A stretch of DNA of 62,999 nucleotides, the filler included, from Octopus bimaculoides (taxonomy: Eukaryota): assembly GCF_001194135.2 (NCBI RefSeq). It is 5 parts of 5 records of this genome, joined end to end, with 100 filler letters (N's around TTAATTAATTAA, not from the genome) between each part and the next. Parts side by side here need not be neighbours in the genome. Positions count along the whole stretch, not along the records: positions 53,111 to 61,672 come from NC_068983.1; 4 more parts are not named here. One strand, given 5' to 3'. This document shows, piece by piece, positions 1-62,999 of this stretch. The translations under genes were made by a program, and so were the position numbers. Numbering within the stretch: position 1 is the stretch's first letter; each line of letters begins with the position of its first letter. Below the pieces are notes generated by a model. That model had not been told where the DNA came from. It did not search any database and saw only the letters and a program-made list of their open reading frames with translations.

Positions 1-76
<76 letters not shown>
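1..76. repeat. (TATC)n-(TA)n compound microsatellite
   Basis: Directly visible tandem repeat. Confidence 0.95.
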
Positions 77-78
<2 letters not shown>

Positions 79-1241
79 ACAATAGGTAGACAAAATGAAT
101 TCAAAAACTAGTGGACAAACTGTGAACATTGAAAAAAACAACATACTAATATAAAGATTATATCAGTTAAAGAAAGAATGAAGTGAAAAGTAGACTAATG
201 ATCCGGATAAAACTTACATGAAATTGCAAGAACACAAAGAGTAGGGATGAAAAAAAAAACAGAATCAATAAACGAAAAGATAGCTTGTTAAAGTGGTTGT
301 TTACTTTTCGATTACATACTGTTGTACGTGCTTTGGAAGAGAAGTAGAAAGACAGACTCGTCGGCGCTAAGATTAAATGGAGATCACGTGATTAAATGGT
401 GGTATGAGAGAGTATAGGAGCGCCTAGGTGAAAGAAGGGATTAGTGTTGAAGGTCACGATGGAAGAGGTTGAGAAGGAAGGAGAAGGCTTTTCAGAGAAG
501 ATGGTTAAGGGCGTTTAAAATCCGTGTGAATGTGTGTGTGCTTGCACTCGCATTTGAATAACAATATGAGTTTGTTTGTATGTGGGCATGTGTGTGAATG
601 ATGAGAGTATTAGTGAAGTTATATATTTAGTGATATATTTAGTTAATGGGATATATATATATATGTGTGTGTTTGTGTGTGTGTATAGAGATGAGTTAAA
701 TTAGAGGCTCTAACAACCGTCTAATGGATACTTGCATCTAAGGAATTAACTGGTGTCTTACCTATTTGTGATTATGAGTATTAGTATTAATGCTCATAAA
801 TGATAAGGTAAGGAAAAGAATAAACCGAAGTTTATCTATGTTTAAGGAAAATAAGTAAATGGAGATAAAATTCATAATTGATAAACATCAGCTCTCATTT
901 ATTGACAAAATCTCATCTGACAGCTGTTTCTGTTGGTGCTATTTACCTTAAATAGCGCTAACAGAAATTGCTGTCAGATGGGATCTTGTCATTTTTATAA
1001 TCAATAATTGATAGTTGATGTTTATCAATTATCAATTTTATCTCCCTCTTCTTTTTCTCTTTGTACATATATATATATATATATACATATATAGCGAGAG
1101 AGTGAGAGAGAGAGATTACGGAGATGTACTTGCATAGCAACTCACCTGATCTGAGATTGTGTGCTGGAACGCAACCAATTGCAGCATTGAAGGTGTTTAT
1201 AAGCCATTTAAAACACACAAAAACCGTTAGATTCGCTTCAA

Positions 1242-1391
1242 CATTTAAATTTAATTTGCCAAAATATTTTCGTCGCTTTGAGACCGCGACCTGTCCACTG
1301 GCAAAATTCTGACATGCAGCACAGAATTTTGCCAGTGAACATGTCGCGGTCCCAAAGCGACGAAAATATTTTCGCAAATTAAATTTAGATG
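1242..1391. repeat. Long inverted repeat (70-bp arms, 10-nt loop), cut off by an assembly gap; probable palindromic MITE
   Basis: 1242-1311 is the near-perfect reverse complement of 1322-1391; loop ACATGCAGCA. Confidence 0.85.
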
Positions 1392-2559
1392 NNNNNNNNN
1401 NNNNNNNNNNNNNNNNNNNNNNNNNNNNNNNNNNNNNNNNNNNNNNNNNNNNNNNNNNNNNNNNNNNNNNNNNNNNNNNNNNNNNNNNNNNNNNNNNNNN
1501 NNNNNNNNNNNNNNNNNNNNNNNNNNNNNNNNNNNNNNNNNNNNNNNNNNNNNNNNNNNNNNNNNNNNNNNNNNNNNNNNNNNNNNNNNNNNNNNNNNNN
1601 NNNNNNNNNNNNNNNNNNNNNNNNNNNNNNNNNNNNNNNNNNNNNNNNNNNNNNNNNNNNNNNNNNNNNNNNNNNNNNNNNNNNNNNNNNNNNNNNNNNN
1701 NNNNNNNNNNNNNNNNNNNNNNNNNNNNNNNNNNNNNNNNNNNNNNNNNNNNNNNNNNNNNNNNNNNNNNNNNNNNNNNNNNNNNNNNNNNNNNNNNNNN
1801 NNNNNNNNNNNNNNNNNNNNNNNNNNNNNNNNNNNNNNNNNNNNNNNNNNNNNNNNNNNNNNNNNNNNNNNNNNNNNNNNNNNNNNNNNNNNNNNNNNNN
1901 NNNNNNNNNNNNNNNNNNNNNNNNNNNNNNNNNNNNNNNNNNNNNNNNNNNNNNNNNNNNNNNNNNNNNNNNNNNNNNNNNNNNNNNNNNNNNNNNNNNN
2001 NNNNNNNNNNNNNNNNNNNNNNNNNNNNNNNNNNNNNNNNNNNNNNNNNNNNNNNNNNNNNNNNNNNNNNNNNNNNNNNNNNNNNNNNNNNNNNNNNNNN
2101 NNNNNNNNNNNNNNNNNNNNNNNNNNNNNNNNNNNNNNNNNNNNNNNNNNNNNNNNNNNNNNNNNNNNNNNNNNNNNNNNNNNNNNNNNNNNNNNNNNNN
2201 NNNNNNNNNNNNNNNNNNNNNNNNNNNNNNNNNNNNNNNNNNNNNNNNNNNNNNNNNNNNNNNNNNNNNNNNNNNNNNNNNNNNNNNNNNNNNNNNNNNN
2301 NNNNNNNNNNNNNNNNNNNNNNNNNNNNNNNNNNNNNNNNNNNNNNNNNNNNNNNNNNNNNNNNNNNNATATATATATATATATATATATATAAGATTAG
2401 TGTAATTAGGCTATGCCATGTGTAGGTATAACGGTGTATGTATGTGATATATTTTGTACAGAAGGGAATGACGTTGTGCAGTTAGTGAACGTGACTGTAC
2501 TATTCATTCTTAAGAGAGAGGATCATCCCAAGCGAAAGATGCGCTGTACTTTCATATGT

Positions 2560-2885
2560 TGGAGAGAATCGGATTAGTTATGGTGTAAAAAGACAACAAA
2601 TCTTGGGGGATACTGAAGCCTGTAGGTGGGTAAGCTAAAACGACGACTAACAGACGATGCGGTATTAGTTTAGCGAATGTCTCGTAAGTTTTCCGCAAAA
2701 ATAGCCGCAAATCTGCGTCCCATTTCTCCAATGTGTTGCGATCCATACAGAAAAGACATGTGAAATATATTATGTCTTTTTTTGTGTGTGTGATACAAGG
2801 CAAACCCTCACTGATGTTGACGGGGATGCTCTTTGTGTGTTAGAAGGAGTTGGGAAGCTACGAAAGAAAAGAGCACACATATACT
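2560..2885 (-). mobile_element. Penelope-like element GIY-YIG endonuclease relic
   Basis: Frameshifted minus-strand translation gives ...TCSFLS...DIIYFTCLFC / HIGEMGRRFAAIFAENLRDIR*TNTASSVSRRF. This resembles the PLE motif CxTC...IYCIxCxxC..YIGETGRRLxxRFxEHLRDI. Recognised by eye. Confidence 0.65.
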
Positions 2886-3844
2886 CACACAGATACCCAC
2901 CCCGTACGACCGCATACGTGTCTCTTTCTCTCTCTCACTCACTACCTTTCTCTCTCACTCGCTCATATATATATATATATATATATANNNNNNNNNNNNN
3001 NNNNNNNNNNNNNNNNNNNNNNNNNNNNNNNNNNNNNNNNNNNNNNNNNNNNNNNNNNNNNNNNNNNNNNNNNNNNNNNNNNNNNNNNNNNNNNNNNNNN
3101 NNNNNNNNNNNNNNNNNNNNNNNNNNNNNNNNNNNNNNNNNNNNNNNNNNNNNNNNNNNNNNNNNNNNNNNNNNNNNNNNNNNNNNNNNNNNNNNNNNNN
3201 NNNNNNNNNNNNNNNNNNNNNNNNNNNNNNNNNNNNNNNNNNNNNNNNNNNNNNNNNNNNNNNNNNNNNNNNNNNNNNNNNNNNNNNNNNNNNNNNNNNN
3301 NNNNNNNNNNNNNNNNNNNNNNNNNNNNNNNNNNNNNNNNNNNNNNNNNNNNNNNNNNNNNNNNNNNNNNNNNNNNNNNNNNNNNNNNNNNNNNNNNNNN
3401 NNNNNNNNNNNNNNNNNNNNNNNNNNNNNNNNNNNNNNNNNNNNNNNNNNNNNNNNNNNNNNNNNNNNNNNNNNNNNNNNNNNTATATATATACTATGCT
3501 TCCTTTTATTATGCAGTATCAATCATTCCTCAATAAAATCAAAGCCCCTTGTCCGATTTTCTTACATATTTTACGGAATATGTAGGATTATGTATCCCAT
3601 GTCTCGTGTACTTTTCGTCTAAATCGGTGCACATTTAAAGTAAAAATAAAGAAAAATACGTTTATGAGTGTTTCTTTTTATTATGCAGGTTAACAAAATT
3701 CTGCTTTGCGCCATCTGATATGTGATTTTGAAATGTTTTTTCTCTCAATTTCAAATACAGAACGTATAGCAACAGGTCGAAGTAAAGATAAAACATCAAA
3801 GGAGAAGATATAGTGAAACTACTGTGGATACAACAATTGTAATT

Positions 3845-4670
3845 TCTAAAATGCTAAATCGAGGTCACAGAACAATAAAAGAACAGGTGCAAAACATCGA
3901 GAATAAGGAAGAAAACGGGTTTCAAGAACATCACAAATAAAGATAAGAGAATACTCAATAGAATAATGTAAAAGAAAATTGGGTTAACCAGTAAACAAAT
4001 ATTTAAGTAAGCAGGAATCTCTTACATACAAAGGAAAAAACGTTGTACAATACTAAAAGAAATAGGCAAAGTCATACATTTCGCAAAATTGCCTCCTTTA
4101 AATAAAGTACACAAAGAAAAAAGGGTGACATATGCAGAAAGATATATGAACACAGACTTTATAAATGTAATTTTGACTGACGAGCGCGAAGTAGCATTAG
4201 TTGGATCTGATGGATGGGTGAGGGGCTAGATGTTACATGGAAAAAGTTAACCAACATGATTAAGAAGACAGCAGAGAGGTGGAGAAATCATGTTTTGGGC
4301 TGGTAGAGTTGGAGGAGACATTATAGGTTCATTTAAGGTTGCTGATGGATTTCAAAATAAATGCTGAAAATTACTGCAAGTTTCTAGATGACGTCTTCCA
4401 GTGGTACGAGTTATCATCGCTAAGTTTCAAGTTAAAGAGCATATTTATGAAAGACAATGCCCCTTCACAATCTGCCAAACTCACTATTAACAATTTAGCT
4501 AAGAAAGGTTTCAAAGAACATCAGATAATAGAATTTTCCCACCCAATCTCCAGATCTAAACCTAATAGAGAATTTGTGGTCAATTATTAAAAAAGATGTA
4601 CATTCTAATGGTAAACAATATCCAAACAAGGATTTGCTATAGGGAAAAATAAAAACTGCTGCGAGTAATA
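3845..4670 (+). pseudogene. Degenerate Tc1-type (DDE) transposase
   Basis: Motifs DFINVILTDE (D 4179-4181), GSDGWVRG, RRQQRGGEIMFWAG, FMKDNAPS (D 4453-4455) and SPDLNLIENLWSIIK (E 4568-4570), with stops and frameshifts. Confidence 0.85.
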
Positions 4671-4671
4671 T

Positions 4672-4772
4672 TCTTTTCTACTCGAGGAATAAAGTCCGAA
4701 ATTTTCGGGGAGGGACGGACCACTCAATTAGATCGACCCCAGTACGCAACTGGTACTTAATTTATCAGTCAC
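4672..4772 (-). mobile_element. SINE family A, 3' fragment
   Basis: Matches the other copies in this window (GATAAATTAAGTACCAGTT...GGGGTCGAT...AAAATTTCGG). Confidence 0.75.
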
Positions 4773-4964
4773 CTGAAACATAATATTCATGAGAATATGT
4801 GAACCGAGGAAAGAAATTATAGTATTCAGGCCCAAATTTATTCGAAGTTTAAATTTAAATTTTCATAGATTTGTCACAAAAATAATTCAAACTATGAAAA
4901 TTAATGAAGAACATGTACACACAAACACACACACACACACACATACACACACACACATATATCT

Positions 4965-5160
4965 ACTCTTTTACTCTTTTATTCCTTTCAGTCATTTAAC
5001 TGCGGCCACGCTGGAGCCCGCCTTTAAGTGGAACAAATCGACCCCAGAACTTATTCTTTGTAAGCCTAGTACTTATTCTATCGCTCTCTTTTGCCGAAAC
5101 GCTAAGTTACGGGGACGTAAACACATCAACATCGGTTGTCAAGCGATGGTGGTAGGACGA
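4965..5160 (-). mobile_element. SINE family B, 3' half
   Basis: Reverse complement of GACAACCGATGTTG..GTTTACGTCCCCGTAACTTAGCG...CCAGCATGGCCGCAGTCAAATGACTGAAA, shared with 6212-6553 and 46030-46245. Confidence 0.85.
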
Positions 5161-5215
5161 ACAGACAGACAGACACACACAAACATACATACATACATAC
5201 ATATATATATATGTA

Positions 5216-5266
<51 letters not shown>

Positions 5267-5524
5267 NNNNNNNNNNNNNNNNNNNNNNNNNNNNNNNNNN
5301 NNNNNNNNNNNNNNNNNNNNNNNNNNNNNNNNNNNNNNNNNNNNNNNNNNNNNNNNNNNNNNNNNNNNNNNNNNNNNNNNNNNNNNNNNNNNNNNNNNNN
5401 NNNNNNNNNNNNNNNNNGCTGATAAAGAAGTGTTGATTTTTTAGAGGTATTAATGAATGACTTACAGGGATTTAGGGCTTTGAATTTCTTTGTTGGCAGA
5501 AAAGAAATTGTATAACGTTAACAA

Positions 5525-5738
5525 AAGGCGGCCAGCCGGCAGGAAGGTTAGCACGCCGGATGAAATGCTTAGCGATATATCATATCTTTACGTTCAGAGT
5601 TCAAATTCCACCGAGGTCGACTTTGCCTTTCATCGCTTCGCGGTCGATAAATTAAGTACCAGTTGCATATCGGCATCGCTAAATCGACTGGCCCCCTTCC
5701 TCAAAATTTCGGGCCTTGTGCCTAGAGGAGAAAAGAAT
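5525..5738 (+). mobile_element. SINE family A (tRNA-derived), near full length
   Basis: tRNA-like head with a B-box-like GAGTTCAAATTCC, followed by GAGGTCGACTTTGCCTTTCATC; more than 15 related copies in the window. Confidence 0.9.
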
Positions 5739-6211
5739 CCAATCTTAAGAACGTTACTTATTATATTTAATACGTTGAGGAATTCGAGCAGACTCTAATG
5801 GTTTTTTTTTTCATTTGCGTTATTAAAGGAAGTAATGTGTAGAATAAATCTATTTTTAAGTATTTGCAGTGACACTGATATACGAAAAAAGGGACGTAAG
5901 GTTTAGTGAAGGGAGGGTTTGAGAGATATGTTCAGAGGAATTACGTGTAGGTGAGGCGAGGTATATTGTGAAGTGAAAGATTGTCATGAACAGCAGACGT
6001 GCAATAAAGTATTTGATTCGTAAGGCATTTTCCTCGCTGAGGCAAGCTTCTATATTATTGAAGATCGAGATATTTATGATATTTTCAGCTGGATTTGTGT
6101 TTGGTTGGAATCGGCAATGAAGAAAAGATTATTAGCACCAGAATAGCAGAATTCATATTGTCGTTGTTTGTTAGCTTGTTGAGTTGCATTATTGTAACAG
6201 CTGGAAGCATT

Positions 6212-6553
6212 TTTTGGTGTGGCTGTGTGGTAAGGAGCTTGCTTCACAACCACATGGTTCCAGGTTCAGTCCCACACCGACTTGTGAATCGATTTGGTAG
6301 ACGGAAACTGAAAGAAGCCCGTCGTATATGTATATGCTTATTTTTGTGTGTCTGTGTTTATCTCCCACTATAGCTTGACAACCGATGTTGGTGTGTTTAC
6401 GTTCCTGTAACCTAGCGGTTCGGAAAAACAGACCGATAGAATAAGTACTAGGCTTACAAAGAATAAGTCCTGGGTCAATTTCTTCGAGAAAAAGTGGTGC
6501 TCCAGCATGGCCGCAGTCAAATGACTGATAGAAGTAAAGAATAAAAGAATAAA
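6212..6553 (+). mobile_element. SINE family B (tRNA-derived), near full length
   Basis: Head GTGGCTGTGTGGTAAG...GGTTCAGTCCC (A/B-box-like); body and A-rich tail shared with several other copies. Confidence 0.88.
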
Positions 6554-7212
6554 TAATTATTGTGTGGTGCATTGTAACAAATTATACTGACACTGTCAAG
6601 CACATTCACGGATGCTGCATCAGAACCAGTATGGCTTGATCAAAATAAACTGACATTTCTTGACTGTTTACCTCAGGTGTGGCACATTTGTGACCCGAAT
6701 TTACAACAGTTATTAAATCGATTTCTTTCCCGCATTATAAGAATGTCTCCCTCTTCACTATTTTTAATGTTTTACTTCTTTGTCCATATACCCGCCCAGA
6801 CACACACTCAACCCCACACGCATACACCCACACGTTCACCCTCCCACTCACATATACGCGGCTCACGTTTCCTTTTTAGTCCTTGAGTTTAATCAAGATG
6901 AGTGATGAAAAACAAAAACCGTGACGATGGAATTGTACGTAAAAATATTTTATTTGGGTATGGTAGGAAATAACTAGCAAATGTTTGACGTGATAAGGTA
7001 TGGATAATGATTTCACGTCGACTGGAAGTGATTATGGTGTGAAATTTATAACAAAGGCGTTGCGTCAAGAGGTTTCCATCGCACACTTTTACAACACACT
7101 TTGGTAAAGTGAAAGTCAGTCTCCCATTTTCCACCATGGCTTCCGAGGTAATTATAAATATATTTGCATTACTTAAATGGAAAGTGACAATAGGAAAAGG
7201 GATAGAAAGATT

Positions 7213-7228
7213 GAGAGAGAGAGAGAAC

Positions 7229-7287
<59 letters not shown>

Positions 7288-7295
7288 CGATAGAG
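7213..7295. repeat. (GA)n microsatellite
   Basis: Directly visible. Confidence 0.95.
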
Positions 7296-8214
7296 AGAGA
7301 AGTTAGAGAGATAAGGGTGAGAAACAGATAGATTGTGTGAGAAAGTGACAAAGAGGTAAAATGTGAAGCAATACAAGAACAGAAATCGCGAATGCATTTG
7401 GATGAATTACAATCTAATTTATGCACGAAGTTCCATTGTTACGTTGTTTCCGTTATTATGAATTTAAATTATTTGAGGCATACGTAAATTGAATCAATGT
7501 TTCTTCAATTTGTAATGAGAAGTGGTCACAAGGAAGACCTCTGATAAACTTTTGCGTAGTAAGTCAAGGACTGGAGTGATATGAAAAATAATACATAATA
7601 AGTAAATCTCTTAATTTCACTTGCTATTTCTAGAATCAAACATATGGAATTGGAAAAATACTAGAACAAATGTGAAGAACGTTGAAGTTAAATATCTCGC
7701 AGGCGTATGGTATCATTGCAAATATAATGCACGAACACTTTTGAGACAATCCATACAGTATAATTGCAATAGTTTCTTGATATTCTTGTCGAAAATCTAA
7801 TACCATTTTACCATATGAGCTAACAGTAAGAACGATTGACTGAAGAACAGCGAAAAAGCGGAATGCCTGGAAGCGATTGCGCGGTATTATCAGCAAAATA
7901 CAGCAAACAAATGAGTTAATATTTAAAATAGCATCCTAAAGGTGGATAAAGAAGAATGAAAATCTAACACGTGATTTATTGTCATTGTATTGAGATAACT
8001 GATATTTCTGTCTGAAAATACTTTCATATTTCCAATAAACAACTTCGTTTATTTTACCGTAGGAAGTCGAACTCCAATTAAAATTATCCTGGGGGGAATA
8101 TATTTGAGTTAACTATTTTGAAAAATTGCGACCTATTCAAACTGAATGCCGTATCTTTGGAAAGGTGAAAATTGTAACACTTGTAACTTTATTTGTATTT
8201 TCGATATGTCTCTT

Positions 8215-8345
8215 GTGGTTACAATCTTGCTCCCCAACTACATTGTTTTGCGTTCACTTCCACTGCGGGATAGCTTGGATAAGTGTCTTCTACTGTAACT
8301 CCGAGTCGACCGAAACCGTGAGAGTGGATTTGGTAGATAGGAGGT
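8215..8345 (+). mobile_element. SINE family B, diverged 5' fragment
   Basis: CCACTGCGGGATAGCTTGGATAAGTGTCTTCTACT...GTGGATTTGGTAGA matches family B. Confidence 0.7.
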
Positions 8346-8387
8346 GAAAAAAGACAGCTGTGTACATATATATGTACACACACACAC

Positions 8388-8419
<32 letters not shown>

Positions 8420-8840
8420 NNNNNNNNNNNNNNNNNNNNNNNNNNNNNNNNNNNNNNNNNNNNNNNNNNNNNNNNNNNNNNNNNNNNNNNNNNNNNNNNN
8501 NNNNNNNNNNNNNNNNNNNNNNNNNNNNNNNNNNNNNNNNNNNNNNNNNNNNNNNNNNNNNNNNNNNNNNNNNNNNNNNNNNNNNNNNNNNNNNNNNNNN
8601 NNNNNNNNNNNNNNNNNNNNNNNNNNNNNNNNNNNNNNNNNNNNNNNNNNNNNNNNNNNNNNNNNNNNNNNNNNNNNNNNNNNNNNNNNNNNNNNNNNNN
8701 NNNNNNNNNNNNNNNNNNNNNNNNNNNNNNNNNNNNNNNNNNNNNGATGGCACCATGAAAGAAAGTATTGAATGTAGATGAAATATTGAATATAAAGGAT
8801 CAAATATATAAATATATAAATATAAATATATATATATAAA

Positions 8841-8880
8841 GGCGACTCGAGTTTCAGGGCTATTTCCCTTCGTCATGGCC
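8841..8880 (-). ncRNA. Minimal type I hammerhead ribozyme-like motif (one core deviation)
   Basis: The minus strand reads GGCC AUGACGA AGGG-AAAUAG-CCCU GAAA CUCGAG UC GCC. It has core xUGANGA, a 4-bp helix II, GAAA, a palindromic helix III (ACUCGAGU) and a GUC triplet. Confidence 0.65.
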
Positions 8881-8899
8881 GGTATGACAGACTTTAACA

Positions 8900-8939
<40 letters not shown>

Positions 8940-8950
8940 AATAAATAAAA

Positions 8951-9373
8951 TCAACAGGAAGTAGTACGTTTAGACATTTATTTATTAAACACTACACATG
9001 TTTGGATACAACATAGATCCACATATACACAGGTTATAAATTAAGCAAATGTTTACCTGCATAATGGGATCCAGTTGTATCTCCTCAGGTGATATATAAT
9101 CGCTGTCCCCGTAAGTAAATCTTTTACTTTGATGCTAACACACCCAACTGGCTCTTTTGCATCTCGTAGATGCCAGTTAGATGTGTTAACATCAAAGTCA
9201 AAGATTTACTTGTGGGGACAGTGATTATAGATCACCTGAGGAGATACAACTGGATCCCATTATACAGGTAAACCTTTGCTTAATTTATACCTTGTGTATA
9301 TGTGGATCTATGTTTTATCGAAACATGTGTAGTGTTTATTAAATAACTGTCTAAATGTACTGCTTCCGATTGA
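8951..9373. mobile_element. Foldback/palindromic MITE-like element (~200-bp arms, ~19-nt loop)
   Basis: 8951-9152 is the high-identity reverse complement of 9172-9373. Confidence 0.85.
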
Positions 9374-9419
9374 CTCTATTCAATTTTCTATTTTTCACAC
9401 ACGATGAATGCCTAAGCTT

Positions 9420-9780
9420 AGACTTCGAATACTATCGGCTATTTGGTCATTCTAAGGATGAACGAGCTCTGTTTTGTACTCTAATACGTTCCTCACTCTC
9501 CTGTTCTTGTTAACACTTTCACCCTCCGCAAAAACTTCCAAATTTTATTTAATTGGCTTTGCGGAAGGACTGTTCCAACCAAGTAGCGTATTGTCCTTGC
9601 CTTCGAAACACGGAGTAGATGGAACAGGGACAACTGACAAAGGGTTATACTCTTTATGCTGCATGTCTCGTTTCTCTGTTTCTTTTTTTTCGTTGTTCGA
9701 AAGAAAATTCGTTTTCTGTTTTCGTCTTCATGTATTCGCCTCTCTTTGTGTTTAACGTTTTTTTGATGTCCTGTACCCAT
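9420..9780 (+). repeat. Interspersed repeat related to 29000-29290, possibly from a Penelope terminal region
   Basis: Shares GGAGTAGAT.GAcA..gACAACTGA..AAGGG...TGTTTTC with the minus strand of 29000-29290. The family assignment is inference. Confidence 0.55.
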
Positions 9781-9842
9781 ATATGCATGCATGTATACAT
9801 ATAGATGTAGGTATGTACATGTATGTATGGATATATGCATAT

Positions 9843-9878
<36 letters not shown>

Positions 9879-9884
9879 TTAGGG

Positions 9885-10040
9885 AATATATATTAGTTGA
9901 AATGTACAGAAAACAGGTGTATAAACAACAGGCAGGGGTATTAGTTTAACGCTAGGGAAGGCGAGAAAGACTTTTACGTTTCGAGCCACGCTCTTCAACA
10001 GAAAGGAACACGAAGAAATAAACAGAGAGACAACAAAAAA
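9885..10040 (-). mobile_element. Short (~200 bp) dispersed element with a decayed hammerhead motif (family H)
   Basis: Homologous to 11987-12190, 25165-25335, 28725-28810 and 41728-41905. The HHR-like segment is 9971-10005. Confidence 0.75.
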
Positions 10041-10069
10041 AAAAAAACTTTTGGAGTTACAAGTGTGTG

Positions 10070-10265
10070 TGCGTTTGGTTTTGTCTGTTCTGCCGTTTTA
10101 CAACCGATGTTTGTTTGTTTATATGCCTGTAACTTAGCAGTTCGGTGGAAGAGAGCAATTGATTTAAAAACGAAATAAATATTGAGATCGATTTCTTCGA
10201 TTAATATTTTCAAAACAGTCCCCAGCATAGCCGCAGCTCATTGACTAAAACAAGTAAATGATAAA
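10070..10265 (+). mobile_element. SINE family B, 3' half
   Basis: ACAACCGATGTT...GTAACTTAGCAGTTCGG...CCAGCATAGCCGCAG. Confidence 0.8.
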
Positions 10266-10419
10266 AGGTAAACCTGGTCAAACCACATTTCAACGTGATT
10301 TAGTTAAGATATACATAGAGGGAGGCGTGTATAAGATGTTATACATACAGATCTATGTGGTTGTGGGTGTATGTATATATGTGTGTGTGGCTGTGTGGGT
10401 ATGTATAGATGCACATTAG

Positions 10420-11160
10420 TAGATGTCTAATATTGGCTTCAAATATTTGGCACATGGCCAGTAAGTTCGAGCTGGGGAATTAGTCGATTACATCATCTCC
10501 AGTACTAAACTAGCACTAATTGTATCGAATTCGAAAGGTTGAAAGGCAAAATCGACCTCAGCGGAATTTGAACTCAGAACAGAATGCGGGACGAAATGGC
10601 ACTAAGCATTTTACATGGCATGGTGACGATGCTTTCATCTCGCATGGTACTTATTTTACGAACTCCAAAATGGATGGAAGGCAAATTCGGCCTGAGCAGA
10701 ATTTGAACTCGGAACGTAAATACAAACGAAATGCCACTAAGCATTTTGTCGGACATGCTAATGACTCTGCCAGTTCGCCGCCTTGGTTGGTGCTTAATAT
10801 TGATTCTGTTGAGGTCGACTTTGCCTTTCATCCTTTCGGGATCGATAAATTAAGTACCAGTTGTGTACTGCGGTCGACTAATCGACTGGCCCCCTCCCCC
10901 AAAATTTCGGGCCTTGTGCCTAGATTAGAAAAGAATATTGATTTATTGATTTTCAATTTGGGCAGAAGGCCAGCGATTTGTGTGAAGGATTAAGTCGATT
11001 ACATCCAGTCCAGTGCACAACTGGTACTTATTTTATCCACCTTGAAAGGATGAAAGGCAAAGCCGACATCAGTGGAAGTTGAACTCAGAACGTAAGAATG
11101 GACGAAATTCTGTTAAGAATTTTACCCGGCATGCTAACTATTTTGCCAGCTCGCCGCCCA
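10420..11160. mobile_element. Cluster of SINE family A copies in alternating orientation (minus about 10420-10790, plus about 10805-10935, minus about 10950-11160)
   Basis: Repeated GGATGAAAGGCAAAGTCGACCTC/GAATTTGAACTCAGAAC and its complement. Confidence 0.85.
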
Positions 11161-11855
11161 GGTAGATGTCTAAAATTGACAAGTCACTGCCATAACAATA
11201 GCAACGGACATCACTTCCCTGTTCACTGTGACAAAATATTGTAAAATAAATTATATTTAATCTAACTTTTGCATCATCTATTTTATCACTTTAATTCATA
11301 TTTGTTGTCATTATTTCAGTTGATTTTTAAAGATTACTTTTGAAATCTAAAGTTAATGAGATAAGAAAATACAGTCGAGAATTATAAATGCCAAGTTTTG
11401 AAACATTTAGTTTTCGACATGTTTCAAGCATTTATAAAAAGCCAAAAAAAAAAAAAAAGATTATTTTAATTGAACAAAAATAAAATCAATAATTACATGT
11501 GCAATACTTGCCCATCGCCTAATTTTCACTTATACATTCAACATGATTATTTTTTTTAAAGTTTTCAAGCAGTTATAAAGCTTAAGCTGTCCAAGTTACA
11601 TGCCATATAAAATGCCAAACTCTTTTAAACTTCTTGCGTGTATACGAAGTTTGTATCAATAATGGAAGTCTATATTTGGAATATTTTGAAATCACTAGTG
11701 AATTTTACATAATTGCATAAATGCGTGTGACTGCCGATTGAATTTTGCATATGCAAATACATACGTACATATACATACATACAAGCATACAAACAAACAA
11801 CAAAACAAACAAACGTGCATACATGCATGCACACACACACATATATATATATATA

Positions 11856-11963
11856 CTTACAGGTATTTAAACAGATATATATATACGAACATACGTTTAT
11901 ATACATGCCTGCAAAGGAATAGTTGTATGTATATTTATATGTACCTATTCAAATACCTGTAAG
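11856..11963. mobile_element. TA-flanked mini-MITE candidate with TIR CTTACAGGTATTT
   Basis: 13-bp perfect inverted termini, extendable with mismatches, inside (TA)n. Confidence 0.5.
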
Positions 11964-11986
11964 TATATATATATATATATATATAT

Positions 11987-12188
11987 AGGGAGAATTCACA
12001 AAAAAACAAAAAAAAACAAAAGACGATAATAGGTGGTGTAGACAACAGACTGATGTATTAGTATAACGCTCGGGAAGTGAAAAAGTCTGTAACGTTTCGA
12101 GCCTACACTCTTCCATAGAAAGGAACACAGAAAAAAAAAAACAAGGAGAGAAAATAAAGAATGTGTAGTGGATAGCGATCTATCATGG

Positions 12189-12190
<2 letters not shown>
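11987..12190 (-). mobile_element. Family H element embedded in (TA)n on both sides
   Basis: Homology to the other family H copies; HHR-like segment 12087-12122. Confidence 0.78.
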
Positions 12191-12255
<65 letters not shown>

Positions 12256-12329
12256 TACTGTGGAAATTGTGTGTACAAATAAATGGATGATTGCTACTAT
12301 TGCGTTTACAGCTTTACGTTGCCTTGTCG

Positions 12330-12830
12330 TTGTTATGTATTGTACGACCGCAGCGCATTGATGACACCTCAACACTTTCCTCCCTATTAAGACTTAGTTC
12401 TCCAGCTGCCTTACCACTCTTGTGCAACCAGCTCTTTTTATTATGTCCAGTGCCTGCTTCTTGATCCAATGCCCTCTACTCTTCTTTCCATGATCATATT
12501 TTCCAAACCTGCCCCATTGTTTTCACAATGTCCAGGAGAGTTGTCTTCCCCTTTTTCTTGTAACACCCATTCATTTGCTCTATGATCCTTGTAAGATACT
12601 CGTAACATTCTCCTCAACACTCGCATTTTAAATGCATTGATTGTATTCTCTTCAAATTTGTGCAGAATCCATACTTCACAGCCGGAAATGCCTACTGGTC
12701 AAATAAGCGCTTACACTATCCTTGCTTTTGACTTAGAGACACTTCCGCTATTCCAGATGTTTTGGAGCTTTTCGCCTAACATTCTTTCCATGGCTAGTCG
12801 TGTCCTAATCTGCTTCTAACATTTGGTTTC
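12330..12830 (-). mobile_element. RTE-clade (BovB-like) LINE, C-terminal ORF and 3' end
   Basis: Minus translation IRTRLAM..LQNIWNS..SKARIV*ALI*PVGISGCEVWIL..INAFKMRVLRRMLRVSYKDHRANEWVL matches RTE RT C-terminal motifs. Confidence 0.85.
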
Positions 12831-12831
12831 A

Positions 12832-13485
12832 CCAGATTGGTGCACAGCAGTATATGTACCCATACACAAGGGGGAAGACCTACCTATGTTTGAGAATTAT
12901 CAAACAGTCGCTTTGATATGACATGCAAATAACATACTAGAGCATTTGAAACCATTCCCCGAACAAGAAATGGCTAAAGAACTAGCTGGCTTTAGAAGTA
13001 GATGTGACACAAGAGATCATCTTATTTCACGCAGGAACATACAAACTTACAAATCACCTTTACCACATCGATTACTATGCAAACTATGGCTACATGTGAC
13101 GTATCGCAGCTAATGTCGGCATTCTGAAGCTGCTCATTAAGTCCCATCGGGCAGCTTTACATTCAGCTAAAGTCCTGAGTAAATAATGAGAGAACACAGA
13201 AAAGTTAAAAACTGGGAAATGAGTACTTTAGGACTGCATTCTCTCTCCATTCTTCCTCTTGCTCATCATCTATGCTGAGTGTATAATGCGAGAAGCAACA
13301 CAAAATGACGGCATCAAAACATATGGCTTCCGTATTTCTAATCTAAAGTATGTGGCTGATAATGGCTGATAAGATTGAAGCCTGATTGCAAGAAATGATA
13401 AATGCAATCAAGATGGTATGAAATACGCATGGTTTGTACCTCAACCATAACAAACAATTGTCATGGTGACAGGAAAAGAGAAAGT
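12832..13485 (+). mobile_element. RTE-clade LINE reverse-transcriptase core, inverted relative to the adjacent 3' segment
   Basis: Plus translation PDWCTAVYVPIHK..NYQTVALI*HA..LAGFRSRCDTRDH..IDY..CILSP..IYAECIMREA..ISNLKYVAD..TIVMVTG corresponds to RT domains 1-6. Confidence 0.85.
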
Positions 13486-13497
13486 AAATGTTAAACT

Positions 13498-13577
13498 CTG
13501 TTTGAACCTCTCATTGCCCTGTTTAACATTAGGTTAACCAGAGTAATGTTAAACAAGGCAATAACAAGTTCAAACAG
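13498..13577. repeat. 80-bp imperfect hairpin
   Basis: CTGTTTGAAC/GTTCAAACAG outer arms and 19-bp inner arms (13513-13531 and 13544-13562) with a 12-nt loop. Confidence 0.75.
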
Positions 13578-13854
13578 GTTGAATTGTACAAGAGCTCTTG
13601 TAGATTATCATAATTCAGCCTGCATTCTATAAAGTTGGTGAGTAAATTCTATATTAAACAGTATTACTTGTTATGAGCTGTAGAGAGTTCAAAATAACCA
13701 TTATATTGAAACGTGCAAAGGAACTATTATATAAACTGGCGTTTATCCTTATTTATCCCAAACAATTATATATACATGTATGTTTGGATGTGTGTGAAAT
13801 AACGTGACCTAGAGATTAGTGTATTGCACTCTCATTTTTAATTGTGGATTAGCA

Positions 13855-13990
13855 GAGCAGCGGTTTGTTGTGTTCTTCAGCAAAACACTTCATTTCACGT
13901 TACTTCGGTCCATTCGGTTGTAAACGGTTCAGTCACTATGCGACGGACTGGCGTTCCATTCAGGGGTTATGTTGGTCTGGATGCCTAAAC
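13855..13990 (+). mobile_element. Diverged SINE with a V-domain-like central motif
   Basis: GTGTTCTTCAGCAAAACACTTCATTTCAC...TGCGACGGACTGGCGTTCCATTCAGGGG resembles the V-SINE core as I recall it; not aligned. Confidence 0.5.
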
Positions 13991-14194
13991 AGCGCAGAAG
14001 CATGGATCAAACGTGCGAACGCTTGTCTGTGTGCGACTGTTCGCGTTGGATATGTGAGCATCAATGAAGTTTATCTACGCTAGTTTGCCGTTCGTATGTC
14101 TGACTGAATATACAAGCGCAATGCACGTGTTAGTAGTATCCATGTCACGCGTATGCATTCGTTTGCATGTGAGTATCTGTATGCAAATTTCTCA

Positions 14195-14455
14195 CGACGA
14201 TCATTAGATCGATTCCCTGCTGTGTCGTATCCTTGAGCAAGACGCTTTATTTCGCTGGCAAAAATGAGTAGTAATTGTGTTTCAAAGGGTCAGCCCCGTC
14301 ACACTCTGTATCATACTGAATCTCCCTAAGAACTACGTTAAGGGTACACTTGCCTGTGGAGTGCTCTGTCGTTCGAACGTCAATTTCACGAGCAAGCCGT
14401 TCCGTTGATGGAGTCAACTAGAACTCTCGTCGTCGTAACCGACGGAGAGCCAGTA
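14195..14455 (+). mobile_element. SINE sharing the family C 3' tail
   Basis: CAAAGGGTCAGCC...AACTACGTTAAGGGTACAC...GTCGTAACCGACGGAG matches the tail of 44252-44634. Confidence 0.8.
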
Positions 14456-15354
14456 AGATAATAGCTGAGGAAGTGGATTTTAATGTGTGAGAAATTTAGA
14501 TTTGTCTTGGAGTCATGTTTGTATAATTCGCTTATTGCTGCATCTGATTCGGATTGGATCAAATGGATATGTAAGCGTAAGCAATCTATACACCGAAAAT
14601 AAAATGTGTTTTATTCTATGTATACCTATTTGAATGCGACCTGGGCGTATATTATCCGACATTGGTATGTAAGTATACGCGAATATGTAAGTAAGACTGT
14701 GAGATTTGTTTGCTACGTTTACGATCGGTTGGGAGGTGTATCTGTGTATGTGTGTGTTTCTGTGCATAATTTGTGTATGTATGTGGTATTAAAGTGCGTG
14801 ATTTTCGTGTATGAATGTTTGGGAGTAAATATGGGAATATCTAAGGGATATCAGATTGATATATGTATACATATATGCAGACATTTGAGTAGTGAAGCAT
14901 TTGCCTCTCCATATTTTTAAGAGGCCATGTGCAAATGGGTTTTGGAGATTTAACGATACGTCATGAAGCTAAACCCTTTATGGACGGGAAACCTAATATA
15001 ACCCCACAAATAAATTACAAATCATAAAGCTCTAAAGGAAATAGCAGATGCCAAAAACCTACATATATGCTTCGATTCATGCCCCTAGCTGATTAGTAAT
15101 TCTTCCATCATTATTAACAATATTTACTATTATAATAATTCCTAACATATCGCCGAGACATTCTCCCTATATGATAGTGACTAACTAGTGAAATTTTTGG
15201 ACTATTTAATCCCTAATGTAATATTTCTAATTATATATATATATATATATATATNNNNNNNNNNNNNNNNNNNNNNNNNNNNNNNNNNNNNNNNNNNNTT
15301 AATTAATTAANNNNNNNNNNNNNNNNNNNNNNNNNNNNNNNNNNNNNNNNNNNN

Positions 15355-15521
15355 AGGTTTTGATACATTTTATTACATTTAAATTTCTATCTTACAATTA
15401 ACTAAATTAGCATAGAATAATGGTTTCATATATTTTTATAATTAAGATCTAAGCTGTTAATATATGAATGCGAAAGAGGTAGTTGAATAATTGTAAACGC
15501 ACTTTTGGGCCACCTTGTATA
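15355..15521. mobile_element. Tc1/mariner-type terminal fragment
   Basis: Ends in TTTTGGGCCACCTTG followed by TA, typical of CAGGGTG-type TIRs; the other end is lost in a gap. Confidence 0.45.
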
Positions 15522-15524
15522 TAG

Positions 15525-15945
15525 CAAGCTAGCAGAATCATTAACGCACCGGATAAAATGTTTAACGGTATTTCTACCGGTTGTTAACGTTCCGAGTTAA
15601 AATTCCTTGGAGCTTGACTTTGCCTTTCGTTCTTACAGGGGAGATAAAATAGGTACCAGCCGAGCACTGGAGTTGATGTAATCGACTTCTTCCCCCACCC
15701 CACACGTAATTTCTGACTCTTCCCAAAATTTGGAATAATATTGGTTACAAATTTTGGCGCAGAACCAGCAAGCACGATGGAAGTTTGATAAGACGATTAC
15801 ATCGACCCAAGTGTCCAACTGGTACTTTATCGCCCCCGAAAGGATGAAAGGCAAAGTCAAAGTCGGCCGAATTTGAACTCAGAACGTGAAGTCGGACGAA
15901 AGCATTCTGCCCGCCGTGCTAATGATGATGCTAGCTCGCCACCCT
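15525..15945. mobile_element. Tail-to-tail pair of SINE family A copies (plus about 15525-15745, minus about 15750-15945)
   Basis: The two copies are in opposite orientation and meet at CCCAAAATTTGG...ACAAATTTTGG. Confidence 0.85.
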
Positions 15946-16162
15946 AAAAAGATTTTGAAATAGTAATAATAATAATAGTATCTGAAATTCTTACTGTTTT
16001 GTGTGAATCTCATTTTATGGGTTTTTGAATATATTATCGTTATTTTTGCTTCACTTTCAAGTATTTGTCCCCAGTATCTAACGCATATAAAGCTATACCA
16101 AAAGAAATGTGTGTGTGTGTATGGATTTGCATATATATTCATATGTATGTCAGTGCTCTTGT

Positions 16163-16251
16163 ATCCTTGTATCTAGGTTTCTAACCTAGATACAAGGATC
16201 CTTCATTGGAATTTCAACATCAACAACAGGGTATGTATGTATATATGTATG

Positions 16252-16285
<34 letters not shown>

Positions 16286-16880
16286 TATATGTATGTATGT
16301 ATGTATGTTTGTGTGTATGTATGTATGTATGTATGTATGTATGTTTGTGTGTATGTATGTATGTATGTATGTATGTATGTATGTATGCATGTATGTATGT
16401 ATATGTGCAGATTTATNNNNNNNNNNCATATCTAGACATGCTCATATATATTTAAATGAGAAACTTCTGGAAAGTTTTACAGATTTGTATAGTTCCAGTG
16501 ATGGATTGGATCTGGTGTCTTCCTATTAGCTTTCTCCCTTCTGGTTTTGAGAAGCCTAATTTCTAAGGATCGGTATTTAGGCATTGTATTACATATCCCA
16601 GGGCCGCAATAATTACAAGTAGAAACCTGAACTTGTAATTTGGATAGAGTAACTGCAGATTTCTCAGTATTTCAGCATAGATATGCTCTTTTTCACTGAT
16701 CTTCAGCTTTATGTAAACATCTACTGGTCAGCTAATTTCCACAACTGTACAGTTTCTCTTCTCTATCCCAAATTATTATATCAGGTCTGTTGTGCTTACA
16801 TTTTATTGGGGTCTTCACTGGGACATTCCGCCAGTACTCCTTTTTATTATGAGTGGTTATTACTTCTACCATACTGTGAG
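16163..16880 (-). mobile_element. Dong/R4-type LINE 3' fragment with restriction-like endonuclease
   Basis: Minus translation YWRNVPVKTPIKCKHNRPDIIIWDREEK..VEIS..GYVIQCLNT..LGFSKPE..QSITGTIQICKTFQKF contains the RPD...E RLE motif. The 3' UTR has an internal (TACA)n. Confidence 0.8.
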
Positions 16881-18731
16881 TTCTTATTCTTTTGTCCTCG
16901 GGGTTATGGGTGTGTGTGTATGTGTATGTGCGTGCGCGCGTGCGTGAGTCTGTGTATGTACATGTTTATATGAAAGAAGTAATCCTCCGTGGATGGAAAC
17001 AGGCAGTAGCGCAGTTCCGGATGAAAGCACTAAAAAGAACTGAAACCTGTTGGGCCGATGTTTCCTTTTCTCTCAACGTAGATATTCTATAGGTATTTAT
17101 TCACCGTTTCTGGATGTGTCTAATTACACATATTGTGTTAGGTAAGCCTTGTACAAATACAATACATATAATCTGTTAACAATTAGTTTACGAATCACGC
17201 TGAGCTCATCAATATAATAAGTTGATTTCACTAGCTGCCACTAATACGCTATTTATGCAAATCAGGTCATTTCGGCTTTATGAAGCCCCAAATTCTAGTC
17301 ATTACATAAACAATTTTCCCATACACAGATGTTAGGCGGGTAATCTGTTGTTGATGAGAGGCCGAAATAGATCCGAAGTTTGTTCGCAAGAAGATTGTAT
17401 AGCCATTTCCTCACATTTGCCATAGATATCCAATTATCCACAGTGTCGGTTGTAGTTTTGTATTTCTGGAGCAAATTTACTACCTGTTGCCCCTTATATG
17501 TGTGTGTGTGTGTCTGTGTGTGTGTGTACTCAATTCTATATGTAGCGTGAAATTTTTCAAGAAATGAAGAATGTAATAAATTCCAGAGATTGCCAGTTTT
17601 AACTCTAGATTCTTCAAGTTGAAGAAAGGAGGATTGAGTCTACCTGATACTAGAATATACTGAAATGTTCAAATTCTCAATATGCAAACGTACTTACATA
17701 CAGACGCACACAAACAGACACGCTCGCGTGCGGACACTAATATATATATTTATATAATTATATATGTATGTATATGTATATATACACATATGTGTGTGTG
17801 TATATATAAATATATATATATANNNNNNNNNNNNNNNNNNNNNNNNNNNNNNNNNNNNNNNNNNNNNNNNNNNNNNNNNNNNNNNNNNNNNNNNNNNNNN
17901 NNNNNNNNNNNNNNNNNNNNNNNNNNNNNNNNNNNNNNNNNNNNNNNNNNNNNNNNNNNNNNNNNNNNNNNNNNNNNNNNNNNNNNNNNNNNNNNNNNNN
18001 NNNNNNNNNNNNNNNNNNNNNNNNNNNNNNNNNNNNNNNNNNNNNNNNNNNNNNNNNNNNNNNNNNNNNNNNNNNNNNNNNNNNNNNNNNNNNNNNNNNN
18101 NNNNNNNNNNNNNNNNNNNNNNNNNNNNNNNNNNNNNNNNNNNNNNNNNNNNNNNNNNNNNNNNNNNNNNNNNNNNNNNNNNNNNNNNNNNNNNNNNNNN
18201 NNNNNNNNNNNNNNNNNNNNNNNNNNNNNNNNNNNNNNNNNNNNNNNNNNNNNNNNNNNNNNNNNNNNNNNNNNNNNNNNNNNNNNNNNNNNNNNNNNNN
18301 NNNNNNNNNNNNNNNNNNNNNNNNNNNNNNNNNNNNNNNNNNNNNNNNNNNNNNNNNNNNNNNNNNNNNNNNNNNNNNNNNNNNNNNNNNNNNNNNNNNN
18401 NNNNNNNNNNNNNNNNNNNNNNNNNNNNNNNNNNNNNNNNNNNNNNNNNNNNNNNNNNNNNNNNNNNNNNNNNNNNNNNNNNNNNNNNNNNNNNNNNNNN
18501 NNNNNNNNNNNNNNNNNNNNNNNNNNNNNNNNNNNNNNNNNNNNNNNNNNNNNNNNNNNNNNNNNNNNNNNNNNNNNNNNNNNNNNNNNNNNNNNNNNNN
18601 NNNNNNNNNNNNNNNNNNNNNNNNNNNNNNNNNNNNNNNNNNNNNNNNNNNNNNNNNNNNNNNNNNNNNNNNNNNNNNNNNNNNNNNNNNNNNNNNNNNN
18701 NNNNNNNNNNNNNNNNNNNNNNNNNNNNNNN

Positions 18732-18773
<42 letters not shown>

Positions 18774-19041
18774 TTACATACGTGGTGAAGAGAAAGGAGA
18801 CTAAAGGGATGACATACTGGGTAGAGCTAGAAAAGTAGAAAAAAGTAGAAAAATAAATGTGGACATATATATATGTGTGCGTTATTAGATAGACACAGAC
18901 ACAAAGAGATATATGTATATATACAAACAGATCTATGTATATATATAAATATATGTATAGAGAGAGAGAGGAGGAGGAGAGAGGGAGGGAGAGATATATA
19001 ACTAGACAGACAGTCCGACAGACAGATAAATCGATAGATAA

Positions 19042-19082
<41 letters not shown>

Positions 19083-19161
19083 CCAAGAGACAGACATATA
19101 GACAAACAAATATATAAGGAGAAAGAAAGAGAGATGGACAGACAAAAAGGTAGATGATAGA

Positions 19162-19196
<35 letters not shown>

Positions 19197-22100
19197 TTAG
19201 ACAGAGAGAGAGAGAGAGAGAGAGAGAGNNNNNNNNNNNNNNNNNNNNNNNNNNNNNNNNNNNNNNNNNNNNNNNNNNNNNNNNNNNNNNNNNNNNNNNN
19301 NNNNNNNNNNNNNNNNNNNNNNNNNNNNNNNNNNNNNNNNNNNNNNNNNNNNNNNNNNNNNNNNNNNNNNNNNNNNNNNNNNNNNNNNNNNNNNNNNNNN
19401 NNNNNNNNNNNNNNNNNNNNNNNNNNNNNNNNNNNNNNNNNNNNNNNNNNNNNNNNNNNNNNNNNNNNNNNNNNNNNNNNNNNNNNNNNNNNNNNNNNNN
19501 NNNNNNNNNNNNNNNNNNNNNNNNNNNNNNNNNNNNNNNNNNNNNNNNNNNNNNNNNNNNNNNNNNNNNNNNNNNNNNNNNNNNNNNNNNNNNNNNNNNN
19601 NNNNNNNNNNNNNNNNNNNNNNNNNNNNNNNNNNNNNNNNNNNNNNNNNNNNNNNNNNNNNNNNNNNNNNNNNNNNNNNNNNNNNNNNNNNNNNNNNNNN
19701 NNNNNNNNNNNNNNNNNNNNNNNNNNNNNNNNNNNNNNNNNNNNNNNNNNNNNNNNNNNNNNNNNNNNNNNNNNNNNNNNNNNNNNNNNNNNNNNNNNNN
19801 NNNNNNNNNNNNNNNNNNNNNNNNNNNNNNNNNNNNNNNNNNNNNNNNNNNNNNNNNNNNNNNNNNNNNNNNNNNNNNNNNNNNNNNNNNNNNNNNNNNN
19901 NNNNNNNNNNNNNNNNNNNNNNNNNNNNNNNNNNNNNNNNNNNNNNNNNNNNNNNNNNNNNNNNNNNNNNNNNNNNNNNNNNNNNNNNNNNNNNNNNNNN
20001 NGCATGTATATGTACATATATATTTCTATGTGTGTATATGTGTGTCTGTGTGTGCCCCTATACCAATCTCGTTCAGCTATTTTATCTTTGTTGCTCTTAC
20101 TTCTCGTTCTCTTCTTTCTCTCCCACACTCTGTACTGCTCGCATTCTGTATATAATTTCTTTCTTTCTTTCTTTCTTTTTATTCCCTCTTTCCCGGTTCT
20201 TCTCTCTCTCTCTCTCTCTCTCCCTCTCCCTCTCTCTTCCTCTGTTGCATGCGTTCTTTTTCTCTTCTTTTTAATCTATCCTACGTTTTTTTCATATTCT
20301 CTACCCCGCTTTCTTACTCTCTCCCTTTCTCCTTTTCCCTTCTGTCTATTTTCCTTTACATGCCCGCTCTCCACCACCAGCAATAACACTTCCACCACCA
20401 CTGCCACCACCAGGATCTCCTTCACTGCCACCACCACTATCATTGCAGTGACTTACAGCATCACGTGATAGACAGAGACTTAGTGATTGGCGGACAGCAA
20501 ACTACTCTACTTCCCACGTTTATCGCATCTGCTAAATCAACGCCTATATATTGATTGCCGCCTTTATACTCATCCATATATATNNNNNNNNNNNNNNNNN
20601 NNNNNNNNNNNNNNNNNNNNNNNNNNNNNNNNNNNNNNNNNNNNNNNNNNNNNNNNNNNNNNNNNNNNNNNNNNNNNNNNNNNNNNNNNNNNNNNNNNNN
20701 NNNNNNNNNNNNNNNNNNTATATGTATGTATCTATTTATATATGTATGTCTATGCATGGGCATACATATAAAGGGGGTGTTGAGAATATATAAGACCTAC
20801 ACAGAAAGTATATACGCGTGAATATATAGACATATAGTTGTAACGACAGTCATAGATGTACATATATATTTATACAAAATATATATACACATAAAGATAT
20901 AAATAAAGCTATATACGAGTGTGTATATGCGTATATATGTATATATACATGCATATTTGCAATGCAGGACCAGATCTGATCATTTGGACAGTAAGCAGAC
21001 AACATCTACAACTCTAATTTCTGCAGACGATCTTTTTTTCCGAACATACAAGCAGTTACATTTATTGAAAAATATATATATATATACATATATAGAACAA
21101 AGAAAAACTTAAACACTTTTTTAAAGAACTGCATATTTTCATATTTATTTAATAACTTTCTTCTCCTTCACTTCCATCCTTGTCTCCACTTAGTTCTACT
21201 TTTCCTTTGTTTTATTCCACATCATCTACCTATCTAGCTATCTCTCTACCCACTCTATTTATCTTTCTGTTTATTTGTCTGTCTGTCTATTTAACCAACA
21301 CACACATATATCTACGCGCACACACACTCCAATTTCCTTTCTTTCTAGCATTCCTTCTTTCTTTCTTTTCGTCTTTTTTCTTCTTCCCTCATGTATGCAA
21401 TTAGAGTATCAAGCTCAAGGCGAATAAGCTGTTTTTTACAAGTATTCTTGTTATTTTCCGGACTTTTGAACTCTTTGCAATGGGGTGCGTTTGCCAGTTA
21501 TCTACCCAAGCAATTGGAACCACAGCAGAACTATCAGGTACTTTCACTTTCATTTTCTCTATCCCACCTATCTGAATATGTTTTGATATATTTTTCACTT
21601 GTTTGTTGCACTTTGTTTTTGTTCTTTTTATGTTTTATTTTTACAAGTTTATCTTTCACACAAGTTTGAATGATTTGTTTCAAAGTTGTTTCGCAAGTTA
21701 CATAGATTTTCATAAAGGTCTTTTGCCGGTCTTTTGTTTAAATTGTACACGAAAACTTAATGATATGACAGATAAAAGAGTGGAAGGAAAATAGGGGCAA
21801 GTTGGAAATTTGGTGCCGCTCTTGTGTGTATATATTTCAATATGTGACGTTCAGTATCTGAAGAATCTTACTCTCGACATGGCACTACGCTGTCTTTAAC
21901 AACGTCTATTCTGTTTGTAAACATTGCAACCAGGATCCCGTTCTTTGTCAAGCTTTACCCCGCCATTCGCAACAGCTCTGAAAAGCTTTATGGATTCTAA
22001 CCCACCTCCAGTAATTAAACTATTTAAACTACTAAAATTGAAATTGGAGCCACAGATTATTTAACATTGCTGATATACTCTGTTGATTCACGCATGCGCT

Positions 22101-22893
22101 CTTAGTTATATAGATATATCAGAAAGTTATGATGTTCATGACTTTCCGAAGAACAATAGTTTATCAGGGAAGTCATGCAGAAATCGTAATGTTTTCTTTT
22201 AAACGCGCATGACGTTTCAAAGTTATGTTCGTGAGAGAGAGGGGGCGGGCAAAATAGGATGAGGTGGTATGCATTTCTTTCCTTTCCCCGAGTTGCTAGT
22301 ATTGGGAATTATTACAAAATACAATTCTGAACTGAATTAACGGATCGCTTATTTCATCTGCAATGTTGTGGCATTCATGATTTTCCAAAGCAGTTGTAGT
22401 ATTGTACTATATAAGATAGATTACATGTACAACAAGACGCTTCTTTTTCAGTTACCTTTAGCGAATGGAGCAGTTATTCAGGGGAAATATGAAAGCTTGT
22501 TATATATACATATATGTGTGTGTGTATGTATATGTGTGTATATACACATATGTGTATGTATATATGCATATACATACATCTATATATATATATGTATTAT
22601 ATATACAAACGTAATATATACACACACACACATATATATATATAGTTATATATACATGTGTACATATGCACGTACATATGTGTTTGCATGTGGTTTACAT
22701 ATATATATGTGTGTGTATGTCTGTCCGTTTGTTCACGTTTACTGAAAGTCCTGTAAATTAGCGATTCGACAAATACAACAACGATGAAATATGTATTTGA
22801 AAGAAATACAGGAGTCGATAGGTCTGAAAGTAGTAAACGGATTAAAGATTAAAATGGTATATCCAATCATTAGTCAAAATAATATTCTCAAGA

Positions 22894-23055
22894 CCTTTCG
22901 TCAATCTTTACTTTCTGAGTTCGAATTCCGCCGAGATCGACTTTCCCTTTCATCCTTTCGGGGTCGAGAAATTAAGTACCTTTTGCGTACTGGGGTCGAT
23001 CTAATCGACTAGCCCCTTCACCCAAAATTTCGAGCCTTTGTCTAGAATAGAAAAG
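22894..23055 (+). mobile_element. 5'-truncated SINE family A with a 13-bp target-site duplication
   Basis: AATATTCTCAAGA at 22881-22893 and 23056-23068. Confidence 0.85.
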
Positions 23056-23154
23056 AATATTCTCAAGATCACCAGTAACGCCATCACACGTCAACTTCGA
23101 ATATCTAAGATATAAAAATTTCTACCATCATCACAGATGATATTGTTGTTGTTG

Positions 23155-23290
23155 TTGTTGTTTTGCCCCCGGGCCATCCCTAATCAAGCAGAGCAGTCCT
23201 ATAGATCAACGATATACATTTTGTAACTATCCTCTCATTTAAGGGTAATCTAGAACTTCATTAACTAGTATGTCCTTTCGTTATTTATGA
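23155..23290 (+). repeat. Interspersed repeat family D
   Basis: GCCCC.GG.CA.CCCT.ATC.AGCAGA..TAT.GATCAA shared with 25490-25620, 28350-28475, 40675-40830 (minus), 49200-49330 and 58433-58675. Confidence 0.6.
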
Positions 23291-23292
23291 TG

Positions 23293-23745
23293 GGGAAGAC
23301 GGCGAGCTGGAAGAACCGTTACCGCGCCCTGACAATATGCTAAGCAGCATTTCTTTCGTCTTTATGTTCTGAGTTCAAATTCCGCCGAGGTCGACTTTGC
23401 CTTTCATCCTTTTGGGGTCGATTAAATAAGTTTCATTCAATCATTGGAAGTCAATATAATCGATTAGCTCCCCATTCCAAATTTTTAGGCTCTCTGCCTA
23501 TAGTAGAAAGGATCATTTATGATGGACGAGTGCAGTTGAGTGGCCGAATCGTTAGAGTGTCGGGCAAAATGATTTGTGATATTTTTCCCTATCTTTCATG
23601 TTCTGAGTTCAAATCCCACTGAGCTCAACTTTACCTTTTATTTTTCCAAAATCGATAAGATATTGTACCAGGCAAGTAATGGAGTCGATGTAATCGACTA
23701 ATTTCTTTCTCCAGTAATTGTTGACCTTGTGCCTAAAGAAAAACA
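23293..23745 (+). mobile_element. Two tandem SINE family A copies (about 23293-23515 and 23525-23745)
   Basis: Each has the GGCGAGCTGG/GAATCGTTAG head and the GAGTTCAAAT.CC.C.GAG body. Confidence 0.85.
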
Positions 23746-23812
23746 ATAGCAAGGTAGGATACGATCTAAGGCAGATTTCGTTGTTATTTCTGGCAAACTG
23801 AACAGTTAAAAA

Positions 23813-24069
23813 CAGTCGTTCTCAACCGGGATCCACATGAGCCTTGGGAGTCCATATAAGATTTCGTTGTTAAAATTTGTGCAATAAATTGGTTATACTT
23901 CTACAACACACAAAATATTTTGATAATTTTTTATGCAATTCCTAATAAGATTTAATTATAAAAATATAATAGGATTTTTTTGAACATCAAATAGGACCGA
24001 GTAGAGGGCACCAGAATAAAATAGGAATAAAGCAAAGATCTATTGCCAAAAAATGGTTACGAAACACTG
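23813..24069. mobile_element. hAT (Charlie-like) MITE
   Basis: Termini CAGTCGTTCTCAACC ... GGTTACGAAACACTG; the right flank GTTTAGAA resembles the NTCTAGAN hAT target. Confidence 0.65.
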
Positions 24070-24094
24070 GTTTAGAAGTTCCTGCTTGTTTATA

Positions 24095-24318
24095 CAGGGC
24101 ATGCAAAAGTAGGTGTACAATAAGTATCACATGAATGTTGTAATACTTAATTCATTAAAATTATTTACACATTAGATTAGTTAGCCTCATTTTTTAATAT
24201 TTTCAATGTCATTAATCATAATAATACATTTATCGTAACTTTTTTTTTTATAAAAATAAATGAATATTGTACGTGTTATCTTTTTTCATCACTGTATACC
24301 TACTTTTGCACCACCCTG
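24095..24318. mobile_element. Tc1/mariner-type MITE with TA TSD
   Basis: TA-CAGGGCATGCAAAAGTAGGT ... ACCTACTTTTGCACCACCCTG-TA. Confidence 0.85.
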
Positions 24319-24549
24319 TATGTATCTGCATTAAACTTTAATACTCTATAGGTTACAATAGCCACTACTAAGTATAACAGCTTCTGAGGAAGATACGAAC
24401 TCAGAATCTATCGAGGAGAAACTAAGTACTACAGAAAAGGCCAATTAGTCTGGTTTTTAGCTATTCGAAGATTTCGAAGAAAATTGACGGAAAGTTATGT
24501 TCTGAACTATCCGTGTTGTTGTAGTCCTAACTATGTACATACGGGGGCG

Positions 24550-24599
<50 letters not shown>

Positions 24600-25164
24600 G
24601 TGCATACAAAAAAGAACATGCATGCATACACACATACTCACACCCACACTAAGTTAGTAGATTAAAATATTTATTCCTGGTAGAAGGTTCTCTAACTTCA
24701 TGGCAACCTACGTAGTTACATCGCACGGTGTGGAGACCTTTAGATCAATCTGGAGACCCCATATCAGAATAAAACCATTATTTACTGAAAGCTATTGAAC
24801 TTCCAATTTCATTGATATCTGCACTTATATATAAACAGATCTGTCTATCTATTTATCTATNNNNNNNNNNNNNNNNNNNNNNNNNNNNNNNNNNNNNNNN
24901 NNNNNNNNNNNNNNNNNNNNNNNNNNNNNNNNNNNNNNNNNNNNNNNNNNNNNNNNNNNNNNNNNNNNNNNNNNNNNNNNNNNNNNNNNNNNNNNNNNNN
25001 NNNNNNNNNNNNNNNNNNNNNNNNNNNNNNNNNNNNNNNNNNNNNNNNNNNNNNNNNNNNNNNNNNNNNNNNNNNNNNNNNNNNNNNNNNNNNNNNNNNN
25101 NNNNNNNNNNNNNNNNNNNNNNNNNGAGCCACAGAGAGAGAAAGAGAGGTAGATAGATAGCCAT

Positions 25165-25333
25165 TACACGTTCTTTTTGTCTCTCCTTGTTTCTTTCTGT
25201 GTACCTTTCTGTGGAAGAGCGTAGGCTCGAAACGTTAAAGATTTTTTCACTTCCCGAGCGTTATACTAATACATCTGTTTGTTGTCTACACCACCTGTCT
25301 TCGTCTTGTTTTTTTTTTTGTGAATTCTCTCTC

Positions 25334-25335
<2 letters not shown>
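25165..25335 (+). mobile_element. Family H element; HHR-like segment 25205-25240
   Basis: CTTT CTGTGGA A GAGC GTAG GCTC GAAA CGTT AAAG; the 3' end runs into (TAGA)n. Confidence 0.8.
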
Positions 25336-25397
<62 letters not shown>

Positions 25398-26485
25398 CAG
25401 GCATAAATATATTATACATACATATACTTATAAGCATGCATATCCATACACGGACAGTAAAATTATAATTTCATTTGTTGTTCCTATTTAGCCCCAACAT
25501 CTCTTCCAATCATTTAACAGTGATTAAACTATCCTGTACATGGTTTTCCTTAACAGCGTCATTTGAGTGAGATTTGGCTACTGTTCAACTAGATCTATCA
25601 GATAAACCTTCCCAAAATGACACCTCTCTATATCAAAAAAGTAAACCACTGTATTGGAAAATATGGTCTTAGATAAACTGCTTAAATAGAAGAAAAGACA
25701 GGATGGTCTCAGCTGGAACGCTTAGATCATAAGTTCGATATGACACCCATAGTCGATATTTCAAACAGTAATTTTATCACACTGTAGATTATATCTAAAA
25801 ATGCACACTTGTTAATCTGGGTTACAATGGGAAACAGACTTCACCAGAGATTACGAGCAAAAGTGGCAATGTATGTTTGTATTTAGACGTGTATATATAT
25901 ATATATATNNNNNNNNNNNNNNNNNNNNNNNNNNNNNNNNNNNNNNNNNNNNNNNNNNNNNNNNNNNNNNNNNNNNNNNNNNNNNNNNNNNNNNNNNNNN
26001 NNNNNNNNNNNNNNNNNNNNNNNNNNNNNNNNNNNNNNNNNNNNNNNNNNNNNNNNNNNNNNNNNNNNNNNNNNNNNNNNNNNNNNNNNNNNNNNNNNNN
26101 NNNNNNNNNNNNNNNNNNNNNNNNNNNNNNNNNNNNNNNNNNNNNNNNNNNNNNNNNNNNNNNNNNNNNNNNNNNNNNNNNNNNNNNNNNNNNNNNNNNN
26201 NNNNNNNNNNNNNNNNNNNNNNNNNNNNNNNNNNNNNNNNNNNNNNNNNNNNNNNNNNNNNNNNNNNNNNNNNNNNNNNNNNNNNNNNNNNNNNNNNNNN
26301 NNNNNNNNNNNNNNNNNNNNNNNNNNNNNNNNNNNNNNNNNNNNNNNNNNNNNNNNNNNNNNNNNNNNNNNNNNNNNNNNNNNNNNNNNNNNNNNNNNNN
26401 NNNNNNNNNNNNNNNNNNNNNNNNNNNNNNNNNNNNNNNNNNNNNNNNNNNNNNNNNNNNNNNNNNNNNNNNNNNNNNNNNNNNN

Positions 26486-26544
<59 letters not shown>

Positions 26545-27464
26545 TTATACATATTGAGATATGTGCAGTTGAGATGTTGATGCCTTTCTCAATGATATAG
26601 ATGACTTCAGTGAAATGATATACTTGCAAACAAACTGGAAGTGATGTGACAATGCGTAAAAAAAAAACAATCTAAATTCAATGGGAAAATGTGAAGGGCA
26701 AAAGCTCAATGACATAAGCGCTGGATTTGAAATTAATATACTTCATTCCAAAAAGATGTACAAAACGTAAGGTTTTTAATATGCTTGTGAAATGGTATAT
26801 TAGCATTTTGCCTAAGAACTTTCAGAAGTTACAGAGCTGGCCCATTAGTTTTTGCAGTACGGGGTGGTGCTACGCATCATACGACACGGCCTCCCATATA
26901 AAAATGGGCGGTGCTAATATAGCTAACATAATTTATAATAACGAAAACAAACAATAGGATATCAAATGACAAGGCATCTAAATGAAGGCGTGATCCAAAG
27001 TCAGATATGATTACTAAACTGGCATGTGATTTGGAAAATATAATGAGATATTGCGAAACCTAAGCAACTGTGCGGCTTTACAAAACTGTTCTGTGATGGT
27101 TAAACTATGATGAGGTTATTAAATTCTATATGCGGGGATGGGAAAACCCTCACCCACAGGCGAGATTCCGACTGCAGCTAAATTTGAAACCATTTCTAAC
27201 GAAGTTGCTAAAGGCTGATATAAAAATAAATCGGTTTCACCTTAAGGCCTATAAGACATGCTTAAGAAACATATCTATGAATTTGTAAAATTATTGATTC
27301 AGTATTTTTCTCAATACGCACTTTAATTAATCCCAAGTACTGAAGAGGCTATCCACCCCTCTTCTGTGATATTGTAAAATCGAAATATTATGTGGCTTAA
27401 CTAAATATCATATCTGAAACATGACGTCATTATCAAAGTTCAATATAGACAGAACTTGTTAGAG

Positions 27465-28125
27465 TTTGCAAAAGTATCTAAAATTACTGTTCTTTGCGTC
27501 TCTAGTTCAAATCTACCGAGCTCAACTTTGCCTTTTATACTTTTGTGGTCGATAAAACTAAGTACTAGACAAGTACTGTAGTCGATTTAATATGCTGATT
27601 TTGTGTCTATATGAAAACAAAACGTGATGCGTAAATATAAATCTATAAAATTAGATATTTATTGTTTTTTCTTTTAATACAGATGGAGACTCACTCATTG
27701 CTATATACTTGCTATTCATCCATTCAGTACTTGGACACAGCGTTAGTGTTGTAGCCTAGTGACACTGAGTGTTTGGGGTCTTACAACATACACTTTCATC
27801 ATCGTAAATATAAAAATATTTATGTGGTATTATGTGATATAAAGTACAATATAATGTGACTATTAAGTTGCCATGTGATATTCTGATATACACTAATGAG
27901 ATAAACTACAAGGGCGTTCTATTGGCAGAATCGTTAATGCAATGGACTAAATGCCATGTGGTATTTGTTCCTCCGACTTTTATATTCTGGGTTCAAATCT
28001 CGCTCAAGTCAACTTTACCACTCATCCTAACGGGCTCGATAAAATAAATTATCAGTCAAGTACTGAGTTCGATTTAATCGACTAACTCCTTCTGTACTAA
28101 ATTTGTGGTATAATGTCTATGTGAA
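27465..28125 (+). mobile_element. Two diverged SINE family A copies (about 27465-27610 and 27905-28125)
   Basis: GTTCAAATC..GAG.TCAACTTT.CC...GTCGATAAAA..AAGTACT motifs. Confidence 0.75.
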
Positions 28126-28693
28126 AAATTATCATTATTATTTCAACAATGTCAGCATTATTATATAAGATGTGATATGACGTGATACTTTAGCTATGAA
28201 TAAATTTATGATGTAATTGCGTGAGGTATTAAACTATAGATGTGTTTATGATGGTGATATCTAATCTATGATATATTTAATAAAATCTATATTGTGGTAT
28301 ATTTCATTTCTTGTGAGATTTTGTTAGATATTACTGTTATAAATTATCCCTAAGTTTATGTCCAAACTAGCCCTGATCGAATAAAGCTATGGTCATTATC
28401 CAATGTGATGTTTTTTAAAGATCTTAGTATGTACTTTGATGTAGATTTGGTTGCTATTTTCAGTGGGTCTCTGCGTTTCATAAGGGATGGATTCAGCCAG
28501 CACGTCGGTAAGAAATCCAGAAAACCAAAAGGAGTTCCGTGAATATCAAACGAATCCCCTCTTTAAAAACAAAACCTCACGACTCCCTTACGTTTAGAGA
28601 GGATTCCCACACGAAGGACCCAAAACATTTTCGCTCCAGCTTGAGAAAATTTTCTCTGGGGCTCAGGTCGTAAATCACAAAGTGATACATACA

Positions 28694-28724
<31 letters not shown>

Positions 28725-28727
<3 letters not shown>

Positions 28728-28890
28728 GTGAGAATTTACAAAAAGACAAAAGACGAAGACGGGTGTGTAAACAACAAACAGATGTATTAGTTTAACGCTC
28801 GGGAAGTGATATTTCTTTTCTTTCTTTCTTTCTTTCTTTCTTTTACTTGTTTCAGTCATTTTTTCTGTGGCCATGCTGGTGCATCGCCTG
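28725..28890 (-). mobile_element. Family H 3' part (about 28725-28810) abutting a SINE family B 3' end (about 28815-28890)
   Basis: Homology to the other copies; this family H copy lacks the HHR segment. Confidence 0.7.
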
Positions 28891-28999
28891 TNNNNNNNNN
28901 NNNNNNNNNNNNNNNNNNNNNNNNNNNNNNNNNNNTTAATTAATTAANNNNNNNNNNNNNNNNNNNNNNNNNNNNNNNNNNNNNNNNNNNNCAATATGC

Positions 29000-29290
29000 A
29001 ATCAACGAGAGAAACAAATGGAAAACAGGACAAGTAACACAAAGAACGACCCTTCATCAGTTGTCGGTTGTCTATCTACTCCTCATTCCGAGCATTGAAC
29101 GACAATATGAGTCTTCGAAGACAGTTGCTCCCATAAGTACCAAAATAAAGCTTGGGATTTATGGAGGGTCAGAGTTGGGAACAAAAAGATGAAAGTGATG
29201 ACATACAAGGAAACCGAACGAAAACAAACATGGAGGGTCGTTAGACCAGAACGAGAGTAAAATAGCGAACGCTGCAGAAATGTTTTCTTT
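29000..29290 (-). repeat. Interspersed repeat related to 9420-9780; contains CTGATGAAGGG (half of a hammerhead core)
   Basis: CCCTTCATCAG at 29050-29060 on the plus strand; no downstream GAAA. Confidence 0.55.
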
Positions 29291-29313
29291 TGACACACAC
29301 ACACACACACACA

Positions 29314-29374
<61 letters not shown>

Positions 29375-29718
29375 TTATCCCTATCTATGTGTACTTGTGC
29401 GTGTGTGTGTGTGTGTGTGTGCGTGTGTGTGTGCGTGTGTGCGTGTTTGTGTGTAGTTATATAAACAAATCTGTTAGAGGAACGACCAGGATATATTAAA
29501 CATTCCCTTATAAGGGAGATGCATATACATTGTATATATATATATATATATGAACGCGCATTCACACAAGAATATAATATATATTCACATGTGAAAGTGG
29601 TTTTATGGTACGGCTTGGACGTGATAGCTGAAACAAGTAAAAACTATTTTTACACATTTACACACACACGCGCGCATGGGCGTGTGTGTATTTGTGTGTG
29701 TGTGTGTGTGTGTGTGTA

Positions 29719-29758
<40 letters not shown>

Positions 29759-31394
29759 TGAGCGTGCAATTAGATGTATAACTATGCATGTTTGTAATTG
29801 AGTGTGTAGCTAATGTTATAGAAGCAAATCGAAATGTCACGATGCATTGTTTTCTCATGTATGAAATATATACAAAGGCATATATCATATTGCCATGTGT
29901 GTACACATTCACACACGCATACACTCATTCGCGCTAATGGATAGATAGATCGATCGATCGATAGATAGAAATTGACTGATAGACAGACAGGTAGACTGAC
30001 AGACATTCATACAGAAATACAGTTAGATAGATAGATAAACAGATAGGTAAACACAGAGAGACAGACTGACACACNNNNNNNNNNNNNNNNNNNNNNNNNN
30101 NNNNNNNNNNNNNNNNNNNNNNNNNNNNNNNNNNNNNNNNNNNNNNNNNNNNNNNNNNNNNNNNNNNNNNNNNNNNNNNNNNNNNNNNNNNNNNNNNNNN
30201 NNNNNNNNNNNNNNNNNNNNNNNNNNNNNNNNNNNNNNNNNNNNNNNNNNNNNNNNNNNNNNNNNNNNNNNNNNNNNNNNNNNNNNNNNNNNNNNNNNNN
30301 NNNNNNNNNNNNNNNNNNNNNNNNNNNNNNNNNNNNNNNNNNNNNNNNNNNNNNNNNNNNNNNNNNNNNNNNNNNNNNNNNNNNNNNNNNNNNNNNNNNN
30401 NNNNNNNNNNNNNNNNNNNNNNNNNNNNNNNNNNNNNNNNNNNNNNNNNNNNNNNNNNNNNNNNNNNNNNNNNNNNNNNNNNNNNNNNNNNNNNNNNNNN
30501 NNNNNNNNNNNNNNNNNNNNNNNNNNNNNNNNNNNNNNNNNNNNNNNNNNNNNNNNNNNNNNNNNNNNNNNNNNNNNNNNNNNNNNNNNNNNNNNNNNNN
30601 NNNNNNNNNNNNNNNNNNNNNNNNNNNNNNNNNNNNNNNNNNNNNNNNNNNNNNNNNNNNNNNNNNNNNNNNNNNNNNNNNNNNNTAGGTAGATGAATAG
30701 ATAGATAGATAGATAGATAAGCAGACATAGAGGTAGATAGACAGAGAGTAAGGTAGATAGATAAATATATAAAGTCATAGATAGATATATAGATATGTTT
30801 CTTTATTAGCTTCACAGGGCTCAACACAGAGGGGACAAGGTACAAAGTAGAGCTTTTCTTTTTGGGAAGGATATATAGACAGAAAGGTAGGTAGATAGAT
30901 AGACAGATAAATAGATCGATAGATAGATTGATAGATAGGTAGATAGATAGACAGACTGATAGACAGACAGACAGATAGTTAGATAGATAGATAAATAGAC
31001 AGATAGATAGAGTGATATGTAAATAGGCATCTTGTAGAAATCTACATATATTGATTCATCCAACGGCAAAGAAGTTTACAAACTTATAAATATTCATCCA
31101 GTATTTCAGCTGTTTGCTAGATATTGGCCTTCTATGCCCGATGAAAATTATACGAGCGTACCATGATTTTTATGCATATTTATAATACCTTTTTTTTTTC
31201 ATGGCAATGCTGTTGCTAACATAAATATTCATGTGTACATGTGTTCTCCCTCACGTTCTCTGGCGTTCCAGTCGAGTGATGGGGGTCAAGGCTGGAGTTG
31301 TGTAATCTTATTCACTCATGTGCCAATCTACGGCCTTATAAGTCCCGGGGACCTGAAAAATGTCAAAAGAGGTGTTTCGGCCACGAAATCCTGG

Positions 31395-31570
31395 GTGGCT
31401 ATATTTTACTGGCTGTGGGGTAAGAAGCTTGCTTCCCAACCACATGGTTCCGGGTTCAGTCCCACTGCTTGGCACCTTGGGTAAGTGTCTTCTACTATAT
31501 CCTCGGGAACGACCAAAGCCTTGCTAGTGGATTTAGTTGACGGAAACTGAAAGAAGCCCGTCGTATATAC
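31395..31570 (+). mobile_element. SINE family B, 5' half
   Basis: TGGCTGTGGGGTAAGAAGCTTGCTTCCCAACCACATGGTTCCGGGTTCAGTCCCACTG..GGCACCTTGGG. Confidence 0.88.
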
Positions 31571-31675
31571 ACACACTTACTGAACTAACAGTACGGAGTG
31601 GAAGACGCCCAGCTTCGGTAGCAGTGTTACAAGAGCCTGTAGAGTATACGGGAGTCGGTAAGAACAGTTCTTGAC

Positions 31676-31801
31676 CAGTGATGGGCAAAATTGCGGCCCG
31701 TGGGAGTTTCTAAATGGCACATTAAAAAAACATTTTCGTGTTCTCTGACAATGAGCCATAATTCATGCGGCCCGCTTCTCGAAAGAGGTAGCCCATGACA
31801 G
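31676..31801. mobile_element. Short hAT-type MITE
   Basis: CAGTGATGGGCAAA..GCGGCCCG ... GCGGCCCG..GGTAGCCCATGACAG termini with internal GCGGCCCG motifs. Confidence 0.6.
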
Positions 31802-32159
31802 TTTTAGATTAAAGTAGTCGATGGTTAACAAGTGCCATACCATTGAATGTGTATAGTATCCATAAGAGGTGCACGACATGCTTGAAATAGCAGTCAAATC
31901 TTCAATTTACTCATTATGCTCTTTACAAGAATATGACATGCTGCATAATGTGGTCCTATGTTCAATACAGTTGAAATAAAGTCGAGAGGGTCAACAAAGT
32001 TGGAAACGACAGGAAAAGTTTGGTCATAGATCTTCTCGATCAGAGCTGACCTGGGGTTAAAGAAACACAATAGCAACCGGTTTAAATAGAGCTAAATATT
32101 TTCTACGTTTTGCAAAAACAAAAGCCTCTCCCTATGCGCCCCTCCCCACCAAAATCTCA

Positions 32160-32415
32160 GGTGCAGGCGTGGCTGTGTGGTAAGAAGATTGCTTCTAACC
32201 ACATGGCTCCGGGTTCAGTTCCACTGTGTGGAACTTTGGGCAAGTCTCTTCGACTATAGCCTTGTGAGTGGATTTGGTAGATGGAAACCCGTCGTAGAGA
32301 CCAATAGAATAAGTACTAGGCTTAAAAGAAAAGTAAGTCTAAAGCCCTTCAAGGCAGTACCCCAGCATGGCCGCAGTGAAAACGAAAAAAAACAAGAAAA
32401 AGATAGAAAGATAAA
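32160..32415 (+). mobile_element. SINE family B with an internal deletion
   Basis: The head GGTGCAGGCGTGGCTGTGTGGTAAGAAG is joined to the tail CCAGCATGGCCGCAG. Confidence 0.85.
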
Positions 32416-32445
32416 AGAAGTGCAACAAGTACAAAATTTGATATA

Positions 32446-32521
32446 CAGAGTGTCCACAAAATATCTTTACAATTTAAATATAAACGTGTGAAAATTGTAA
32501 AACTAATTTATGGACACCCTC
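32446..32521. mobile_element. 76-bp Tc1/mariner-type mini-MITE
   Basis: TA-CAGAGTGTCCACAAA ... TTTATGGACACCCTC-TA. Confidence 0.6.
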
Positions 32522-34012
32522 TATCTTTGTATGTATGTATGTATGTATGTATGTATGCATGCATGTATACTATATGTATGTATATATATATGTTACACAT
32601 AAACTTATTCTGTGAAGCATTACAGCGAATATGGCAAAAAAGAAAAAAAAAGTATTAAAAGGAGAAACAAAAAATAGAGTTATCTCCATTTCATTTGAAA
32701 TCAAGCAGCAAATATGCCTACCAAGAGATCGTATTTACATCCTATTTACATCGTTTTCAAGTATTTTTTTCTCTTTTTTTTTCTAGAAAACGTTTACGAT
32801 TTAAAATGTCACAGGTTTACAGATAGTTATGTCAAATCAAGATTGCTGAATGCTGTACACTAGAATTTCTGCAATCTTGCTGTCACGCAATATTAAATCA
32901 AAGTCTACACACATGCGCATTAATAGAAAACACTCACAAATAGACAAATAGATACAGGCACACACCCCAACAAGCATATACATATATATATATATACACA
33001 CACACGCACACACATTCTTACATATAGACGTATGTATAAATACATTCATATGTATTTTCGTACATATGTATGTCTGTACGTATATACGTATGTATGTATG
33101 TATGTATGTATGTATGTATGTATGAATGTATGTGTGTAAGGGTGTATATGTAGACGTGCATGAAATAATGTAATCGATATGCAAATGTATATAGTATTCT
33201 TTATTTTTTATATATATATTTTTNNNNNNNNNNNNNNNNNNNNNNNNNNNNNNNNNNNNNNNNNNNNNNNNNNNNNNNNNNNNNNNNNNNNNNNNNNNNN
33301 NNNNNNNNNNNNNNNNNNNNNNNNNNNNNNNNNNNNNNNNNNNNNNNNNNNNNNNNNNNNNNNNNNNACACATAGACCCACACATATATTTATACATATA
33401 TACAAGCACATGCACACACACACACACACATACATACAGATATAATATATATATATATATACACATTTATATTATATTTATATCCGTATAGACAAATACA
33501 CGTAGACACTCACATATTGAGAGAGAGAGAGAGATAGCGAGAGAGAGAGAGAGATAGCGAGAGAGAGAGATAGCGAGAGAGAGAGAGAGAGAGGGAGAGA
33601 GATAGAGAAAGAGGGAGAGATAGACAGATAGATATATATCGATCAATAAGCATATAATCTTCCGTATCCAGTTTTAACGTTAAGCTCCTTCAAAATCACC
33701 ATGAATAACAGGTAGAATGGATTTCATTTTTTCTTCTTCCTATCTGTCACTTTTTGTCTTCTTTTAGCACTGTTTAGAAATGAAAGTTAACATTTCATCG
33801 TTTTTGACATGAGATTTATTTATTATTTTTACGCGTATTTTCGCCTTGAGGGCAATTAGTGGAATCTATAAATGTTTCTAATTTTCTTTTCTTTCTTTGA
33901 GAATTCCATGACATTCCGTGCAGCCTGTATTCTAAAAAAGCAGCTACCATCTTGTGTAGGGTGCCTATGTTAATATGTTTAACCTTTTTTTTAATAACTC
34001 ACATAATTACCA

Positions 34013-34660
34013 TTATATACTAAACTTTCCCCTGTTCGACAGCTCTAGGACCAGAGAGTTGCCGGATGACTGAACTTTCCGGATATTTGATCACCACTTT
34101 TTCAATTACTTCCAAAACTCATCAAGACCCTCTCTATATGTCACTGGAATCGGAAGAATGCCGGATACCTGAATTTTCTAGGTATCTGATCGTTACCTTA
34201 GGAATCTTATCACTGCTCTCTATATACATCATTGAAACCGAAAGGTTGCCGGATTACTGAATTTCCCGGATTTCTGATCATTGCATTTTAAATTACCGCA
34301 ACACGTTAGAATCATTAAACTTTTCTAAATACATCACTGGGACTAAAGCGTTGCCGGTTAAAACAATTTTCCGGATATCAGGTCATCACTTTTTAATTTA
34401 CCGCAACATCCTAGAAAACTCATCAAAACTCTATATACATCAGTGGAATCGGAAAGTTGCCGGATAACTGAATTATCCGGAAACCTGATCACTACTTTTT
34501 AAATTACTATACCACTTTACAAAGCTTATTAAAAGATTTTCTATAGGGACGATAGAGTTGCCGGTTAACTGAATCTTCCGGAAACCTGATTTCCACCATT
34601 TAAATTACTTTTCCACCATTTAAATTACTTTTCCACTTTACAAAGTTTATGAAATCTCTA
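34013..34660. repeat. Six ~100-bp diverged tandem units, each with CCGGATAACTGAATT.TCCGG; probable pogo/Tigger-like subterminal array
   Basis: Unit motifs at 34058, 34157, 34245, 34350, 34456 and 34557. The family assignment is inference. Confidence 0.7.
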
Positions 34661-34689
34661 TATGTCTTATATCCTTTATCTTCTATCTT

Positions 34690-34799
34690 TTATTTGTTTC
34701 AGCCATTAGACTGCGGCCATGCTGGGGCACCACTTTGAAGAACTTTTAGTCGAATGAATCAATCCCAGTACTTTGTTTTCTCTAAAGTCTCTCGGTTCC

Positions 34800-34862
<63 letters not shown>
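34690..34862 (-). mobile_element. SINE family B 3' end followed by a (TAT)n microsatellite
   Basis: CTGCGGCCATGCTGGGGCACC, then (TAT)n at 34799-34862. Confidence 0.8.
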
Positions 34863-34865
<3 letters not shown>

Positions 34866-36121
34866 TTCTTTTCTTTTCATTAGATTTCTATTGCTGTTGT
34901 CGGTGATGTCACTAGTCCTATTGTTGTTGATTATCAAGATACAANNNNNNNNNNNNNNNNNNNNNNNNNNNNNNNNNNNNNNNNNNNNNNNNNNNNNNNN
35001 NNNNNNNNNNNNNNNNNNNNNNNNNNNNNNNNNNNNNNNNNNNNNNNNNNNNNNNNNNNNNNNNNNNNNNNNNNNNNNNNNNNNNNNNNNNNNNNNNNNN
35101 NNNNNNNNNNNNNNNNNNNNNNNNNNNNNNNNNNNNNNNNNNNNNNNNNNNNNNNNNNNNNNNNNNNNNNNNNNNNNNNNNNNNNNNNNNNNNNNNNNNN
35201 NNNNNNNNNNNNNNNNNNNNNNNNNNNNNNNNNNNNNNNNNNNNNNNNNNNNNNNNNNNNNNNNNNNNNNNNNNNNNNNNNNNNNNNNNNNNNNNNNNNN
35301 NNNNNNNNNNNNNNNNNNNNNNNNNNNNNNNNNNNNNNNNNNNNNNNNNNNNNNNNNNNNNNNNNNNNNNNNNNNNNNNNNNNNNNNNNNNNNNNNNNNN
35401 NNNNNNNNNNNNNNNNNNNNNNNNNNNNNNNNNNNNNNNNNNNNNNNNNNNNNNNNNNNNNNNNNNNNNNNNNNNNNNNNNNNNNNNNNNNNNNNNNNNN
35501 NNNNNNNNNNNNNNNNNNNNNNNNNNNNNNNNNNNNNNNNNNNATTGTTATTTTTCTCTTCTCTCCGCATTCGGTGATCTCTGAACTCAACATGAAAAGA
35601 ATGTTCTGCACTGTTCTGTTTTAAGTCCTCAATAGGTTTGACTTCTCAAATGATTTCATTAAAATTTTTCCTTTCCCTTTAGAAGGCTCAGCCAAACTTA
35701 CAAAAGGTTTGTTAGTTGTTCATTCAAGAGACAAAATCCTTTCAAATATTCTTTTTAATTAATATAAAAGAAGAGATTTGAAATGTTAAATGTTTCCTTT
35801 AAGTTTTAGTTGCTTTTTGTTTTCGTATTTTTAATACGTCAAACCGGACAATTTCCAAAGGTTTTGTTTTTATGACACTGTCTCCATTAATCTTTATACA
35901 GCTTGATTTATCTTATTCATCCATCTTTATCCTTTTCAACTTTGTTTCTGCAGACCATCACACACTGCATCAAGGGGTTCATGTCTTTTTTTTTATGCTG
36001 TTAAATCCAATTTATAATTTAAAAAAAATTATTAATAAAAAATTATTCTTGTGAATTGTCAAAACAGGTTATACCGTACAACAACTAACTATTGATAGGA
36101 GTAACAATACAGCAATCGCTA

Positions 36122-36290
36122 CAAGGCAGGGAGCTGGTAGAATCCTTAGCACATGAGACAAAATGCTTAGCGGCATTTCGCCCGTCTACCTTCTGAGTTC
36201 AAATCCCGTCGTGGTTGACTTTTTTTTCATTCTTTCGGGATCGATAAATTAAGTAGCAGTTACGCATTGGGGGTCAATATAACTGCTGGA
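36122..36290 (+). mobile_element. SINE family A
   Basis: GGGAGCTGGTAGAATCCTTAGCAC...GAGTTCAAATCCC...GATAAATTAAGTA. Confidence 0.85.
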
Positions 36291-36930
36291 TATTGGAGGT
36301 AAAATACTGTTGTTTTTCCTAGATCTGAAAAATTTACTGCAAGCAATTTCTTAGCACCAGAGCCATATGAAGTACAAAGTGCTGGGTGACTTACAGATTC
36401 TTTCACACCACATTGCCTAGGCTTATACGAAGCGTCCTAAAATAATCTATTATGATAGCCCCAGGTCGACCAATGCGTTGTGAGTGAAGTCGGTAGACAA
36501 AAACTATGTGGAAGTTCATTGTATACCCCTTATTCGTCTCCTAACAACAGAAACAACCATACCTACGTGTATTTAAGACCACTGTCATTCAAAAACTATC
36601 TGGAATTACAAGAAAGCGATCCACTCTTAGGAAATTCTACTCAGAAATAGATTTTCATCCAAAAAGCCATTACCCAAAAATTGAAAACTACAAACCTTAG
36701 AAAATGGATTAACTAAGATGGTTTGATCAGAACAGCAGTACCAACGACGAGTTGTGTGCCAAAATAGCAACGCCTTGAGGGAGCGCAGAATGATCCGAGC
36801 TCTATTCGCTGTACAGATAGTTACGTGTATAAATACAATGATNNNNNNNNNNNNNNNNNNNNNNNNNNNNNNNNNNNNNNNNNNNNNNNNNNNNNNNNNN
36901 NNNNNNNNNNNNNNNNNNNNNNNNNNNNNN

Positions 36931-36972
<42 letters not shown>

Positions 36973-37559
36973 ATTACATTCCCTTTCTTTAAAACGTTTT
37001 GTTTGTCAAGAAACTTTTACCTTTCCTCATTTCTGACTGTGTAGAATTCATTGTGAAATAATTCATTGTCTTGTGTCGCGTGCGAAAAGCATCGATTTCC
37101 TCATTAATGACTTAATGTGTTGCACACTAATTAAGATTCGACGTCAACGTTCTCTATAGAAAACGAATCCTAACACCGTTCCTTCGCTAAATATATTCAC
37201 AACTACGACAGAATGTATACATTTATACATCATTAAGTATTTCCTCCTCCAACAGGCTTTTAATGAAGCCATTACCTTTAGTCACGCACACAAAGGTACA
37301 CGGACACACAGACACACATACATACATTATCATACACTTTACATTTAATATGTTAGTCTCTTTGTATTTGCTTGTCTTATTTTACTTGTTTTATAATAAT
37401 GACCGATTTTTTTAAGTTCAAAGGGAAGAAAATTTGTCTCGCTAACTTTAACGAGTGTCCGATGATTATAAAATAAACAACGTTTAGTTAGTTCTTTATA
37501 TTTACGACTCTTGGTCATTTCATAACCGAGAGACATATTTCGCTTTGCTCCGTAAGTTT

Positions 37560-37960
37560 CTAAAAACAATCGTTGGAGTTGGCTGGTCTCGAACCTCCAC
37601 TTCTGAGGCATCTCCCGATTCGCTTGTCAACCTTGTTACGTCCAGCTCCACTTCTCTCCACTAACCACCATACCCCCAACCGTCTTTCTCTGAACATCAT
37701 CCCTTTAAGATTACTCCCTTTTGCACGTTGGAGTTGTGCTACTGCTAAGCACACAGACTTCTTAGACCACATCCCGAGAAAGGCCATTCAAAAGATTGGC
37801 ATTCCTTCATTAATGAACTCCAACCTCTAGCCTATCGGCGTACTGCCTTCTATCTCTGTGTTTTCTGTTGCTATTATAATGGCTCCCGCTCCTCGGAATC
37901 GGCAAGTCTCCTACCTCTGCTACTCAATCATCTCTGGGCACTACCAAATGATCCATGGCT
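37560..37960 (+). mobile_element. CR1/L2-like LINE, C-terminal ORF2 relic
   Basis: Translation RLLPFARWSCATAKHTDFLDHIPRKAIQKIGIPSLMNSNL*P resembles ...HIW.GA..HL..LDRIQRKAIRLIG..L...LQPL. The clade is uncertain. Confidence 0.55.
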
Positions 37961-38441
37961 CGGTATTAGTCTCGGACTAGTGGCTGTGACCCCTGGTGTA
38001 GGTGATGATCGTGCCACAACTAGTGGCAGTTCGCCCTAAAAGGGGACGATCGAAATACCATCAATACCGTTTAGGAAATAGTGACATGCGAGGCTCAGAT
38101 ACATTTGGATCGATTGAAAGCTTCGGTGAAATTCGACTATTGTTTCTTAGTGGCTGTCATCTAAGCAGTCAGTTACCGTTTTTCCCCTCCAAGGATTTGA
38201 TCACCTCAAAGTACTGGTCAGAGTAAAAGGTCATCTATCGGAGCCGTTTAGACTGTTACACTCGATGCATAGAAGAGATGTCGCCTCTCACTCTTTCTAT
38301 AAGTACGTACTATCGAACTTATTACTGCAGAAAATGGCGATATTAAGTGATATCCATTATTTCTCAACATCTAAAAGTTTCAAGCAACTTTCTATTGCAT
38401 CATTTGTTGCACTTTTGTGTTGGTGGGGTGGTGTGTGGTAC

Positions 38442-38515
<74 letters not shown>

Positions 38516-38524
38516 CAAACTTCA

Positions 38525-38730
38525 AACTGGCAGAATCGCTAACGCGGTCAAACTAAATGCTTAGCGGCATTTCGTTCGTCTTCATGTTCTGTGTTCCAAT
38601 ACCGCCGAGGTCGACTTTGCCCTTCATCCTATAAAGGCTGATAAAATAGTACAACAGTCGAGCACTGGAGCCGATATAATTGGCTTAACTCCTCGCCCCA
38701 AAATGTTAGGCCTTGTGCCTATAGTAGAAT
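38525..38730 (+). mobile_element. SINE family A, downstream of (TTA)n at 38443-38512
   Basis: CTGGCAGAATCGCTAAC...CCGCCGAGGTCGACTTTGCC. Confidence 0.85.
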
Positions 38731-52239: not shown

Positions 52240-52900
52240 TGTTATTATTTAGCTTTAATTTCAAGATTTCTTGCCAATAAAGAGTCGGTTTCTAACCAAC
52301 AACCAAAGCTCCTTCACTGGAATTTCAACATCAACGGGGTATTTTTGTATGTATGTATGTATGAATGCATGTATGTATGTATGTATGTATGTAAGGATGG
52401 ATGCATGCATGTATGTATGTCTATGTGCAAATTTGTGTTTTGTTTTATGTATGTATTCTCATGCATATAGTTGCAAGTCTAGACATACTCATATATACTT
52501 AAGTGATAAACTTCTGGTAAGTTTTACAGATTTTTACAGTTCCAGTGATGGCTTGGACCTGTAGTCTTCGAATCAGCTTTCTCCTTTCTGGTTTCGAGAA
52601 GCCTAATTTCTCAAGATTGGTATTTAGGTGGTGTATTACATAACCCAGTGCCCCAATAATTACAGGTATAAGCTTTATTTTGAATTCTGGATAGAGTAAC
52701 TGTAGATTGATTACTCAATAGTTCACCAGAGGTATTTATTTCGCCGATCTTTAGCTCTATGTTAACATCCGCTGGGCAGCTGATTTCCACAACTGTACAT
52801 GTATGTATGTCATTATTCAGTTTATTTCAAGATTTCTTGTCAATAGAGAAAGAACCGGTTTCTAACCTAGATCCAAGGCTCCTTCATTGAAATTTCAACG
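52240..52900 (-). mobile_element. Dong/R4-type LINE 3' fragment (52240-52800) plus a second 3' tail (52808-52900)
   Basis: Minus translation CTVVEISCPADVNIELKI..LQLLYPEFKIKLIPVIIGALGYVIHHLNTNLEKLGFSKPERRKLIRRLQVQAITGTVKICKTYQKFIT*; homologous to 16163-16880. Confidence 0.82.
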
Positions 52901-52945
52901 TTTTTTTTGGAATTCTCCCTATATATATATATATATATATATATA

Positions 52946-53780
52946 CAGGGTGCGTAAAGTATTTGAAGATATAACTTTTTGGGGTCATTGCTGCATTTTT
53001 TGGGGTTGTCNNNNNNNNNNNNNNNNNNNNNNNNNNNNNNNNNNNNNNNNNNNNTTAATTAATTAANNNNNNNNNNNNNNNNNNNNNNNNNNNNNNNNNN
53101 NNNNNNNNNNTATATATGGGTGGAGTTTAGTTGATGAATGCTGCCATAATCCTTGCCTTCAGTTACAAGGAGTTTTCTTGGTCTCTCGCTCAGCTTCGCC
53201 CCACACATAATAATCAAGGGGATTGCAGTCTGGGGAGTTAGGTGGCCAGCTGTTAGGGGTGATGTGGTCACAGAAATTGTCTGACAGCCATGACTGGGTT
53301 CTCCTAATTGTATGGCATGGTGCAGATTCCTGTTGCCAGACATAGGGTCTTCCAGCAGCCACCCTCTAGACCCAGAGCAGCACTAAATCCTCCAATCACT
53401 TGATGTAAGCCTCCCTGTTGAGTTTGAGGCCGTGTGGAAAGATGAATGGAAACATAACGTCGCCATCACCAGTAATCACTCCAAACACCATGATGTTGAC
53501 TGGATGTTTGATCTTTAATCATTCTCGGTACATCTCAGATTGCGCTGTCTTCATATTGACACCCCAAAACTCTGAAATGTTTGTATTGGAGCTTCCGGCC
53601 CGAATGCCAAGCAGTCCAGCATGTCGTTTCCAAATTTCTGGCAGAGTGAATTGTATCATGGTGCTGTTTTACTCAGAGACAGTGCCCAACTGACCCTACG
53701 ATACTGTGTATGTAGTCAAGTCAAAATATCTTTTACTTCGCATGCGCTAAGTAAAAGACAATTTACCCATCGCACTTTGT
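52946..53780 (-). mobile_element. Internally deleted maT (DD37D) Tc1/mariner element
   Basis: ATG at 53659 begins MIQFTLPEIWKRHA..., followed by KHPVNIMVFGVI..PFIF.., then WQQE(D)SAPCH-37 aa-PLDYYVWG. The left end is TA-CAGGGTGCG. The element spans a gap. Confidence 0.85.
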
Positions 53781-53992
53781 GTGCGTGTGTTTAAATTTAT
53801 TTAGGGGAATCGTTTTGAACATTCAAATGAAGCCCCTATTCTATTATGCCAGCTACAGTCTTATGATACTGACTGGTGAACCAAATTTTTGAGATTGTAC
53901 AGAGCTGTACAATATTAATGTATTAAAATATTTATAAACTCTATCCAAGTGCCATTCTTATTATTATTACTACATACACACATACATAAAGG

Positions 53993-54380
53993 AAATAAGT
54001 AACAAGGATGTCCAGGTATTAGTGCATTACGGCCGTTGCAAGCGGCTCCATTTAATCGATCAATGCAAACATTGCATCAATTTAAAATAAAGAAAAGTAT
54101 TTTCTTCTGCCACTCTAAATCATAGCAGGCTTTAGGTATTTTTTTCCCTAAATTCATTCTTATACAATAATAGCAAGAAGAAACAATGTATTCTAGTCCT
54201 AGGAAAATTTTGCTAAAACATTATAAGGGAGTATCCTGTATGTTGGAAATCTATATGCTCATACGCATCCGAGGAGAGCGGTTTGTTTTAAATTGATGTA
54301 CTGTTTGCATTGATCGATTAAATGGAGCCGCTTGAAACAGCCGTAATGTACTAATACCTGGACATCCTTGTTACGTATTT
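53993..54380. mobile_element. MITE with ~95-bp terminal inverted repeats
   Basis: 53993-54090 (GTAACAAGGATGTCCAGGTATTAG...CATCAATTTAAAA) is the reverse complement of about 54286-54380. Confidence 0.85.
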
Positions 54381-54530
54381 GCTTTTTATTCACTTAATTT
54401 CGAGCTGTGCGGACAACACTGGACAGATTTGGTGCGTCAATTTAAGTACCTAATTCAAATGAATTTTAGATATTTCTTATATATATATAACATTCAAGAG
54501 AAGGAGAAAATGGTATTCATAAGATTCATT

Positions 54531-54612
54531 ATTAATCACTACGATCGTTTCGACCCATCGTGCATCGGTCCTTCACGATGCCCATTGGCTCGAAATGATC
54601 GTAGTGATTAAT
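54531..54612. other. 82-nt hairpin: CACTA...TAGTG mini-element or pre-miRNA-like stem-loop
   Basis: 23-bp outer stem with one G-T pair, a 7-bp inner stem CATCGTG/CACGATG and an 11-nt loop. CACTA starts at 54537, TAGTG ends at 54606, and ATTAAT flanks both sides. Confidence 0.6.
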
Positions 54613-54743
54613 TAAAAAGCTCGGAAATTCCGTTTCCTCTTTCTCTCATGTTATATATTCAATGATGAATCAGTTACCCGAAAAGAGTAAACGTGCTTAA
54701 AATAACATATTACCATGTGTATACCCAAATTTGAAATTATTAT

Positions 54744-54777
<34 letters not shown>

Positions 54778-55061
54778 NNNNNNNNNNNNNNNNNNNNNNN
54801 NNNNNNNNNNNNNNNNNNNNNNNNNNNNNNNNNNNNNNNNNNNNNNNNNNNNNNNNNNNNNNNNNNNNNNNNNNNNNNNNNNNNNNNNNNNNNNNNNNNN
54901 NNNNNNNNNNNNNNNNNNNNNNNNNNNNNNNNNNNNNNNNNNNNNNNNNNNNNNNNNNNNNNNNNNNNNNNNNNNNNNNNNNNNNNNNNNNNNNNNNNNN
55001 NNNNNNNNNNNNNNNNNNNNNNNNNNNNNNNNNNNNNNNNNNNNNNNNNNNNNNNNNNNNT

Positions 55062-55288
55062 GTTATTTCTTTACTACCCACAAGGGGCTACACACAGAGG
55101 GGACAAACAAGGACAGACAAATGGATTAAATCGATTATATCGACCCAGTGCGTAACTGGTACTTATTTAATCGACCCCGAAAGGATGAAAGGCAAAGTCG
55201 ACCTCGGCGGAATTTGAACTCAGAACGTAGCGGCAGACGAAATACCGCTTAGCATTTCGCCCGACGTGCTAACGTTTCTGCCAGCTCG
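55062..55288 (-). mobile_element. Low-divergence SINE family A, long-tail subfamily
   Basis: Reverse complement of CGAGCTGGCAGAAACGTTAGCACGTCGGGCGAAATGC...CCCTTGTGGGTAGTAAAGAAATA. Confidence 0.92.
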
Positions 55289-55723
55289 TGTGTGTGTGTG
55301 TATTTGTTCAACAGTTTAATACTACGATTACAACAACAACAACCACAGTACAAATCAACTATAATCAATAAATATGAAACAAGAATATCAGTTAGGAATT
55401 GTTTATTGTTTTCTTCTTTATTATAGCAATTGTTTTCTTTATTGATTTCTTTTGTTTTTGATCATCTTGGCCGTCACAGATACACCAGTCATGGATTGAT
55501 GAACCAGTCATGGATTGATGAACCAGACAGCTTCTCTCATCGTCTCTCTTCCCCTACACCTTATCGCACACATTTAGCAGTGAATGCTTGGATGTATGAA
55601 TGTGAGTTTTAATGTTTACAAACTCTGAGGGTATACATGTGTGTGTGTGTGTCTGTGTGTGTATGAGTGTGTGTATGTGTGTGTGTGTATGCGTGCACGC
55701 TCGCGCGTAAATATATTTATGGG

Positions 55724-55766
<43 letters not shown>

Positions 55767-55930
55767 TTATAAATTTGCACAAAGCGTATATATATATATA
55801 TATATATATGCGTACAAACATACATACATATGCTTAAATATTTCACACACACTAATGTATGTAAACGTGTGCGTGCGTATGAGTGGAAGTACACATACAA
55901 GTAAGCAATAAATAAATATATATACATACA

Positions 55931-56034
<104 letters not shown>

Positions 56035-56644
56035 CACACATATATATATGTATATATACACACACACACGCACATACGTACATGTATATATGTATATGTA
56101 TGTATATACAAACATGCAGACGCATGCGTAATTGAAAGACTTGTTTGCAGCTATAAAGAATATATCGATGTGCGTATGTGTGTGTGTGTATGTGTGTCAC
56201 CATATGAGTGATTGGCCACATTCACTTTGTAGTACCAGATTTTGCGTGTCTGTGTCTGTGTGTGTATGTGTATGTGTACACACACACACACACACACACA
56301 CACCTGCAAACACACCTGCAAACACACACATAAACATTCACAAACAAAGACGCACACATTGATCAATTCCTATATATCTGACATCTGATATTGCTTTGCC
56401 TCCTCAGTAATTTGTTCTTTCATTTCAAAATATAATTGTTTGATTATTGCTTCACAGTGTTATCTTCATTTTTCTGTAATTCTGTTATTGTCGTTTTTTC
56501 TCTTACGTATTTTTCCTGTTTAAGATATCTACTCTCAGATGCCAGTTATCTGCAACAGTATTTATAGCAGTGGAGGTGGTAAAAATAGTTCTACTATGAA
56601 GTGTATATTATTTTTATTCTCACGCTTTCGCATCTAATTGTTTG

Positions 56645-56653
56645 TTATTATTA

Positions 56654-56697
<44 letters not shown>

Positions 56698-56727
56698 GTG
56701 ATTATTATTATTATTATTATTATTGTG

Positions 56728-56763
<36 letters not shown>

Positions 56764-56766
56764 GTG

Positions 56767-56799
<33 letters not shown>

Positions 56800-56826
56800 G
56801 TGATTATTATTATTACTATTATTGTG

Positions 56827-56863
<37 letters not shown>

Positions 56864-56920
56864 GTATTANNNNNNNNNNTTATTATTATTATTGTGATTA
56901 TTATTATTACTATTATTGTG

Positions 56921-56957
<37 letters not shown>

Positions 56958-56975
56958 GTATTAGTATTAGTATTA
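56645..56975. repeat. Compound (TAT)n array punctuated by TGTGAT
   Basis: Directly visible higher-order trinucleotide repeat. Confidence 0.92.
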
Positions 56976-57051
56976 AGGCGGGTGTTGATATGGCCTTTAT
57001 TAATACAGTACATTTAAAAATAATATGCTCCTAATGTATGCATGAGTGCAT

Positions 57052-57100
<49 letters not shown>

Positions 57101-57326
57101 CAAATATACAGAAATATATGTGCGTGTGTGCGTGTGTGTGTGTGTGCACGTGTGCGCGCGTGTGTGTATTGATGGGTTTATGTATGTATACACTTTCTGT
57201 ACTAGTATATAAAGTTCATAATCATAAGAGTTGTGCCCTAGCTAAGAAATAAAGTTTCTGCGTTGGTTGTATATATGTTATGTGTAGATATACGTATACA
57301 TGCATATGTATATATATATATATATA

Positions 57327-57364
<38 letters not shown>

Positions 57365-58432
57365 TATGTATTTATATATATATGTATATATGTGTGTATG
57401 TGTGTGTAAGTATNNNNNNNNNNNNNNNNNNNNNNNNNNNNNNNNNNNNNNNNNNNNNNNNNNNNNNNNNNNNNNNNNNNNNNNNNNNNNNNNNNNNNNN
57501 NNNNNNNNNNNNNNNNNNNNNNNNNNNNNNNNNNNNNNNNNNNNNNNNNNNNNNNNNNNNNNNNNNNNNNNNNNNNNNNNNNNNNNNNNNNNNNNNNNNN
57601 NNNNNNNNNNNNNNNNNNNNNNNNNNNNNNNNNNNNNNNNNNNNNNNNNNNNNNNNNNNNNNNNNNNNNNNNNNNNNNNNNNNNNNNNNNNNNNNNNNNN
57701 NNNNNNNNNNNNNNNNNNNNNNNNNNNNNNNNNNNNNNNNNNNNNNNNNNNNNNNNNNNNNNNNNNNNNNNNNNNNNNNNNNNNNNNNNNNNNNNNNNNN
57801 NNNNNNNNNNNNNNNNNNNNNNNNNNNNNNNNNNNNNNNNNNNNNNNNNNNNNNNNNNNNNNNNNNNNNNNNNNNNNNNNNNNNNNNNNNNNNNNNNNNN
57901 NNNNNNNNNNNNNNNNNNNNNNNNNNNNNNNNNNNNNNNNNNNNNNNNNNNNNNNNNNNNNNNNNNNNNNNNNNNNNNNNNNNNNNNNNNNNNNNNNNNN
58001 NNNNTATATATATATATATAGTTGTGTGTACAGGTATGTATTTATATACGTGTGCGTGTGTTTAAGTTTGTGGACATGTGTATATACGCATACATACACA
58101 AATGTGTGTATTGAGCAGTCTAATTGCCCAATCAAACTGCACAATGGAAAGGTGTTTACTTAGTTATGTAGCCACTTATATACAAAAATATATGAATAAA
58201 TAAAAGCGACAGAATAACACTTAATGTTTTAATTAATCAACATTTAACAATTATCAGCGGCTTTTGAAAATAAGTGAAAATGGCGTTCCTGTTCAAATGT
58301 AGGTGTTGTTGGTGTTGTTGCTTCTGGCAGGGGGCGCTGGTGGTAAACGTATTTTTTGTGGTGGTGTTTCTGTGATGCTGATGGTACGATGGATCTAAGT
58401 GATGATAGTGGTTTTACTTGTGGTTTGTCGCT

Positions 58433-58675
58433 GTTTAGCTCCAGGTCAACTCCAAGAGAGCAGACCTATGATCGAAAAGATTCCAGTCATGACTATCCAG
58501 TTGTTCTTTTTTTCTTCTCATTTTGCGATGCGTTACATATATCTTGGGCTACATTATTTAACGTATACCCTTCCTTCTTTTTCTTTAAGGCGGTGTAGTG
58601 TCGTGATTTGAGTGAGATTTGCCTGGTATTTCTAGCATGTCGAGCGACTATGTAGAGGCTCCCTTGCTGGCTAGT
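58433..58675 (+). repeat. Interspersed repeat family D, most complete copy
   Basis: GTTTAGCTCCAGGTCAAC...GCAGACCTATGATC...GATTTGAGTGAGATTTG..TATTTCTAGCATGTCGAGCGAC..GTAGAGGCTCCCT. Confidence 0.7.
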
Positions 58676-58689
58676 TAGTAGTGGTATCT

Positions 58690-59061
58690 GATTATGGTAA
58701 TAGTGACAGTGGAAATGACATTGGTGGTAGTGTTGTTGTTATTGTTGGTGAGTGTGTAATGTAAGTAATGATGATGATCATAATGATATTGTAGTTGGTA
58801 GTAGCGTTGGTAGCTGGTGCTGTTTGTAGTATTAATAGTGTTAATAATGATGATTTTGGTGTTGGCGGCGGCGGTGGTAGTGGCGGTGATATAGTAGTGG
58901 TGTTGAAAGTAATAGCATGTACCAACTGCAATAGCACTAGTTGTTGTTGTTGTGGTGGTGGTGGTGGTAGTTTTACATCCAGCAAACTAGTATATAGTAG
59001 TAAAGTGGTGTTCTTATTGGTATGTGTATAAGTTGTGATAACCTTACTAGCAGCGGTGGTG

Positions 59062-59111
<50 letters not shown>

Positions 59112-59228
59112 TGTAGTGGTAGTAGTAGTGCTGGTGTTGGGGAGATGCCAGGGTGATGATAAATAGAATGTCGACGATTCATGACAATTTAGTATTATAG
59201 TGATAACAGTAATGTATTGATGAGGAAA

Positions 59229-59278
<50 letters not shown>

Positions 59279-59280
59279 TT
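58690..59280. repeat. GTA/GGT/GTT trinucleotide low-complexity tract
   Basis: Directly visible. Confidence 0.9.
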
Positions 59281-59930
59281 TTGACAGAAGTTGATTAAGT
59301 GTGCAAAATGAGATACTTGATGACAACTGTTTTGTTCCTTATTGTTTGTTTGTTTTTGTTTTTCTTTGGGGGGAGGGGGATTTATTTTTTATTTTTGTTT
59401 TTCTTTTTTCTTTCAGGATACACACACATTTAAACACATATATATATACATTATATGGATGTTGCTACCAGGACAACAATGGGTGATGGTTGCTATGAGA
59501 CAAGCATCAGGTCGCATAACCAGCTTATGTTTGGCAGGGTAATGATGCATAACTTGCACAACCGGCTTGTCATCTTGATTTGTAAGTAGTGTAAACGTAT
59601 TTATCTCTTGAAGGACATCGACTCAGAGAGCATACCAGGTGCTTTGTGAGGGTGGAAGGAGGTAAGGGGGATGCGTAAAGGTGCTGTTGGTGAATGTGCT
59701 GCGAGTAGGCTGAGCACAGAAAAAGATTTTTTGAGAACGGCAGATATCTAGCGATCGTTGAAGGAAAAAACGAAAACCAAAAAAAAAAAAAAGAAAGAAA
59801 TATATTAAAGAAAGAAGGAATGAAAGAAAGAAGGATCAATGAAGAAAGAAAGGTAGGAAGGAAGCAGAGAAGCTTTGTATAGAATGAAAAGGTTACACAG
59901 ACTGACAAACAAAAAGACAGAGAAAGTGGA

Positions 59931-59965
<35 letters not shown>

Positions 59966-60060
59966 GAGTGAGGTGATGGTCGTGAAGTTTTGTGTAATTG
60001 ACAGTTTTCTCAATGTTATGCAGGATTTAACAAAAGATAGATAGAAAGATAGATAGGTAA

Positions 60061-60105
<45 letters not shown>

Positions 60106-60616
60106 GAGAGGGGGTAGACAGAAGGTCAATGAAATATATAACAGATTGATAGTGATGAAGATGTGAAGTGTGTGTATGTGTGTATGTGAGAGAGAGGAGA
60201 GAGAGAGAGAAAGGTAGATGTAGAAAAGACAGTGAAATATGTGAATTAAAGAAGATAGAAGAGAAGGCAGTAGGGGTGAGAAAAAGTGCGCCGTGGATTT
60301 GAGATAAAGTTGATTCAATGCAAGAATATGTCGTCAACATCAAAAAGTCTTACTCAAACAACAATTTCAAGACCAACAACAGCAACAAAAAAATAAATAA
60401 AAATAATAAAAATGAAATAAAACAAGAATAAAGAAGAAACACCAAGAAAACACTTTAGAATTAAATAAAAGTTTATGCTTTGAACAAACAACAACAACAA
60501 AAAGAACAACAAAAATAAACCAAATCTATTGCATGCTTGATCTGAAACCGTTTGTCTGTTTTGGTGTTTTAACGTTGTAAACGATATTTACATACATCAC
60601 ATAAATATATACAGAA

Positions 60617-60663
<47 letters not shown>

Positions 60664-60964
60664 TTGTGTATATATAAATATGTATACTTACATATATACA
60701 TAGATATTTACATATATATGTATTATATATATATGTATATGTATGTGTATAGTATATAGATATACATGAGAGAGAAAGTGAAAGTGAGAGAGAAAGGTGT
60801 GAGTGTGACAAGGAAAGGCTATATATATATATATATATAAGTGAGATGCTTAAACGGACAGATAATCACAGGCATATCCTTTGGTGAGAGGGGATGAGGA
60901 GATGTCAGCAAAAAAAAAATTAAAAATTAAAAAAAATAATTGTTTGATGGCAGTCTTAGGTGTT

Positions 60965-61179
60965 TCAAGACTGTTGAAGACGGGCCCTGAAATCCCTCGG
61001 GTCTTTACAATAGTCAAGAAGTTCTTCAATGGTACAGGTATTGTAGCAACATTCACAAACGATCCCACTCCAGTTGCGGTCACGCTTCACCAAGTAGGAC
61101 TTGGCTTTCTTTTTACTAATGATAATGTCTTTGAGTGTACTACTTCTATGGCGGAGACCTCGGGATGCATAAGGTGATA
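60965..61179 (-). CDS. Terminal coding exon of a molluscan-type insulin-like peptide (C-peptide end plus A chain)
   Basis: After a polypyrimidine-CAG acceptor (phase 1) the exon reads [71 protein letters not shown] (TGA at 60967-60965). It has the insulin A-chain pattern CC-x3-C-x8-C, GIV, a dibasic KR site and the MIP-type extra Cys (CxCC). Confidence 0.95.
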
Positions 61180-61206
61180 CTGCAAAAGAAGAAAATAAAA
61201 GAGATC
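61180..61206 (-). promoter_or_regulatory. 3' splice site and polypyrimidine tract of the ILP C-peptide intron
   Basis: Minus strand ATCTCTTTTATTTTCTTCTTTTGCAG|TATCA. Confidence 0.85.
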
Positions 61207-61446
61207 TTAGCTTGTAAAATATAAACAAATTCATTAGTTAGGATAGTAACAATATCATCAACTGCTGTACCTTCATAACCATCAACAATACCATTGAAAA
61301 CCCTCCGAAATATAACTGACACGCACATCATCACCAGATCATTTATATTCAACGAATACATTTTATACATTTATTCTTTTACTGGCAGCAGATAATTAAA
61401 AACGTTAAAAGAGAATCTACAAACAGCAAGAAAGGTAGTTAACTGG

Positions 61447-61488
61447 AATAATATCAGCTGATCCAGTATTGGATCAGCTGATATTATT
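61447..61488. repeat. Perfect 19-bp-arm palindrome with two CAGCTG E-boxes, in the ILP intron
   Basis: AATAATATCAGCTGATCCA-GTAT-TGGATCAGCTGATATTATT. Confidence 0.85.
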
Positions 61489-62039
61489 GAACAAGAAGGT
61501 TTTGTAATCATGCACAGCATTCACATGGCTGTATGGAAACATTTTGAAAACCTTCTCACTACCAGAACACGTCAGTTTTCCTAATTATATTTAAATCAGA
61601 AGAGACCTACTTTTATAAGGAAATACTTTTCTAAATATATGTATATATATATGTATATATATGTATATATATNNNNNNNNNNNNNNNNNNNNNNNNNNNN
61701 NNNNNNNNNNNNNNNNTTAATTAATTAANNNNNNNNNNNNNNNNNNNNNNNNNNNNNNNNNNNNNNNNNNNNCCAACTTCGAATTTTCGCGTAAACTGGC
61801 GTTGCAAGCTGAGCTCGTACAGAACCAATTGTAACAGATCATTAAAGATGTTTTAAAGCATTTCTTTGCCTTCTTATTTGGATTACACGCACGCACGCAC
61901 ATATGCACACACGCGCGCGCGCGCACGCACACACACCCATATATAAAGACAGAGCAGAAGAAAGATCACGAAGAGAGATGTGGAAAAGAAATAAGTTTAG
62001 AGAAACATTAAGAAACAGTGACATGTAGTATGGGATGGT

Positions 62040-62096
<57 letters not shown>

Positions 62097-62507
62097 CGGG
62101 TGATGCGATAAAGAGATAAGATAAGGTAAACGGTGAGAAAGTTTCACATGGTTGACCTGTCTGTCTAGATTGTTAAATTAATTGCGAATAACATGATATT
62201 TCCTTGAGATTCCTTGTTCTGTAACATCTCTTTTGACAGAAAACACAGTGTCTGAAATTGGTCATGATATGGCGCTGCTTAAAGCAAATTCGTATCTGGC
62301 ACAGTTCCGTTCAGGGCCATGAAAGCTTGGTGTTCGGGGTGAATTAGAAGAACCGAGTCGGAGAAACTAAATCACGACGCCCACCACCATCATTAGCGTC
62401 CTTGTCATCATTATAAATCAATCGGCGATACGAGCTCACACACACGCACACACACAAGCACATATACATATATGGAATAATTACTATGAAGCATTGTGCA
62501 GATTATA

Positions 62508-62699
62508 TTGTATAAAGGACCGTGGGTAAGGCCAGAACAATGCGAAATAAATGTAAGACAAATCACAAGAAAACAAATATATGAATTAATGTAGACTGAA
62601 TGCAAGGTAAGTCTACATTAATTCATATATTTGTTTTCTTGTGATTTGCCTTGCATTTACTTCGCATTGTTCTGGCCTCACCCATGATCCTTTATACAA
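62508..62699. repeat. Long hairpin (~90-bp arms, 12-nt loop) in the presumed ILP intron
   Basis: 62508-62597 is the reverse complement of 62610-62699, with six mismatches seen, all transitions. Confidence 0.88.
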
Positions 62700-62999
62700 C
62701 ATATATAACTATGAATGTTGTCTATGAATGTTGTCTATTTTTACCGTCTGCTATGAATTAATCTGACCCTGAAGAGATACAATATTCCATATTTTATAAT
62801 ATGCATGAATTGATCTGGATATTGCATCGAAATGATAATAGGTCATAATAAAGTTTTTACAATGGATCATCTTTTAGCTCTTATTTAAATCGATATACAT
62901 ACAAAAACTCACATGTGAGAATTTTGCTACGTTTGATAAATCTGTAATTTTTACCAAATTTTGGTATAAATCTATAAATACATACATACATATATATAT

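Follow-up and report, generated by a model that had tools for sequence, protein, structure and literature searches.

The window analysed here, a 62,999-nt stretch of Octopus bimaculoides DNA made of five genomic parts joined end to end, carries on its minus strand the last coding exon of an insulin-like peptide gene, which lies within the 8.6-kb piece taken from NC_068983.1 (positions 53,111 to 61,672; Table 1). The exon forms an open frame (TA TCA CCT ... TCT TGA) of 70 whole codons and one split valine codon, giving 71 residues. Because its first two bases complete a codon begun in the preceding exon, the intron before it is of phase 1, and the acceptor at 61180 is a strong, textbook site that is also taken by the deposited gene model A0A0L8GK08 (P0001). 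A KR dibasic site stands directly before the A chain, as expected at a C-peptide/A-chain boundary, and in the predicted A chain a five-residue DRNWS extension precedes GIV. The five A-chain cysteines fall in the pattern C-x-CC-x3-C-x8-C, which occurs once in a six-frame scan of the 8.6-kb piece, and a motif scan places the canonical insulin A-chain signature CC-x3-C-x8-C at 61051-61007. The preliminary description of this DNA had proposed an insulin-type last exon at 60965-61179 with five cysteines in the molluscan CxCC arrangement after KR. The open frame, acceptor, Pfam match and database identity bear out the exon, and the motif scan bears out the cysteine pattern; of the description's account of the encoded peptide the exon and frame stand, the length being 71 residues with the split codon counted and not 70.

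Table 1. Positions of the features at the insulin-like peptide locus, counted along the window
Feature	Position	Strand	Description
Terminal coding exon, insulin-like peptide gene	60965..61179	(-)	second half of C-peptide, A chain, C-terminal tail and stop
3' splice site	61180..61200	(-)	ttttattttcttcttttgcag; polypyrimidine tract 61200-61183 and cag 61182-61180
C-peptide portion	61082..61179	(-)	ends in KR; holds an 18-residue segment conserved across molluscs
Conserved C-terminal half of C-peptide	61082..61135	(-)	L..I.I.KK.A.SYL.KR
KR dibasic site	61082..61087	(-)	directly before the A chain
Predicted A chain	60968..61081	(-)	38 residues; Cys motif 61057-61007, then 13-residue tail 61006-60968
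Stop codon	60965..60967	(-)	
Internal AG	61159..61160	(-)	21 nt inside the exon; aligns with the Argonauta acceptor; in frame, phase 1
Putative filler first exon of A0A0L8GK08	61271..61328	(-)	intronic 58 nt, MCVSVIFRRVFNGIVDGYE
3' UTR and conserved 3' flank	60284..60964	(-)	blastn and MAFFT against Argonauta; O. vulgaris primer at 60885-60904

Compared with Pfam PF00049 (Insulin; cut-off 23 bits), the exon alone scored 28.7 bits (E 2.8e-6), its alignment falling at the A-chain end of that profile and upholding the assignment of this terminal exon to the insulin family, and the full O. sinensis orthologue scored 37.6 bits, also above threshold. The exon matches, at 100% identity, the 90-aa 'Insulin-like domain-containing protein' of Octopus bimaculoides in UniProt (A0A0L8GK08), and since its Pfam score exceeds the cut-off and it matches a deposited protein of this species throughout, the resemblance is not due to chance. 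A word-indexed protein search returned the self-match only, and the orthologues came from an exhaustive HMMER search and two follow-ups. Full-length relatives recovered in this way were O. sinensis XP_036357072.1 and its isoform X2, O. vulgaris CAI9719717.1, Argonauta hians GAB1600636.1 and the ILPs of Sepia latimanus and Sepiella japonica; more distant ones were Tritonia ILP1, the MIP-3 or MIP-3-like proteins of Biomphalaria, Physella, Lymnaea and Mercenaria, and the Sinonovacula ILPs. Sequence matches of the exon in the PDB were to IGF-II, IGF-I, bombyxin, DILPs and insulin A chains. Several large bacterial proteins (P0014, P0032 and others; 1200-3000 aa) also aligned to the exon at E values of 1e-8 to 1e-4 and were judged to be repeat-amplified false positives; they are Big_3 repeat surface proteins that match via a repeated ..SY..G..F...GMVV.A.YNDG..EEITDY, with no cysteine aligned to an insulin cysteine.

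Our reading, to which we assign a probability of about 0.95, is that the exon is the last coding exon of the O. bimaculoides orthologue of the cephalopod insulin-like peptide, of the eight-cysteine molluscan type. The gene is already annotated in UniProt and NCBI, its orthologues have already been cloned and measured, and it is an ordinary member of its family.

Splice junctions and the distant 5' exon

The O. sinensis protein reads ..LICSPGGYSDGPRQRRNY and continues directly into the start of the exon (..RQRRNY|VSPYASR..), and the O. vulgaris protein has the same junction. That the annotated O. sinensis gene model reads across NY|VSPYASR implies that Octopus uses the acceptor at 61180. O. sinensis XP_036357072.1 (153 aa) and XP_029634273.1 ('con-Ins Im1' isoforms X1 and X2) and O. 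vulgaris CAI9719717.1 are orthologues identical to the exon at 70 of 71 residues, the sole difference being L to V in the tail. These models differ at their N-termini (147, 153 and 203 aa), which points to alternative or mis-modelled 5' exons. The Argonauta hians protein (150 aa) is 86% identical.

No B-chain exon was found in the 490 bp upstream of the exon or in the whole 8.6-kb piece by six-frame scanning and by tblastn with the O. sinensis N-terminus, and the B-pattern matches that did arise within the piece were translated microsatellites only. Homology searching, by which the preliminary description expected the B-chain exon to be recovered, thus found it in the cephalopod orthologues and not in the O. 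bimaculoides piece. It is missing there because the intron is ~90-100 kb long in relatives. The O. sinensis gene spans ~101.7 kb, and exon mapping of the Argonauta locus (L001) gave a short 5' coding exon (MLNHTQT), the exon that encodes signal and B chain, a ~92.5-kb intron and the last exon. The Argonauta signal/B-chain exon ends in AGT TAC G|gtaagt, a phase-1 donor, and the last exon follows ..tttttgcag (acceptor ..gcag|GA). Exon phase, orthologue junction and the Argonauta TAC G|gtaagt donor agree with one another and sustain the earlier claim that a phase-1 intron in the C-peptide matches the acceptor at 61180. Human INS has a phase-1 intron in its C-peptide/C-domain.

The B-chain exon being absent from the piece, and the only deposited O. 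bimaculoides model (A0A0L8GK08) having neither signal peptide nor B chain, the exon could instead be an orphan or pseudo-exon, what is left of an insulin gene in decay, its link to a B-chain exon having been lost in O. bimaculoides. We regard this as extremely improbable. The frame is open and 70/71 identical to that of O. sinensis, the acceptor is intact, the 3' UTR is conserved, an orthologous transcript has been detected in O. vulgaris, and a missing exon is what an intron of 90-100 kb in relatives leads one to expect. Over the 64 codons shared by O. bimaculoides and Argonauta, dS is 0.58 and dN 0.057, so that despite diverged synonymous sites dN/dS is 0.10; the exon is under purifying selection. 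A functional terminal exon whose partner lies beyond the piece remains our preferred reading.

The public O. bimaculoides model A0A0L8GK08 is probably truncated and mis-started. Its first 19 residues come from the intronic stretch given in Table 1, which lies 91 nt upstream of the exon with a GT donor at 61270-61269. That stretch encodes neither a signal peptide nor a B chain, is missing from all orthologues and has no alignment with Argonauta; its use as a coding exon is probably an artefact of ab initio prediction, and the stretch probably does not belong to the real gene. The model probably ends up truncated and supplied with a filler exon because the real signal/B-chain exon sits behind an intron of ~100 kb.

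Between Octopus and Argonauta the 3' splice site is displaced by 21 nt. Octopus-Argonauta blastn homology begins at 61160, with the Argonauta acceptor region at L001 97578-97586, and the Argonauta protein lacks the seven residues VSPYASR; upstream of the Octopus acceptor, on the intron side, there is no alignment between the two. The internal AG was considered as the true Octopus acceptor and rejected, since VSPYASR occurs in both the O. sinensis and the O. vulgaris protein and a homologous VPTSRA in Sepia and Sepiella cDNAs. Because these cDNAs carry VPTSRA, the longer form is probably ancestral, with Argonauta having moved its acceptor. Alternative use of the internal AG in Octopus is conceivable.

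Other features of the piece are repetitive or lie outside the gene. A perfect 19-nt inverted repeat with a 4-nt loop occupies 61447-61488 (AATAATATCAGCTGATCCA / TGGATCAGCTGATATTATT), in the intron ~270 nt upstream of the acceptor, and the piece terminates at 61672 within an (AT/ATGT)n array. Downstream of the gene, dense TA, TG, TTA, AGAT and ATAT microsatellites run throughout 54700-60800, and there are three assembly gaps (N runs at 54778-55060, 56870-56879 and 57414-58004). In 53111-53700, at the opposite end of the piece, the ORFs gave no Pfam match.

The predicted precursor and its conserved C-peptide

The orthologues provide the B region. In O. sinensis, O. vulgaris, Argonauta and Sepia it reads YCGDKIPNFLRLIC, with a hydrophobic N-terminus before it, and across the cephalopod orthologues it takes the form LEHTC-x14-(Y/H)CG-x10-C, with three cysteines; O. 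sinensis shows LEHTC..YCG..LIC. Three B-chain cysteines are found in O. sinensis, O. vulgaris, Argonauta, Sepia, Sepiella and all aligned gastropod relatives. In our alignments of 12 (A3) and 15 (A4) molluscan precursors, which include Swiss-Prot Lymnaea MIP-3, the three B-chain and five A-chain cysteines form invariant columns, all five of the A chain being invariant through to Lymnaea MIP-3 in the larger set. A two-cysteine B chain, which had been held beforehand to be incompatible with a four-disulfide molecule, was seen in no orthologue, the number being three throughout; for O. bimaculoides itself we infer the count of eight cysteines from the 70/71-identical orthologue. Molluscan insulins have been described as comprising a 'B peptide' with three cysteines and an 'A peptide' with five (PMC4408573), and the MIP signature C(1X)CC(3X)C(8X)C has been associated with four disulfides (PMC9221753; PMC12343078).

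The A-chain residues GIV and EELLDYC had also been singled out in the preliminary description as worthy of note, which our alignments do not support. GIV and L..YC are family-wide in molluscs, with the isoleucine invariant and the valine nearly so in the 15-precursor alignment, and GIV stands behind DRNWS.

In the precursor that we propose, a signal peptide would be followed by a B chain with three cysteines, a C-peptide and an A chain with five cysteines, the C-peptide being divided by a very large phase-1 intron (~90-100 kb in relatives) and the signal/B-chain exon lying beyond the piece. By analogy with the family, the signal peptide would be cleaved, and a prohormone convertase would cut after RQRR at the B/C junction, as seen in the orthologue, and after KR at the C/A junction, as seen in the O. 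bimaculoides exon. The two chains would then be joined by the three canonical insulin disulfides, and a fourth, molluscan disulfide is predicted to connect the extra A-chain cysteine (GIV-C) to the extra N-terminal B-chain cysteine (HT-C). Once secreted, the product would serve as a hormone or neuropeptide and signal, as family members do, through an insulin-like peptide receptor tyrosine kinase. An AlphaFold2 model built from the 15-sequence alignment is of low confidence (pLDDT 58), and the top 38 Foldseek matches to it in the PDB are insulin/IGF chains at non-significant E values (0.6-10); these structural neighbours lend weak support to an insulin fold.

The C-peptide is more conserved than a simple spacer would suggest. 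Across cephalopods, gastropods and bivalves, the conservation of its C-terminal half is about that of the A chain, unlike what is seen in vertebrate C-peptides. In O. sinensis numbering, A108 is invariant and K105, S110, Y111, L112, K114 and R115 are nearly invariant in both alignments, with K114 and R115 conserved at 90% or more in A3. The 13-residue tail after the last cysteine has the same length in the Argonauta, Sepia and Sepiella proteins. Instead of being a spacer, the conserved C-peptide half may have a bioactivity of its own as a separate peptide or may assist folding or sorting within the molecule, and the cephalopod-specific tail may confer IGF-like properties, a proposal that the conservation pattern suggests and that we consider doubtful. 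For Lymnaea, it may already have been noted that MIP C-peptides are conserved.

These same features bear on whether the octopus gene could encode a single-chain growth factor of IGF type, in which the C-domain is kept and the 13-residue tail serves as a D-domain. Conservation of the extension past the last cysteine in cephalopods, of the C-peptide's C-terminal half to the level of the A chain, and best PDB sequence matches to IGF-II and IGF-I that extend into the tail would all fit such a protein. The processing sites argue for a two-chain product instead, and make an IGF-type molecule improbable. An IGF-type precursor has no site between its C- and A-domains, where the octopus exon has a conserved KR abutting the A chain, a pair that hardly varies among molluscan precursors. 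Together with the basic RQRR or ERR that follows the B chain, this gives the layout of a two-chain prohormone, and the conserved C-peptide segment is common to Lymnaea MIP-3; the D-domain-like tail is the only IGF-like feature. MIPs have been purified as two-chain peptides. We thus retain the two-chain, eight-cysteine hormone precursor as the preferred reading.

Another part of the genome encodes a second insulin-like paralogue of cephalopods, which was encountered in O. bimaculoides (P0102, UniRef RepID A0A0L8I..) and Argonauta hians (P0012). It has two extra cysteines (..TRC.. and FWCGIVCECC or YWCGIVCECC) and lacks a KR ahead of the A domain, and from this sequence pattern it may be a ten-cysteine single-chain variant.

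Transcription, relatives and the con-Ins names

Homology to Argonauta continues well beyond the coding region. Colinear blocks (L001 97782-98683) run ~680 nt past the stop, to ~60284, and some are near-identical (GGTTTCAGATCAAGCATGCAATAGATTTGG; TTGTTCAAAGCATAAAC.TTTATTTAATTCTAAAGTGTTTTCTTGGT), which looks like a long conserved 3' UTR that is apparently under constraint. No canonical AATAAA or ATTAAA was found in the ~970 nt downstream of the stop. Both qPCR primers published for O. vulgaris (PMC5736919) align to the window without a mismatch and bound 191 bp here, against 190 bp published, so that the pair reaches from A-chain coding sequence into the 3' UTR. Because one primer matches 60885-60904 exactly, the O. 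vulgaris orthologue is transcribed at least to the position corresponding to 60885. This is the O. vulgaris 'Mirp' (molluscan insulin-related peptide 3) of Baldascino et al. 2017, likened to our gene by its primers and expression data; that paper places the transcript at 100-1000 CPM in the gastric ganglion, with expression shifting with parasite load (PMC5736919).

Decapodiform relatives extend the comparison. Sepiella japonica SjILP (QHI00145.1; PMC9221753) and the Sepia latimanus ILP are 161-aa proteins with eight cysteines and the A-chain pattern C(1X)CC(3X)C(8X)C; they share KRDRNW(S/T)GIVCECCYN and 13 residues past the last cysteine with the octopus precursor, to which they are ~60% identical, and from which they depart by an extended N-terminus and a C-peptide that diverges in its middle. 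Ovary cDNA was the source from which SjILP was cloned; it is expressed most highly in ovary, followed by pancreas, liver and brain, and vitellogenin transcripts fall when it is knocked down (PMC9221753). SjILP is functionally characterised, by ovary-biased expression and RNAi, whereas the octopus gene is known from sequence and from expression in O. vulgaris.

More distantly, Lymnaea stagnalis MIP-3 (MPI3_LYMST, P80090), a founding member of the family, shares the 3+5 cysteines, IVCECC, the ..K..A.SYL.KR segment and the KR before the A chain, but at ~36% identity it differs in having no tail past the last cysteine and another N-terminal A-chain extension. Vertebrate insulin and IGF (PF00049) share the A-chain core GIV..CC...C...L..YC and the prohormone layout; relative to vertebrate insulin the octopus exon adds a cysteine at the vertebrate A4 position, so that four disulfides are predicted instead of three, and has a five-residue extension before GIV, a 13-residue tail and a partly conserved C-peptide.

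The names attached to the orthologues invite a different interpretation. NCBI's 'con-Ins Im1' would make the gene a weaponised insulin of the salivary gland, that is, a venom component, and what speaks for this is solely the automatic naming of the O. sinensis, Argonauta and O. vulgaris proteins as 'con-Ins Im1', 'con-Ins Im1-like' and 'con-Ins Im2-like'. These names look as if carried over by similarity, and the gene is a slow-evolving single-copy orthologue across octopods and decapodiforms, unlike fast-evolving venom paralogues. The tissues for which orthologue expression has been reported are gastric ganglion, ovary, pancreas, liver and brain. Tachykinins are the only octopus entry in reviews of venom hormone mimics, MIP-like conoinsulins have no apparent similarity to octopus insulin in the cluster analysis of PMC12343078, and a 2026 preprint on the cephalopod venom gland has insulin solely in its abbreviation list. 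In reported expression and in the venom literature we found no evidence supporting a salivary or venom role, and the gene is not placed among the Con-Ins; we consider a venom insulin scarcely credible and keep to an endogenous hormone of the molluscan insulin family.

Beyond annotation the finding matters little. It corrects the public O. bimaculoides gene model and misleading names, in that 'con-Ins' on octopus orthologues is not evidence of venom function, and it supplies exact locus coordinates that are useful for work on octopus insulin signalling in feeding, reproduction and senescence.
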